Part shown: one piece after another, positions 1-64,000 of the stretch
How positions within the stretch are numbered: position 1 is the first letter of the stretch
How the letters are laid out: the number at the start of each line of letters is the position of its first letter
Assembly: GCA_963718235.1 (NCBI GenBank)
Contig: CAVQYR010000002.1
Coordinates: 64,001-128,000 of the forward strand
Direction: 5' to 3'
Length of the DNA: 64,000 nt
Source of the DNA: an uncultured Actinomycetota bacterium
GTDB taxonomy: Bacteria > Actinomycetota > Actinomycetes > JAHEKZ01
Notes under the pieces: generated by a model
Database searches by the model: none
What the model was told of the DNA's origin: nothing
What the model saw: only the letters and a program-made list of their open reading frames with translations
Program-made: the position numbers and the translations under genes

Positions 1-518
1 TTCACCAGGTGCGCGGAGACACCCAGCAGGCTGCCCGCCGCCATGGCCCACCCCGGGGGCCAGCCCGGCTCGTCGGAGGCCCAGGTCACGACCGCCGGCA
101 ACAGGCCGAACGCGACCGCGAACGGGGCCCAGGACCAGCTGCTCGCCTTCAGGCGCAGGTCGTAGGCGAGCCCGGCTCCCACGACCCCGAGCAGGTGGAG
201 GGCGGCCGACACCGGGCCGAGGAACACCGAGAGGGGAACGCTGACGGCCCCGGCCAGCCACGCGGCTGTGCGCACCTCGCGCCCGGACACCGAGCCCATG
301 GCCACCGGCTTGTCCGCACGGTTGGCCGCGGCGTCGCGCTCGGCGTCGACGCTGTCGTTGGTCCACCCGATGCACAGCTGACCGGCCAGCACCGCGCCGG
401 CGACGGACAGCGCCTGCGGCGCCGTCTGGCCGGCGCTGAGGGCCAGTGCGCCAGCGATCACCGTCACGGCAACCGTCGGCCCGAGATGGCTGGCCCGCAG
501 GAGAGCGACGCCGTTCAC
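1..518 (-). CDS. UbiA-family prenyltransferase (5' part; runs off the window)
   Basis: Not in the ORF track; read manually from GTG at 518: MNGVALLRASHLGPTVAVTVI...VLAGQLCIGWTNDSVDAERDAAANRADKPV. NDxxDxxxD...RxDKP is the UbiA Asp-rich motif; hydrophobic segments present. Confidence 0.8.
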   Translation of the reverse strand, partial: MNGVALLRASHLGPTVAVTVIAGALALSAGQTAPQALSVAGAVLAGQLCIGWTNDSVDAERDAAANRADKPVAMGSVSGREVRTAAWLAGAVSVPLSVFLGPVSAALHLLGVVGAGLAYDLRLKASSWSWAPFAVAFGLLPAVVTWASDEPGWPPGWAMAAGSLLGVSAHLV

Positions 519-799
519 GACGTCGCCTGCCGGCCGCACGCGATCCTGGTGAGGTCGGCGGTGAGCGGAGCCTCGGGCCGGTCGTCCTCCATCGACGACG
601 CGTCGTCGGGGATGCCGGCCATGGCCGCAGTCTGTCCGCAAGACCGCGCGCGTGCCATGACACCGCCTGGTTTGTCAAGCCCCCGGGGGGCCTTCGTTAC
701 CCCTCCGGTAGGCCGCTGACCTGCGGAAACGCCGTGAGCTGTCCGCTTTGACCGTGTTAGACTGACCTGTCTGCCAACAACGTGTGAGGGGTTCCATCC

Positions 800-1282
800 A
801 TGGCTTTTCAGGTCGGCGAGACCGTTGTGTACCCCCACCACGGGGCCGCCAAGATCGAAGCCATCGAGACCCGGGTCGTGCGCGGTGAGTCCAAGCTCTA
901 CCTCGTGCTGAAGGTCGCCCAGGGCGACCTCACCGTCCAGGTGCCGGCCGACAACGCCGAGTACGTCGGAGTGCGTGACGTCGTCAACGCCGAGGGCCTG
1001 GAGAAGGTCTTCGACGTGCTGCGGGCGCCGTACACCGAGGAGCCGACCAACTGGTCGCGCCGGTACAAGGCGAACCTCGAGAAGCTGGCCAGTGGCGACG
1101 TGATCAAGGTGGCGGAGGTCGTCCGCGACCTGTGGCGCCGCGAGAAGGACCGCGGCCTGTCGGCCGGCGAGAAGCGGATGCTGGCCAAGGCGCGCCAGAT
1201 CCTTGTGTCCGAGCTCGCACTTGCCGAGAAGACCAACGAGGACAAGGCCGAGACCATCCTCGACGAGGTGCTCGCCTCCTGA
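800..1282 (+). CDS. carD: CarD-family RNA polymerase-binding transcription factor
   Basis: [17 protein letters not shown]...[15 protein letters not shown]...[10 protein letters not shown]; conserved position upstream of ispD. Confidence 0.97.
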
Positions 1283-1345
1283 CGTCCGCCCCGCCGGCGG
1301 GCTGAGCCGGCGGGCCCTCGGATCGAGGTCGACCCGAGGAGCAAG

Positions 1346-2560
1346 ATGCGTCGCCCAGGTACCCGTGGCGTGCCCAACGGGGTCGTCGAGCTGCTGCGCT
1401 TGTTCGTGGTGGTGTTCGCCGCCACGATCGGGCTGCTGATCGGCTCGTCGTTCGGCGTGGACAACCTGGTCGGTCCGTTCAACGCGGCCTGGGTCGGGGT
1501 GATCCTCGGTTGCGGCATCGGCTACGCCCTCGGTGGTGTCCTCGGGCGAACGACTCTGTCGATGGTCAACAGCACCGAACGAGCGCTGCGCTCGGTGAGC
1601 GCTGAGGAGATCGTCGGGGGCGTCTTCGGAGGCATCGTGGGCGCCGTCCTGGGTGCCGCGGTGGCCTGGCCGATGTTCTTCATCGGGCGCCCCACGCTGT
1701 CCATCCCGCTCTTCGGCTTCGTCATGGTGACCCTGGGCATGCTGGGCTTTCGAGTGGGAGCCAGCAAGCGGGAGTCGATGCTCGGCATGTTCGGCGTGCA
1801 CGCGGGCATGGCCCCCCCGGTCGTGACGGCGTCCTCACTGCCCAAGCTGGTCGACTCCTCGGTCGCGATCGACGGCCGGGTGCTCGACGTCGTCCGGGCC
1901 GGCTTCCTGCACGGCAGGTTCCTGGTGGCCACCCCGGTGATCACCGAGCTGCAGGGCCTGGCCGACGCCGGCGACGCCACCCGACGGATGAAGGGCCGGC
2001 GCGGGCTGGAGGTGCTGGAGTCGCTCAAGCGTGAGCCCGGGGTCGAGGTGACCGTCCTCGACGAGGAGGTGCCGGCTGTCCCCGAGGTCGACGCCAAGCT
2101 GGTCCGGCTGTGCATCGACCACGAAGCAGCCCTGCTGACCCTGGACACGAACCTGGCGAAGGCGGCTGCCGTGGCCGGGGTGCGGGTGCTCAACCTGCAT
2201 GCACTGGCGATGGCCATGCGCCCGCCGGTCACCGCAGGTGATGAGACCGACGTGCTGCTCATGAAGACCGGACGCGAGCCCGGTCAGGCGGTGGGCTACC
2301 TCGACGACGGCACGATGGTCATCGTCGAGCACGCCAGGGACTCCATCGGACACGCGGTGACCGTTACGGTGACCAGCGTGGTGACGACAGCGAACGGCCG
2401 GCTCGTGTTCGGCCGCCTCGGCGAGGCGGATCCGGCGAGCAAGGCTGCGACCCCCGCTGCTCGCCCACGCGGCAACCGTCGTGGTCCCGTCCGTGAGCCC
2501 TCCCCGCGGGTCGACCCCGCAGACGTAGTGGCACACGACGGCGCGACGTCCGGCGCGTGA
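1346..2560 (+). CDS. Membrane protein with PIN and TRAM domains (YacL-like)
   Basis: N-terminal TM helices, PIN motif [11 protein letters not shown]...ELQ...RGLEVL...VDAKL...TLDTNL, TRAM motif [20 protein letters not shown]. Start may be slightly downstream. Confidence 0.9.
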
Positions 2561-3255
2561 CCACCGCGGCCGTCATCCCGGCGGCCGGACGGGGGGAGCG
2601 ACTCGGGCCCGGCGCCCCCAAGGCGCTGCGCGAGCTCGGCGGGCAGCCGATGCTGGTGCACGCCGTCCACGCCATGGCCACCGCCCGCAGCGTCGACCTG
2701 GTGGTGGTGGCGGCCCCGGCCGACGAGCTGGCCTCGGTCCGGGTGCTGCTGGCCCCGCTCGGCGGGGACACCCCCGTGCTCGTCGTCGCCGGCGGAGAGA
2801 CCCGCCAGGACTCCGTGGCCGCGGCTCTGGCCGCCCTGCCCGACGACGTCGACGTGGTGCTGGTGCACGACGCGGCCCGGCCCCTGGCGCCGCCCGAGCT
2901 GGCCGATGCTGTCGTCGCGACGATCCGGGCCGGTGCCGACGCGGTGGTTCCGGGCATCGCCCTGGCCGACACGGTCAAGCAGGTGGACCCGGCCGGCCGG
3001 GTCGAGGCCACCCCCGACCGGGAGGTGCTGCGCGCGGTGCAGACGCCTCAGGGGTTCCTGCGCGCGGTGCTGCAGGAGGCCCACGCGGCTGCCTCCGGGG
3101 CGAGTGCGACCGACGACGCCGGGCTCGTGGAGCGGCTGGGCCGTACCGTTCTGGTCGTGCCCGGCTCGGAGGAGGCGTTCAAGGTGACCCGTCCGCTCGA
3201 CCTGGTGCTGGCCGAGGCCGTGCTCGCCCGACGCCGGGCCGGCGGCAGCACGTGA
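2557..3255 (+). CDS. ispD: 2-C-methyl-D-erythritol 4-phosphate cytidylyltransferase
   Basis: [40 protein letters not shown] motifs. Confidence 0.96.
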
Positions 3256-3746
3256 CCGCGGTGCCCCGGGTCGGCCTCGGGGTCGACGTCCACCCCCTGG
3301 TGACCGGGCGTCCGATGATGCTGGCCGGGCTGTCCTGGCCGGACGAGCCGCAGGGGTGCAGCGGTCACTCCGACGGCGACGTCGTCGCGCACGCGATGGC
3401 CGACGCCCTGCTCTCCGCCGCCGGGCTCGGCGACCTCGGCACAGTGTTCGGCACCGACCGACCGGAGTGGTCCGGCGCCTCGGGGGTGACCCTGCTGGCC
3501 GAGGTGGTGCGTCGGGTGCGCGAGGCCGGCTTCGGCGTCGGCAACGTGGCCGCCCAGGTGGTCGGGCAGCGCCCACGGGTCGGCGCCCGGAGGGCTGAGG
3601 CGGAGGCGGTGCTGGCCGAGGTGGTCGGCGCCCCGGTGTCGCTCGGCGCCACCACGACCGACGGGTTGGGCCTGACCGGCCGCGGCGAAGGCCTCGCCGC
3701 CCTGGCCACCGCCCTCGTCTTCCGCGCCGACGATCAGCAAACCTGA
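3252..3746 (+). CDS. ispF: 2-C-methyl-D-erythritol 2,4-cyclodiphosphate synthase
   Basis: [40 protein letters not shown]; overlaps the ispD stop. Confidence 0.96.
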
Positions 3747-3846
3747 TCGTCGGCCGGCTTTGCGGGCCGTGCACGGCCCCCCAAGCCACCTCACCGCCAG
3801 TAAAGCCTGGAGAACCGGCCCTGACCCTGCCGATAGCCTGGCCCGC

Positions 3847-5244
3847 GTGAGCCTGCGCCTGTACGACACCGCGACCCGCCAGACCCGGGAGTTCGTGCCC
3901 CTGGTCCCCGGCGAGGCCTCGGTGTACCTGTGCGGGGCCACGGTGCAGTCACCGCCGCACATCGGGCACATCCGCAGCGGCCTGGCCTTCGACGTGCTCC
4001 GACGCTGGCTGACCCACCGCGGCTACGACGTCACGTTCGTCCGCAACGTCACCGACATCGACGACAAGATCCTGAACGGCGCCGCCGCCGAAGGCGTGCC
4101 GTGGTGGAACCTGGCACTGCGCAACGAGCGGGCGTTCTCGTGGGCCTACGACACCCTGGGCTGCCTGCCCCCGACCGGCGAGCCACGGGCCACCGGCCAC
4201 GTCACGCAGATGGTCGACATCATGCAGCGCCTGATCGACGCGGGACACGCCTACCCGGCGGGCGGCGACGTGTACTTCGACGTCCGGTCATGGCCGTCGT
4301 ACGGGCGCCTCTCGGGTCAGAAGATCGACGACATGCTGCCGGCGACCGACTCCGACCTGCCGGGAAAGCGTGACCCTCGCGACTTCGCGCTCTGGAAGGG
4401 CGCCAAGCCCGGTGAGCCCTCGTGGCCCACACCGTGGGGTCGTGGCCGACCGGGTTGGCACCTGGAGTGCTCCGCGATGGCCTACGCCTACCTCGGGCCG
4501 CAGTTCGACATCCATGGTGGGGGCATCGACCTGGTGTTCCCCCATCACGAGAACGAGATCGCGCAGTCCGAAGCAGCCGGTGACGGGTTCGCCAACTACT
4601 GGATGCACAACGCGTGGGTCACGACCAGCGGCGAGAAGATGAGCAAGTCGCTCGGCAACTCGCTGCTGGTCACCGAGGTCGTGCGGCGCGTACGGCCGAT
4701 CGAGCTGCGCTACTACCTGCTCAGCGCGCACTACCGCTCGCACCAGGAGTTCTCCGAGACGGCGTTGTCCGACGCGGCGACGACCTTCCAGCGGCTGGAG
4801 AACTTCGTGCTGCGGGCGCACGAACGAGTGGGCGACGTGACCCCGTCCGTCACGTGTGCGGACTTCGAGAACGCTATGGACGACGACCTCGGTGTTCCGG
4901 CGGCGTTGGCGGCCCTGCAGGAGGTGGTCCACGACGGCAACAAGGCCCTGTCCGAGAGCAACGAGGCCCTCCTGCGCGGCACACTCGCATCGGTGCGCGC
5001 CATGCTCGGTCTTCTGGGCCTGGACCCCCTGGCCGACCCATGGCGCGGCCACCGCAGTGACGACGAAGGCCTGCGATCCGCCCTCGACCAGCTGGTGCAG
5101 TCAGCTCTCGCCCAGCGGCAGGAGGCCCGGGCGCGCAAGGACTTCGCCGCGGCCGACGCCGTCCGGGACCAGCTCGCGGCGTCCGGCATCACGATCGAGG
5201 ACACCGCCGGCGGCGCGCGCTGGTCACTCCAGGGCGAGGGCTGA
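3847..5244 (+). CDS. cysS: Cysteine--tRNA ligase
   Basis: [30 protein letters not shown] and KMSKS. Start set at GTG 3847 (VSLRLYDT), 7 nt after a TAGCCT -10-like hexamer. Confidence 0.97.
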
Positions 5245-6212
5245 TGGCCGGCAACTCACAGCGCAGGGGCGCCAAGCGCAACCCGGGCTCGAAGAAGGGA
5301 TCGGTGGTCGGCACCGGCGGCCAGAAGTCCAAGGGACTCCGTGGGAAGGGGCCGACGCCGAAGGCCACCGAGCGTGACCATCACCCGGCCGCACGCCGGG
5401 CGCGGGCCACGGCCGAGCAGTCGACGCGAACGTCGGGCGGCAAGCGGCGGTCCGGCGGGTCCGGCGGGTCCGGCGGGCCGGAGTACATCGCCGGACGCAA
5501 CGCCGTGGTCGAGGCGCTGCGGGCGGGCGTGCCCGCGACCACGCTCTACGTCGCCTCGCGCATCGACAGCGACGACCGCGTGAAGGAGTCCCTCCAGCTG
5601 GCGGTCGACCGCGGGCTGGGTCTGATCGAGTCGGCCAAGCCCGAGCTCGACCGGCTGACCAACGGCGCCGTGCACCAGGGTGTTGCGCTGCAGGTGCCGG
5701 CCTACGAGTACGCGCACCCCGACGACCTCCTGGCTGCCGCTCACGACCGTGGCGAGCCCGCGCTGATCGTCGCGCTCGACGGCATTACCGACCCGCGCAA
5801 CCTCGGGGCGATCGTGCGATCGGCCGCGGCGTTCGGCGCCCATGGCGTCGTGGTGCCCGAACGACGAGCGGCGGCGATGACCGCGTCGGCCTGGAAGACC
5901 TCGGCCGGGGCCGCATCCCGGCTGCCGGTCGCCCGAGTCACGAACCTGAACCGCCAGCTGGCCAAGTTCCACGACGAGGGGCTCGCCGTCGTCGGCCTGG
6001 CCGCCGACGCAACGGAGTCCGTGGCGGACATGCCTTTCGCCGACGGACCGGTCGTGCTCGTCGTCGGTGCTGAGGGCGAGGGGCTGTCGCGGCTGGTGCG
6101 TGAGCACTGCGACGCGCTGGCCTCGATCCCGATGGAGTCGACCACTGAGTCGCTGAACGCCGGTGTGGCCGCCGGGATCGCGCTGTTCAGCATTGCGGCG
6201 CAACGCCGTTGA
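5244..6212 (+). CDS. rlmB: 23S rRNA Gm2251 2'-O-methyltransferase
   Basis: [46 protein letters not shown] (SPOUT family); follows cysS. Confidence 0.94.
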
Positions 6213-6239
6213 CCCGCCCACGGGTACGCTCGAGGCTCC

Positions 6240-6312
6240 GCCGGCGTGGCGCAATTGGTAGCGCACCCGACTTGTAATCGGGAGGTTAGGGGTTCGATTC
6301 CCCTCGCCGGCT
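6240..6312 (+). tRNA. tRNA-Thr (anticodon TGT), CCA not encoded
   Basis: Cloverleaf: acceptor GCCGGCG/CGCCGGC, D arm GCGC-AATTGGTA-GCGC, anticodon arm CCCGA-CTTGTAA-TCGGG, T arm AGGGG-TTCGATT-CCCCT. Confidence 0.97.
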
Positions 6313-6313
6313 C

Positions 6314-7228
6314 GTGGACATCGCAATAGTCGGTCTGGGCCGCATGGGCGGCAACATGTCTCGACGCATGGCACGCGGAGGGCACCGTGTCGTCGCGTGC
6401 GACCCCGACGAGAGCGCGCGCCGCGCGCTGGACGACGAGCCGGGGGTCGAGACGTCCGCGTCGCTGGCCGATGCGGTGGCGTCGCTCGAAGCGCCGAGAG
6501 TGGTGTGGATCATGCTACCCGCCGGTGCGGTCACCGACGGGGTGCTCGCCGAGCTGGGTGACCTGCTGCAGCCGGGTGATCTCGTGGTCGACGGCGGCAA
6601 CGCCAACTACCACGACTCCCAGCAGCGCGGCGCCGTGCTGGCGGAGCGCGGCCTGCGCTTCGTCGACGCCGGCGTCAGCGGGGGTGTCTGGGGGCTCTCC
6701 GAGGGCTACGGGCTCATGGTCGGCGGTGATGAGGACGACGTCGCCCGGGTCTCGCCGGTCCTGCGCACGCTCGCGCCGTCGCCGAGCTCCGGGTGGGTGC
6801 ACGTGGGTCCGGTCGGTGCGGGTCACTTCGCCAAGATGGTGCACAACGGCATCGAGTACGGGCTCATGCAGGCCTACGCCGAAGGATTCGCGATGCTGCG
6901 CGCCCGCCACGACCTCGTCGGCGACGTCGGCGCTGTGGCCGAGGCGTGGCGCGAGGGCACCGTGATCAGGTCGTGGCTGCTTGACCTCGCTGCGGGGGTC
7001 CTGGCCCATGACCAGACGCTCGGCGACGTGGCGCCCGTGGTTGCGGACTCCGGTGAGGGCCGGTGGACCGTGCACGAGGCGGTCGACCTCGGCGTCCCGA
7101 TCCCGGTGATCACGGCTGCGCTGTACGACAGGTTCAGCAGCCAGGGCAACGGCGACTACGGCGACCAGCTGCTCGCCAAGCTGCGTCAGGCCTTCGGCGG
7201 CCACCCCGTCGCCCCGCCGAAGAGCTAG
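6314..7228 (+). CDS. gnd: 6-phosphogluconate dehydrogenase, decarboxylating (short form)
   Basis: GLGRMGGNM, VDGGNA, DAGVSGGVWG, GHFAKMVHNGIEYG, VADSGEGRWT, LRQAFGGH. Confidence 0.94.
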   Translation: MDIAIVGLGRMGGNMSRRMARGGHRVVACDPDESARRALDDEPGVETSASLADAVASLEAPRVVWIMLPAGAVTDGVLAELGDLLQPGDLVVDGGNANYHDSQQRGAVLAERGLRFVDAGVSGGVWGLSEGYGLMVGGDEDDVARVSPVLRTLAPSPSSGWVHVGPVGAGHFAKMVHNGIEYGLMQAYAEGFAMLRARHDLVGDVGAVAEAWREGTVIRSWLLDLAAGVLAHDQTLGDVAPVVADSGEGRWTVHEAVDLGVPIPVITAALYDRFSSQGNGDYGDQLLAKLRQAFGGHPVAPPKS

Positions 7229-7941
7229 GCGGACCGGCCGGACCCCAAGCGGGCTGCGGCAGCCTCGTCGACCACCAGCGTCGCGCGGGCGCGCGAGACG
7301 TGCGAGGCCACGAGTCGTTGGTCGTCGTTGACGAGACCGTGGACGGCGTTGACCTTGCCCACCCCCGTGACCAGCCAGACGAGCAGCCCGGCCCGGTCGA
7401 GCACGGGCATGGTCAGCGTCAGGCGGCGGTGGCCGCGGTACGGCCGGGTGACGGCGACCAGCCGGTCGGTCACCTCGACTGCCCGGTCACCGGGAGTCAG
7501 CGACGCCGTGTGCCCGTCGTCACCGAGGCCGAGGTGGACGATGTCGAGTGCGGAGTCCTGTCCGCACACCCGCAGCAGCGTCTCGGTGTACTCGCCGGCG
7601 GCGCCGGACATCGACTCCTCGTCGTCCGGGTCGACCCCGTCGACCGGCATCTGGTGCCGGTTCTCCTGCGGCAGGCGACTGGCGAGCGGCTCCAGCGTCG
7701 GCCAGTTGCGTGCGGGGTCGCCGGCCTCGACGAACCGCTCGTCGACCTGGAGGAGGTGGACCGCCGCCCAGGGCAGCTCGTACTCAGCGAGCTGCTCGAC
7801 CATGGCGCCCGGTGTGGTGCCCCCGCTCAGCGCGAGCGTGGCGACGCCTCGGGCGGTGACCGCGTCGCGGATGTGCCCGGCGATCGACGAGGCCGCCAGC
7901 TCGGCGGCGTCCTCGCGGGTCGCCACGACGTCGACGCGCAC
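7225..7941 (-). CDS. pgl: 6-phosphogluconolactonase
   Basis: ALSGGTTP, QVDERFV, LGLGDDGHTASL, RLTLT; adjacent to zwf. Confidence 0.9.
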   Translation of the reverse strand: MRVDVVATREDAAELAASSIAGHIRDAVTARGVATLALSGGTTPGAMVEQLAEYELPWAAVHLLQVDERFVEAGDPARNWPTLEPLASRLPQENRHQMPVDGVDPDDEESMSGAAGEYTETLLRVCGQDSALDIVHLGLGDDGHTASLTPGDRAVEVTDRLVAVTRPYRGHRRLTLTMPVLDRAGLLVWLVTGVGKVNAVHGLVNDDQRLVASHVSRARATLVVDEAAAARLGSGRSA

Positions 7942-7945
7942 GACG

Positions 7946-9352
7946 TCAGCCGCTCTTCGGCTCGTGCCAGCCGCCGACGGCGGCAGCCAGGGCGTCGCCC
8001 GCCGCTGGTCCCCAGGTGCCGGGACGGTAGGGCTCCGGGTCGTCGGCGGAGTCGCCGTCGATCACGTCGTCGACGATGCCCCACGACGCGGCCACCGCGT
8101 CGGCGCGCGCGAACAGGGTCTGCTCGCCGTCCATGGCGTCGTCGATCAGCCGCTCGTAGGCGGTCATCTCCCCGGTGGAGTCGTCGACCATCTTCAGCTC
8201 GACGTTGCGGCCCACCTGCTCGTCACCAGGGCGCTTGTTGCGCACCCCCAGGGCGATGGCGACACGGTCGGGGCCGAGCCGGAACCGGAGGTGGTTGCTG
8301 TCGCGGGGCAGAGCCTCGTCGAAGAGCTGCTGTGGCGGACGGTGGAACGTGGCCAGCACCTCTGTTGCCGTCACGGGCAGCTGTTTGCCCGCGCGGATCA
8401 GGAACGGGACGCCGCTCCACCGCCACGAGTCGACGTGCAGGCGCAGCGCCGCGTACGTCTCGGTCTTGGAGGTCGGCGAGACGCCGGGCTCGTCGCGGTA
8501 GCCGACGTACTGGCCCCTGACCAGGTCGGCATGACCCGGTGGTCGGACCGCGTGAAGCACCTTGACGCGTTCGTCGCGCAGTGGTCCGGAGGCCATGCTG
8601 ACCGGGGCCTCCATGGCCAGCAGCGACACGACCTGCAGGAGGTGGTTCTGGACGACGTCGCGGACGGCACCCAGCTCCTCGTAGAGCGCGCCGCGCCCTT
8701 CGACCCCGAAGGACTCGGCCATGGTGATCTGCACGCTCGAGACGTGGGTGCGGTTCCACAGCGGTTCGAGGAAGGAGTTGGCGAACCGGAAGTACAGCAG
8801 GTTCTGCACCGACTCCTTCCCGAGGTAGTGGTCGATCCGGTAGACGTCGTCCTCGTCGAACGCCTGGTGGACGACGGCGTCCAGCTCGTGCATCGACGCG
8901 AGGTCGCGGCCGAACGGCTTCTCGACCACCAGCCGCCCGCTGACGTTGAGGCCGGTCTGCTTGAGCTGACCGATCACCGTCTCGAACAGGCTCGGTGGGA
9001 TGGCGAGGTAGAACAGCGGCCGCGCAGCGCCGTCGATCGCAGCGGCAAGCCGTTCGAACGTCGTCGGGTCCTGGTAGTCGCCGGGAACGAAGGCGAGACG
9101 TCGCTCGAGCTCCTCGGTCGCTGCCGGGTCCGAGTCGTCGCCGTGGTCTCGCACGCTGTCGCGGACATGCTGGCGCAGCCACTCATCGGTGCGGTCGCCG
9201 CGGGCGACCCCGACCACGGGCACACCGAGGCGTCCTCTGCTCGCGAGGTTGTGCAGCGCGGGAAAGATCTTCTTGTACGAGAGGTCGCCGGTGACCCCGA
9301 AGATGACGAGGGCGTCGGCGGCGTCGGCGGGGCGCGCTGCGACGGAGGTCAT
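7946..9352 (-). CDS. zwf: Glucose-6-phosphate 1-dehydrogenase
   Basis: [50 protein letters not shown]. Confidence 0.96.
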
Positions 9353-9356
9353 TCGC

Positions 9357-10646
9357 TCACGATAGGGGCGTGGACGGGGGGCCGCCGGTCGACGGGTCGT
9401 GGGGCAGCTCGGCCAGCCGGCGCAGGAGGAAGTCGCGTTCGGTCACGGCGCCGACCTGCTCCAGCGCCTGCCGGTAGGCCGCTGCGGCCTCCTCGGTCCG
9501 GCCGGCCCGGCGCAGGAGCTCGGCCCGGGTGGCCGGCAGGTAGTGGTAGCCGCGCAGGCGCGGGTCGTCGGACAGCGGGTCCAGGAGGGCCAGTCCGGCG
9601 CCGGGCCCTTCGGCGTAGGCGTGCGCGACCGCCCGGTTGACCTCGACGACCGGGCTCGGCCACGTGTCGGCCAGGCGGTCGTACAGGGCAGCGATGCCGA
9701 TCCAGTCGGTGGCCTCGAACGTGGCGGCCTCGGCGTGGGCTGCGGCGATCCCGGCCTGCAGGAGGAAGCGTCCGGCGGGCCGGGTCGAGCTGCGCAGGGC
9801 CCGGTCGAACATCGCCAGCCCGTGGGTGAGCAGCTCGCCGTCCCACTGGCTGCGGTCCTGGTCGGCGAGCAGCACGAGCTGACCGTCGGGGTCGATCCGG
9901 CTGGGACGCCGCGCCTCGGTGAGCTCAAGCAGGGCCAGCAGCCCGAGCACCTCCGGCTCGTCCGGCATCAAGGTGGCCAGGACCTTGCTGAGGTCGAGTG
10001 CGGCACTGGTCAGGTCGGTGCGCAGCAGAGCATCGCCCTCGGGCGCACTGTGACCCGTCGTGAAGACGAGGTGGATGACGGTGAGGACAGCGTCGAGTCG
10101 AGACGGGAGGTCGTCACGGTCGGGCACGCGGTAGGGGATCGCGGCTGCGGTGATCTTGTGCTTGGCCCTGGTGAGGCGAGCGGCCATCGCGGTGGGGGTC
10201 ACCAGCAGGGCGTGTGCGATCTCGTCGGTGGTGAGCCCGGCCACCAGCCGCAGCGTGAGGGCCACCTGTGTGTCCTGGGCGAGGGAGGGGTGGCAGCAGG
10301 TGAACACGAGGCGCAGTCGGTCGTCGGGCAGCACATCGGGCTCCTGGTCAGCGGAGGTGTCGTCGAGCACGTCGGCGGCCAGCACGGACAGCCGGCGGCG
10401 CAGGGTCGACTGTCGGCGTAGCGCGTCGAGGGCGTTTCGGCGAGCAGTCGTGGTCAGCCACGCTCCGGGGCGGTCGGGGACGCCGCGTGTGGGCCATGTC
10501 TTCAGAGCTGCCTCGAAGGCGTCAGCCGTGGCCTCCTCGGCCACGCCGAGGTCGCCGCCGGTCAGTCGGGCGGTGGAGGCGAGGACCCGAGCCCACTCGC
10601 TGCGGTGGGCCGCCTCGACCGCGGACACAACCGCTGAGGGCGTCAT
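9357..10646 (-). CDS. ECF sigma factor with C-terminal TPR extension (ECF42-type)
   Basis: Sigma region 2 ([14 protein letters not shown]), [15 protein letters not shown], region 4 [25 protein letters not shown] and a TPR-like tail; DGPF gene upstream. Confidence 0.92.
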
Positions 10647-10667
10647 CGCGACGCCCTCAGCCCACGG

Positions 10668-11429
10668 TCAGGGGATTGTCGGTGCGGCTGCCGTCGCCCG
10701 GGCGACCGGGCGCCGGCCGAGCGCGATCGAGAAGTAGTCAACGATCCCGCGGAACTGGTCGTCGGCAGACTTGAGGTCCTTGTTGCCGATGTGCACCGGC
10801 CGCGTGCTCTGGATGGCGCCGACCTGGCGGCGCACGACACGGCCCCGACCGTCGATCGAGATACCGATCTTCCCGTGGAGGCGGTAGCAGACGACGAGGT
10901 GGAACTGCCCGTCGTTGATCCCGCGACGGGAGGTGATGAGACCCGCGCCTTGCCTACCCTTGATCCGACAACGGATCCTTCCGCTGTCGGGAAGGGCCTC
11001 GACCTTCCACTGCCCGGCGTCGCGGTAGAACCCCAGCTGGGCGAGGTTGGGGGTGTCATTGCCGACGAACCGGGTGACCTTGACCGTCATCGCGACGGCA
11101 AACGCTCGCCGGTTGGGCACGAGTTCGCCCGAACGGTTGATGACGCCCTGGGAGCGGGCCATCAGCGAGACTGCCCCCCGCTTGCCGTTCGCACCGACCG
11201 CCCGTCGCCAGTGGCCGCCCAGCCGCAGCTGGCGGTGGGTCGGTCGCGACACGTCGCGCACCACGCCACTGGGCTTGACCCTGTTGAAGGTGTAGACCAC
11301 ATCTGCGGGGGGACGCTTCGCCGTCCCTGCCTGCGCAACGGCAGTGGGGGCCGAGAAGGCGACCCCCCAGACCAGGGCACCCGCTGCCGCTACTGCCACC
11401 AAGCGTCGACCGTGCCGCATGATGCACAC
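10668..11429 (-). CDS. Secreted LamG/concanavalin-A-like domain protein
   Basis: Signal peptide (…TAVAQA); INDGQFHLVVC..ISIDG..VHIGNK...FRGIVD resembles a LamG jelly-roll; strongly basic. Confidence 0.7.
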   Translation of the reverse strand: MCIMRHGRRLVAVAAAGALVWGVAFSAPTAVAQAGTAKRPPADVVYTFNRVKPSGVVRDVSRPTHRQLRLGGHWRRAVGANGKRGAVSLMARSQGVINRSGELVPNRRAFAVAMTVKVTRFVGNDTPNLAQLGFYRDAGQWKVEALPDSGRIRCRIKGRQGAGLITSRRGINDGQFHLVVCYRLHGKIGISIDGRGRVVRRQVGAIQSTRPVHIGNKDLKSADDQFRGIVDYFSIALGRRPVARATAAAPTIP

Positions 11430-11572
11430 CCCGTTCCCCCGGTCGGACCCGGCGCCTCCGGGTACCGGCGACGAGATTATCAGCGCCGACGACGCCCCCG
11501 GATGGGCCTTTCTGCCCTGTCATTCCGTCGACCAGACCCGTCGGCGCCGCACGCCGTGCTGCCGGCCTCGGC

Positions 11573-11923
11573 TCACGAAGGCAGGGAGATGACCGGCCGG
11601 ACCTCGACCCCCTCACCAGGGAGCACTCGGGCCAACGCCAGCGCGGCGTCGAGGTCGGCGCACTCGACCACGTAGTAGCCGCCCAGGGCCTCCTTGGTCT
11701 CGGCGAAGGGGCCGTCGGTGACGATCGGTCCTGAGTCCCCATGTCGGATAGAGGTGGCCGTCGATGAGGCCTCCAGGGGTGCTCCCTCGAGGACCTTGGC
11801 CCCGGAGCTGACGACCTGCTCCTGCCAGGCGTTGTGGGCCTTCAGCATCACGGCCCAGTCCTCGTCGGTCGCCTCGGCCAGGCGGGACTCGTCTCCGTAG
11901 ATCAAGAACATGTAGCTGGGCAT
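11573..11923 (-). CDS. YciI/DGPF-family protein
   Basis: VTDGPFAETKEALGGYYVVEC...VEVRPV signature. Confidence 0.93.
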   Translation of the reverse strand: MPSYMFLIYGDESRLAEATDEDWAVMLKAHNAWQEQVVSSGAKVLEGAPLEASSTATSIRHGDSGPIVTDGPFAETKEALGGYYVVECADLDAALALARVLPGEGVEVRPVISLPS

Positions 11924-11982
11924 GGCGTTCCTCTCACTCTGTGTCTCTGTGTGTCTCTGTGTATGGCATCTGACACGTGGAC

Positions 11983-12009
11983 GACGAACGGGTCGCGCCG
12001 AAATCGACA
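11983..12009 (-). promoter_or_regulatory. ECF42-type promoter (TGTCGA-N17-CGTC) upstream of the DGPF gene
   Basis: Minus strand reads TGTCGA tttcggcgcgacccgtt CGTC about 60 nt upstream of the DGPF ATG; matches the known ECF42 target consensus. Confidence 0.75.
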
Positions 12010-12020
12010 GGAGCCGACGA

Positions 12021-13226
12021 TCAGCTCAGCAGATCCTCTCCGATCCAGCCCCCTGGACGACAGCCCCCGGGCAGCGCGAAGACCGCTGACCCGATGGGTG
12101 TCGTCCAGTCGTTGAGGAGGTCGAAGGTGGCCAGGCGACGCTGGATGGGGAGGAACTGCTGCTCGATGCTCGACTGGTAGGCGCAGAAAACCAGCCCCAC
12201 GTCGGAGACCGACGTCGTCCCCGGCGATTCGTCGTAGGAGTAGCTCCTTCGAAGGAAGCGCTCGTGCGCAGTGTGCGCGCGGGCCCGGCGTGTGTGCGCG
12301 AAAGCCGGAATGACCGGCAGACCGTCGGCACCCACGGCGGCGAGGTCCACCGGTGTCTGCTCCTCGCCTCCGGTCAGGGGCGCACCGTCGCTGAGTCGGC
12401 GTCCGATCACCTGCTCGCGCGACGAGCGATCGACCTTGTCCCAGCCGTCGAGGTCCATCGAGATCCGCCGCACGACCAGCGTCGTGCCTCCGTGGAACCA
12501 CGGGAGCTCCTCATCGGACCAGACGATCGGGGCGAACTCCGGCGAGCCGGGGGCCGGGTTGACCGTCCCGTCCACCTGACCCATCAGGTTGCGGGGGGTC
12601 GACGCGGGGGAGGTGACACCGCGCGCGTCTCGGAAGCCGCGTTGGACCCAGCGAACGGTGGTGAAGGCGCGGGCGTCCTTCAGCAGCATCCGGGTCGCGT
12701 GCGCGACGGAAGTCGGGTCGTCGCCGCCCACGTGGACCAGGAGGTCCCCGTCGCTCCAGTGCGGCTGCAGGCGGTCGATGGGCAGGGGAGGCAGCTCGGT
12801 GAGCCCCTCTGGGCGCTGGTCCCGCAGGCCCAGCCGTTCGAAGAACCCAGGCCCGAACCCGAAGGTGACGGTCAGGTTCGCCGGCCGGAGGGCGAGCTCG
12901 ACCTCGGGGTCGGCCAGCGCGGGCGCTCCCGACGTCAGTCGCGCGGCGTCGTCGGTCCAAAGCCGCATCAGGCGCCCAGCGGCCTCACGATCGACGCCGG
13001 GTCGGAGGTCGACGGCGACGAACGTAGCCAGGGCCTGCGCTGGGGTCTCGACGCCTGCCTGGTGCTCCCCGTGGAACGGCAGCGTGTCGTCCCCCCAGGT
13101 GGGTTGCTCGGGAGGAGGACTGTGCTCGTGGACCGCGGCGTAGGTCGCGGCTCCCGCCAGGGAGGCGCCGCCGACGAAGGCGGCACCTCCCCGAAGGAAG
13201 TCCCGACGGCTCGAGGTCGAGGGCAT
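12021..13226 (-). CDS. Tat-exported DyP-type heme peroxidase
   Basis: SRRDFL Tat signal, FHGEHQAGV, GQVDGTVNP (GxxDG), proximal His in AHTRRA, FLRRSYSY. Confidence 0.92.
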   Translation of the reverse strand: MPSTSSRRDFLRGGAAFVGGASLAGAATYAAVHEHSPPPEQPTWGDDTLPFHGEHQAGVETPAQALATFVAVDLRPGVDREAAGRLMRLWTDDAARLTSGAPALADPEVELALRPANLTVTFGFGPGFFERLGLRDQRPEGLTELPPLPIDRLQPHWSDGDLLVHVGGDDPTSVAHATRMLLKDARAFTTVRWVQRGFRDARGVTSPASTPRNLMGQVDGTVNPAPGSPEFAPIVWSDEELPWFHGGTTLVVRRISMDLDGWDKVDRSSREQVIGRRLSDGAPLTGGEEQTPVDLAAVGADGLPVIPAFAHTRRARAHTAHERFLRRSYSYDESPGTTSVSDVGLVFCAYQSSIEQQFLPIQRRLATFDLLNDWTTPIGSAVFALPGGCRPGGWIGEDLLS

Positions 13227-13232
13227 CGTCGG

Positions 13233-13754
13233 TCAGCCCATCGAGTCGCCACCGGAGTAGTCCTCGTCCGCCCCCGAGAACTCCTTGGCAACCGCGTCGA
13301 CGTCCAGGGTCGACCCGTCGTCGAAGGTCAAGGTGAGCGAGACGACGTCCCCCGGCTGGATCGGTTCGGCGACGTCCATGAGCATGATGTGGTCACCGCC
13401 GGGCTCCAGAGTGGCCGTGCCGTCGGCCGGAAGGGGTATGCCGCCCTCCTTGGGCTGCATCACCATCTCCCCGTTCTTCATGGCCATCTCGTGCAGCTCG
13501 ACCATGGACGACGCAGGGGTGCTCGCCGACACGAGGACGAGGTCGGAGTCCGACGTGTTGGTCAGGGTGACGAATGCCGCAGTCATTCCGGAGTCGACGG
13601 CCTTGACCCAGGGGTCTTCCGCGGTGACGGTCACCGCGTTGGTGGGGGCTGCCGCTGGGTCGTCGTCGCCACACGCAGCGAGGGGTCCGACCGTCAGGGC
13701 GACGACCGAGGCAATCAGTGCGGGGCGTAGCCACCGCAGGCGAAGCAGGGACAT
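13233..13754 (-). CDS. PCu(A)C-family copper chaperone lipoprotein
   Basis: Lipobox LAAC; ELHEM...MVMQ...LEPGGDHIMLM copper-ligand pattern. Confidence 0.92.
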   Translation of the reverse strand: MSLLRLRWLRPALIASVVALTVGPLAACGDDDPAAAPTNAVTVTAEDPWVKAVDSGMTAAFVTLTNTSDSDLVLVSASTPASSMVELHEMAMKNGEMVMQPKEGGIPLPADGTATLEPGGDHIMLMDVAEPIQPGDVVSLTLTFDDGSTLDVDAVAKEFSGADEDYSGGDSMG

Positions 13755-13829
13755 GAGATCTCCTCAAGACAAGAGACGCTGCGGCGGTCTGACCGCGCAA
13801 CGAGGGAACGCACCGACGGTGCGGGTGGG

Positions 13830-14426
13830 CTAGGTCGACGCGAGGTGAGGAGGGGCTCGCGGACCGCCGCTGGCGCGGCAGAAGGAACGCAGGGTCGGCA
13901 CCGAACCCGCGACGGCAGGTCCGCCGGTGCTCGTCAGTCGGGCGAAGGGGACGAGCAGCCCGACCAGCACCCGCCGAGCCATGAACCACAGCCACAGCAG
14001 GAGGTTCTCTCCGCGCCTCAGCAGGGCGATCGACAGCGCGAGCGCCGCCAGGTGGGCCAGCAGCATCGGCTGGCTCACGCCCATGGAGTGGCCGAACAGC
14101 GGGGCTCCGCCACCTGCGGCAAGGGTGTTCGCCGCGTGGTGCCCCACGCCGGGCTGTGCGGAGCCGGCATGCGGACCGTGCCCCAGCCACAAGGTGCCGT
14201 GCACGAGCAGCGCGATACCAGCGAGGGCGAAGGCCAGCCGTCCGGTCGTCCAGGTCTTGGCCGACGCCGTCACACAGAGGGCGGCGACCAGGGCCAGCGT
14301 CACCAGCGCAACAGGGCCAGCGTCGAGGGTGCCGCCGCCGGCGAGGTGACCGAGGACCGGCAGTCCGACACCCACGGCGGCCACGACCACGCCGCGTGTT
14401 CGGCGCATCGCCTCCACCTGTCGCAC
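13830..14426 (-). CDS. Multi-TM His-containing membrane protein with C-terminal RAPP motif (putative arrest leader)
   Basis: Hydrophobic helices carrying LGHLAGGG, LVHGTL and MLLAHLAA; His-rich loop; ends GGPRAPPHLAST. Confidence 0.75.
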   Translation of the reverse strand: MRQVEAMRRTRGVVVAAVGVGLPVLGHLAGGGTLDAGPVALVTLALVAALCVTASAKTWTTGRLAFALAGIALLVHGTLWLGHGPHAGSAQPGVGHHAANTLAAGGGAPLFGHSMGVSQPMLLAHLAALALSIALLRRGENLLLWLWFMARRVLVGLLVPFARLTSTGGPAVAGSVPTLRSFCRASGGPRAPPHLAST

Positions 14427-14459
14427 GGGCTCATCGTACGGAGCCGGTTCCCAGCTGGG

Positions 14460-15227
14460 TCAGAGCCCCTCTTGGGAGTACACCGCCATGGAGTCGCGAA
14501 GGAACTCAGCCAGCCGGGGATGGACGTCGTCGTAGCGGGCTCGGAAGTCGGGGTGGTCGACATAGAGCTGCCCCAGCCCGGCATAGCGCTCCGCGTCCGG
14601 GGTCCAGAACCTGGCGACGACCGTGTAGTGCTCGGTGACGACCGCCTGGACGGCTGGATCGTCGGGAGTCGCGCCCTGCTCGATCAGCTCGACGAGGCGG
14701 TCGTCGATCGAGGCGAAGGCACTCTGCGCTTCGGCGTAGTCGCGCTGCTCCCAGCCGACGGTGCTCGCCCTGGACTGGGCCATCGGCTCGCTCACGTCGT
14801 CGCCGAAGCGGTCGACCAGCTCCTGCTCGTAGGCGGCCTGGCGCTGTTGGTCGAAGCCGGCAAACAGCTCGTCGGTGGACATGGTCTCCCCGTTCTCCCA
14901 GGACTCGATGGTGGTGTCGACGGTGGCCAGCAGCGCCTGGAGCTCCCGCCCACGTCGGAGAAGGTCGACCCGGTGCCGGCGCAGGGCGTCGAGCGGGTCG
15001 CAGTCGTCGTCGACGATCGCCTTGATCTCGTCGAGACCCAGGCCGAGCTCGCGCAGCAGCAGGATCCGCTGGAGGCGGGCCAGCTCCCGCTCGCTGTAGA
15101 ACCGGTAGCCGTTGCGTCCCACGTGGGCCGGCCGAAGGAGGCCAATCGCGTCGTAGTGGCGAAGCGTCCGACTGCTCACCCCGGATGCCCGAGCGACCTC
15201 GGTGATCGCCAGCAGCTCGTCGTCCAT
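14460..15227 (-). CDS. MerR-family regulator with TipAS-like C-terminal domain
   Basis: ITEVARASGVSSRTLRHYDAIGLL..NGYRFY HTH; YAGLGQLYVDHPDFRARYD TipAS-like; start set at ATG 15227. Confidence 0.9.
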   Translation of the reverse strand: MDDELLAITEVARASGVSSRTLRHYDAIGLLRPAHVGRNGYRFYSERELARLQRILLLRELGLGLDEIKAIVDDDCDPLDALRRHRVDLLRRGRELQALLATVDTTIESWENGETMSTDELFAGFDQQRQAAYEQELVDRFGDDVSEPMAQSRASTVGWEQRDYAEAQSAFASIDDRLVELIEQGATPDDPAVQAVVTEHYTVVARFWTPDAERYAGLGQLYVDHPDFRARYDDVHPRLAEFLRDSMAVYSQEGL

Positions 15228-15234
15228 GGAAGCC

Positions 15235-15265
15235 ACGCTAGGCGTTGACGCCGCGTCAACGTCCA
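15235..15265 (-). promoter_or_regulatory. MerR-type promoter with 19-bp spacer and palindromic operator
   Basis: Minus strand TGGACG-N19-TAGCGT-N7-ATG; perfect inverted repeat CGTTGACGC-C-GCGTCAACG at 15243-15261. Confidence 0.85.
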
Positions 15266-15307
15266 CCTGCCTCCGGGTCATTGCCGCACCCCTTCGAGGA
15301 CCGGACA

Positions 15308-18300
15308 ATGCGGGTCATGGCCGACTCAGGGGGACGGGTGCTCCCGTATGTGCCCCGACTGACCCTGGAGTGGCTGGCCCAGCGGCCGCAGGACGCGCAC
15401 ACGCTCATCGCGGGCACCGTCATCTTCGCCGACCTCTCCGGCTTCACCGCCATGGCCGAGCGTCTGGCCTCCCTGGGTCGCGAGGGGGCCGAACGGCTGA
15501 CCGAGGTCATCGACGAGACCTTCGCCACCCTGCTGGCCGGGGTCTACGCCGAGGGCGGGAGGCTGCTCGCCTTCGGCGGCGACGCCATGGTGCTGATGTT
15601 CGTCGGAGACGACCACGTGTCACGCGGCTGCCGTGCCGCAGTGGGGCTGCGGCGCACCCTGCGGCAGGTCGGGCGTCACGAGACTCCCCGTGGCGCCGTC
15701 CAGCTGCGGATCTCGATCGGTGTCCACACGGGGGAGTTCGCGGCGTTTCTCGTCGGCTCGTCGCACCGACAGCTGCTCCTGGCCGGGCCCGGGATCACCT
15801 CGGTGGTCGACGCCGAGCATGCTGCACATACGGGCGAGATCGTGGTGACCGAGGGCACGGCCAGTGCTCTGCCCTCGCGCTGCGTCGGCCCGGTGGTGGC
15901 GGGTGGGTACCGCTTGTCGCGCGCGCCGAGCGGTGCCGGCGCCTTCGCCATCGACCAGGCACCCCCGGGCGCCGCCGACCTGGCTGGCCGGGCGGTCCCC
16001 ACCGCCATCCGTGACCATCTGCTCGACCCTTCGACCACGGCGGAGCACCGGGTCGTCACGATGGCGTTCCTCCAGGTGCGCGGGACCGACACAGCCGTGG
16101 CCAAGGGGTTGCCCGAGGCCGCTGACGCGTTGGCTGCCGTCGTCACCTGCGTGCAGGAGGCGTGCGAGCGGTTCGGGGTGACCTTTCTCGGTGCCGATGT
16201 CGACCATGACGCCGTCAAGGTCCTCCTTGTCGCCGGTGCACCGGTGTCCCGCGGTGACGACGAGGAGCGAATGCTTCTCGCGCTCCGCGACGTCGTGGAA
16301 GCCAGACTGCCCCTACCCGTACGGGCTGGAGTCCATCGAGGCAACGTGTTCGTCGGAGACGTCGGGCCGTCATACCGCCGCACGTTCACAGCGATGGGCG
16401 ACACCGTCAACCTTGCCGCTCGGCTGATGGCTCGCGCCGACGACGGCACGATCCTGGCCACTCACGATGTGGTCGACCGGTCACGCGTCACATTCGCCCT
16501 GACCGACGTGGAGCCGTTCGTGGCCAAGGGCAAGCGTGCGTTGGTGCATGCGGTGAGCGTGGGCGAGGCGACCGAAGCAGTGGCGGCTTCGTCACGTGCA
16601 CCGGTGCTCGTCGGGCGTGACGCCGAGCTCGTAACGCTGCTCTCGGCATGGGAGGAGGCGCGAGCCGGGAGGGGACGCGCCGTCGAGATCGTGGGAGAAC
16701 CGGGCATCGGCAAGACCGCCCTGCTCGACGTCCTGGTCGACCGAGCCTCCGCCGCGGCCTGGCTGCGCACCAGAGGCGACCTGTACTCGGCGTCGTCACC
16801 GTACCGAGCGGCCCGCGAGCTGCTGCTCACGGCTCTCGGCGTGGACTCGCGGTCGCTCGACCCGACGGAGCTGATGGCCGGAGTCGCACAGCTGGTCTCG
16901 CGAAGCGCGCCGGCTCTGACCGCGTGGCTGCCCCTGTTGGCTGATGTCGTCGGCGGGTCGGTCGAGACCACTCCCGAGGTGGCGGCGCTGTCCGACGAAC
17001 GACGACGGGACCGGCTGCACGAGGTCGTCACGGAGGTGGTCGACGCCGCGATTCCTGGTGCTGCGCTGCTCACCGTCGAGGACACCCACTGGCTGGACGA
17101 CGCGTCGTCAGCGCTGCTGGCCCACCTCGTGCAGGCGTCCCGGGTCCGTCCGTGGTTGGTCGTCACGACGCGCCGCGACCTCGTCACCGGATACGTGCAG
17201 GCCACGGGAGCCGGTGAGGTCGTCATCCCGCGCCCACTGGACGACGCCGCAGCGGCGCTCCTGGCCACCGGTGACGACGACGCAGTGCCGCTTCCTCCGG
17301 TGGTGATGGCCCGGCTGACCCGTCAGGCCGCAGGCAACCCGCTGTTCCTGCGTGAGCTGGTCGCGGCTGCGCGGGACCACGCCGACGTCGATGAGCTGCC
17401 CGACACCCTCGACGCGCTGCTGACCGTTCGCCTGGACCGACTCGGTGCCCGCGACCGTGACCTGGTACGGCGGGCGGCCGTGCTCGGCCCGCGGTTTCGT
17501 GAAGTCGACCTGGGGTTGGTGGCCGGCGAGCAGACGACGGTCCCGGGCGCATCGTCGTGGGGACGGCTGGGGGAGTTCGTGGTCCGGGTCGATGACGAGC
17601 ACCTCGCCTTCACACACGCGCTGCTGCGCGACGCCGCCTACGCGGCTCTGCCTTTCCGGCTCAGGCGAGAGCTGCACGGCCGGGTCGCCGACGCCTGGTC
17701 GACCACCTCTGAGCGGGGCGATGACGCGGTGCTGTCGTACCACTTCTTCGCGGCCGGGCGGTGGGCCGAAGCGTGGAACACGGCACGCGTTGCTGGCGAG
17801 GCCGCGGTCGCCGCCTACGCACCTGTGGAGGCTGCCGCGCTCCTCGACCGTGCACTTCAGGCGGCTCGGCTCCTGCACGGCGAGGTGGCCTGGGCCGAAC
17901 GGGCGGAGGTGTCTCTGCTGCTCGCCAGGGCTCACGCGGTGAGCGGGTCGTTCGACGCCGCGGAGCGTGCCTATGCGGGGGTGACTGCGGGCAGCGACGA
18001 CCCCCTGCTGAAGGCACGGTCGCTGGTGCAACAGGCGTGGCTGGCCGAGCGCCAGAGCCGTCTGCGGCTGGGTGTTCGCCGGGCCAGGGCCGCGCAGCGC
18101 CTGCTCACGACCGTCGCCGACGATTCTTCGGGACGACGTGAGTGCCTCGCAGCGGCGCTGACCGCCGAGGGCATGTGCTGGGAGGTGATGGGTCGACACG
18201 ACCGGGCCGCCGATGCGCTTCGGCAGGCAGTTGACGAGGCCGAGGCAGTGGGCGACCAGCGCACGGTCGCGCACGCAGGGTCGATCCTCGACGGCTGCCT

Positions 18301-19081
18301 GGCCATGACCGGCGACCGGACCGCGGGCCGCCACCTCGAGCGCTCACTGGAGATCTACCAGGAGCTGGGGGACCTCGCGGGACAGGCGACCTGCCTGACC
18401 AACCTCGGCGCGCTGGCGTACCTGCGTGGTGACTGGGAGCTGGCTGTCTCCAGCTACCGAGAAGGGCAGCTGGTCCAGCTGCGCTCGGGCGACGTGACCA
18501 GCGCAGCACTCGGCGCGGTGAACATCGGAGAGGTGCGAAGCGACCAGGGGCACTGGGAGCAGGCGATGGTCTCCTTGGACGAGGCGTTGGCGGTGTGGCG
18601 CTCGACCGGCCATCGGCATGGGGTCGCCTACGCGCAGGGCCTGCGCGGTCGGCTGCTGGCTCGCAGGGGCGCCTTCGATGCGGGGTGGGACGAGCTCGCG
18701 GCCGCCTCAGCGCTGCATCGAGAAGTCGGTGCTGAGGGCGACGCCGCCCAGGTGTCACTGTGGCTCGCCGAGTGCCATCTGCTGGCCGGTGAACCCGAGA
18801 CGGCGTTGCGGCTGCTCGATGACGGAGCCGACGACGAGTCGGTGGCGGCTGCTCGGCTGCGTGCGACCGCCACGTGGCTGGCCGGGCCGGTGACCGGCGG
18901 CGTCGCAGCGTTGCACGCGGCCTACCGACGGTCGGTCGATGAGGCGGAGGCGTACGAAAGGGTCTGCCTCGCCGAGGTCCTGGCTGCCGCCGATTCCGGC
19001 GCCGAGGCCCTTGCCCACGAGGTCGCGCCGTTGCGCACCGGTCTGGGCATCGTTCGGCTCGCCGTCCTGCCGGGCCGCTGA
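15308..19081 (+). CDS. Tandem class III nucleotide cyclase + STAND P-loop ATPase + TPR protein
   Basis: IFADLSGFT and FGGDA (domain 1), MGDTVNLAARL (domain 2), LVGRDAEL, Walker A GEPGIGKT, VEDTHWLD, AAGNPLFL, C-terminal TPRs. Start 15308 or 15317. Confidence 0.9.
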   Translation: MRVMADSGGRVLPYVPRLTLEWLAQRPQDAHTLIAGTVIFADLSGFTAMAERLASLGREGAERLTEVIDETFATLLAGVYAEGGRLLAFGGDAMVLMFVGDDHVSRGCRAAVGLRRTLRQVGRHETPRGAVQLRISIGVHTGEFAAFLVGSSHRQLLLAGPGITSVVDAEHAAHTGEIVVTEGTASALPSRCVGPVVAGGYRLSRAPSGAGAFAIDQAPPGAADLAGRAVPTAIRDHLLDPSTTAEHRVVTMAFLQVRGTDTAVAKGLPEAADALAAVVTCVQEACERFGVTFLGADVDHDAVKVLLVAGAPVSRGDDEERMLLALRDVVEARLPLPVRAGVHRGNVFVGDVGPSYRRTFTAMGDTVNLAARLMARADDGTILATHDVVDRSRVTFALTDVEPFVAKGKRALVHAVSVGEATEAVAASSRAPVLVGRDAELVTLLSAWEEARAGRGRAVEIVGEPGIGKTALLDVLVDRASAAAWLRTRGDLYSASSPYRAARELLLTALGVDSRSLDPTELMAGVAQLVSRSAPALTAWLPLLADVVGGSVETTPEVAALSDERRRDRLHEVVTEVVDAAIPGAALLTVEDTHWLDDASSALLAHLVQASRVRPWLVVTTRRDLVTGYVQATGAGEVVIPRPLDDAAAALLATGDDDAVPLPPVVMARLTRQAAGNPLFLRELVAAARDHADVDELPDTLDALLTVRLDRLGARDRDLVRRAAVLGPRFREVDLGLVAGEQTTVPGASSWGRLGEFVVRVDDEHLAFTHALLRDAAYAALPFRLRRELHGRVADAWSTTSERGDDAVLSYHFFAAGRWAEAWNTARVAGEAAVAAYAPVEAAALLDRALQAARLLHGEVAWAERAEVSLLLARAHAVSGSFDAAERAYAGVTAGSDDPLLKARSLVQQAWLAERQSRLRLGVRRARAAQRLLTTVADDSSGRRECLAAALTAEGMCWEVMGRHDRAADALRQAVDEAEAVGDQRTVAHAGSILDGCLAMTGDRTAGRHLERSLEIYQELGDLAGQATCLTNLGALAYLRGDWELAVSSYREGQLVQLRSGDVTSAALGAVNIGEVRSDQGHWEQAMVSLDEALAVWRSTGHRHGVAYAQGLRGRLLARRGAFDAGWDELAAASALHREVGAEGDAAQVSLWLAECHLLAGEPETALRLLDDGADDESVAAARLRATATWLAGPVTGGVAALHAAYRRSVDEAEAYERVCLAEVLAAADSGAEALAHEVAPLRTGLGIVRLAVLPGR

Positions 19082-19095
19082 GTCGACGTCGCTGA

Positions 19096-22000
19096 CTACC
19101 CCTTGAAGCCACCGAGCTTGGGGTCGTTGTAGGTGCCGAGGACCAGCAGGCGCAGGTCGCCCTTGACCGCAGCGTTCCTGCTCCAGAGGTACTTGACCGA
19201 GCGGATGCAGGGGAACACGGTGCTGGCCTTCAGCGTCCGTGGGCACCAGTACGCCCGCTTCAACGTCGAGGGACTCGAGTCCTTGGTGTAGTAGACCTTC
19301 ACCGTCTTGGGGCTCACCCCGACGACCGTCGACTTGTCATAGGTGATCGAGTACCTCAACGGGTGGCGGTAGTCGTAGTACGACGCGCTCGGTGGGACGT
19401 ACTGGATCACCGTGGAGTTGATCGGTGGGGACGTGGGGGTCGGGACGCCCCCAGTGCCGGTCCGACCGGTGACGCAGAACGGTGGGGCGCACAGCTGCTC
19501 GTCGACCAGGACGGTCCCTCCCGGCCCACCGGGCGGTACGGCAAGGGCCGCTGCGGTCGTGTCGCCGGGTGTGGCGACCGGCACGACCTCGCCGCCCACG
19601 GTGACGACCGGTGCGGTGGCCACGGTCTGGGTCTGGTTGCTCGGTGGCACGTACTCGGTGACGGTGCCCGGCGTTGCCGGGTCGATGGTGGTGAACTGGG
19701 TGGCACTGTCGTTGTTGGGGTTCGGGTCGTTCGACGTCGTGGTCACAGACCCTTCGACGAGTGTCGTCGTCGGCGAGTCGATGGTGCCGTCCGTGTCGAG
19801 CACCACCGCGATGTCGGCAGAGCCGTTGTTCGCAAGGTCACCGAGTGGGCACAGTACGACCCCGCCGGTGAGGGTGCAGGCGACCGGCCCGCCCGAGCCG
19901 GTCGCAGAGCCGGAGACGAAGGTCGTGCCGAACGGCAGGCTCGACGAGGAGTCACCGTTGAGCTGGAACACCACGTCGGTCGCCGTGCCCGGCCCTGCGT
20001 TGACCACCGTGGCGGAGTACAGCACCCGTCCGCCCGCCGTCACCGGGTCCGGGGTGTCGGTGAACGAGGAGACGCGAACGTCGGCGCTCGTAGCCCCTTG
20101 CACGGTGATGTCGATGGTTGCCGGCGACGAGTCGACCTGGCCGTCGTTCGTCGTGAAGGTGAACGAGTCCGGTCCGGAGTACCCCTCGTCGGGGGTGTAC
20201 CGCCACGTCTGAGTGCACGTCGATGGAGTTGTCTCAGAGCAGGAGATCGCGGACTGGCTGCTCAGCACCCCGTGCTGCGGCTGGAGCGGCGCAAAGGTCA
20301 GCGCGTCGCCGTCGGGGTCGGTGCCCGAGAGGTCGAAGTCCACGCTGTTGTTCTGCGCGACGGTCACACCGCCGGAGTTGGCCGTCGGCGGCTGGTTGGC
20401 TACGGGGACGACGTCGATGTCCACGGTGGCTGCGTCGGAGGTGGCGTACCCGTCGTTGGTGGTCACGGTGAACGAGTCCGGTCCCGAGTAGCCGGGGTCG
20501 GGGGTGTAGTTCACGACGATGGTGCACGTCGTGACCTGGCTGCAGTCGGCGGTTCCGCCGACGAGCCCGGTCAGTGTGCCGTGAGCCGGCGCCTGTGGCG
20601 TCAGGAAGACGAGTGCGTTGCCGTCCACGTCCGAGCCGGACAATGTGATGTCGACGCTGCCACCCTGGTTGACGGTCGCACTTGTCGGGTCGGCCGTCGG
20701 TGGCTGGTTGGACACCGAGATCGGTCCGGTGGCGAGGGTGTTGTTCCCCGCGTCGGTGTCGTAGGCGTTGGATCCCCCGCGGGCTGCGATGTTGATCGAC
20801 GGTGGGGTGTTGGTTGACGTCTGCAGGATGATCGATGTGGTTGCTGTCGCCTGGGACGGCAGGAAGCCGGCCGGGCAGCTGACGATGCCGCCCGACTCGC
20901 TGCACGCGACCGTTCCGCTGTCGGTGGTCACTGAGCCGGAGACGAACGTCGTACCCGCGGGCAGGACGCTTCCGCCGTTCGCGAAGAACCGGACGACAGT
21001 GTTGGGCGCGTCGCTCGGACCCTGGTTCTTGAGCACGGCAACAACCTCGAAGTTGCTACCTGTCGATATGGCAGGCGAGCTGGTGCTCACCGACTGCATG
21101 ACGAGATCGGCGTTCTCGACGTCCATGGAGATCGTTGCGGGGCTGGACGTCAGCGAGCCGTCGCTGACCGTGAAGGTGAACGAGTCAGGACCGACGTAGC
21201 CGTTGTCGGGTGTGTACAAGACATCGGCAGTGCATTCGTTCAGCGCTGTGCAGTCAGGGGTTCCAGGCGTTCCGAGGCTCCCATGGCTCGGTGTGCTCGC
21301 TGCGAAGCTCAGGTCGTCGTCATTGACGTCGGTCCCGTGCAGCGTGACGACGAACGGTTGCGCCGCAACCACGCCGAGAGTCTGGCCGGCAGCGACGGGT
21401 GCTTGGTTCGTCAGCGGTTGCACGTGGATGGTCACGAGCTGCGCTGCAGAGGTGGTGGTCCCGTCGTTCACGGTGAATTGGAAGTCGTCGTCGCCGACGA
21501 AGCCGTTGGTTGGCGTGTAGGTGGTGCTCGCCCGGCAGAGTCCACCTGGGTCACAGGTCACCTGGCCGATCTGGACCTGCCCGAAGTCTGGGGCCGTGGT
21601 GACCGCGAAGTCGAGCTGGTCCTCGTCCCAGTCTCCACCGAACAGGTCAAAAGTGACTGGCTGGTCAACCGTGGTCGTGGGGTCGGTGGGGGTGGGGTCG
21701 GCGAACGGCTCCCACTGGACGGTGACATCGACGGTTGCTGGCGCTGAGGTCGCGGCGCCGTCGCTGACCGTGTACGTGAATGAATCAGGGCCGCCGAACC
21801 CGTAGACTGCGGATCGGGTGTAGGTCACCGAGGCGGTACAGGTACCGGCCGGGGAGCACTGCGTGTCGGTGATCCCGGACAGCGACCCGAACTCGGGGGG
21901 GGTATCGATCGCGAAGGTCAGGTTGTCGCCATCTGCATCGGTGCCGGCGAGCGTGACCTGGGTCACCGCGAGCGCCGCCCAGGGGTCGCCCTGCACGGTG

Positions 22001-22863
22001 GTCGATACGGCCTCCGCGACTGGTGTCGAGTTGCCGCCATCGCCAACGACGACACACGGTGAGCGCTCGGTCGTGATGCCGAACTCGGGCGACACACTCG
22101 CCGTGAGCGTCAACCCGGCGGTCAACGTGGAAGGCAAGCTGACCTGGCCTGAGAAGTCACCGTTCTGGTCAAGGGTGATGTACGCGTCGCCGGGCGCCAT
22201 CTCCAAGCCGGACTGGGCACCGAAGCAGCTCGGTCCGCCGTAGAGGTCCAAGCGGGCATTCATTGGTCCGGCCGGACCGTCGTACGAGATGCCCACTACG
22301 TCGGTGCCTTCATCGGCCGAGGTGATCATCGGCGGGCCGTCGGGAGGGGCGTTGAGACCTCCCGGCCCGGTATCGATGGCGAGCCCACCGTTGTTGTAGA
22401 TGATGTTGTTGAAGTCGAGATCAAGACTGTCGTTGACGGCTCCGGTGGCCCGAATGCCGGGGCCACCGTTGTTGTAGATCTGGTTGTAGGAGACATCGCC
22501 CCCAATGCCGAGCGTGCCACCGTTGAGGGTGACGCCGTTACCTCCGCCGCTCGAGATGTTGTTCTGCTGAACAACCAGGCCGGTCACCGTGCCCGCGACC
22601 GTTCTCACCTGTACTCCTCCGGCCCCGCGTCCGGGCCAGCCACCGATGCCGTTGCTGACGATGCGGACGTCGTTGCCACCGTTCAGTGCGATGCCACTAC
22701 TGCCACCCGCGGGGCCGACGATCGTGTTGTTGGTGACGAGCACACTCGTCACGTCCGTCATGTCCACGCTCGTGTTCACGGGCAGCGGGGTGACTCTCGT
22801 CGCGGGAAAGGCCGATCGTGTTGCAGGAGATCTCCACGTTGAGGGCCCCGGGGAGAACTGCAA
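19096..22863 (-). CDS. Large secreted beta-helix/Ig-like repeat protein, C-terminal part (downstream of frameshift)
   Basis: Asn/Gly-rich beta-helix repeats, five Ig/cadherin-like units (GPDSFTxTxxDG), two DUF11-like units (NQGPSDA, NAGPGTA). Plausible sequence begins near 22790. Confidence 0.8.
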   Translation of the reverse strand: MQFSPGPSTWRSPATRSAFPATRVTPLPVNTSVDMTDVTSVLVTNNTIVGPAGGSSGIALNGGNDVRIVSNGIGGWPGRGAGGVQVRTVAGTVTGLVVQQNNISSGGGNGVTLNGGTLGIGGDVSYNQIYNNGGPGIRATGAVNDSLDLDFNNIIYNNGGLAIDTGPGGLNAPPDGPPMITSADEGTDVVGISYDGPAGPMNARLDLYGGPSCFGAQSGLEMAPGDAYITLDQNGDFSGQVSLPSTLTAGLTLTASVSPEFGITTERSPCVVVGDGGNSTPVAEAVSTTVQGDPWAALAVTQVTLAGTDADGDNLTFAIDTPPEFGSLSGITDTQCSPAGTCTASVTYTRSAVYGFGGPDSFTYTVSDGAATSAPATVDVTVQWEPFADPTPTDPTTTVDQPVTFDLFGGDWDEDQLDFAVTTAPDFGQVQIGQVTCDPGGLCRASTTYTPTNGFVGDDDFQFTVNDGTTTSAAQLVTIHVQPLTNQAPVAAGQTLGVVAAQPFVVTLHGTDVNDDDLSFAASTPSHGSLGTPGTPDCTALNECTADVLYTPDNGYVGPDSFTFTVSDGSLTSSPATISMDVENADLVMQSVSTSSPAISTGSNFEVVAVLKNQGPSDAPNTVVRFFANGGSVLPAGTTFVSGSVTTDSGTVACSESGGIVSCPAGFLPSQATATTSIILQTSTNTPPSINIAARGGSNAYDTDAGNNTLATGPISVSNQPPTADPTSATVNQGGSVDITLSGSDVDGNALVFLTPQAPAHGTLTGLVGGTADCSQVTTCTIVVNYTPDPGYSGPDSFTVTTNDGYATSDAATVDIDVVPVANQPPTANSGGVTVAQNNSVDFDLSGTDPDGDALTFAPLQPQHGVLSSQSAISCSETTPSTCTQTWRYTPDEGYSGPDSFTFTTNDGQVDSSPATIDITVQGATSADVRVSSFTDTPDPVTAGGRVLYSATVVNAGPGTATDVVFQLNGDSSSSLPFGTTFVSGSATGSGGPVACTLTGGVVLCPLGDLANNGSADIAVVLDTDGTIDSPTTTLVEGSVTTTSNDPNPNNDSATQFTTIDPATPGTVTEYVPPSNQTQTVATAPVVTVGGEVVPVATPGDTTAAALAVPPGGPGGTVLVDEQLCAPPFCVTGRTGTGGVPTPTSPPINSTVIQYVPPSASYYDYRHPLRYSITYDKSTVVGVSPKTVKVYYTKDSSPSTLKRAYWCPRTLKASTVFPCIRSVKYLWSRNAAVKGDLRLLVLGTYNDPKLGGFKG

Positions 22864-23500
22864 CTCCAGACGCGGCGTTGGCGATCAGGTTGTTGTTCAC
22901 CGTGACGCCGGCGGCCGCCCGGACCTGCACGCCCGAGTTCAGCTGCGGCCCGGCGATGTTCATCCCGGCTAGATCGACTCCGAACTGTGACTGAGCGATG
23001 AGCGCGTTGGCCGTTCCATCAAGCACGTCGACGCCAGTTCCGAACCCGTCCGATCCGCTCCCGGCGACGGAGAGTCCGGTGAGGGTGACGTTGTCACTGG
23101 CAATGGTGAACAGGGCTGAAGCGCCGAACGCTCCACCGCTGAGGATCTGCACCTGGGGGTTGCCCGGCGACCATCCGGGGATTGCTGTCGCGTCGATGGT
23201 CAGCTGATCGGTGATCGGGGGGAGGACCTGGACCCCGTTGACTGCGCTGGTCATGGTGATCGTGTACGGGGGAGGGCCCAAGGCTTCGGGCTCGAACCGG
23301 ATCAGGTCTGCGCCTGGGCTGGCATTGGTATCGAGGATGACCTGTCGTAGGGACCCGGGTCCGCTGTCGTCGGTCGTCGTCACCAGGAAAGTGGCGGCGT
23401 TCGCGGTGCCTGGTACGGCGACCACGAGGCCGGCGGCGGTGCAGGCCGCGGCAAGCAGTGCGACGACATGGCGGCGGTGGGTGTGACGATGACGGCCCAT
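22697..23500 (-). CDS. N-terminal part of the same secreted protein (signal peptide + start of beta-helix)
   Basis: Signal peptide ending ANAA, TFLVTTTDDSGPGSLRQ motif, beta-helix repeats; reading goes out of register after ...NTIGLSRDE. Confidence 0.78.
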   Translation of the reverse strand: MGRHRHTHRRHVVALLAAACTAAGLVVAVPGTANAATFLVTTTDDSGPGSLRQVILDTNASPGADLIRFEPEALGPPPYTITMTSAVNGVQVLPPITDQLTIDATAIPGWSPGNPQVQILSGGAFGASALFTIASDNVTLTGLSVAGSGSDGFGTGVDVLDGTANALIAQSQFGVDLAGMNIAGPQLNSGVQVRAAAGVTVNNNLIANAASGVAVLPGALNVEISCNTIGLSRDESHPAAREHERGHDGRDECARHQQHDRRPRGWQ

Positions 23501-23645
23501 GAGGGCCTCCCCGTTTGACTCGAGCGGCGAAGCGCGCAGATGTCACGGTGGAACCTACGCCGGTTTCACTCTGCTGTCCCCCGGGTTCACCAGATGTCCG
23601 TTTCGCGTTGTTTCGCGCCGTCGTTGAGGCGGTAGCGTCCGGATC

Positions 23646-24508
23646 ATGACTGATGCCGCCCGCTGGGGTACGCCGGACATGTACTCGACGCTACGCACCG
23701 TGCTCGTGCGGACACCGACGATCACCGGGGAGTTCGTCAGCGAGGGGCACTGGCGCGAGCCGGACCTGCGCTCTGCTGCCCCAGCAGCATGCCGAGTTCG
23801 CCGAGCTCCTGCGCTCGTTGGGGGCCGAGGTCATCGTCGACCGACCCGGTCGACGGGCTGGTCGACGCCGTCTACACCCACGACCCGATGACGATGACGC
23901 CGCACGGCGCTCTGCTCTACCAGATGCGCAAGCCGGTACGTGCGCCCGAACCCGCGGTGATGCGCGCCGACCTCGAGCGCCTCGGCGTCCCGATCGTCGG
24001 CGAGCTGACCGGCGACGCCTACAGCGACGGCGGTGACAAGGTGTGGCTCGACGAGCACACCCTCGTAGTGGGCCGTGGCTACCGCACCACTGCTGCTGCG
24101 ATCGAGCAGATGCGGGCGATCCTCGAGCCGTTCGGTGTGAACGTCGTACGGGTCGACCTCCCGCACTTCCTCGGCCCGGATGCCGTGCTGCACCTGATGA
24201 GCGTCATCTCCCCGCTCGACCACGACCTGGCCGTCGTCTACGAGCCGCTGGCTCCCGTGTCACTGCTGGAGCTGCTCGACGAGCGCGGCATCGCCCGGAT
24301 CACCGTCGAGGAGGACGAGTTCTGGACCCAGGGCGCAAACATCCTCGCGGTCGGGCCGCGGCGGGTCGTGCTGGCGGCCGGCAACGACAAGGTGCACAAG
24401 AAGCTGGACGCCGCCGGCGTCGAGGTGCACGTGTTCGACGGCAGTGAGGTCGCGGTCAAGGGTGACGGCGGACCGACCTGCCTGACCCAGCCGCTGTGGC
24501 GGGCATGA
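23646..24508 (+). pseudogene. Amidinotransferase/dimethylarginine dimethylaminohydrolase-family enzyme, interrupted by two frameshifts
   Basis: Three frames join into one protein: MTDAARWG..LRTVLVRTP / QQHAEFAELLRSLGAEV / DAVYTHDP..DGGD..LHLMS..GGPTCLTQPL with the catalytic Cys. May be intact in vivo if the shifts are assembly errors. Confidence 0.8.
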
Positions 24509-25809
24509 CTGCGGAGCCCTCAGCTCTGCTGTCGGTCGACGAACGACGGGCGCTGGCCGCGCTCGAGGCGCTGATCGGCGACGACGCCCACACGGCCATG
24601 CTCGCGGACCTCATCGCCATCCCGTCGGTCACGGGCACGCCGGCGGAGACCGAGGCCCAGCACTGGGCGGCCCGTCGCTGTGAGCACCTCGGCCTCGAGG
24701 TCGACCTGTGGCGGATGGATGTCGACGATCTGCGAGCGGCGGAGGGATTCCCCGGCACCGAGGCACCGCGCGACGAGGCGTGGGGCATGGTCGCTGTGAC
24801 CCCGACGCCCACCGAAGCAGCCGACCAGCCGCTGCTCGTGCTGCAGGGCCACCTCGACGTCGTTCCTCCTGGTGACGTCGAGGCGTGGGGCGGGCACGAC
24901 CCCTTCGACCCGCGCGTCGTCGACGGGGTGCTGCACGGCCGCGGTGCGTGCGACATGAAGGCCGGCGTCGTGGCGAACCTGCTCGCCGTCGAAGCGCTGA
25001 GTCGCAGTGGGGTGACGCTGCCGTGCCGGCTCGCCGTCCAGACCGTCGTGAGTGAGGAGGACGGCGGACTGGGCGCGTTCGGCACGCTGGCCCGCGGTCA
25101 CCGCGGCGATGCCTGCCTGATCACCGAGCCGACGTCGCGGACCATCATCACCGCCAACGGCGGTGCGCTGACGTTCACGCTGACCGTGCACGGTGCCGCC
25201 ACGCACGGAAGCACCCGGTACGAGGGAGTCAGCGCGATCGAGAAGTTCCAGCTGGTGCACGACGCCTTGCGCGACCTCGAGACCGAGCGCAACGCCGAGG
25301 TCGGACCACTCATGTCCGAGTACCCGATCGCCTACCCGCTCATGGTCGGCCGGGTCAGTGCCGGGGACTGGTCGAGCACCGTTCCTGACCTGTTGGTGGC
25401 CGAGGGACGGTACGGCGTTCGCCTCGACGAGACCCCGCAGCAGGCTCGTGAGGTGTTCGAGCAGCGGGTAGCGGCCGTCTGCACCGATGACCCCTGGCTG
25501 GCCGAGCACCCGGTGCGGGTCGAGTGGAGCGGCGGCCAGTTCGCCCCTGGGGCGTTCCCCGCCACCCACCCGTTCGCCGGGCAGGTGGCCGACGCGTACA
25601 CCGACGTCACCGGTCGAACTCGACCCCGGCAGCGCGGAGCCCCCTACGGCAGCGACCTGCGCCTGTACAACGCGGCGGGAGTGCCCACGCTGCACCTCGG
25701 GCCCGGGGAGGTGCGCCACGCTCACGCGCCGACCGAGCAGGTGCGCCTCGACGAGCTCGCCGACATTGCCCGGGCGCTGGTGGTGATCGCCCTGCGGTTT
25801 CGCTCCTAG
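24505..25809 (+). CDS. M20 ArgE/DapE-family amidohydrolase
   Basis: LQGHLDVVP, HGRGACDMKAG, VSEEDGG, ITEPT, HAHAPTE; ATGA overlap with the upstream gene. Confidence 0.9.
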   Translation: MTAEPSALLSVDERRALAALEALIGDDAHTAMLADLIAIPSVTGTPAETEAQHWAARRCEHLGLEVDLWRMDVDDLRAAEGFPGTEAPRDEAWGMVAVTPTPTEAADQPLLVLQGHLDVVPPGDVEAWGGHDPFDPRVVDGVLHGRGACDMKAGVVANLLAVEALSRSGVTLPCRLAVQTVVSEEDGGLGAFGTLARGHRGDACLITEPTSRTIITANGGALTFTLTVHGAATHGSTRYEGVSAIEKFQLVHDALRDLETERNAEVGPLMSEYPIAYPLMVGRVSAGDWSSTVPDLLVAEGRYGVRLDETPQQAREVFEQRVAAVCTDDPWLAEHPVRVEWSGGQFAPGAFPATHPFAGQVADAYTDVTGRTRPRQRGAPYGSDLRLYNAAGVPTLHLGPGEVRHAHAPTEQVRLDELADIARALVVIALRFRS

Positions 25810-25818
25810 ACTCGCGGC

Positions 25819-27174
25819 GTGCATGAGTACACCGAGGACACCGAGCGCCTCGCCCAACAGGTCATCGACTACGCCCGCGACCGGCTCCGGCTCAACCCGG
25901 TGCCGCTGGACGGACCGCAGCCCTTCGAGGTCCTCGACGAGGTGGTGGGCGAGACGATCACGGCCGACGGCCTCGGTGGCGACCGCGTCCTGAAGATCTT
26001 CGAGAACGTCCTGGCCCCGGCGTGCATCTCGGTCGACAACCCGCGCTACCTGTCGTTCATCCCAGCGGCGCCCACCGAGGCCGCGACCCTGTTCGACGTC
26101 GTGGTCGGCGCGTCGTCGATCTACGGCGGCTCGTGGCTGGAGGGCGCCGGCGCGATCTACGCCGAGAACCAAGCGCTGCGCTGGATCTCCGACCTCGCCG
26201 GTCTTCCCGTGGGCGCTGGTGGGACGTTCGTGCAGGGTGGCACGATCGGCAACCTGTCGGCGTTGGTGACGGCTCGGCACACCAAGCAGCTGCAGCGCGA
26301 AGGGCGGCCGGACCGCTGGGTGCTCGTGTGCTCCGCCGAGGCGCACTCGTCGATGCAGCACGCGGCAAGGGTCATGGACATCGACATCCGCACCGTCCCG
26401 GTCAACGACCAGGGCAAGATGACCGGCGAGGCGCTGGCCGCCGTCCTCGACGAGCACGGCACGGACGACGTGTTCGCCGTGGTGGCGACGAGCGGCACCA
26501 CCAACTACGGCATCGTCGACGACCTGCAGGGCGTAGCCGAGCAGTGCCAGAAGCGCGGACTGTGGTTCCACGTGGACGGCGCGTACGGCGGCGCAGGACT
26601 GTGTGCCCCCAGTGTGCGCTCGCTCTTCGACGGCATCGAGCACGCCGACTCGTTCATCGTCGACCCGCACAAGTGGTTCTTCGGCCCCTTCGACGCCTGC
26701 GCCCTGATCTACCGCAACCCCGAGCTCGGCCGTGCCGCGCACACCCAGCACGCCGGGTACCTCGATGCGATCAACACCCGTGGCGAGTGGAACCCCAGCG
26801 ACTACGCGGTGCAGCTGTCGCGTCGCGCACGCGGCCTGCCGTTCTGGTTCTCGTTGGCGACGCACGGCACCGACGCCTACACCGAGGCGGTCGAGCACAC
26901 GCTGAGCGTGGCGAGGTTCGCTGCCGACGAGGTGCGCAAGCGAGACTACGTCGAGCTCGTCCGTGAGCCCGAGCTCTCGGTGGTGGTGTTCCGCCGGCTG
27001 GGCTGGACCCCGGAGCAGTACACCGCCTGGTCGGAACGACTGCTTGCGGCCAACTTCGCCTTCGTCCTGCCGACCACGACGTCGTCCGGGGAGACGGTGA
27101 CCCGGTTCGCGATCGTGAACCCGCGGACCTCGGCGGCCGACATCCAGCTGATCCTCGACACCATGGCCGGCTGA
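25819..27174 (+). CDS. Group II PLP-dependent amino-acid decarboxylase
   Basis: GGTIGNL, AHSS, SGTTNYGIVDDL, WFHVDGAYGG, DPHKW (PLP lysine). Confidence 0.92.
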   Translation: MHEYTEDTERLAQQVIDYARDRLRLNPVPLDGPQPFEVLDEVVGETITADGLGGDRVLKIFENVLAPACISVDNPRYLSFIPAAPTEAATLFDVVVGASSIYGGSWLEGAGAIYAENQALRWISDLAGLPVGAGGTFVQGGTIGNLSALVTARHTKQLQREGRPDRWVLVCSAEAHSSMQHAARVMDIDIRTVPVNDQGKMTGEALAAVLDEHGTDDVFAVVATSGTTNYGIVDDLQGVAEQCQKRGLWFHVDGAYGGAGLCAPSVRSLFDGIEHADSFIVDPHKWFFGPFDACALIYRNPELGRAAHTQHAGYLDAINTRGEWNPSDYAVQLSRRARGLPFWFSLATHGTDAYTEAVEHTLSVARFAADEVRKRDYVELVREPELSVVVFRRLGWTPEQYTAWSERLLAANFAFVLPTTTSSGETVTRFAIVNPRTSAADIQLILDTMAG

Positions 27175-27233
27175 CCCGCCCCGGCCCCGCCCCGCCCGTC
27201 TCCGCCCTGCCTGCGCTACCGCCACCGACGTCC

Positions 27234-27299
27234 AAGTTGATCTTGGACTTGATGTCACACCTCAACCGTTTCGGCCGACATCTTCTCCATGATCAACTT
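27234..27299. repeat. 66-bp imperfect-palindrome dispersed element, copy 1
   Basis: AAGTTGATCTTGGACTTGATG-N24-CATCTTCTCCATGATCAACTT; same arms at 42843 and 61145. Confidence 0.9.
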
Positions 27300-27381
27300 T
27301 GGGTAGGGGTGGCGGACGTAGTGGACGGCGGTCCCCCCGCCCGGGTCAAGGACGGGGTGGCCTGGTGCCGACAACCAGCGG

Positions 27382-28500
27382 GTGAACCTGCTCCGGCGCT
27401 GGCCCGCCCTGCTGAGCACCGCAGCGCTCGTTGCGGCGCTCGCCGTACCCACGGTCGCGGCCGCGGACAACGGCCGCGCCTCGTCCGGCCCACAGCCGTA
27501 CGCGCCGCGGGCCCAGGCGCCCACCCTTCCGGTCCCCCCGCCCGGCTCCTGGTACCACGGCGTCTACCCCGGCGGGGTAACCGGGGAGGAGGACGACATC
27601 ACTGCGGCCGACGTGGCCTCCTACGAGGCTGCGGCACGGCATCAGGTGGCGTGGGTCTTCTTCTCCAACAACTGGTACCGGTCACGGCAGTTCCCGCTCA
27701 GCAAGGCGACCTGGATCCGTGACCGGGGGTCGGTGCCCTACGTCCGGCTCATGCTGCGGGCGAGCAGCAACGAGCGTCGGCGCAACGACGCCAGCCCAGA
27801 CCGGACGTTCTCGCTGCACCGGATCATCCGAGGCGACTTCGACGCCGACCTGCGTCGCTGGGCCGACGCTGCCCACGCGTTCGGGACGCCGGTCCTCGCC
27901 GAGTACGGCACCGAGATGAACGGGTTCTGGTTCGGCTGGAACGCCACGCACAACGGCGTCCAGGACGGGGCCAAGCGGTTCCAACTCGCCTACCGACACA
28001 TCATCGCGACCATCCGGGCGCGCGGGGCGGACAACGTGTCCTGGGTGTTCCACGTGAACAACGACGACCAGCCGGCCAGGCCCTGGAACCGACTCGAGCG
28101 CTACTACCCCGGCGACCGGTACATCGACTGGCTGGCCACCTCGGTCTACGGGGCGCTGACCCCGCAAGAGCACTGGAACGAGCCGTTCGCCCGCGGGATG
28201 GACCGGGTCTACCCGCGCCTGCGGCGCCTGGCCGACAAGCCGATCCTGGTCTCGGAGCTCGGCGTGACCAAGAACAACTCACGGGTCGACCCGCTGCGCT
28301 GGGCCGACCAGGCCTTCGATCAGCTGCTCAGTGACCGCTGGCCACGGGTCCGGGGCTTCTCATGGTGGAACGAGACCTGGCAGAACGACGACGTCGCCGC
28401 CCACGACTCGAACCTGCGGATCCAGGACATCCCCGGTCTGCCGCAGGTGTTCAGCTCGGCGTTGGCCGACCCGCGTGTGCTCACCCGACCACTGACGTGA
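27382..28500 (+). CDS. Secreted glycoside hydrolase, GH26-like
   Basis: Signal peptide, IIRGDFDADL, GTEMNG acid/base, YYPGDRYIDW, KPILVSELG nucleophile. Confidence 0.85.
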   Translation: MNLLRRWPALLSTAALVAALAVPTVAAADNGRASSGPQPYAPRAQAPTLPVPPPGSWYHGVYPGGVTGEEDDITAADVASYEAAARHQVAWVFFSNNWYRSRQFPLSKATWIRDRGSVPYVRLMLRASSNERRRNDASPDRTFSLHRIIRGDFDADLRRWADAAHAFGTPVLAEYGTEMNGFWFGWNATHNGVQDGAKRFQLAYRHIIATIRARGADNVSWVFHVNNDDQPARPWNRLERYYPGDRYIDWLATSVYGALTPQEHWNEPFARGMDRVYPRLRRLADKPILVSELGVTKNNSRVDPLRWADQAFDQLLSDRWPRVRGFSWWNETWQNDDVAAHDSNLRIQDIPGLPQVFSSALADPRVLTRPLT

Positions 28501-28507
28501 CCGCCAA

Positions 28508-28552
28508 GTGAGGGCAAGTGGTTGGTCCCCCGTTCCAACCACTTGCCCTCAC
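28508..28552. terminator. 18-bp perfect inverted repeat between convergent genes
   Basis: GTGAGGGCAAGTGGTTGG-9 nt-CCAACCACTTGCCCTCAC, 7 nt after the GH26 stop. Confidence 0.7.
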
Positions 28553-28650
28553 CGGTGAGCCGCGCCGCCTGATCGGCTCGGCTCACTCCGCTCCACCCGG
28601 CGCTCGGTGCCCATCGGTGACGCGCGGTTGGCCGGAACGGCTGCCTGGGA

Positions 28651-29430
28651 TCACCGGATGATGGCCTCCTGCTCGAAGTCGAGCGACTCGAGGATGTCGG
28701 TCAGCGCCATCTCCGACTGCACGTCGGCGTCCTTCGGCGAGATCGTCACGACCAATAGCTCGTCTTCGCCCACGGCGAGGACCGTCCACGAAAAGGTGCG
28801 ATCGGACCGCGCGAACCCGATGGTCTGCGGTCTCCAGTTCGCCGGCGAGTCGCGCAGAGCGACCAACGGCAGCGGGTCGTCTGCGGCGAACCGCCAGGCC
28901 TCACCCGCTCGTGGTGCCAGCTCAGTGGTCGAACCCAGCCACCCATCGGCCTGGACCCCGGTCGGTCGGCTGTTGTCGAGGTACGGATGGCCCAGGATCC
29001 AGGTCAGGAGCGACTCGTCCAAGGTCTCGGCTATGCGGGTCTTGGGGTCGTACACCTGATTCGGGACCCCGACAAAGATGGCGCTACCGACTGGTTTGTC
29101 GGTGCAGACGAAACTGACGAAGCCACCGTCGTGGGTCACCTCGTAGCCCTCGGGGACCTCGAACGTCAGCGGGATGGGCAGGCCGGAGCCGACCCCCGCG
29201 CGGGTGCCTTGCGCGGGTGCCACCGGGTCGCTCGCTCGGGTCGTCGGGAGCCCGCCGGAGACCACCCACAGCAGGAGCAGGACGCCGGCGGTGCACGCGG
29301 CAGCTACCACGAAGCGATGCCGTCGAGGTGGCGGGCGCAGGGCTCGCTCGAACGCCGCTGACGTGTCCGCCTCGGTGACGGACTGACGCAGCACGGCGCC
29401 GGCGCTGCGGCCGAGGGTGTCGATGGACAT
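28651..29430 (-). CDS. Single-pass membrane protein, putative anti-sigma factor
   Basis: Short cytoplasmic N-terminus, basic patch, one TM helix, extracytoplasmic domain; start overlaps the ECF sigma stop. Confidence 0.65.
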   Translation of the reverse strand: MSIDTLGRSAGAVLRQSVTEADTSAAFERALRPPPRRHRFVVAAACTAGVLLLLWVVSGGLPTTRASDPVAPAQGTRAGVGSGLPIPLTFEVPEGYEVTHDGGFVSFVCTDKPVGSAIFVGVPNQVYDPKTRIAETLDESLLTWILGHPYLDNSRPTGVQADGWLGSTTELAPRAGEAWRFAADDPLPLVALRDSPANWRPQTIGFARSDRTFSWTVLAVGEDELLVVTISPKDADVQSEMALTDILESLDFEQEAIIR

Positions 29431-30014
29431 CAGCTGGCCTCCGTTCCTGGGTCAGCCGTGGTGCCCATCCGGGACGCCAACGTCGCACGGGCCGCATGGA
29501 GGTGTGCTTTGACCGTCCCCTGGGCCACCTGAAGGGTGTCGGCCACGTCCTCGACGGACAGGTCGTACCCGTAGTAGAGGGCGACCACCTGGGCCTGCCG
29601 GCGAGGCAGCCGGCGAACCTCGGTCCAGAACGCCTCGGTGTCCTCGTCGACGCAGGCGTCGGTGACCGGGCGCGAGTTCAGTCGGAGCAGCGCTTTGGCC
29701 TCCGCCACCCGTCGCCGCACCTGGGAGACCGCCAGGTTGCAGCAGGCCCGCCGCACGTAGGCACCGGGGTTCTCGATCCGAGAGATGTCGTCCCACTGGC
29801 GGTGCAGCGCCAGCAACGCCTCCTGCGCCAGGTCCTCGGCCGTCTCCCGTGACCCGGTGAGGCCCCAGGCCACGGCGACGAGCCGGGGGTACTCCCGGCG
29901 GTAGACCGTTGCGTACGACTCGACGTCGGGCAGCCGGTCCACGCTGGTCACGAACCCATCGTGGCCAAGCGTCTCCACGAGTGGAACAGCCTTGGCTCTG
30001 CCAGTTTCGGACAC
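29430..30014 (-). CDS. ECF RNA polymerase sigma-70 factor
   Basis: AEDLAQEALL..W (region 2); LPRRQAQVVALYYGYDLSVEDVADTL..GTVKAHL (region 4). Start uncertain (GTG 30014 or 29951). Confidence 0.9.
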   Translation of the reverse strand: MSETGRAKAVPLVETLGHDGFVTSVDRLPDVESYATVYRREYPRLVAVAWGLTGSRETAEDLAQEALLALHRQWDDISRIENPGAYVRRACCNLAVSQVRRRVAEAKALLRLNSRPVTDACVDEDTEAFWTEVRRLPRRQAQVVALYYGYDLSVEDVADTLQVAQGTVKAHLHAARATLASRMGTTADPGTEAS

Positions 30015-30093
30015 ATCTAGGAGTCGAAGGACGAGGGGCCTGAGGTTTAGGTGTGCCAGTGGGCGACGCGAGGGGCCTGAGAGCGCAGCCGGC

Positions 30094-31476
30094 TCAGAAG
30101 CCGAGGGTCCGCCAGAAGGCGGCGACGGACCGGCTGGGGCGTCCGGTCCGGGCCTCGCTGCGGTCACCCAGGGCCATCAGCGCCGTGACCGCGTTAGCAC
30201 CGATCCACCGGGCGGGCTCGGGCTCCCAGCGCCTCGACCGGCGACCCACCCACGGAAGCCCCACCCGCGGTGAGTCGGTCGCGGTGACCAGCTCGGCCAG
30301 GGTGCGTCCCGCGAGGTTCGCCGTCGCGACGCCGTCGCCCACATAGCCGCCGGCCCAGGCGACCCCGGACAGCCGGTCGAACCCGACGGAGGGGTACCAG
30401 TCGCGTGGGATGCCCAGGTTGCCCCCCCAGGCGTGGGTGAAGGCGGCGTCGCGGGCGGCCGGGAACAGCTCACCGAGGATGCGACGCAGCATCGCGTGCA
30501 CACCGTCGTCGTGGTCGAACTCCGGCGCGATCCGCGAGCCGAAGTGGTACGGCGCACCGCGACCACCGAAGGCGATCCGACCGTCGGCGGTCCGCTGTCC
30601 GTAGATCCGCAGGTGTCGCTTGTCGGCGAACGTCTGTCGTTGATCCAGACCGATCGACTTCCACGTGACGTCGTCCAGCGGTTCGGTGGCGACCATGAGC
30701 GAGTACATCGGGACGATGTCGCGGTGGTGTCCGTCGAGGTCCGGGGTGTATCCCTCGGTGGCGATCAGGACGACGTCGGCGCGGACGGTCCCGTGGCTCG
30801 TGGTGACGAGCCCTGGCCCGACGCCGGTGGCCGTGGTTCTCTCACAGATGCGCACCCCGCGGCCCTCGACGACGTCGGCCAGGCCGCGTACGAGCAGCGC
30901 CGGGTGGAGCGCCGCGCACCAGGGCGTGTAGGTGCCTCCGAGCGCGCCTTCGGCACGCACGTGCTCCCCGACCTCGTCCGGGCCGAGCAGGGTCAGGAAC
31001 TCGTCACCGAAACCCCATGCCCGCGCGTGCTCGACCTCTCGCTGGGAGCGGACCCACTGCCCCTGGTTCCGGGCCACCCCGACGTATCCACCCTTGGCGT
31101 AGTGGCAGTCGATGCCCTCGAGGGCGGCCACCCGTCCGATCTCGTCCACGCTGTCGTTCAGTGCGTGCTGAAGTGCGATCGCCTGCTCGCGGGTGCTGTC
31201 CCGGGCAATGCGCTGCCAGGGGGTGGGGAACAACGCCGAGGCCCAGCCGCCGTTGCGTCCGGAGGCGCCGAAGCCGGCGATCTCCTTCTCGACCACGATG
31301 ACCCGGATCGCCGGGTCCAGCTGGGTCAGGTAGTAGGCCGTCCAGAGCCCGGTGTAGCCGGCTCCGACGATGACCACGTCGGCGTCGGTGTCCCCCTGCA
31401 GTGGCGGCCGGGCTGTGAGCGGGCCGAGCACGGTGTCGTGCCACAGGCTCACCGAGCGGTACCTCACGTCGTCCAT
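30094..31476 (-). CDS. FAD-dependent amine oxidoreductase (DadA/PuuB-like)
   Basis: SLW..., IVGAGYTGLWTAYYL, GFGASGRNGGW, GGYVGDGV, WEPEP; start at ATG 31476 inside a longer ORF. Confidence 0.88.
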   Translation of the reverse strand: MDDVRYRSVSLWHDTVLGPLTARPPLQGDTDADVVIVGAGYTGLWTAYYLTQLDPAIRVIVVEKEIAGFGASGRNGGWASALFPTPWQRIARDSTREQAIALQHALNDSVDEIGRVAALEGIDCHYAKGGYVGVARNQGQWVRSQREVEHARAWGFGDEFLTLLGPDEVGEHVRAEGALGGTYTPWCAALHPALLVRGLADVVEGRGVRICERTTATGVGPGLVTTSHGTVRADVVLIATEGYTPDLDGHHRDIVPMYSLMVATEPLDDVTWKSIGLDQRQTFADKRHLRIYGQRTADGRIAFGGRGAPYHFGSRIAPEFDHDDGVHAMLRRILGELFPAARDAAFTHAWGGNLGIPRDWYPSVGFDRLSGVAWAGGYVGDGVATANLAGRTLAELVTATDSPRVGLPWVGRRSRRWEPEPARWIGANAVTALMALGDRSEARTGRPSRSVAAFWRTLGF

Positions 31477-31533
31477 GCTTCGACCGTAGGCGTTGCAGTG
31501 GCCGGCTGCCCGACGGGGTCGGATGATCGGGGG

Positions 31534-32127
31534 ATGGGTCGACTCGACGATGCCGAGCAGGTCAGCGCGGAGACGGTGTCCGACTGGCGCCAGTGGCTGG
31601 CGTCCAACCACCGACGGCCCGACGGTGTCTGGTTGGTGTCTTGGCGCAAGCACACCGGGCGCCCGGCGATGAGCTATGACGAGGCCGTGTGCGAGGCGTT
31701 GTGCGTCGGCTGGGTCGACAGCGTGCCACGCAAGCTGGACGACGACCGGACGATGCTCTACTTCGCTCCGCGCAAGCCGGGCAGCGGCTGGTCGGCACCG
31801 AACAAGGAGCGGGTCGAGCGGCTGGAGCGGGCGGGCCGGATGAAGGCGGCAGGTGCGCGGGTCGTCGCCGCGGCGCGGGTCGACGGGTCGTGGGCGAAGC
31901 TGGACGCCGTCGAGGCGCTCGAGGTGCCGGACGACCTGGGGGCGGCCCTGGACGCGCGACCCCCAGCCCGCGAGCGGTTCGAGGGGTTCCCGCGCTCGAC
32001 CCGCCGGGGGATCCTGGAGTGGATCACCTCCGCGAAGCGACCGGAGACCCGGGCCAAGCGGGTCAACGAGACCGCCGAGCTGGCCCAGCGTGGCGAGCGG
32101 GCCAACCAGTGGCGTCCGGCCCGCTGA
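31534..32127 (+). CDS. YdeI/OmpD-associated family protein
   Basis: WRQWL..NH, YDEAVCEALCVGWVDS, PRKPGSGWS..NK, AKRPETRAKR. Confidence 0.88.
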   Translation: MGRLDDAEQVSAETVSDWRQWLASNHRRPDGVWLVSWRKHTGRPAMSYDEAVCEALCVGWVDSVPRKLDDDRTMLYFAPRKPGSGWSAPNKERVERLERAGRMKAAGARVVAAARVDGSWAKLDAVEALEVPDDLGAALDARPPARERFEGFPRSTRRGILEWITSAKRPETRAKRVNETAELAQRGERANQWRPAR

Positions 32128-32153
32128 GCGGATGGCTCGGCTGGACCGAGGGG

Positions 32154-32501
32154 TCAGCCGGTGATCAGGTAGACCTTGCGCAGGTCCTCGTGGACCGTCC
32201 AGCGGGTTCTGGCGCCTGCGCCGAGGACACCGACGTCGCCGGGTCCGACCTCCAGGGTCGGACCCCCCTCGACCTCGATCGTGGCCCGTCCGGACAACAC
32301 GACGAACACCTCGTCGACCTCGACGTCGGTCGACACGCCGGTCGTGTGCTGCCAGACCCCCACCGCGACCGCGTCGTCGTCGAGGATCTCGTGCACTCCG
32401 ACCTCCGGGGAGCCGGACACGACCTGGTCGGCGTCGAGCGGGTCGTCGTCCAGGGGGATCGTGGCGGCCTGGACCACGTAGTTGCGGGCGGTGTCCGTCA
32501 T
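32154..32501 (-). CDS. Cupin (DUF861-like)
   Basis: GVWQHTTG...EVFVVLSGRATI...GPGD...WTVHEDLRKVY. Confidence 0.85.
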   Translation of the reverse strand: MTDTARNYVVQAATIPLDDDPLDADQVVSGSPEVGVHEILDDDAVAVGVWQHTTGVSTDVEVDEVFVVLSGRATIEVEGGPTLEVGPGDVGVLGAGARTRWTVHEDLRKVYLITG

Positions 32502-32721
32502 GCGGAGCGACCCTACCCAGGGTGAGGGGGGTCCCGCGGAGAAGGAAGCGGACCAGAACCGGAGGGGTGAATGACATCCGTGGGATTTCCGGCCTACGAT
32601 GACCCTGCGGCCCGGGAGGGGAAGCCCGGGCCGCACTCAAGACCACCCGCCGAGGGCCAGGGACCACGAGACACGGCCCGGCGGGCAGCACCAGTCGACG
32701 ACTCGTTGAGGGGTACCCGGG

Positions 32722-33006
32722 ATGGACGCCGTGACCGCGATGACCGCCGCGCCGCACGAGCTGAGCGAGCGCGAGCAGGAGATCCTGGCGTTCGAGCGGC
32801 AGTGGTGGAAGTACGCCGGGGCCAAGGAGCAGGCGATCCGTGACCTGTTCGACATGTCGGCCACCCGCTACTACCAGGTGCTCAACGCCCTGATCGACCG
32901 TCCGGAGTCGCTGGCCTTCGACCCGATGCTGGTCAAGCGGCTGCGCCGCATGCGAGCCGCCCGCCAGCGGGCCCGGTCCGCCCGCCGACTCGGCGTCCAG
33001 GCCTGA
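32722..33006 (+). CDS. DUF3263-family protein
   Basis: LSEREQEILAFERQWWKYAGAKEQAIR..SATRYYQVLNALID..DPMLVKRLRR. Confidence 0.9.
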   Translation: MDAVTAMTAAPHELSEREQEILAFERQWWKYAGAKEQAIRDLFDMSATRYYQVLNALIDRPESLAFDPMLVKRLRRMRAARQRARSARRLGVQA

Positions 33007-33028
33007 CCCGGGGCGTCCCCCGCGCCCC

Positions 33029-33682
33029 ATGACCGACACTCAGCAAGCCCCCGACCCGACGCCGGACGGGAGCCCGCCCGTGCGCGGTTCCCACCGTGGA
33101 CGGCGCAAGCCCTCGACGATCGCGGTGCCGATCCTGCTCGCCGTGGCCCTGGCCGCGCTCGGCTTCATCGTGGTCTGGGTCTGGCTCGGGGCGAACCCCG
33201 GGGCGGACGACCCGGTGGCGCCCGTGGCCGACCCGGCGACGACCTCGGTGTCCCCGTCGGTGTCCCCGTCGGTGTCGCCCTCGGTGTCGCCCTCGCCCAG
33301 CGCGAGCACGTCGCCCAGGGTGACGCCCAGCCCGGAGCCCAGCGAGAAGCCCACCCGCTCGGAGAAGCCCAAGCCGACCAAGACCCAGGAGCCCGAGCCC
33401 GCGCGCGACGTCCCGGTGGTCGTGTTCAACCAGACCTCGGTCGGCGGGCTGGCGGCCCGATTCGCCGCCGAGCTGGAGGCGGCCGGGTGGGACGTCGTCG
33501 GCGTGGACAACTGGGTCGGCACCGTGCCGGCGACCACGGTCTACTACTGGCCCGGCGACGAGTCGGCAGCCCGTGACCTGCGAGCGGACTTCCCCGAGGT
33601 CGGGCGGATCCACCCTGCGGTGTCCAACATGCCGGACAGCACCCTCACCGTCGTGCTGACCACCGACTTCCCGACCGGGTGA
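33029..33682 (+). CDS. Membrane-anchored LytR C-terminal domain protein
   Basis: TM helix, Ser/Pro linker, VVVFNQTSVGGLAA..L...GW..TTVYY. Confidence 0.85.
   Translation: MTDTQQAPDPTPDGSPPVRGSHRGRRKPSTIAVPILLAVALAALGFIVVWVWLGANPGADDPVAPVADPATTSVSPSVSPSVSPSVSPSPSASTSPRVTPSPEPSEKPTRSEKPKPTKTQEPEPARDVPVVVFNQTSVGGLAARFAAELEAAGWDVVGVDNWVGTVPATTVYYWPGDESAARDLRADFPEVGRIHPAVSNMPDSTLTVVLTTDFPTG
33245..33292 (+). repeat. In-frame 12-bp tandem repeat x4 (SVSP linker)
   Basis: TCGGTGTCCCCG x2 followed by TCGGTGTCGCCC x2. Confidence 0.8.
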
Positions 33683-33698
33683 GAGCGACCGGTCTGCG

Positions 33699-34688
33699 CT
33701 AGCGGCTCACCCGGTCGTGGGGGTAGCCGGCGACGGTGACCAGCGGGGGGCGTTCCAGCGCGGTCACCTCGTGGGTGACCGGACGGTAGGGGCCGGCGTC
33801 GGATCCCTCGCGGCTGAACTGGGTGAGCGTGGGGTCCAGCAGGTGGCTGTGGCTGACCCCTGACCGGTGCAGCCTGGTCCAAGCGGTCTGCCAGATCTCC
33901 GCGGCCATCCGACCGAGGGTCTGGTCGTCGTGGTGGCGGTGGTGCCGTGCTCCGAGGTCGACCTGGGCCAGCCGGTCCAAGCCCACGCGGTCGAGTGCGT
34001 CGATGAGCAGCCCGAGCTCCACGCCGTAGCCGGTGGGGAAGGGCAGCTGCTCCAGCAGGGCCCGCCGGGCGGCGTACTCACCGGCCAGCGGCTGGACGAA
34101 GCCGGCCAGCTGGGGCCAGTGCAGGTTGAGCAGGGGCCGGGCGACCAGCTCGGTGACGCGGCCGCCCCCCGCCGGATGGACCCGGGCACCGTCGGCCAGC
34201 GGCCGGTCGTACGTGGCCTTGACCAGGGCCAGACCGGGGTCGCGCAACATCGGCGCGAGCAGTCCGGTGACCGTCGACGACGAGAACTCCAGCAGGTCGG
34301 CGTCGACGAAGACCACGAGGTCACCGGTGGTCGCGGCGACAGCCCGCCACAGCGCCTCGCCCTTGCCGAGGACCGAAGGCAGGTCGGCGAGCACCTCGTC
34401 GACCTGCACGACGCGGGCACCCGCCTGCCGGGCGACGTCCGAGGTGGCGTCGGAGGAGCCGGAGTCGACGACGACCAGCTCGTCGACCAGTGGGTGCGCG
34501 CCGTCCATCAGGTCCAGACGCACGGCCGAGACGATCGCCCCGACGGTCTGCTCCTCGTTGCGTGCGGGCAGGACGACGCTCACCTGGGCAGCCCCCTTCA
34601 GCGTCGCCAGCTCGGCCAGCGCGGACGGCGTCGCGGCGCAGCCGGCGAAGGTCCGCTGCTCGAACCACTGCTGCACCTGCGGCTGCAT
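33699..34688 (-). CDS. gpgS: Glucosyl-3-phosphoglycerate synthase
   Basis: VLPARNEEQTVG, VDSGSSD, GKGEALW, FVDAD, GGRVTELVARPLL, QPLAGEYA, GYGVELGLL, ERPPL. Confidence 0.92.
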   Translation of the reverse strand: MQPQVQQWFEQRTFAGCAATPSALAELATLKGAAQVSVVLPARNEEQTVGAIVSAVRLDLMDGAHPLVDELVVVDSGSSDATSDVARQAGARVVQVDEVLADLPSVLGKGEALWRAVAATTGDLVVFVDADLLEFSSSTVTGLLAPMLRDPGLALVKATYDRPLADGARVHPAGGGRVTELVARPLLNLHWPQLAGFVQPLAGEYAARRALLEQLPFPTGYGVELGLLIDALDRVGLDRLAQVDLGARHHRHHDDQTLGRMAAEIWQTAWTRLHRSGVSHSHLLDPTLTQFSREGSDAGPYRPVTHEVTALERPPLVTVAGYPHDRVSR

Positions 34689-34809
34689 CCCGTCGCCTTC
34701 TCCCGCTCGTCTGTCTCACCATTCGGTCAGCCGTCCCGCTCACCGGACCGGCTGGGCTACCCTGCCTCGACTGTCCCCCACAACCGGACAGGCTCACAAC
34801 TTCATACCG

Positions 34810-34934
34810 CTCATCCAGAGGGGCAGAGGGAACGGCCCGTTGAAGCCCCGGCAACCCCCCGGTACTCCTTGCTCAGCGAGGCCGACCGGGACAGGTGCCA
34901 ACTCCGTCTCGCGCGTTCGCGCGGGAAAGATGAG
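34810..34934 (+). promoter_or_regulatory. SAM-I (S-box) riboswitch
   Basis: CTCATCCAGAG..GAGGGAACGGCCC..GAAGCCCCGGCAACC...GGTGCCAACTCC...AAAGATGAG; P1 is CTCATC/GATGAG and its 3' strand overlaps GAGGAG. Confidence 0.93.
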
Positions 34935-34951
34935 GAGAAAGGCCTCGCCCC

Positions 34952-36265
34952 ATGACTGCATCGCTGGACACCCCTGCCGGTACTCCTGCCTGTACCCCTG
35001 CCGGCCCGAACCCGCCCGTCGACCGCGGCCTCGACTTCGGCCCGGCCACCGCGCTGGCCTGCCGTGAGTGCGGCCGGCGCTACCCGATCGCGGCCACTTA
35101 CGCCTGCGAGGACTGCTTCGGCCCGCTGGAGGTGGCCTACGCCTTCGGCGCACTCACCCATGCCGACATCGAGACCGGTCCGGCGTCGATGTGGAGGTAC
35201 GCGCCGCTGCTGCCGGTGCCGGCCGACGTGGCCACGCGCCGAGGCGTTGCCCCGGGGATGACCCAGCTCGTCCGCGCGGACCGCCTCGCGGCGGCGCTCG
35301 GCATGAAGACCTTGTGGGTGAAGGACGACAGCGGGAACCCCACGCACTCCTTCAAGGACCGGGTCGTCGCCGTCGCCCTGAGCGCGGCGCAGCAGCTCGG
35401 GTTCACCACGGTCGGATGTGCGTCCACGGGCAACCTGGCCAACGCCGTGGCCGCTGCGGCAGCCCGGGCCGGGCTGAGGTCGGTCGTGTTCGTCCCCAGT
35501 GACCTCGAGGCGGGCAAGATCGTCACGACTGCCGTGTACGGCGGCACGCTGGTCGCCGTCGACGGCACCTACGACGACGTCAACCGGCTGTGCTCCGAGG
35601 CGGCCGGCGAGCTCGACTGGGGCTTCGTCAACGTGAACCTGCGCCCGTTCTACGCCGAGGGCTCCAAGACCATGGGCTACGAGGTCGCCGAGCAGCTGGG
35701 CTGGCGGCTGCCGCAGCAGGTCGTCGTTCCGGTGGCATCCGGCTCCCTGCTCACCAAGGTCGACAAGGCGTTCGGCGAGCTGTCCGCGCTGGGTCTGGTC
35801 GACGCCGCGTCATACCGGATGTTCGGCGCGCAGCCCACTGGGTGCTCGCCGGTCTCGCAGGCGTTTGCCAACGAGTGGGACGCCGTCAAGCCGGTGCGCC
35901 CCGCGACCATCGCCAAGTCGCTGGCCATCGGCAACCCCGCCGACGGGCCCTACGCCCTCGACGTGGTCCGCCGCACCGGGGGCGCCATCGCCGACGTGTC
36001 CGACGACGAGATCGTCGAGGGGATCCAGCTGCTCGCGTCGACGGAGGGCATCTTCGCCGAGACGGCCGGAGGCGTCACCGTGGCCACCCTGCGCAAGCTG
36101 CTTGCCGAGGGACGGCTCGACCCCGACGCGGAGACGGTGGTGCTCAACACCGGTGACGGTCTCAAGACGCTGGACGCCGTGGTGCCCGTCGCGCAGCCGT
36201 CGACCACCCTCTCGCCGTCCTACGCCGCGTTTCGTGCTTTCGCCGACGAGAGGGGGCTGTCGTGA
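34952..36265 (+). CDS. thrC: Threonine synthase-family PLP enzyme (possibly O-phosphohomoserine sulfhydrylase)
   Basis: CRECG..CEDC Zn ribbon, NPTHSFKDR (PLP Lys), CASTGNLA, EGSKT, IAKSLAIGNP, NTGDGLK. Confidence 0.88.
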   Translation: MTASLDTPAGTPACTPAGPNPPVDRGLDFGPATALACRECGRRYPIAATYACEDCFGPLEVAYAFGALTHADIETGPASMWRYAPLLPVPADVATRRGVAPGMTQLVRADRLAAALGMKTLWVKDDSGNPTHSFKDRVVAVALSAAQQLGFTTVGCASTGNLANAVAAAAARAGLRSVVFVPSDLEAGKIVTTAVYGGTLVAVDGTYDDVNRLCSEAAGELDWGFVNVNLRPFYAEGSKTMGYEVAEQLGWRLPQQVVVPVASGSLLTKVDKAFGELSALGLVDAASYRMFGAQPTGCSPVSQAFANEWDAVKPVRPATIAKSLAIGNPADGPYALDVVRRTGGAIADVSDDEIVEGIQLLASTEGIFAETAGGVTVATLRKLLAEGRLDPDAETVVLNTGDGLKTLDAVVPVAQPSTTLSPSYAAFRAFADERGLS

Positions 36266-36537
36266 GCGTCCTGGTCCGGATCCCCACGATCCTGCGCACC
36301 TACACCGGCGGCGCCGGCGAGGTGGAGTCGAGCGGGGGCACGCTGGCGGAGGTGCTGGCCACGCTGGACGCCCAGTACCCGGGGATCGCCGGTCGGGTGC
36401 TCGACGAGCAGGGCGCCGTGCGCCGGTTCGTCAACGTCTACGTCGACGACGAGGACGTCCGGTTCGCCGGAGGCGTCGACACCGCGACCCCCGACGGCTC
36501 CACGGTCTCGGTCATCCCGGCGGTCGCCGGGGGTTGA
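36262..36537 (+). CDS. MoaD/ThiS-family sulfur carrier protein
   Basis: VRIPTILR...FVNVYV..EDVRF...IPAVAGG with C-terminal GG; overlaps the thrC stop. Confidence 0.93.
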
Positions 36538-36691
36538 GCCGCGGGGGCTCAACCCGAACGGGCCGATTTCGGCGTGGCGGGTCAAGGTCCGGGCCGTTCC
36601 GGCCGAAGGGGGACTAGGCTTTCGTCCGGCTCGGGTCGCCCCGGGTCGGAGAGAGCGCGACCAGTGCGCGCCCCTGCTGGGAGAGGACGTC

Positions 36692-36892
36692 ATGGCTCAA
36701 GGCACCGTCAAGTGGTTCAACGCCGAAAAGGGCTACGGCTTCATCGCGGTCGACGACGGTCCCGACGTCTACGTGCACTACAGCCAGATCGTGATGGACG
36801 GCTTCCGCAGCCTGGCCGACGGGCAGCGGGTCGAGTTCGAGATCTCGCAGGGCCAGAAGGGTCCGCAGGCCGACTCGGTCAAGCCGCTCTGA
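36692..36892 (+). CDS. cspA: Cold-shock protein
   Basis: [29 protein letters not shown]. Confidence 0.93.
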
Positions 36893-36949
36893 CCCCTCTC
36901 GTGGTCGGTTCGCCGCGCTGAGAGCGGTTCCGTGACCACCAGTGGCCGG

Positions 36950-37249
36950 TCAGCGGTCGTCAGGGTTCTCCGGCAGCTCATCGAGGTCGACGAGGTCCTC
37001 GTCGGCCAGCTCGGACTCGGTCACCACGTGCACGGCCGACTCCTCCGCGGACTTCCACGAGGTGTCCCCGACGGCGACGTGCGCGGTGAGCTCGGAGGTG
37101 GTGTCGCTGCGGACCCCTTCGTCGTCGTCGACCAGGCGCCCGTCGTGCGGGACCGGGTCGCGAGGGCCGTACGCCTCGTCGTAGTTCTCGTCGTCCTCGG
37201 CGGCGACCGGACCTGCATCAGGGTCGATGTACCAGCTGTTCTCACTCAT
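36950..37249 (-). CDS. Small acidic protein (DUF5709-like)
   Basis: GRLVDDDEG...SAEESAVHVV; ATG 37249 preceded by GGAAGGA. Confidence 0.7.
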   Translation of the reverse strand: MSENSWYIDPDAGPVAAEDDENYDEAYGPRDPVPHDGRLVDDDEGVRSDTTSELTAHVAVGDTSWKSAEESAVHVVTESELADEDLVDLDELPENPDDR

Positions 37250-37394
37250 GGCAGGTCCTTCCACGTGGTCCTCCCTCCATCCTGCCGCGCGCCGAGATCG
37301 AGCGCGATGTCTCCCGTCCCCTCGTTGAGGGACCTCCGACTCTGACCCGGACCCCCCCTGCGGCTTCGACCATGGAGAGACCACAGGAGGTGCC

Positions 37395-39098
37395 ATGACT
37401 TGGACGGATGCGCGCAGCGCGCTGCAGGGACTCCCGGCCGGGGGGCTGAACATCGCCCACGAGTCGGTCGACCGCCATGCGAGCGGTTCCGAGCGGGACG
37501 TCGTGGCGCTGCGCTTCCTGTCCGGCGTCGGCGTCGACCGGGAGCTGACCTACGCGCAGCTCGCCGAGGAGTCCAGCCGGTTCGCCCACGTGCTGCACGG
37601 GCTCGGCGTCGGGGCGGGCGAGCGGGTGTTCGGGCTGATGGGTCGCCGTCCGGCCCTCTACGCCGCGGTCCTCGGCACGCTGAAGAACCGCAGCGTCTTC
37701 TGCCCACTGTTCTCCGCCTTCGGCCCGGAGCCGGTGCGCCAGCGGATGCAGCTCGGCGACGCGGTGGTGCTGGTGACCACGCCGCAGCTGTACCGCAAGA
37801 AGGTGGCGCCGATCCGCGCTGATCTGCCCTCCCTGCGGCACGTGCTCCTCGTGGGTGAGGGCCAGGAGCGGGTGCAGGACGACACGGCACTCGACCTCGA
37901 GGTGGCGATGACCGCAGCGTCGGGTGAGTTCGTGATCGAGGCGACCGACCCGGAGGACATGGCTCTGCTGCACTTCACCAGCGGAACCACCGGAAAGCCC
38001 AAGGGAGCCGTCCACGTGCACGATGCAGTGGTCGCCCACCAGGCGACCGCCCGGGTGGTGCTGGACCTGCGGGCCGGAGACGTGTTCTGGTGCACGGCCG
38101 ACCCAGGCTGGGTCACGGGGACGTCGTACGGGATCGTCGCGCCGCTTGCGTGCGGGGTGACCAGCGTGGTCGACGAGCTGGAGTTCGACGTCGACCGCTG
38201 GTACTCGATCCTGCAGGACCAGCACGTCACCGTCTGGTACACCGCGCCCACGGCCCTGCGCATGCTGATGAAGGCGGGCACCGACCGCGCGCGGGCCTAC
38301 GACCTGTCGGCGCTGAGGCACGTCGCCAGCGTCGGCGAGCCGCTCAACCCCGAGATCGTGCTGTGGGGGCGGGAGGCGTTCGACCGCACGATCCACGACA
38401 CGTGGTGGCAGACCGAGACCGGCGCGATCATGGTCGCCAACTACGGCACCGAGTCGGTGCGCCCCGGGTCGATGGGACGCCCGGTCCCCGACATCGAGGC
38501 GGGGTTGCTGGTGCGGGACAGCCACGGGGAGGCGGTCGTCGGCCCGGACGGCGAGCCGGAGCTGGTCACCGAGCCCGACGTCGAGGGCGAGCTCGCCCTG
38601 CGCACCCCGTGGCCCTCGATGATGCGGGGCTATCTGCACGAGCCGGAGCGCTACGCCTCGGCCTTCGTCGGTTCGTGGTACCGGTCCGGTGACCTCGCGC
38701 GATGCGACGCCGATGGTCGGTTCTGGTTCGTCGGACGCGGTGACGACGTCATCAAGTCCGCCGGGCACCTGATCGGGCCGTTCGAGGTCGAGAGCGCGCT
38801 CATGGAACACCCCGCAGTGGCCGAGGCTGGGGTGATCGGCGTCCCCGACCCGGTGGTCGGCGAGGTCGTCAAGGCGTTCGTCGCCCTCAAGACCGGCCAT
38901 GAGCCCACCGATGAGCTGAGGCTGCAGCTCGTCGGGTTCGCCCGCAAGCGGCTCGGAGCGGCGGTCGCCCCCCGCACGATCGAGTTCGCCCAGGACCTCC
39001 CCAAGACCCGCAGCGGCAAGATCATGCGGCGCCTGCTCAAGGCCCGCGAGCTCGGCCTGCCCGAGGGCGACCTGTCGACCCTGGAGGGAGCGACGTGA
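37395..39098 (+). CDS. acsA: Acetate--CoA ligase-like adenylation enzyme
   Basis: [51 protein letters not shown]; AGGAGG RBS. Confidence 0.9.
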
Positions 39099-40093
39099 CG
39101 GTACCGATGGTCGACCGGGAGACCGGCCTGGAGCTGTACCGGCGGATGCTGCGGATCCGTCGGTTCGAGGAGCGCTGCGTCGAGCTCTACAGCGAGACCC
39201 GGATCCGCGGCTTCCTGCACCTGTACATCGGCGAGGAGGCGGTGGCCGTCGGTGTGATGCGACACCTCCGGGCCGACGACGCCGTGCTGGCCACCTACCG
39301 CGACCACGGCCACGCGTTGGCGCGAGGGGTCCCGATGAACGCCGTGATGGCCGAGATGTTCGGCCGCGTCGAGGGATGCTCGCGCGGTCGCGGCGGGTCC
39401 ATGCACCTGTTCCACGAGCCCAGCCGGTTCTACGGTGGGCAGGCAATCGTGGCGGCCGGGCTGCCGCAGGCGGTCGGGCTCGCGCTGGCCGACTCGATGC
39501 TCGGGCGCGACCGGATCACCGTGTGCTTCTTCGGCGAGGGCGCGGTCGCCGAGGGCGAGTTCCACGAGTCGATGAACCTGGCCGCGCTGTGGCACCTGCC
39601 CGTGCTGTTCCTGTGCGAGAACAACCGCTACGCCATGGGTACCTCGCTCGAGCTGTCCGAGTCGGAGACCAACCTGCCGGTGAAGGCTGCCTCCTACGAG
39701 ATTCCGGCCTGGAGCGTCGATGGCATGGACGTGCTGGCGGTGTCCTCGGCGGCCGAGCGAGCCGTCGATGCGGTACGCACGACGCGAGGACCGGTCTTCC
39801 TCGAGGCCCAGACCTACCGCTTCCGGGCGCACTCGATGTACGACCCGGACCGCTACCGCGACAAGAGCGAGATCGAGCAGTGGAAGCACCGCGACCCGAT
39901 CGCCCTGCTCGGTGACCGGATGCGTCAAGCGGGGCTCGCCACCGACGACGACCTCGAGGCCGTCCATGCCCAGGTACTGCCCGAGATCGATGCCGCCGTG
40001 GCCTTCGCCGAGGCGGGGCACGACGAACCGGTCGAGGACCTCCTGCGGTTCGTTCACTCCGAACCCGTCGGTGCGTCGGGGGGTTCGACGTGA
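39095..40093 (+). CDS. pdhA: 2-oxoacid (pyruvate) dehydrogenase E1 alpha
   Basis: [23 protein letters not shown], ThDP motif as GEGA...ENN, YRFRAHS. Confidence 0.9.
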
Positions 40094-41082
40094 GCGAGGC
40101 GAGCGTGATGTCGTACCGCGACGCCCTGCGCGACGCGATCAGGGAGGCGATGCGTCGCGACGAACGGGTTTTCCTGATGGGCGAGGACGTCGGTCGCTAT
40201 GGCGGGTCGTTCGGCGTCTCGCTGGGGCTGCTCGAGGAGTTCGGGCCGGAGCGGATCCGCGACGCACCGTTGTCGGAGTCGGGCTTCGTCGGTGCCGGGA
40301 TCGGTGCGGCGCTGGGTGGGATGCGGCCGATCGTCGAGGTGATGACGGTCAACTTCTCGCTTCTGGCTCTCGACCAGCTGGTCAACACTGCGGCCGCACT
40401 GCACCACATGAGCGGTGGACAGTTCAGTGTGCCCCTGGTGGTGCGGATGACCAGCGGGGCCGGCCGCCAGCTCGCGGCGCAGCACTCGCACTCGTTCGAG
40501 AACTGGTTCGCGCACGTTCCGGGACTGCGGGTGGTCGCGCCTGCCACCGTCGCCGACGCGCGGGGAATGCTGTGGCCGGCGCTGCAGGACCCGGACCCGG
40601 TGATCATGTTCGAGCACGCGACCCTCTACAACACCTCGGGTGAGGTGGAGACCGACGGTGCGGACACCGACCTCAGCCGCGCCGTCGTCCGCAGGCCGGG
40701 CTCGGACGTCACGTTGGTGACGTACGGCGGGTCGTTGCGCAAGGCGCTCGACGCGGCCGAGAGCCTGGCCGCCGACGGGGTCAGCGCCGAGGTGCTCGAC
40801 CTGCGGGTCCTGCGTCCGATCGACTGGCGCACCGTGCTCGACTCGGTACGACGCACCCATCGGGCCGTCGTCGTCGACGAGGCGTGGAAGACCCTGTCGA
40901 TCGCCGGTGAGGTCAGCGCGCGGATCGCCGAGGAGGCGTTCTACGACCTCGACGCACCGGTCCGCCGGGTGTGCTCGGCCGAGGCGCCCATCCCGTACGC
41001 CCGGCACCTCGAGCTGGCCGCGCTGCCCAGCGTCGCCCGGATCGTCGAAGCCGCCGAGCTCGCCGTCGGCACGAGAGGCTGA
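40090..41082 (+). CDS. pdhB: 2-oxoacid dehydrogenase E1 beta
   Basis: [37 protein letters not shown]. Confidence 0.9.
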
Positions 41083-41086
41083 CCCC

Positions 41087-42550
41087 ATGCAGGAGTTCCG
41101 GATGCCCTCACTGGGCGCTGACATGGACGAGGGCACCCTCGTCGAGTGGCTGGTGGCCCCGGGTGACGCCGTGACCCGCGGCCAGATCGTGGCGGTCGTG
41201 GACACGGCCAAGGCGGCGATCGAGGTCGAGGTGTTCAGCGACGGCGTGGTCGAGGAGCTGCTGGTCGAGCCCGGCACGACCGTGGCGGTGGGCACGCCGC
41301 TCGCCCGGCTGTCCGGTGACGCCGAGGCAGTCCCTCGGGCGCCCGCGCCCGAGGCCGAGGCCCGGCGGACGCCTGTGCCGGAGCGCGAGCCGGAGCCTGA
41401 GCGCCGGGCCACGGCGCAGCCCGAGCCTGCACCGCAGTCCCCGGTCGAGCCGGCGGTGGCGTCGCCGATCGTGCGACACCTCGCACACGAGCGTGGCGTC
41501 GACCTCACGTCGGTCCGGGGCACCGGGCCGGACGGCAGGATCACCCGAACCGACGTCAGCGCAGCCGCCAAGCCGGTGATCTCGGCGTCGGACGTCGCCC
41601 GGCCGGATGCTGGCGAAGGGACGGATCGGGTCGCTGCCTCACCGTTCGCCCGTCGCCGCGCGGGCGAGCTCGGAGTCGACCTCGCCGTGGTTCGGGGCAC
41701 GGGGCCGGACGGTGCGATCACGGTGGCCGACGTCGAGGGTGCGGCCGGGGCCGGTAGCCCCCCGTCCGTCGCCGTGGAGCCCCAGCCCGAGCCCCAGCCC
41801 GAGTCCCAGCCCGAGTCCCAGCCCGAGTCCCAGCCACGCTCCCCGAAGGAGCTGGCGGCGGCCAAGCAGGCGGCGATGCGCGAGGCGATCGGCGCCCTGA
41901 TGGCGCGCAGCAAGCGGGAGATCCCGCACTACTACCTGCGGACCACGATCGACCTGGCCACAGCGATGACCTGGCTGCGGGCGCGCAACGCCGAGCGGGG
42001 GGTCGAGGGGCGCCTCGTTCCCGCCGTCCTGCTGCTGAAAGCGGCCGCGCTCGCCGCGCGCGACGTCCCCGAGGTCAACGGCTTCTACGTCGACGACCAC
42101 TACGTGCCCTGCGACCATGTGCACCTGGGTGTCGCCGTCTCGCTGCGCGGTGGGGGTCTGGTGGCCCCGGCGATCCACGACGCCGACCGGCTGGACCTCG
42201 ATGCGCTGATGGCCGGGCTCAAGGACGTCGTCTCGCGGGCGCGCTCGGGGCGGTTGCGCGGCAGCCAGATGTCCGACCCCACGATCACGGTCACCAACCT
42301 CGGCGACCAGGGGGTCGAGGAGGTGCAGGGCGTGATCTACCCGCCGCAGGTCGCGCTGGTCGGCTTCGGCCGGGTGGTCGAGCGGCCGTGGGCACTCGAC
42401 GGGCTGCTCGGCGTCCACCCGGTGGTGGTGGCGACGCTGGCTGCTGACCACCGGGTCACCGATGGTCACCGCGGGGGCCGCTACCTCGCCGCGGTCGACG
42501 CCCTGCTCCAGCACCCCGAGACCCTCGACCGCACGGACCCCCCAACCTGA
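41087..42550 (+). CDS. pdhC: Dihydrolipoamide acyltransferase E2
   Basis: Lipoyl domain MPSLGADM..VDTAKA, two subunit-binding domains (GTGPDG x2), catalytic DHRVTDG. Confidence 0.9.
   Translation: MQEFRMPSLGADMDEGTLVEWLVAPGDAVTRGQIVAVVDTAKAAIEVEVFSDGVVEELLVEPGTTVAVGTPLARLSGDAEAVPRAPAPEAEARRTPVPEREPEPERRATAQPEPAPQSPVEPAVASPIVRHLAHERGVDLTSVRGTGPDGRITRTDVSAAAKPVISASDVARPDAGEGTDRVAASPFARRRAGELGVDLAVVRGTGPDGAITVADVEGAAGAGSPPSVAVEPQPEPQPESQPESQPESQPRSPKELAAAKQAAMREAIGALMARSKREIPHYYLRTTIDLATAMTWLRARNAERGVEGRLVPAVLLLKAAALAARDVPEVNGFYVDDHYVPCDHVHLGVAVSLRGGGLVAPAIHDADRLDLDALMAGLKDVVSRARSGRLRGSQMSDPTITVTNLGDQGVEEVQGVIYPPQVALVGFGRVVERPWALDGLLGVHPVVVATLAADHRVTDGHRGGRYLAAVDALLQHPETLDRTDPPT
41777..41836 (+). 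repeat. In-frame 12-bp tandem repeat x5 (EPQP/ESQP linker)
   Basis: GAGYCCCAGCCC x5 (last copy ends in A). Confidence 0.85.
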
Positions 42551-42576
42551 AGCCCCGCCCGCTGAGAGGACCACGC

Positions 42577-42822
42577 ATGACCCCCGACGAAGCCCGAGCC
42601 ATGGTGGTCGACCTGATCGGCCGGATCGCCCCCGAGGCCGACCTGGACGACGCCGACCCGGCCCAGGACCTGCGTGACGAGATCGACCTGGACTCCCTGG
42701 ACTTCCTGGGGCTGGTGGAGGGAATCAAGGAGCGCACCGGCGTCGACGTCCCGGAGGAGGACTACCCCCAGGTGCGCTCGCTGGACGGCGTGGTCGCCTA
42801 CCTCGCCGCCCGCGCCCCCTGA
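42577..42822 (+). CDS. Acyl carrier protein
   Basis: 81 aa, acidic, DLDSLDF phosphopantetheine Ser motif. Confidence 0.9.
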   Translation: MTPDEARAMVVDLIGRIAPEADLDDADPAQDLRDEIDLDSLDFLGLVEGIKERTGVDVPEEDYPQVRSLDGVVAYLAARAP

Positions 42823-42842
42823 CCCGACCCCCCACCACCCCC

Positions 42843-42908
42843 AAGTTGATCATGGAGAAGATGGGCTCCAAACCGGTTGAACTGGCAGATCAAGTCCAAG
42901 ATCAACTT
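42843..42908. repeat. 66-bp imperfect-palindrome dispersed element, copy 2 (inverted)
   Basis: Reverse complement reads AAGTTGATCTTGGACTTGATC-N24-CATCTTCTCCATGATCAACTT. Confidence 0.9.
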
Positions 42909-42939
42909 GGGGGGGCGGGGGGTGGGCGGGGGTCCCGGG

Positions 42940-44751
<1,812 letters not shown>

Positions 44752-44771
44752 GTCCACCAGCACCACACAGC

Positions 44772-44801
44772 AAGGGCGGTCCCCGAAAGGGGACCGCCCT
44801 T
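44772..44801 (+). terminator. Intrinsic terminator hairpin after groEL
   Basis: AAGGGCGGTCCCC-GAAA-GGGGACCGCCCTT, 13-bp stem. Confidence 0.85.
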
Positions 44802-44841
44802 CTGCATGTCCCCTACGATCGTCGCAGGTGAGGGTTCCACA

Positions 44842-46041
44842 ATGGCCGCTGTGAGCAACAAGCCGACCGAGCCGGACCGGCCCGCGTCCGACGGGCCACC
44901 GACGGACTACAAGGTCTCGTCGCTGGAGCTGTTCTTCGACCTGGTCTTCGTCTTCGCGCTGACCCAGGTGACCGGCCTGCTCGCCGAGGACCTCTCCTGG
45001 GCGGGCATGCTGCGTGGCGTCGCCGTCTTGGCCATGGTGTGGTGGGCCTGGGTCGGCTACGCCTGGCTGACCAACTCGATCCCCATCGAGGACGACGACC
45101 GGTCGCGCATCGTCGTCCTTCTCGCGATGGTCGCCATGCTCATCGTCGGGCTCTCGATCCCGCACGCGTTCGGCAACGACGGCATCCTGTTCGGGCTGTC
45201 CTACCTCGTCGTCGTCCTGCTCTTCCTGACCTTGTACGCCGTGTCCGCCAGGAACGAACCTGACCTGTTGCGCGCCATCCGCAAGCTCACGCCGGGGGTG
45301 CTGGCGGCCCCGACTCTCATTGCGATCGCTGGGTTCTTCGACCAGGGAGTCGTGCGTGCGACGCTGTGGGTCGTTGCGCTGCTGATCACGTTCATCGCCC
45401 CGTTGGTCTCGGGCACCTCCGGCTGGCGGGTCCGCCCCAGCCACTTCGCCGAGCGCCACGGCCTGGTGGTGATCATCGCCCTGGGCGAGTCGCTCGTCGC
45501 CTTGGGCGTTGCGGCCTCAGGCGTCGCGATCAGTGCGGGGCTGCTCGTGGCTGCAGGGCTGGGCGTTGCCGTCGTGGCCACCATGTGGTGGCTCTACTTC
45601 GACGTCGTGTCGCTGGCCGCGGAGCGCCGCCTGCACCAGCTCAGCGGCGCCGCGCGCAACGCGCTGGCCCGTGACGCCTACAGCTACATCCACGGGCTCA
45701 TGGTGCTCGGCATCGTCTTCGTGGCCTTGGGGTTGAAGAAGGCCATGTTCGACCTCGACGACCCGATGAAGCCGGTGCCTGCGGTGGCCCTCCTGGGCGG
45801 GCTGGCGGTCTACCTGCTCGGTCATCTGCTGTTCCGACTGCGAAACATCGGCAGCCTCAACGTCGCACGTGCCGTCGCGGCGGTTGTGCTGCTGGCGCTC
45901 ATCCCGGTTGCCCTGGTGATCCCAGCGCTGCCGTTGCTGGTCCTGGTGACCGGCGTGATGCTGGTCCTGGTCGCCTACGAGGGCAAGTCCTACGCGGCGG
46001 TACGCCAGAAGCTTCGCCACCCGGAGACATCTGCACAGTGA
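44842..46041 (+). CDS. Low temperature requirement protein A family membrane protein
   Basis: LELFFDLVFVFA, WWAW, HFAERHGLVVIIALGES, WWLYF. Start 44842 or 44806. Confidence 0.9.
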   Translation: MAAVSNKPTEPDRPASDGPPTDYKVSSLELFFDLVFVFALTQVTGLLAEDLSWAGMLRGVAVLAMVWWAWVGYAWLTNSIPIEDDDRSRIVVLLAMVAMLIVGLSIPHAFGNDGILFGLSYLVVVLLFLTLYAVSARNEPDLLRAIRKLTPGVLAAPTLIAIAGFFDQGVVRATLWVVALLITFIAPLVSGTSGWRVRPSHFAERHGLVVIIALGESLVALGVAASGVAISAGLLVAAGLGVAVVATMWWLYFDVVSLAAERRLHQLSGAARNALARDAYSYIHGLMVLGIVFVALGLKKAMFDLDDPMKPVPAVALLGGLAVYLLGHLLFRLRNIGSLNVARAVAAVVLLALIPVALVIPALPLLVLVTGVMLVLVAYEGKSYAAVRQKLRHPETSAQ

Positions 46042-46055
46042 CCGCGCCGCGGCGG

Positions 46056-46439
46056 TCAGTCCGTGCGGCTCAGCGTGGCCCGTCCGAGGGTCACGAGCCG
46101 CGCGGGGTCGTCGGCCGCAGCGATCTCGACGTCGACGACCGCCTGCCGGCGTCCGGCCCGACGTACGAGCGCACGAACCACGTGCGGCTGCGGTCGGGCC
46201 AGCCGCAGGAAGTCCAGCCGCAGGTCGGCCACGACCCACGTTCCCTCGTGGTCGCGGACCAGTGCCTCCCAGGCCGCCGTGTCGACACAGGTCGCGAGGA
46301 CTCCGCCGTGCAGGTAGGCCACCGGTTCGGTGGAACCGACGGCGAGCGCGGCGGGGTCGAGCAGCAGCACCGTCCAGGCGCCGTCGTCCTCGCCTCGGGT
46401 GAGTCCGAGTGCGGCATCCAGCGGGTGCGGCACTCCCAC
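46056..46439 (-). CDS. PaaI-family hotdog thioesterase
   Basis: YLHGGVLATCVDTA, DLRLDFLR, RAGRRQAVVDVEI. Confidence 0.8.
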   Translation of the reverse strand: MGVPHPLDAALGLTRGEDDGAWTVLLLDPAALAVGSTEPVAYLHGGVLATCVDTAAWEALVRDHEGTWVVADLRLDFLRLARPQPHVVRALVRRAGRRQAVVDVEIAAADDPARLVTLGRATLSRTD

Positions 46440-46496
46440 CGACAGGGGTGCGGTCAGTCGTCATCGATGCAGAGTAGGGCCTGGCATGCTGCGGGA

Positions 46497-46790
46497 GTGG
46501 CGATCCTCATCGACGATGCCCAGGTTCCCGAGCACGGTCGGCTGTGGTGCCACCTGACGAGCGACACGTCCTTCGACGAGCTGCACGCCTTCGCGCGCCT
46601 GATCGGCATCCCCGAGCGCGGCTTCGACGGCGACCACTACGACGTCCCAGTGGAGCGGCGCGACGACATCGTCGCGGCCGGGGCGTTGGCGGTGACGTCA
46701 CGGGAGCTCGTCGCCGCCCTGCACGCCGCCGGCCTGCGGCGCCGACGTCCGCGCAGCGCGAAGCGTCGCCCACCCGCTCCATCCACCTGA
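46497..46790 (+). CDS. DUF4031-family protein
   Basis: ILIDD..HGRLWCHL.SDTSFDELHAFA..GIPERGFDGDHYD. Confidence 0.85.
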   Translation: MAILIDDAQVPEHGRLWCHLTSDTSFDELHAFARLIGIPERGFDGDHYDVPVERRDDIVAAGALAVTSRELVAALHAAGLRRRRPRSAKRRPPAPST

Positions 46791-46799
46791 TCGCGAGGG

Positions 46800-47252
46800 T
46801 CAACGGGGCCGGCACGGGACGTACACCAGAGTCCGGGGCTCCGCCACCTCCGGGCCGTCCAGGTACACCTCCCACGGGGGGCCAGAGGCCTCCCAGTCGC
46901 TGTCGACCAGCCAGTCCTGTGCTGCTTGGTGGGCCGAGGGGACCGTGCCGTACGAACCCCTGTGCAGCACCTCGACCACCGGACCACCCGGGATAGACGA
47001 GCACTCGACCCGACCAGTCGGTTCCACCGGTGCACTCGTCGGGAAGCCGGCTTCGACCTCGATGCCCTCTGCAGTCGGCACGTAGCAACCGAACGGCATC
47101 CCGACCACTCGCAGGCCCTGCACTCCGATGACACCCATCACCTCGCTGAACGCCCCACCGAGGAACTCCGCGATCCCCTCCTCTGACACGACGCCCCGCA
47201 CGACTGCCGTCGGCTGCTCCTGAACCTCGACCCGTTCGACCTGGTACGACAT
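46800..47252 (-). CDS. GyrI-like small-molecule-binding protein
   Basis: EQPTAVVR, EVEAGFP, HRGSYG, GPPWEVYLDGP; GGGAGGGTGAGG upstream of the ATG. Confidence 0.82.
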   Translation of the reverse strand: MSYQVERVEVQEQPTAVVRGVVSEEGIAEFLGGAFSEVMGVIGVQGLRVVGMPFGCYVPTAEGIEVEAGFPTSAPVEPTGRVECSSIPGGPVVEVLHRGSYGTVPSAHQAAQDWLVDSDWEASGPPWEVYLDGPEVAEPRTLVYVPCRPR

Positions 47253-47313
47253 GAACCTCACCCTCCCTTGCCGAGCACGACCATCGAGCCGACCGTCCTT
47301 GCGGCCCGACGGG

Positions 47314-48993
47314 TCATCCGCCGACGACGTCACGCCGGTGGAAGGCGAGCAGCCCGATGCCGCACAAGGCCAGCCCGGCCGTCGTCATGACGGTCCCGGA
47401 GGTGGCCGCCCAAGGAGCCATGGGCACCCAGGCGAGATGCGTGAACGGCGAGAGGTCGAGCAGCCACGACGGCCACGACAGCGGTGGCCCCAGCAGCGTC
47501 ACGACGTAGCCCACCACCGTGAGCGACACCGGGAGCGCGACGGTGAGCCGCGGCAGCAGCCCGAAGGTCAACACCGTCGCTCCACCAACCAGCGCCAGGA
47601 CCGGCAGGCAGTTGAGCATCGAGCGCATCGACTCGCCGAAGGACACGTCGTCGGACCCCGAGGCCACACACCCGAGCCAGAAGGCTGCGCCGGTGAGCAC
47701 GATCAGCGCCACGCCTCCCAGTGCTGCCAGGGTGGCGTGCCCACCGAGCCAGCGCAGCCGAGAGACCGGGCGCGTGAGTATGGTCTCGGCCCGTCCGGAC
47801 TCCTCCTCCGCGCGGGCTGCACCAAGCCGCCACACGACGTACAGCGCGATCGCCAGGCCGAACATCTGAGCCAGCACGGCGACGAACCCCTGGGTGGTGA
47901 GGGCCTGGTCATAGCCCAGCTGCTCGAACAGCCGCTGGTAGTCCTGGTCCTTCGCCAGCCAGTCGATCATGGTGGTGACCAGTGCTCCCTGGACCGCAGC
48001 CAGGACGGCAAGTCCGAAGGCCCAGGCGACCAGCACCGCCCGGTTGCTGCGCCAGGCGAAGGCCAGTGGGCTCGTGAGCAGGCGCAGGTGGGGCTCGCGT
48101 CCCGCCTCGGTCACGAGCAGCGCCCCGCCGAGGTCGCGCCTGCTGCGCAGCGCCACCGCAGCGCCGGCGAGGAGCAGCGGAACCAGCACGAACGGGACCA
48201 GCGCGAGCAGGTTGGGGTCGCCGTACGGTGCGAGCGCGTCCAGCCAGGCCATCGGTGAGGTCCACCTAGCCCACAGCCGCCCGTCGGTGCTGTTGGCGAA
48301 CATCCTCAGGACGTAGGCGATCGCGAGCATGATGGCCGTGAAGCCGGCCGCCCGTCGGCGAACGTCGACGAGCTGGCACATGACGGCGGCGACCCCGGCG
48401 AACGTCGCCGCCGCTCCGGCGAGGCCGACGCCGAACAGCACGGCCCCCTGGACGCCTTGCCCCGAGAGGGCCAGGGCCGCGGCGGCAGCCGTGCCGATGA
48501 GTACGGCCGAACCGAACACGACGGCGAGCGCAGATGCCGTGTGGTAGCGGGCACGGACCGGCCCGGCCAGGAGCAGGTCGGCGCGCTCGGCGTCCTCCTC
48601 ACCGCGGAGCAGTCGGGTCGTCGTGAGCAGCGCCCAGACGCACACGAGCAGCTGCATGAACCAGCCGCCGTCCCACAGGGTGAACCCACCGGCGGTGTCC
48701 AGGCCGACCGGAACGCCCTGCATGATGCGCGAGACCGGATTGTCCGTGAACATCTCGAACTGCACCTGGGACACGCCGTTCGGGTAGGCGGCGCCGTAGC
48801 TGGCGACCTCGAGGGCGACGTATGCGGCGATGGCCACGGCCATCAGCAGGGCGCCGCGCCGGGTCAGCCGGATCCACAGTCGCGCGACCGTGCGCCGAGG
48901 GCGCCCGCGGTCGCGGGCGTGCGTTAACTCTGCGGCCCCTCGACCTGCTGGCGGAGGCGCAACCGCGTGAACCCGCTCGTCGATGTTGGTCAT
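47314..48993 (-). CDS. ABC-2 exporter permease (duplicated, ~12 TM)
   Basis: Two homologous halves (GEEDAERADLLL / AEEESGRAETIL), LSPFTH, RRDV end. Confidence 0.85.
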   Translation of the reverse strand: MTNIDERVHAVAPPPAGRGAAELTHARDRGRPRRTVARLWIRLTRRGALLMAVAIAAYVALEVASYGAAYPNGVSQVQFEMFTDNPVSRIMQGVPVGLDTAGGFTLWDGGWFMQLLVCVWALLTTTRLLRGEEDAERADLLLAGPVRARYHTASALAVVFGSAVLIGTAAAAALALSGQGVQGAVLFGVGLAGAAATFAGVAAVMCQLVDVRRRAAGFTAIMLAIAYVLRMFANSTDGRLWARWTSPMAWLDALAPYGDPNLLALVPFVLVPLLLAGAAVALRSRRDLGGALLVTEAGREPHLRLLTSPLAFAWRSNRAVLVAWAFGLAVLAAVQGALVTTMIDWLAKDQDYQRLFEQLGYDQALTTQGFVAVLAQMFGLAIALYVVWRLGAARAEEESGRAETILTRPVSRLRWLGGHATLAALGGVALIVLTGAAFWLGCVASGSDDVSFGESMRSMLNCLPVLALVGGATVLTFGLLPRLTVALPVSLTVVGYVVTLLGPPLSWPSWLLDLSPFTHLAWVPMAPWAATSGTVMTTAGLALCGIGLLAFHRRDVVGG

Positions 48994-49949
48994 GGGTGCT
49001 CGCCCGGATCTGGTCGCGGATCCCCCGTGACCCCGTGAGCTGCCGCTACCGCCTGACGCTGAGACGTGCTGGTCTCGTAGTAGGTGAGGAAGATCTGCTC
49101 GAGCGTCGGCGCGTGCGCGTGCAGGCGAGTCAGGCCGACTGCGTTCAGCCGGGTCAGCACCTCACCGGGTGCACCGGCCACGGTGAGGCGAACCCCGCCC
49201 GGGATCACCTCCTGCGCAACGACGTCGGGCAGGTCGGCGAACGACGGCACCGGACCCTCCAGCTCGGCCTCGAGGATCGTTGTGGTGAGTCGCCGTAGCT
49301 CGTCGAGGGTCGCGACCTCGACGAGAACGCCGGAGCGCAGGATGCCGACCCGGTGGCACACGTCCTCGACCTCGTCGAGCAGGTGCGACGACAAGAACAC
49401 GGTCTGTCCCCGGGCTGAGGCGTCCCTCGCCAGCGCCTGGAACTCTGCCTCCATCAACGGGTCGAGCCCCACGGTCGGCTCGTCCAGCAGCAGGAGGTCG
49501 GGACGGGTCATGAACGCCGCGACCAGCGAGACCTTCTGCCGGTTGCCCTTGGAGTACGAACGAACGCGTCGGCTCGGGTCGAGGTCGAGCCGGTCGCACA
49601 GCTCGTCGCGGAACCTGATGTCGACGTTGCCGGACAGGTTGCCGAGCAGCTCGAGGGTCTCCGCCCCGGTCAGCTGGGGCCACAGCGCGACGTCGCCGGG
49701 GACGCAGCCCACCGACCGGTGCGCCCGCTCCACGTCGGACACGGGGACCCCCGCCAGCCAGGCGTGCCCGGCGGTGGGACGAAGCAGTCCGAGCAGCAGC
49801 TTGATGGTCGTCGACTTGCCGGCACCGTTGGGGCCGAGGAACCCGAAGATCTCACCCGGCTGGACCTCCAGGTCGAGATGGTCGAGCGCGACGACCTCTC
49901 CGTAGTGCTTGGTGAGGCCTTGCGTGCGGATCGCCGGCACGGTCGCCAT
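48990..49949 (-). CDS. ABC exporter ATP-binding protein
   Basis: GPNGAGKST, YSKGNRQK, LLLLDEPT, SSH; start at ATG 49949. Confidence 0.92.
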   Translation of the reverse strand: MATVPAIRTQGLTKHYGEVVALDHLDLEVQPGEIFGFLGPNGAGKSTTIKLLLGLLRPTAGHAWLAGVPVSDVERAHRSVGCVPGDVALWPQLTGAETLELLGNLSGNVDIRFRDELCDRLDLDPSRRVRSYSKGNRQKVSLVAAFMTRPDLLLLDEPTVGLDPLMEAEFQALARDASARGQTVFLSSHLLDEVEDVCHRVGILRSGVLVEVATLDELRRLTTTILEAELEGPVPSFADLPDVVAQEVIPGGVRLTVAGAPGEVLTRLNAVGLTRLHAHAPTLEQIFLTYYETSTSQRQAVAAAHGVTGDPRPDPGEHP

Positions 49950-50101
49950 GACACACCTCCAGGGACGGGACCCCTTGGGAGGCCGGGGTCGCCCCGCCCA
50001 GCGTCGGTCACTTCCAGTGTCGGTCCAACGGCGCCCGCTGGCCAGGGCCGCTCGTCCCGAGCCGGGTCCCGCTCCCACGTTCCCGGTCGGGACGTGTGGG
50101 C

Positions 50102-50692
50102 TCACGCCTCCAGAACGGTGACCTCGCGGGCGACCTGCCGGCGGGCCTCCTGCTCCCAGTGCCCACGACCATGGGACGTCGAGAACAGGTGCTCGCGGTC
50201 GAGGAGTCGGTGCAGCACCGCTGCCCGCCCCCGGCGGAAGGCGGCGTCGTCGATGAACGCGTACTCCTCACGGACGCCCCGTGCATAGGCGGCGTACCGG
50301 TCGGCGTCGCTGGCCAGGATCGACAGGTCGGCGTCGCACAGGACCGCGGCCCGGACGTCGCCGGGGTCGACCGCGTGGTCGGCCGTGACCGTGACCAACC
50401 GGGCCACTTCCTCTGCGACGCCCGCCGTGTCGCCGTCCGCGCGCAGCACGGTGAGCGCCAGGTCGGCACTGCGTTGCTCGTTGTCCGAGGCGGTGGGGTC
50501 GTAGACCGCGTCGTGGAACCACGCGGCCAGCCGCACGATCGCACGGTCGTCGTCGGCGAGCTGCTCGGCCGCTGCCAGCTCGTCGACGGCCTCGAGCACC
50601 GTGTCGACGTGCTTCTGGTCGTGGTAGCGCCGGTGCGGCTCGGCGTACCGGGCGCGCAGCCCCGCAGCGGCGACGATCGCGGACTCGTCCAC
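50102..50692 (-). CDS. HD-superfamily metal-dependent phosphohydrolase
   Basis: YAEPHRRYH, AAWFHDAVYDP, NEQRSA, LCDADLSIL, VREEY. Confidence 0.87.
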   Translation of the reverse strand: MDESAIVAAAGLRARYAEPHRRYHDQKHVDTVLEAVDELAAAEQLADDDRAIVRLAAWFHDAVYDPTASDNEQRSADLALTVLRADGDTAGVAEEVARLVTVTADHAVDPGDVRAAVLCDADLSILASDADRYAAYARGVREEYAFIDDAAFRRGRAAVLHRLLDREHLFSTSHGRGHWEQEARRQVAREVTVLEA

Positions 50693-50699
50693 GACTCGG

Positions 50700-51668
50700 C
50701 TACGGCGTGACGACGATCTTGCCGAACGCCTCGCCCGAGGCCAGGCGCTCGACCGCGGAGGCCGCGTCGGCCAGGGTGAACGTCGAGTCGACCTGTGGGC
50801 GCAGTCCCGACCCGACCATCAGGGCGAGGACCGCCTCGAGCTCCTCGCGGGTGCCCATCGTGGACCCGATGACCGAAAGCTGCAGGAAGAAGACCCGGTT
50901 CAGGTCGGCTGAGGGAGCCGCACCGCTCGTCGCCCCGCAGACCACGACTCGCCCGCCGGGCCGCAGCGCCTTCAGCGAGTGCGACCAGGTGGCCTCTCCG
51001 ACCGACTCGAGCACGGCGTCGACGCGTTCGGGCAGGCGGGCACCGGTCTCGAACGCGGCATCGGCCCCGAGCTGCAGCGCATGGTCACGCCGCGCTTCAT
51101 CACGGGAGGTGACCCACACCCGGGCCCCCATCGACTGGGCCAGCACGATGGCCGCAGTGCTGACGCCACCCCCGGCGCCCTGAACGAGCACGGTCTCACC
51201 GGCGCGCACCTGCCCCCGCGTGGTCAGCATGCGGTACGCCGTCAGCCAGGCCGTCGGTACGCAGGCGGCCTCCGCCGCAGAGAGCTCGGCGGGCTTGGCG
51301 ACCAGGTTGCGGGCCGGCACGGTCAGCCGCTGGGCGAGCGTGCCGTTGTAGCGCTCGCTCAGCAGCGACCGCTTGGGGTCGAACGTCTCGTCGCCACCCC
51401 CAGCGGCCGGGTCGCCGATGACGGCATGGACGACGTACTCGTTGCCCTCGTGGTCGACCGCGGCAGCGTCGGTGCCGAGGACCATCGGCAGCTGCTCCTC
51501 GCGCAGGCCGACACCCTTCAGGGACCACAGGTCGTGGTGGTTCAGCGACGCGGCGGTGACGGTCACCGTGACCCAGCCGTCGGGCGCGGGGAGCTCGGCG
51601 ACGTCCCCGACGGTGAGGCCGGCCAACGGCTGGTCGGGGTGGAACGAAGTGACGCTGGCAGCGATCAC
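50700..51668 (-). CDS. MDR-family NADPH:quinone oxidoreductase/dehydrogenase
   Basis: SLNHHDLW, TAWLTAYRML, VLVQGAGGGV, GSTMGT, FGKIV. Confidence 0.88.
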   Translation of the reverse strand: MIAASVTSFHPDQPLAGLTVGDVAELPAPDGWVTVTVTAASLNHHDLWSLKGVGLREEQLPMVLGTDAAAVDHEGNEYVVHAVIGDPAAGGGDETFDPKRSLLSERYNGTLAQRLTVPARNLVAKPAELSAAEAACVPTAWLTAYRMLTTRGQVRAGETVLVQGAGGGVSTAAIVLAQSMGARVWVTSRDEARRDHALQLGADAAFETGARLPERVDAVLESVGEATWSHSLKALRPGGRVVVCGATSGAAPSADLNRVFFLQLSVIGSTMGTREELEAVLALMVGSGLRPQVDSTFTLADAASAVERLASGEAFGKIVVTP

Positions 51669-51729
51669 GCGGGCTCAGCTCCTTGGCTTTCGTCGGGGGT
51701 GGTCACGGCTGCGGGGCGCCGTCGGTGGA

Positions 51730-52362
51730 TCAGGCTCGCCGGGCCGCGCGGGCGAGGGCGTCAGCGGGCAGCCCGAGCTCGAGGGTCGCCGCCACCCGGG
51801 CGTGGTGCAGCAGCTGCTTGCGCGACATCGAGCGGGACAGCGTGTAGCGGACACCTAGCCCGTCGAGGAGCGCGGCGAGGCGCACTGCGACCGCCTCTGG
51901 GTCGTCGCAGCGGAACTCCCCGGACGCCTGCCCGTCGCGGACGACGGACTCCAGCACGTCGACCCAGGCCGCGTCGAGCTCCTCGGAGATCGCTGCGAGC
52001 GAGGGGTCGCGCAGCCCGGCCCCCCACGCGTCGATCCACAGCAGCCAGCTCTGGTCGTCGCCCGGTGCCGGCATGTAGTGGCGCAGCACCTTGTCCAGCC
52101 GCTCGACGGCGGTCCCGCGTCCGGCGGCGATCTGCTCGGCCCGCTGGATGTCGGCGGCGGCCGCGGTGCGCATCATCTCGGTGAGCAGGACGTCCTTGGT
52201 GGCGAAGTGGTAGTGGATGAGCCCGCCGGAGACGTCGGTGGCCTTGGCCACGTCGGCGACCCGGGTGTTGGCCAGCCCCCGCTCCAGGACGACCCGGTGC
52301 GCGGCCTCGAGCAGCTCGACCCTTCGCGCTGCTACCTGGTCGGCCCGGCTGGTCGTCGTCAC
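51730..52362 (-). CDS. TetR-family regulator (BetI-like C-terminus)
   Basis: TRVADVAKATDVSGGLIHYHFATKD HTH; LLDGL C-terminus. Confidence 0.92.
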   Translation of the reverse strand: MTTTSRADQVAARRVELLEAAHRVVLERGLANTRVADVAKATDVSGGLIHYHFATKDVLLTEMMRTAAAADIQRAEQIAAGRGTAVERLDKVLRHYMPAPGDDQSWLLWIDAWGAGLRDPSLAAISEELDAAWVDVLESVVRDGQASGEFRCDDPEAVAVRLAALLDGLGVRYTLSRSMSRKQLLHHARVAATLELGLPADALARAARRA

Positions 52363-52382
52363 CGGCCCAGACTACCTTTCGC

Positions 52383-52400
52383 TTACTGATTGTTCAGTCA
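52383..52400. promoter_or_regulatory. Candidate TetR operator, site 1 (tetR/potA divergent region)
   Basis: TTACTGA-TTGT-TCAGTCA. Confidence 0.75.
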
Positions 52401-52440
52401 ATGGCTCCCTCTTCCGGCACCCCTTCCGTACACTGCCGCA

Positions 52441-53598
52441 ATGACTGTGAACGCCTCATCCTCCAGCCCCGACCCCGCCGGCGGCGGCCGCATCGACCTG
52501 GTGGGCCTCCGCAAGGAGTTCGACGGGATCCCGGCGGTCGACGGGATCGACCTGTCGATCGCGGCCGGTGAGTTCTTCGCCCTGCTCGGACCGTCGGGCT
52601 GCGGCAAGACCACCACGCTGAGGATGATCGCCGGGTTCGAGCGGCCGACCGACGGTGAGATCCGGCTGGACGGCACCGACCTGTCCCAGACGCCGCCGAA
52701 CAAGCGTCCGGTCAACACGGTGTTCCAGAGCTATGCGCTCTTCCCGCACATGACCGTGCGCGACAACGTCGGGTACGGGCTGCGCTGGGTCAAGGGTCTG
52801 ACCAAGAGCGACAAGGTCCGCCGGGTCGACGAGGTGATCGAGCAGGTGCGGCTCACCGAGCTCGCCGAGCGACGACCGACCCAGATGTCCGGCGGGCAGC
52901 AGCAGCGGGTGGCCCTGGCCCGGGCCCTGGTCCTGCGTCCCAAGGTGCTCCTGCTCGACGAGCCGCTGGGGGCACTGGACGCCAAGCTGCGCAAGGAGCT
53001 GCGCTCCGAGCTCACCAACGTGCACCGTGAGGTGGGCATCACGTTCCTGCTGGTCACCCACGACCAGGAGGAGGCGCTGGAGATGTCGGACCGGCTGGCG
53101 GTGATGAACATGGGCCTCGTGGCCCAGTGCGGCACGCCGCAGGAGGTCTACGAGGCACCGCAGACCGAGTTCGTGGCCGACTTCCTGGGGGCGGCCAACG
53201 TCCTCGACGTCGAGGTGCTGGGGTCGGCCGGGCCCAGCCAGCGCACGGTGCGCATCGGCGGGCACGAGGTCGTCGCCACGGCCCCGGCCGATCCCGACAC
53301 GTACTCCGACCGCGCCATCATCAGGCCGGAGCGGCTGCGCGTCTTCATGGAGTCTGCGACCATCCCAGACGACCTGGCCCGGATCCCGGGGATCGTCGAC
53401 AACGTCGTCTACATCGGCCCCACCACGCAGGTGCGGGTGCGGCTTCCCCATGGACCAGCGGTGCAGGCGATGCTGATCAACGAGGACGGCGCCCGCGACC
53501 TCGCCTCGGGCACGCCCGTCACGTTGGGGATCGGACCCGACTCCATCCGCGTGCTCCAGCGTGACCTGATCTCGGAGGCAGCGCTCGCGTCGTCCTGA
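52441..53598 (+). CDS. potA: Polyamine-type ABC transporter ATPase (PotA-like)
   Basis: GPSGCGKTT, KRPVNTVFQSYALFPHM, SGGQQQRVALARAL, LLDEPLGALD, TOBE tail. Confidence 0.88.
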   Translation: MTVNASSSSPDPAGGGRIDLVGLRKEFDGIPAVDGIDLSIAAGEFFALLGPSGCGKTTTLRMIAGFERPTDGEIRLDGTDLSQTPPNKRPVNTVFQSYALFPHMTVRDNVGYGLRWVKGLTKSDKVRRVDEVIEQVRLTELAERRPTQMSGGQQQRVALARALVLRPKVLLLDEPLGALDAKLRKELRSELTNVHREVGITFLLVTHDQEEALEMSDRLAVMNMGLVAQCGTPQEVYEAPQTEFVADFLGAANVLDVEVLGSAGPSQRTVRIGGHEVVATAPADPDTYSDRAIIRPERLRVFMESATIPDDLARIPGIVDNVVYIGPTTQVRVRLPHGPAVQAMLINEDGARDLASGTPVTLGIGPDSIRVLQRDLISEAALASS

Positions 53599-53600
53599 CC

Positions 53601-54521
53601 TCAGGAGTCGATGGAGGCGAGCTGCGCGAGCGCGTTGTCCCGGCCGCCCTTGCTGCGTCCGCGGAGCACGAAGTAGGCCACCACCAGAGCGAGGGTCGAC
53701 CCGACGAGCAGCACGGTCGCGAGCGCGTTGAGCGCCGGAGTGGGTGAGGCCCGCACCGCGCTGTACAGCTTGATCGGAACGGTGATGTTCGCCGCATCGC
53801 CGTAGACGAAGCTGCTCACGACGAAGTCGTCCAGCGATCCGGCGAAGGTGATCATGGCCGACGCGAAGATGGCTGGCATCAGCATCGGGAGCAGCACGGA
53901 TCTCAGGGCTTCGATCGAGGTGGCTCCGAGATCGCGCGCCGCCGTCTCGTACTCGGTGCCGATGCTGACCAGCCGGGACCGAACGATGACCAGGACGAAC
54001 GAGATCGAGAACGTGACGTGGCCGAGCAGCATGGCGCCCATACCGAGCGGAATGGACGTGTAGAGGTTGGTGAAGACGATGTAGAGAGCGGCACCGAGCA
54101 CGATCTCCGGGGTGACCAGGGGGACCAGTGAGATGCCGTTGGCCGCCGCGCTGGTCCTGGTGCGCCAGCGAGTGAGTCCGAGGGCCAGAAGGACACCGAT
54201 GGGGACGGCGATCAGCACCGTCAGGACTCCCAGGACCATGCTGTTCCGCAGGGCCAGCCGGAGGCTCTCGTCGGAGAACAGCGACGCGTTCGGGTCGCCC
54301 CAGTACCACCGGAACGAGAAGCCCTGCCAGCTGCTGCGAGACCGACCGTCGTTGAACGAGAACATGACGGCGACCAGCACCGGCACCAGGGACCAGACGA
54401 TGTAGACCCAGGTGATCCCCGCCAGGAACCATGGTCGTCGCCAGGGGTTGCGCCACGGGAAGGTCCTGGGGGGCCGCGGCTCGAACGCGGTCTGCGCGTT
54501 GACGGCGTCGATCCCACTCAT
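53601..54521 (-). CDS. potC: Polyamine-type ABC permease (PotC-like)
   Basis: FSFND...GFSFRWY, PEIVLG, ETAARDLGA, SLDDFVVS. Confidence 0.85.
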   Translation of the reverse strand: MSGIDAVNAQTAFEPRPPRTFPWRNPWRRPWFLAGITWVYIVWSLVPVLVAVMFSFNDGRSRSSWQGFSFRWYWGDPNASLFSDESLRLALRNSMVLGVLTVLIAVPIGVLLALGLTRWRTRTSAAANGISLVPLVTPEIVLGAALYIVFTNLYTSIPLGMGAMLLGHVTFSISFVLVIVRSRLVSIGTEYETAARDLGATSIEALRSVLLPMLMPAIFASAMITFAGSLDDFVVSSFVYGDAANITVPIKLYSAVRASPTPALNALATVLLVGSTLALVVAYFVLRGRSKGGRDNALAQLASIDS

Positions 54522-55432
54522 CGGGCGGCCTCCTTGCTGGCCCGCTGGGTGAGGAGCAGGTAGTAGGCCATGAAGATCAGAAGCACGAACGACAGGAGCA
54601 GCACCAACGCGGCCCCGACGTCCTTCTGGGGTCCTTGCAGCAGGTAGAACTCGATCTGGTTGCCGATCATGTTGGTCTTGGGCGACCCGGAGACCAGGGT
54701 GTTCGTGTAGTAGTCACCGGCCATGGGAAGCGCCGTGATGACCAGCGCCGTGATCAGCCCCATGCGCGACAGGGGCAGCGTGACGTGCAGGAACGTGCGC
54801 ACGGTTCCGACCCCGAGGTCACGGGATGCCTCCAGCAGCCGTTGGTCGATCCGGTCGAGCGAGGCGTAGAGGGGCACGATGAAGAAGGGCAGGTACCCGT
54901 AGGCCAGACCGAAGATCACCGTCGCTCCGTAGCCGCCGAGGAAAGGGATCCCTTCGTCGATGACGTTGATGCTTTCCAGGAACCGGTTGAGGTAACCCTC
55001 GGTGTTCAGGATGCTCACCCAGCCGAGCATCCGGGTGATGTAGTTGATCCACCAGGGGGCGAGGATCAGCGCCAGCAGCAGGCCGCGCCACCGACCGGAG
55101 AGCCGGGCCACGTAGTAGGCCACCGGGTACCCGATGGCGACACAGAGCACCAGGGCGGCGAACACGTACTCGAAGGTCCGCACCCACACCGGTGTGAGGT
55201 CGCCGTTGACCGACTCGCTGACCACGCTGCCGAACAGGTCGAACTGCCACTTCAGCGGGTTCCACTCCGGCAGCGGGGTGTTGAAGATCAGGTCGACCCC
55301 GCCGAACGCGACCGCCATGATCGCGTAGAAGGGGACGGCGAAGAGCAGGATCAGCCACACCGTGCCCGGAGTTGCGAAGGCCGGCCACAGTCGCCGGGTC
55401 GAGCGGTCGAACGCCGCGTCCTTCTCAGCCAC
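54518..55432 (-). CDS. potB: Polyamine-type ABC permease (PotB-like)
   Basis: IGYPVAY, YLPFFIVPLYASL, LLEASRDLG, MIGNQI. Confidence 0.85.
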   Translation of the reverse strand: MAEKDAAFDRSTRRLWPAFATPGTVWLILLFAVPFYAIMAVAFGGVDLIFNTPLPEWNPLKWQFDLFGSVVSESVNGDLTPVWVRTFEYVFAALVLCVAIGYPVAYYVARLSGRWRGLLLALILAPWWINYITRMLGWVSILNTEGYLNRFLESINVIDEGIPFLGGYGATVIFGLAYGYLPFFIVPLYASLDRIDQRLLEASRDLGVGTVRTFLHVTLPLSRMGLITALVITALPMAGDYYTNTLVSGSPKTNMIGNQIEFYLLQGPQKDVGAALVLLLSFVLLIFMAYYLLLTQRASKEAAR

Positions 55433-56693
55433 CGGCCTTGAACCTCGCCCAAGCGTTCTGCCACAAGGCGTCGATCTGGGGGGAGGTCTCGTAGAACACC
55501 AGCCCGTTGACGAGGTCGTCCGGCAGCACCACAGCGGTCTCGAGGTTGGTCGGGATGTACCCGTCGCGGATGAGGCCCTCCGCGGTCATGGAGGTCAAGG
55601 GTGCCTGGTACCCGGTCCAGCTGAAGTTCTCGAGGGAGATCTCGTTGTCGAGGATGTCGTTGATCATCAGGTGTCCGAGCACGGGCTTGCTCGCGCCCAC
55701 CGGGACTGCCATGACGTCGCTGCCGACGACTCGGTCCGTGTCAGGGACCCAGTAGCCGAGCACGTCGGAGCTGACGCCCTTGGGCAGGTACTGAAGAGCG
55801 CCGATCATGTCGCCAGACCAGCCCTGGTGGACGGTGGCCGTGCCGTCGGGGATGAAGACGTAGTCCTGGATCCCCACCTTGATGTTCACCAGGTCGATCA
55901 GCTCGATCAGGCTGTCAGTCGCTGCGTTCACCATCTCGGGGTCACCGGTGTTGATGTCAGTGGTGATCCCATTGCGCAGCATCGACATCGCGATCGCCTC
56001 GCCTCGGTCGTCGAGGATGAAGGCCTTGCCTTTGTACTGCTCGTCCCACAGCAGGTCGTAGCCGTTGTCCGGGATCGAGTCGACCCGGTCACGACGGTAG
56101 GAGACGCCGGTCGTATAGATGACGTAAGGGGCGGTGTAGAGGGAGCCGACGTCGTACCAGGGGCTCTGGAAGGGCTCCCACACGTTCGACATGTTGGGGA
56201 GGTAGGTGGCGTTGAGCGGCTGCAGCAGACCTCCGTACACCGACTTGCTGAGCACGCTCGGCCCCGGGAAGACCAGGTCGAAGGTCGACCCCGGTGCGCG
56301 CAGCTTGGCGAGCATCTCGTCGTAGTTGTTGTACGGCGTGACCTCGACCTTCACGTCGTGCTTCTGGCTGAACGCCTTGATGACCGCGGGGTTCATGTAG
56401 TCGGCGTAGTTGAGAATCTTGAAGACGCCCCCGGTCTCGGGCGGGAGACCGTCGTCGATGGGCGGGTTGTCGTCGGTGATCGGCAGGGTGACCGGGTTGT
56501 CCGGCCGGGCCAACGGGTAGGCCCCCCCGGTGGTCGACCCGCCTCCTTCGACCGTGCGGCCACCGCCGTCGCCGCAGGCTGACAGGGCGGCCATTCCGGC
56601 GGCCCCGGCGCCCAGCGCCATCGAGCCTCGCAGGAACATCCGACGGTCGAGCGGCAGGGCTCCGGTGCTCCGGGCCTTCGGGTGGAACGTCAT
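55425..56693 (-). CDS. potD: Polyamine-type ABC substrate-binding lipoprotein (PotD/PotF-like, Tat)
   Basis: RRMFL Tat motif, LSAC lipobox, NYADY, QGWSGD. Confidence 0.83.
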   Translation of the reverse strand: MTFHPKARSTGALPLDRRMFLRGSMALGAGAAGMAALSACGDGGGRTVEGGGSTTGGAYPLARPDNPVTLPITDDNPPIDDGLPPETGGVFKILNYADYMNPAVIKAFSQKHDVKVEVTPYNNYDEMLAKLRAPGSTFDLVFPGPSVLSKSVYGGLLQPLNATYLPNMSNVWEPFQSPWYDVGSLYTAPYVIYTTGVSYRRDRVDSIPDNGYDLLWDEQYKGKAFILDDRGEAIAMSMLRNGITTDINTGDPEMVNAATDSLIELIDLVNIKVGIQDYVFIPDGTATVHQGWSGDMIGALQYLPKGVSSDVLGYWVPDTDRVVGSDVMAVPVGASKPVLGHLMINDILDNEISLENFSWTGYQAPLTSMTAEGLIRDGYIPTNLETAVVLPDDLVNGLVFYETSPQIDALWQNAWARFKAGG

Positions 56694-56820
56694 TCGGGTG
56701 CCCTCCAGTGGTCCATCGCCCCTCAGGGCGTGCGGGTCATCGTGCCTGATGAGAGACGAACTGTCTGCCCGTTCAGTTGCCCGTTCGGGGAAATGAAACC
56801 GGATCGTGCCCTTGCGCTAC

Positions 56821-56838
56821 TGACTGAACGATCAGTTA
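56821..56838. promoter_or_regulatory. Candidate TetR operator, site 2 (potD/oxidoreductase divergent region)
   Basis: TGACTGA-ACGA-TCAGTTA. Confidence 0.75.
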
Positions 56839-56903
56839 GTCTGAGGGATCCGACCGGTGGCCTCACGAGAGGCCTTCTTGCGGCACGGCGATGGGGTGAG
56901 CAC

Positions 56904-58532
56904 GTGAGCGGCACATACGACGCGATCGTTGTCGGGGGCGGGCACAACGGGCTCGTGGCGGCGGCGTACCTGGCCCGCTCAGGGCTGCGGCCGCTCGTGC
57001 TCGAGGCCAGGCACACCGTAGGGGGCGCGGCGACCACCGAGACCCCGTGGGGCCCCGACTACAAGATGACCTCGCTGTCCTACGTGATGAGCCTGATGCC
57101 GCGGGAGATCATCGACGAGCTGCAGCTGCGGCGCCACGGCTACACCATCGTGCCGATGGGGCCCAGCTACCTGCCGCTGCCCGACGGCAAGCGGTCGCTG
57201 ACCCTGAGCGGCGACCCCGCCCACGACCACGAGCAGCTGAGCCGGTTCTCGGCCAAGGACGCCGCCGCCTATCCCAGGTACCAGACCTGGCTGAAGAGCA
57301 TCGCCGACAAGCTGCACCCGCTGCTGCTCCAGCAGCCGCCGAAGGTCGGCTCACGGCGTCCGGCGGACCTGCTCGAGCAGGCCAGGCTGGCGTGGGGCAT
57401 GCGCGACCTCGACGTCCGGGGCTCCGCTGACGTGACCCGGCTGTTCACGATGTCCATCGCCGACCTGCTCGACGAGTGGTTCGAGAACCCCGAGGTCAAA
57501 GGGTTGCTCTGCGTCAACGGCATCATCGGCACCTGGGCCGGCCCCTACGAGCCGGGCACCGCCTACGTGATGATGCACCACACGATCGGCGACGCCGGTG
57601 AGAGCCCCTCCAACGGCAGCATGGGGTCGTGGGGCTACCCGATCGGGGGGATGGGTGCGGTCTCGCAAGCCATCGCCGACTCCGCCCGCTCGTTCGGGGC
57701 CGAGATCAAGGTCGATGCACCGGTGGCGAAGATCCTGGTCCGCAACGGCCGCGCCTACGGCGTCGTCCTCGAGGACGGCACCGAGTACTACGCCGACGCC
57801 GTGGTCGCCGCGACCCACCCCAAGATCACCTTCCTGGACCAGATCGACCGGTCGGAGCTGCCCGAGGAGTTCGTCGCCGACATCGAGCGCTGGCGCAGCC
57901 GCAGCGGCATGGTCAAGGTCAACGTCGCCCTCGACAGCCTCCCGGAGTTCGGCGCCGACCCCGAGCTGACCAACGAGGTGTACTCCGGGGCGATCGAGAT
58001 CTCCTCGACCATGGAGTATGTCGAGCGGGCCTTCATCGACGCCCGAGAGGGCCGCGCGGCACAGGGACCGTTCAGCGACAGTGTCATCCCGTCCACGGTC
58101 GATCCGACCCTGGCGCCCGAGGGACACCACGTGATGTCGATGTTCACCCAGTGGGTTCCGCACACCTGGGCCGACGACCCCGAGCCCGCCGAGCTCGAGG
58201 CCTACGCAGACCGGGTGATCGCCCAGTACGAGCAGGTCGCACCAGGGTTCACCGACAAGATCCTGCACCGCCAGGTGATCGGCCCGCACGAGATGCAGAC
58301 CGAGTACCACCTCATCGGGGGCAACATGACCCACGGCGAGCTGTCGGTCGACCAGCTGTTCCACATGCGACCGGCACCGGGCTACGCCGACTTCACCACT
58401 CCGATCGCGGGGCTGTACCAGTCGTCGTCGGCCACTCACGGCGGTGGCGGGGTCACCGGCATCGCCGGCTACCAGGCCAGCCAGCGCATCCTTCGTGACC
58501 GCAAGCGTCGCGGCCGTCGTACGTCGGCCTGA
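56904..58532 (+). CDS. Phytoene-desaturase-like FAD oxidoreductase (PYROXD2-like)
   Basis: DAIVVGGGHNGLVAAAYLA, YPIGGMG, DPTLAPEG, LFHMRP, HGGGGVTG. Confidence 0.87.
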   Translation: MSGTYDAIVVGGGHNGLVAAAYLARSGLRPLVLEARHTVGGAATTETPWGPDYKMTSLSYVMSLMPREIIDELQLRRHGYTIVPMGPSYLPLPDGKRSLTLSGDPAHDHEQLSRFSAKDAAAYPRYQTWLKSIADKLHPLLLQQPPKVGSRRPADLLEQARLAWGMRDLDVRGSADVTRLFTMSIADLLDEWFENPEVKGLLCVNGIIGTWAGPYEPGTAYVMMHHTIGDAGESPSNGSMGSWGYPIGGMGAVSQAIADSARSFGAEIKVDAPVAKILVRNGRAYGVVLEDGTEYYADAVVAATHPKITFLDQIDRSELPEEFVADIERWRSRSGMVKVNVALDSLPEFGADPELTNEVYSGAIEISSTMEYVERAFIDAREGRAAQGPFSDSVIPSTVDPTLAPEGHHVMSMFTQWVPHTWADDPEPAELEAYADRVIAQYEQVAPGFTDKILHRQVIGPHEMQTEYHLIGGNMTHGELSVDQLFHMRPAPGYADFTTPIAGLYQSSSATHGGGGVTGIAGYQASQRILRDRKRRGRRTSA

Positions 58533-58541
58533 GGAGGAGAC

Positions 58542-59741
58542 GTGGGAACACCTGCACCCCAAGCCACCCCGCTGACCACGGGAGATCTCGAGGCGTGCCT
58601 GGTGGGCAGCGGCTCGATGCTGCCGGCCGCGGCGTACACCGACGACGCGGTGCTGCGCTGGGAGCAGGGTCACTTCTTCGAGAGCGGTTGGGTGTGCCTC
58701 GGTCGGGCCGACGGGCTTGCGGAGCCGGGTCAGCGCCGAGCGGTGCAGGTCGGCAACGACGGAGTGCTGCTCGTCCGCGGGCGCGACGGCGTGCTGCGCG
58801 GGTTCGCCAACGCCTGCCGCCACCGGGGTCACGAGCTGTTGCCGTGCGGCAGCAGCGCCAGTGGCGCCTTCCTTCGCTGCCCCTACCACGCCTGGGTGTA
58901 CGACACCACGGGCCAGCTGTACGGCGTCCCGCCCATGCACGCCGCCGACGTCCCCGACAAGGAGCCGCTCGGGCTCATCCCCTTCGCCGTCACCGAGTGG
59001 CACGGCTTCGTCTTCGTCAACACCTCCGGCGACGCCCCGCCGATCGAGCAGTACCTGGGTGGTCTGGAGGAGGTGGTCGCGCCCTACGGCCTGGAGTCGC
59101 TGAAGGTGGCCGAGACCCACGAGTACGAGCTGGCCACCAACTGGAAGCTGATCGTGGAGAACTACCACGAGTGCTTCCACTGCGACCAGATCCACCCCGA
59201 GCTGTGCCAGGTGTCCGACCCCGACTCCGGCACGCACGTCGTGGGCAACGGACTGTGGCTCGGCGGGACGATGTGGCTGAACGAGGGCGCGGAGACCATG
59301 TCGCTCGACGGACGGTCCGGTGGGGTGATGATCCCCGGCGTTCCGGAGGCGCGGCGACGTGACATCGTCTACATCCACGTCTTCCCGAACCTGCTGGTCA
59401 GCCTGCACCCTGACTACGTGATGACGCATCGGATGGTGGCCCTGGCGCCGGACCGCACCGCGGTGGAGTGCCAGTGGCTGTTTCCCGCTGCGGCTTTCGA
59501 GCGCCCGGGCTTCGACCCGGCGTACGCAGCGGACTTCTGGGACCTCACCAACCGGCAGGACTGGGGTGCCTGCGAGAGCGTGCAGCGAGGGCTGACCACG
59601 CGGGGCTTTCGCCCCGGGCCGCTGTCGACCTCGACCGAGTACGTCGTGAAGTCGTTCGTCGACATGACCGCGCGCGGCTACCTTGCCGGCAGCCTTCCCG
59701 TTCCCGAACCCGTTGCCGAGACCACCATCAGCCCAGCCTGA
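58542..59741 (+). CDS. Rieske non-heme iron oxygenase alpha subunit (GbcA/choline monooxygenase-like)
   Basis: CRHRG...CPYHAW Rieske ligands; NWK..ENYHECFHC..IHPEL iron site; QDWGACESVQRG. Confidence 0.9.
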   Translation: MGTPAPQATPLTTGDLEACLVGSGSMLPAAAYTDDAVLRWEQGHFFESGWVCLGRADGLAEPGQRRAVQVGNDGVLLVRGRDGVLRGFANACRHRGHELLPCGSSASGAFLRCPYHAWVYDTTGQLYGVPPMHAADVPDKEPLGLIPFAVTEWHGFVFVNTSGDAPPIEQYLGGLEEVVAPYGLESLKVAETHEYELATNWKLIVENYHECFHCDQIHPELCQVSDPDSGTHVVGNGLWLGGTMWLNEGAETMSLDGRSGGVMIPGVPEARRRDIVYIHVFPNLLVSLHPDYVMTHRMVALAPDRTAVECQWLFPAAAFERPGFDPAYAADFWDLTNRQDWGACESVQRGLTTRGFRPGPLSTSTEYVVKSFVDMTARGYLAGSLPVPEPVAETTISPA

Positions 59742-59751
59742 GGAGCCCGAC

Positions 59752-61131
59752 ATGTCGGTGATCGACACCCCCGCAGTGGCCCGTGACCTCTCGCGCCTCG
59801 ACGCGCTGATCACCGAGCAGGAGCAGGTGATGCTGGCCCGCACGAGCCGCTCGCAGGCGCTGCGGGCCGAGGCCGGAACGGTGCTGGCTGGGGGCGTCTC
59901 CTCCAGCTGGCAGGACGCCCCACCGTGCGCCGTCTGGATCGCCGAGGGCCGCGGGTCGAGGGTCTGGGACGCCGACGGCAACGAGTACTCCGACTTCCAC
60001 GGCGGTTTCGGCGTCGGGGTCGCCGGGCACGCGCACCCGGCCATCGTGGCCGCCGTCACCGAGCAGGTGCGGCGCGGCACCCACTTCGCCCAGCCGGTCG
60101 AGGACTCCATCATCGTGGCCCGTGAGTTGGCCCGGCGCTTCGGCCTTCCGCTGTGGCGCTACAACAACTCCGGCACCGAGTCGACCATGGACGCGTTCCA
60201 CCTGATGCGGATCGCCACCGGACGCCCCAAGGTGCTCAAGGTCGAGGGCAGCTACCACGGCCACCACGACAGCGCGCAGGTGTCGACCTACCCCGACGCC
60301 GACGCGGCCGGCTCGGCGCTGGCGCCGCACTCGGTGCGCTACAACGCGGGCATCCCCGAGGCGTTCGCCGAGCTGACCGTGATCGTTCCGTTCGGCGACC
60401 TCGAGGCCGTCGAGCGTGCGTTGACGACCCATGCCGGCCAGGTCGCGGGCATGATCATCGAGCCGATCATGATGAACATCGGGCTGATCCCGGCACCGGC
60501 GGGCTACCTGCAGGCGCTGAAGGACCTCCTGCATGCCCACGGCGCGTACCTGGCCTTCGACGAGGTGAAGACCGGTTTCGGGGTCGCCGCCGGCGGGGCC
60601 ACCGAGGTCTTCGGCGTCCAGCCCGACCTGGTCTGCGTGGCCAAGGCGATGGCCGGTGGGCTGCCGTGCGGGGCGATCGGCGGTGTTCCGGAGCTCATGA
60701 ACCTGATCACCGACCGCGTCTACGAGCAGGTCGGCACGTTCAACGGCAACCCGCTGACCATGGCCGCCGCCCGGGCCACCCTCACCGAGGTGCTCACCGA
60801 CGACGCCTACCGGCACCTCGACGTCCTGCGGGAGCGGCAGGTGGCCGGCTGTGAGCGGGTGCTGGCCGAGTACGGGCTGCCCGGCTACGTGCAGGCGATG
60901 GGGGCCAAGGGCGCGGTGATCTTCACCGACCACCTCAACAACTACCGCGACTTCTTGGACTACGACGACCAGTGGGGCAACGCGCACTGGCTGTTCCAGC
61001 AGAACGGGGGAGTGGCGCTGCCTCCGTGGGGCAAGTGCGAGCAGTGGACGATGTCGGTGCAGCACCAGACCGACGACGTAGACCGGTTCGTCACCAACTT
61101 CGAGACGATGGCTCAAGCCCTGCGCGCCTGA
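59752..61131 (+). CDS. Class III aminotransferase (HemL-like subfamily)
   Basis: WDADGNEYSD, NSGTEST, EGSYHG, FDEVKTG, AKAMAGG, GTFNGNPL. Confidence 0.9.
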   Translation: MSVIDTPAVARDLSRLDALITEQEQVMLARTSRSQALRAEAGTVLAGGVSSSWQDAPPCAVWIAEGRGSRVWDADGNEYSDFHGGFGVGVAGHAHPAIVAAVTEQVRRGTHFAQPVEDSIIVARELARRFGLPLWRYNNSGTESTMDAFHLMRIATGRPKVLKVEGSYHGHHDSAQVSTYPDADAAGSALAPHSVRYNAGIPEAFAELTVIVPFGDLEAVERALTTHAGQVAGMIIEPIMMNIGLIPAPAGYLQALKDLLHAHGAYLAFDEVKTGFGVAAGGATEVFGVQPDLVCVAKAMAGGLPCGAIGGVPELMNLITDRVYEQVGTFNGNPLTMAAARATLTEVLTDDAYRHLDVLRERQVAGCERVLAEYGLPGYVQAMGAKGAVIFTDHLNNYRDFLDYDDQWGNAHWLFQQNGGVALPPWGKCEQWTMSVQHQTDDVDRFVTNFETMAQALRA

Positions 61132-61144
61132 CCTCTCCCACCCC

Positions 61145-61210
61145 AAGTTGATCTTGGACTTGATGTGCCAGGTCGACGCTTTCGACCGACATCTTCTCCA
61201 TGATCAACTT
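61145..61210. repeat. 66-bp imperfect-palindrome dispersed element, copy 3
   Basis: AAGTTGATCTTGGACTTGATG-N24-CATCTTCTCCATGATCAACTT between convergent genes. Confidence 0.9.
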
Positions 61211-63270
61211 GTGGGGGGTGATGTGGTGCGGGCGACGGCATCGACGGCGACGGCGCCATCGGGACCGGCGAGCACCGGGTTCAGCTCGAGCAGCTGCAGA
61301 TCGTGCTCCAGCAGGACGTCGCCCACCCGCGCGGCCAGCGACGCCAGCGCAGCCAGGTCGACCGGCTCGCTGCCCCGCACGCCGGTGAGCAGCGGCGCGG
61401 CCCGAAGACCCCGGAGAGCCCGCTCGACCCGACCGGGCGTGGCGGGCAGGGGGAGGACGGCGGCGTCGTCGAGCACCTCGACCCACACCCCCCCGAGCGC
61501 GATCACGAGACTGGGCACCACGCCGTCACGGTGAGCCGCCACGAGCAGCTCGACGCCGGGCTGCGACATCACCTCGACCAGCAGCGGGGTCTGCTCATGG
61601 CCGGGAATCCGTTGCAGCCGCAGGGCCGCCGCTCGCACGGCGTCGGCGTCGGTCAGGCCCAGGGCGATCGCGCCGATGTCGGTCTTGTGCTGCAGGTCGG
61701 CGTGGGTCAGCTTCAGCGCCACCGGGGTGCCCAGCCGCACCGCAGCCGCGACCGCGGTGTCGGGATCGGCGACCACCTCGCCGTGCGGCACCGCCACTCC
61801 CGCCTCGCGCAGCAGCGCCTTGGCCTCGTGCTCGGCCAGCCACCGGCCCGGCTCCCCGACGTGGCGTGCGGCAACCGCCACCCGTCGCAGCCAGGTCGGG
61901 TCGCCGAACGGGCGACACATCGCCGCCGCCACCACGAGCCCGGTCCGCAGCCCCCACACCGCGGGCAGCCCTTGCGCGTGCAGGCGGTGGATCGTCGCCT
62001 CGGGCAGCAGGTCCGGCAGGGTCGAGGAGACGACGACGCCGGTGTCGGTCCGCGCCGCGCCCTCGGCGATCCCGTCGAGGGTCGCCGCCCACGCGTCTGC
62101 GCTCGGCTCGTCCATGTCCTGCGGCTCGTCGTAGTACGCCAGCACCTGCCCGACCGCTGGGTCCTCGGCGGTCGTCGCCACGATCGAGCCGATCAGCTCG
62201 ATGTCGCCCCAGATCAGTGCGGTGTAGTCGAGCGGGTTGCCGACGGTTGCCGCGTCGGGCACGAGGTCGGTCAGCGCGTCGGCCGTCTTGGCCGCCAGGG
62301 GTGGCAGCACGATCCCCAGGCCCTCGGCGACGTCGGCACTGGTCGAAGCGTCGCCGCCGGAGCACGTGACGACGGCGACGCCGCCGACCTGTCGGCGTCC
62401 TACCGCCATGGCCTTCGCCGTCTCGAGCAGCTCGTGCGGATCGTCGACCCACGCGGCGCCTGCCTCCTCGACCAGAGCCCGCAGGACGCGTGCGTCACTC
62501 GCCACCGCGCCGGTGTGGGCCGCTGCCGACGAGGCGCCGAGCGTGCTGCGCCCTGACTTCAGCACGGCGACACCGATGCCGCGCTCGGCGCAGGCCGCGA
62601 GGGCCTCCGCCAGCCGCGGGCCGTCGCCGTCGGACTCGAGGTAGCAGGCGACCGACCGCACGCCGTCGAGCTCGGTCAGCGCGTTCAGGTAGTCGGCGGC
62701 GTCGAGGACGGCCTGGTTGCCGCACGACACGACCGTGTGCAGCCTCAGGCCCCGTCGCGTGCCGAGCGCGTTCACCGAGACGTTGCCGCTCTGCGAGACC
62801 ACGGCCACCGACCCGGCCTCGCTGAGGTGGTAGCCGTCACCCCACAGCGGCGCGCGGTTGTGCAGCGAGATCAACCCGTTGCCGTTGGGTCCGCAGACCG
62901 GGAGCTGATGGCGAAGGGCGACCTCCCGCAGCTGCGCCTGCAACGGCTTGCCGTGCGGGACCTCGCCGAACCCGGCAGCGATGACGACGGCCCCGCCGCA
63001 GCCCAGCTGCCCAGCCTCGTCGAGGATCCCCGGCACCGTTGCCGCCGGCGTGGCGATGACGAGGGCGTCGGGCACCTCGGGCAGGTCGGACAGGGACGGG
63101 AAGCACGGAACGCCGTACAGCTCGCGGCTCGTCGGGTGGACGCCGAACACCGGGCCGGGGAACTGTGCCTCGACCAGGTTGGCCACCGCCTGGTTGCCGT
63201 AGGTGCCCAGCCGGGTCGAGGCGCCGACCACGGCGACCGACCGGGGGGCGAGCAGGCGGTGCAGGTTCAT
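61204..63270 (-). CDS. ADP-forming acyl-CoA synthetase (CoA-binding + ATP-grasp fusion)
   Basis: PRSVAVVGAS, GPNGNG, SQSG, AAHTGA phospho-His, NPLD, HKTDIG, ELNP; start at ATG 63270. Confidence 0.9.
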   Translation of the reverse strand: MNLHRLLAPRSVAVVGASTRLGTYGNQAVANLVEAQFPGPVFGVHPTSRELYGVPCFPSLSDLPEVPDALVIATPAATVPGILDEAGQLGCGGAVVIAAGFGEVPHGKPLQAQLREVALRHQLPVCGPNGNGLISLHNRAPLWGDGYHLSEAGSVAVVSQSGNVSVNALGTRRGLRLHTVVSCGNQAVLDAADYLNALTELDGVRSVACYLESDGDGPRLAEALAACAERGIGVAVLKSGRSTLGASSAAAHTGAVASDARVLRALVEEAGAAWVDDPHELLETAKAMAVGRRQVGGVAVVTCSGGDASTSADVAEGLGIVLPPLAAKTADALTDLVPDAATVGNPLDYTALIWGDIELIGSIVATTAEDPAVGQVLAYYDEPQDMDEPSADAWAATLDGIAEGAARTDTGVVVSSTLPDLLPEATIHRLHAQGLPAVWGLRTGLVVAAAMCRPFGDPTWLRRVAVAARHVGEPGRWLAEHEAKALLREAGVAVPHGEVVADPDTAVAAAVRLGTPVALKLTHADLQHKTDIGAIALGLTDADAVRAAALRLQRIPGHEQTPLLVEVMSQPGVELLVAAHRDGVVPSLVIALGGVWVEVLDDAAVLPLPATPGRVERALRGLRAAPLLTGVRGSEPVDLAALASLAARVGDVLLEHDLQLLELNPVLAGPDGAVAVDAVARTTSPPTS

Positions 63271-63276
63271 GCCCTC

Positions 63277-63306
63277 ACCCTGACTGACTGGCCAGTCAGG
63301 AGTCAA
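63277..63306 (-). promoter_or_regulatory. Putative leaderless promoter overlapping candidate TetR operator site 3
   Basis: Minus strand TTGACT-N18-CAGGGT-N6-ATG; TGACTGA-CTGG-CCAGTCA at 63281-63298. Confidence 0.65.
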
Positions 63307-63661
63307 TCGACCAAGCGGTCGCAAGCTCCCCGACCCTCGCCACCTGCGTGCGGCAGTCCTCGCACACCCAGTGCGGGTCGTCGCCGAGGTCGGGGTCGAC
63401 GTGCAGCACGTGCGCGCGGTCACGCGGGCAGCGCGGCCAGCGCCCGATCACGGGAGCCAGCTGCTCCTTGAGGTCCTGGGCGATGAGGCAGGTGATGAAC
63501 GGGGCCCCGCCGGGCCACAGCTCCAGCCACAGCCGCCGCTCGTGCAGGATCGTGTCGAGGACGTCGATGCAGCGCGGCTGGTCCGACGAGGTCGCCGAGA
63601 GGTCGTGGAGCAGCCGAGCCCGCGCCTCGTTCAGGGCGTCGTCGATCTTGGCCTCCCACAT
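63296..63661 (-). CDS. Hypothetical protein with Cys/His cluster
   Basis: WPGGAPFITCLIAQD...RWPRC...H.L...HWVC..VARVGEL; fills the gap between two genes. Confidence 0.7.
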   Translation of the reverse strand: MWEAKIDDALNEARARLLHDLSATSSDQPRCIDVLDTILHERRLWLELWPGGAPFITCLIAQDLKEQLAPVIGRWPRCPRDRAHVLHVDPDLGDDPHWVCEDCRTQVARVGELATAWSIDS

Positions 63662-63821
63662 GCCACCAGTGTGTCTTGTCCGCCGCGTACACCGGGCTGC
63701 CGAGGGCTTCCGCCGCGGCTGCTGCGCTACGCGGCTTTGGGGATGACCCACACGGTGGAGGTCCCATGGACGGTGCTGGCGCTGCTGAACGCACGGCAGT
63801 GCCTGAGGCCCTGAGGCCCCG

Positions 63822-64000
63822 TCAGGAGGCGTCGAGCACCTCGTCGGCGTCGATGATCCGGTAGGCGTAGCCCTGCTCGGCCAGGAACCGCTGCCGGTGC
63901 GCGGCGAAGTCCTGGTCGACGGTGTCGCGCGACACGATCGCGTAGAACCGGGCCGACCGGCCGTCGCCCTTGGGCCGCAGAACCCGACCGAGGCGCTGCG
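63822..64000 (-). CDS. XPB/Ssl2-like DNA repair helicase (3' end)
   Basis: Manual translation QRLGRVLRPKGDGRSARFYAIVSRDTVDQDFAAHRQRFLAEQGYAYRII (helicase motif VI plus the actinobacterial XPB tail). Confidence 0.88.
   Translation of the reverse strand, partial: QRLGRVLRPKGDGRSARFYAIVSRDTVDQDFAAHRQRFLAEQGYAYRIIDADEVLDAS

Follow-up and report, generated by a model that had tools for sequence, protein, structure and literature searches.

The window analysed here, a stretch of 64,000 nucleotides from an uncultured Actinomycetota bacterium, carries three genes in a row on its reverse strand: a small membrane protein, a PCu(A)C copper chaperone (PCuAC) and a DyP-type peroxidase (Table 1). The PCuAC gene starts 75 nt 3′ of the membrane protein gene, and the DyP gene begins 6 nt past the PCuAC stop codon. 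Judged from its lipobox, the chaperone is probably a lipoprotein. The membrane protein, hereafter the leader, is 198 aa long if read from the GTG at 14426 and 192 aa if read from the ATG at 14408. Its start codon is uncertain because a near-identical homologue (P0001, 192 aa) begins at the position of the latter. The C-terminus reads ...GGPRAPPHLAST*, with the tetrapeptide RAPP located 5 residues before the stop. The original prediction, made from the DNA letters, had described this gene as the RAPP-tailed membrane leader of a PCuAC-DyP operon, and the reading frame, motif and gene order bore this out. The RAPP codons, CTCCTCA, TGAGGAG, the 75-nt spacer and both spacer hairpins also lie exactly where it had placed them.

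Table 1. Coordinates of the genes and sequence elements of the leader-PCuAC-DyP locus (numbering of the window)
Feature	Position	Strand	Basis
Leader ORF encoding the four-helix membrane protein (His3/Met, C-terminal RAPP arrest motif)	13830..14426	-	ORF read; homologues; AF2 helices
R-A-P-P codons CGA GCC CCT CCT	13848..13859	-	Read in sequence; motif conserved across family
CUCCUCA, candidate anti-SD, +1..+7 from arrest P site	13846..13852	-	Exact 7-nt complement of SD
Spacer, 75 nt, C-rich (C 39%, G 28%)	13755..13829	-	Read in sequence
Spacer hairpin CGCACC-GTC-GGTGCG	13823-13809	-	Sequence and MFE fold
Spacer hairpin GCGGT-CAG-ACCGC	13796-13784 (core), 13801-13778 (whole)	-	Sequence and MFE fold
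Local hairpin GUCUCUU/AGGAGAU sequestering the PCuAC SD, -7.2 kcal/mol	13758..13777	-	Predicted folds
PCuAC Shine-Dalgarno (SD) UGAGGAG, 5 nt from the ATG (13754-13752)	13760..13766	-	Read in sequence
PCu(A)C copper chaperone	13233..13754	-	Pfam PF04314, E 1e-38; LAAC lipobox
DyP-type peroxidase with twin-arginine (SRRDFLR) signal	12021..13226	-	Pfam Dyp_perox_N and Dyp_perox_C; TIGR01413

Searches of Pfam (E ≤ 0.1) and NCBIfam with the leader protein matched no family, and at E ≤ 0.001 Foldseek matched its model to no PDB entry. In the AF2 model (pLDDT 81, pTM 0.68) the protein forms four helices comprising residues 2-23, 32-48, 55-75 and 113-152, whereas the tail is unstructured and of low confidence. 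Helices 1, 3 and 4 each carry a histidine and residues 76-112 make up a His-rich loop, in agreement with the three His-bearing hydrophobic segments and the loop recognized earlier. The charge pattern (positive-inside) fits a topology in which both termini are inside (N-in/C-in) and the His-rich loop is outside. With its four hydrophobic helices and positive-inside charges the leader has the localisation signal expected of the RAPP/RGPP class of arrest peptides. The class is delimited by R-A/G-P-P or RAPG near the end of proteins below 300 aa, and the leader, with RAPP and 192-198 aa, falls within these limits. The sequence contains no CxxC or CxxxC motif. Membership in DUF2946 was considered and rejected on this ground and on the lack of a Pfam match at the above threshold.

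Of the 401 genomes searched, 68, from related high-GC organisms, contained homologues, and the family comprises 1,863 protein clusters at 50% identity. Beyond the near-identical P0001, homologues P0002-P0007 show 45-76% identity. A scan of genome contigs with a profile built from a narrower alignment yielded one relative (L054), and the same scan of metagenome contigs yielded none. The C-terminal motif is the hallmark of the family: R-[AG]-P-P is present not more than 40 aa from the C-terminus in 151 of 155 proteins. It most often stands 5 aa before the stop (72 proteins), less often 6 aa (32) or 4 aa (12), and even homologues with an identity as low as about 25% retain both the motif and this distance. 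For each of the four motif residues different loci use different synonymous codons, therefore selection acts on the peptide. Four residues in the body of the protein are near-invariant: H21 (152 of the 155 proteins), H70 (154), M115 (153) and H119 (155). An alignment of 82 family sequences contained no invariant cysteine. The linker between Glu134 and the proline expected in the P site is poorly conserved in sequence and spans 49-63 aa (median 55, n=151).

The genomic context of the family was computed for 54 unique loci, in which downstream genes were called by SD-scored starts and phmmer seeds. The first gene 3′ of the leader encodes YcnI in 20 loci, CopC in 13, PCuAC in 8, an ECF sigma factor in 3 and Sco in 2, and has no assignment in the remaining 8; 43 of the 54 leaders thus stand upstream of copper-trafficking genes (YcnI, CopC, PCuAC, Sco). 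Of the features anticipated for homologues, the conserved R(A/G)PP tail is present across the family and copper-gene neighbours in most of its loci.

Leaders of this class have been described by Fujiwara et al. (EMBO J 2025, PMC12992588). The paper reports Arg-dependent arrest for RAPP/RGPP proteins of S. lividans and finds that in Actinomycetota genes for YcnI and PCu(A)C are enriched directly behind small RAPP/RGPP membrane proteins. One of these proteins, SLIV_18480, is described there as a four-TM protein whose predicted copper site consists of three His and one Met. Like SLIV_18480-type proteins, the leader of the window is a small membrane protein that has four predicted TM helices and a conserved His3/Met set, carries R(G/A)PP near the stop and is followed on the same strand by a metal-related gene. 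It differs from them in size (192-198 aa compared to roughly 250-300 aa in the Streptomyces-like homologues), in having RAPP instead of the commoner RGPP, in the lack of paired cysteines and in heading a two-gene PCuAC-DyP unit. The link to SLIV_18480 is indirect: the family profile matches (E about 1e-8 to 6e-6) Streptomyces-like loci upstream of YcnI-Sco-CopCD-DyP. Two loci have cysteines at positions 38/131 (L035, located by script) and 40/119 (L039, counted by hand), near the Cys40/Cys127 named in PMC12992588. The original prediction had presented the leader as a CxxC-free, His-based, multi-pass version of known copper leaders. This description was right, with DUF2946 and CxxC missing and the histidines conserved, but its novelty was not, the type having been published in 2025.

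More distant parallels exist. Like the leader of the window, CruR of B. pertussis and CutF of R. capsulatus are exported or membrane leaders at the head of copper operons, and their C-termini carry a Pro-rich arrest motif, which is RAPP in the case of CruR. The output of CutF is the melting of an SD-masking stem-loop. The leader of the window differs from both in lacking DUF2946, CxxC and CxxxC, in having four helices in place of a signal peptide, in its candidate His/Met ligands and in belonging to a Gram-positive high-GC lineage. CruR is reported to undergo RAPP arrest that is relieved by copper, with Rho as the output (PMC9426467). In SecM-secA and MifM-yidC2, too, arrest occurs a few codons before the stop, and SD unmasking by the parked ribosome and release by pulling force have been proposed; these leaders monitor Sec or YidC activity, not metal, and at our locus the SD-masking helix is not the dominant predicted fold. 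As to the downstream genes, the sco-ecuc-SLI_4212-dtpA operon of Streptomyces likewise combines a PCuAC-type chaperone (ECuC) with a Tat-exported DyP peroxidase and is described as a copper-trafficking operon needed at low copper (PMC4736821). The window's operon lacks an adjoining Sco or CopCD gene. In the accessible part of the account of the Streptomyces operon we found no mention of a leader gene.

Taken together, we interpret the protein as a member of the RAPP/RGPP arrest-peptide class, belonging to a four-TM His3/Met subfamily found at the head of copper-trafficking operons of high-GC actinobacteria. Jointly with the mechanism proposed below, we assign this reading a probability of about 0.7. 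Its conserved tail probably arrests the ribosome that makes it and in this way controls the copper-handling genes downstream. Arrest itself has been demonstrated in print for homologues only, and by analogy would be expected here when Pro186 (codon 13853-13851) occupies the P site and Pro187 (codon 13850-13848) the A site, an assignment taken from the ApdA/ApdP/CruR toeprints reported in PMC12992588.

The proposed mechanism is as follows. Once Pro187-tRNA is in the A site, the nascent ...GGPRAP-tRNA would block peptide-bond formation five codons before the stop. At this point helices 1-4 would already be outside the ribosome, in the membrane, with the conserved 49-63-residue linker spanning the exit tunnel. 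As long as the ribosome is parked, PCuAC-DyP would be expressed. This could come about in two ways: the ribosome may cover the CUCCUCA anti-SD and thereby free the SD of PCuAC, in the manner of SecM and CutF, or, in the manner of CruR, it may keep Rho from loading on the C-rich spacer. We infer that copper binds at the outward-facing His21/His70/Met115/His119 and closes the helix bundle. Bundle closure would pull the nascent chain and relieve the arrest, and the copper-acquisition genes would be turned down. Both the direction in which the genes respond and the route of the output are likewise inferred.

The first output route rests on the complementarity between the stall-site codons and the SD, which we computed at the codon level. 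CUCCUCA is an exact complement of the SD, and the duplex of its region with the SD region (-12.0 kcal/mol) ranked first among the 56 in-frame 18-nt windows of the leader ORF. The CCT CCT pair that creates it is indeed unusual for a high-GC genome, as had been remarked: CCT makes up 5.5% of the Pro codons in the long ORFs of the source genome. Upon synonymous recoding the 7-nt complement ranked at 0.062 (6 codons, locus codon usage) or 0.007 (10 codons, genome usage). The expectation that the anti-SD codons are conserved in homologues was not borne out, because, of the 27 loci (30 examined) for which the codons of the C-terminal motif were read, this one alone has CCT CCT. A search for sequencing runs with the locus listed no RNA run, and four DNA metagenome runs gave contigs of near-identical strains only. 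Of these contigs, X5 keeps the SD and the covered part of the stall site; in X7, which stops before the stall codons, the outermost T of TGAGGAG is changed.

A weaker form of the idea holds as a recurrent theme of the family, in that some of its loci have codons at or just after the putative arrest site that pair with the SD of the next gene. The 18 nt from the P site to +17 took up half or more of the SD pairing mass in 12 of 45 loci, whereas in 20 replicates of synonymous recoding the number of such loci averaged 3.7 and never exceeded 7; these family statistics are overstated because the loci include close relatives (L024/L031, L061/L071, L062/L074). In YcnI-type loci the stall codons were no better than chance as SD partners.

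RNA folding gave a different picture of how the SD may be held. The long-range CUCCUCA:UGAGGAG helix had a predicted probability of ≤ 1.4% and lay 2.8-4.1 kcal/mol above the MFE. The suggestion that the two spacer hairpins bring anti-SD and SD together was rejected, since the predicted folds place the SD in the local hairpin instead. P(unpaired) of the SD was 0.18-0.19 with or without masking of the stalled footprint, i.e. in the fold model masking the ribosome-covered segment failed to open the PCuAC SD, contrary to what had been proposed for a stalled ribosome. Sequestration of the SD by the leader codons, as originally predicted, is thus partly supported: the exact complement, its top rank and the recurrence of the theme in the family favour it, whereas the predicted folds and the restriction of CCT CCT to this locus do not.

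Tentatively, and as a reading more likely wrong than right, we extend the proposal to the whole family as a co-translational transmembrane copper sensor. In this extended form metal-bridged closure of the His3/Met bundle, set at a fixed 49-63 residues from the peptidyl-transferase centre, would provide the pull that ends the R(A/G)PP arrest; in roughly one lineage out of four, the window included, the codons under the parked ribosome would have been recruited as the anti-SD of the next gene, so that one stretch serves as brake and switch, and the others would use Rho or spacer elements.

A less likely alternative is that the arrest acts through Rho alone, as in CruR: the parked ribosome would shield the C-rich spacer, and after release and termination Rho would load on the 75-nt spacer and end transcription, the CUCCUCA/SD complementarity being incidental or part of a pyrimidine-rich rut region. 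Besides the CruR precedent as reported in PMC9426467, the closed SD of the stalled state in the fold model is in line with this, and so are the family spacers, which are long (median 103 nt) and rich in C (on average 41%, compared to 30% G, with more C than G in 43 of 45), that of the window being C-rich as well. Against it, some family spacers measure just 21-45 nt, and in the window two stable GC hairpins fill much of the spacer and leave little unstructured RNA for Rho. Moreover, a rut site fails to explain the excess of stall-codon/SD complementarity over the synonymous nulls. Promoter/terminator and Rfam scans of the 75-nt spacer gave no sigma-70-like promoter, terminator or Rfam hit.

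It is improbable, in our view, that the R(A/G)PP pause serves the biogenesis of the leader itself (for example, by giving time for insertion of the fourth helix or for metal loading) without downstream control, the mature protein being a working copper-trafficking subunit. The body of the modelled protein, unlike that of most arrest leaders, is well conserved and forms a bundle of four helices that probably holds a metal site, which suggests that the mature protein may have a function of its own, and the length of the linker is constrained. However, the motif always stands a few codons from the stop, directly 5′ of a same-strand gene, which is the known architecture of regulatory arrest peptides, and in about a quarter of the loci the stall-site codons pair with the downstream SD. 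A role in biogenesis and a regulatory role are not mutually exclusive. It is very unlikely that the R(A/G)PP tail merely serves the mature protein, for instance in sorting or in the binding of a partner, and causes no significant translational arrest in the source organism: the sequence N-terminal to the motif is reported to matter for arrest, but the same paper also states that all seven C-terminal RAPP/RGPP proteins of S. lividans tested were arrested, that RAPP/RGPP tolerate varied upstream contexts and that they are depleted from proteomes (PMC12992588), and the leader's tail is unstructured with low AF2 confidence.

The locus mainly confirms a concept that has already been published. What it adds are two handles on questions that the 2025 paper left open, how the arrest is released and how it is read out: the limits on the length of the linker and the complementarity between stall codons and SD at some of the loci. 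The family is large yet has no curated Pfam or NCBIfam model, and naming it would improve annotation. If the proposed mechanism is true, the copper-acquisition genes of many actinobacteria would be controlled post-transcriptionally by a membrane protein that senses the metal while still attached to the ribosome.

Features of the probable arrest-leader locus in the window
Feature	Position	Strand	Remark
1,278-aa ORF	15245-19081	+	divergent from the MerR gene
MerR/TipAS-type regulator	14460-15308	-	upstream of leader ORF, co-directional
Leader ORF	13830-14426	-	ends in GGPRAPPHLAST, then stop
RAPP codons CGA GCC CCT CCT	13859-13848	-	leader ORF C-terminus
CTCCTCA	13852-13846	-	candidate anti-SD at the predicted stall site
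TGAGGAG (SD)	13766-13760	-	5 nt before PCuAC ATG
PCu(A)C chaperone	13233-13754	-	LAAC lipobox
DyP-type peroxidase	12021-13226	-	SRRDFLR twin-arginine signal
CA/GA-rich repeat cacagagacacacagagacacagagtgagagg	11924-11965	-	low GC; directly upstream of YCII-domain gene
YCII-domain gene	11573-11923	-	next after DyP gene

The RAPP tail, the CTCCTCA and TGAGGAG elements, the 75-nt leader-PCuAC spacer and the two hairpins within it, on which the original prediction of an arrest leader was built, were all confirmed at their positions. The leader has two candidate starts, GTG at 14426 and ATG at 14408; a database protein 99% identical to it begins at the latter. The lipobox of PCuAC and the twin-arginine signal of DyP imply that both products act outside the cytoplasm. 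The MerR/TipAS-type gene, which shares the leader's strand, ends approximately 35-50 nt before it. The low GC of the repeat preceding the YCII-domain gene is unusual for this genome.

The leader protein matched no Pfam-A or NCBIfam model, and Foldseek matched no PDB fold. A word-indexed search yielded eight relatives (35-99% identity), every one ending in R(A/G)PP. The profile of relatives matched 1,863 clusters of a 50%-identity library at E ≤ 1e-3 (340 at E ≤ 1e-10) and had matches in 68 of 401 sampled genomes of the same class (59/314 among good-quality genomes); the single leader protein as query gave matches in 5 of 61 nearer-relative genomes. R-[AG]-P-P occurs within 40 residues of the C-terminus in 151 of 155 family proteins (136 RGPP, 15 RAPP), most often five (72 proteins), six (32) or four (12) residues before the stop. 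The motif was C-terminal and in frame in 27 of 30 genomic loci, then in 20 of 21 further loci. All motif codons vary synonymously among loci (five Arg, four Gly and all four Pro codons are used), so selection acts on the peptide. In one of the four exceptions (L015, G253:C18:38923-42339) the body stops early and the tail, SRRGPPALAAR before a stop codon, is found in a different frame some 100 nt farther on; a frameshift, or else an error in the assembly of this 68%-complete genome, accounts for this. The source genome carries, outside the window, a second, diverged leader copy (L034, G000:C2:225052-225555), whose tail reads DRRRGPP followed by 17 residues. Downstream of it come CopC, whose likely start overlaps the last 13 nt of the leader, and then a CopD-CtaG fusion.

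An alignment of 82 sequences (192-aa numbering) revealed invariant R5, H21, H119, R184, P186 and P187 and near-invariant H70 and M115. Counts among the 155 proteins are 152 for H21, 154 for H70, 153 for M115, 155 for H119 and 153 for E/D134. The AlphaFold2 model built from this alignment (pLDDT 81, pTM 0.68) predicts helices at 2-23, 32-48, 55-75 and 113-152; the His-rich loop 76-112 and the tail 153-192 are of low confidence. Loop 76-112 has no basic residues; these occur at the N-terminus, in the stretch joining helices 2 and 3 and beyond helix 4, a distribution that fits an N-in/C-in topology. This topology would put the three histidines and the methionine at those ends of helices 1, 3 and 4 that lie in the outer leaflet. 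The distance from E134 to the P-site proline is 49-63 residues (median 55, n=151), and the linker sequence itself is poorly conserved.

According to Fujiwara et al. (EMBO J 2025, PMC12992588), proteomes are depleted of RAPP and RGPP, but small proteins that are secreted or membrane-bound are enriched in them close to the C-terminus. These proteins are encoded more often than expected upstream of YcnI, PCu(A)C, TonB-receptor, PepSY and thioredoxin genes, Actinomycetota included. Seven of them from S. lividans arrested translation both in vivo and in hybrid PURE systems of S. lividans and B. subtilis; the arrest was abolished by replacing Arg with Ala (PMC12992588). Among the seven, SLIV_18480 is a protein with four TM segments for which AlphaFold3 predicts a copper site made up of one Met and three conserved His; it also has Cys40 and Cys127. 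SLIV_33595 and SLIV_33605, also 4-TM proteins, are encoded upstream of ECF sigma factors (PMC12992588). Our family profile matches Streptomyces-like loci of both kinds, YcnI-type and ECF-type (E 2e-8 to 6e-6), and the YcnI-type loci have Cys at 38/131 (L035) or 40/119 (L039, counted by hand). Judged by these matches and Cys positions, the window leader very probably belongs to the SLIV_18480 family, the link running through the Streptomyces-like loci.

Genomic neighbourhoods were compared in 54 unique oriented loci, the first downstream start being picked by SD score and classified by phmmer against Pfam-checked seeds. Of these loci, 20 have YcnI/DUF1775 as their first gene downstream, 13 have CopC, eight PCuAC, three an ECF sigma factor and two Sco; the remaining eight fell into none of these classes. 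Larger genomes that we take, from their size and synteny, to be Streptomyces-like have the order leader-YcnI-Sco-...-CopCD-DyP (L039). The Streptomyces sco operon (PMC4736821) is a known precedent both for the pairing of PCuAC/ECuC with DyP and for the role of this pairing at low copper.

With a probability of roughly 0.7, the window ORF is a SLIV_18480-type leader that regulates through translational arrest. Pro186 would occupy the P site and Pro187 the A site of a ribosome parked five codons short of the stop, and the parked ribosome would keep PCuAC-DyP expression on. Copper at the putative outward-facing His3/Met site would, by CruR logic, relieve the arrest and turn down these copper-acquisition genes. 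The two known output routes for comparison are those of CruR, where copper relieves RAPP arrest and Rho termination is permitted (PMC9426467), and CutF, where stalling induced by copper melts the stem-loop that covers the ribosome-binding site of the following gene (bioRxiv 10.1101/2025.02.05.636593).

SD unmasking is our tentative choice of output route here. The predicted masking of the SD by CTCCTCA was not the dominant fold of 13740-13870: in the MFE structure CUCCUCA lies in a hairpin loop and the SD is paired locally (GUCUCUU/AGGAGAU, 13777-13758, -7.2 kcal/mol), a loop-to-SD pseudoknot being outside the scope of the pseudoknot-free method. The overall fold had a z-score of only -1.77. 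Forcing the 7-bp long-range helix cost 2.8-4.1 kcal/mol in four sequence contexts, its ensemble probability was at most 1.4%, and P(SD unpaired) stayed at 0.18-0.19 whether the RNA was modelled as free, with the footprint of a stalled ribosome masked, or with a ribosome terminating on it. Ensemble pairing analysis was negative for this locus. Among the 56 in-frame windows of the leader ORF, the 18 nt that begin at the predicted P site are the top SD partner. Against synonymous recodings they ranked at 0.062, and at 0.007 when 10 codons were recoded by genome-wide usage. In long ORFs of the source genome 5.5% of Pro codons are CCT.

Across the family, 45 loci were used; nine with uncertain or overlapping downstream starts were left out (L019, L021, L026, L032, L034, L057, L059, L068, L069). 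Ranks against synonymous nulls were ≤ 0.05 in seven loci and ≤ 0.1 in 13, with a Fisher combined value of 5e-4, which overstates the effect because three pairs (L024/L031, L062/L074, L061/L071) are close relatives. The positional rank was ≤ 0.05 in 10 loci. In the partition function, 12 of the 45 put half or more of the SD pairing mass on P..+17; 20 synonymously recoded replicates averaged 3.7 such loci and never exceeded seven. CCT CCT at the motif was confined to the window locus among the 27 loci whose motif codons were compared. Strong cases precede PCuAC (L002, L024/L031), Sco (L062/L074), CopC (L004, L046) and YcnI (L051, L056, L070), and include L061/L071; their duplexes lie within +0 to +17 of the P site and, L004 excepted, start at +3 to +7. 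YcnI loci as a group gave no stall-codon/SD signal. CCUCC-like pyrimidine tracts within the first 10-40 nt past the leader stop occur in many loci (L007, L008, L017, L019, L020, L024, L025, L029), where they may serve as additional anti-SD elements or as rut sites.

Output through Rho is the less likely of the two known routes here. Family spacers are long and C-rich (median 103 nt, range 21-239; C 41%, G 30%; C > G in 43/45) and therefore suited to a rut site, and the window spacer has 39% C and 28% G, but much of it is taken up by the two GC hairpins. Scans of the spacer, which are weak for actinobacteria, found no sigma-70-like promoter, terminator-like site or Rfam family. The remaining likelihood goes to both routes acting at this locus, or to something else.

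Three loci (L037, L041, L073) combine the same His3/Met body and RGPP tail with a position upstream of ECF sigma-factor genes, not copper genes, like the SLIV_33595/SLIV_33605 type (PMC12992588); the same sensor module thus seems to feed transcriptional output too. The original interpretation of the locus is thus borne out in part. The leader class has already been described in print, and the window leader is a new member. What is new is the constraint of the linker to 49-63 residues and the recruitment of stall-site codons as anti-SD, recurrent though not universal in the family.
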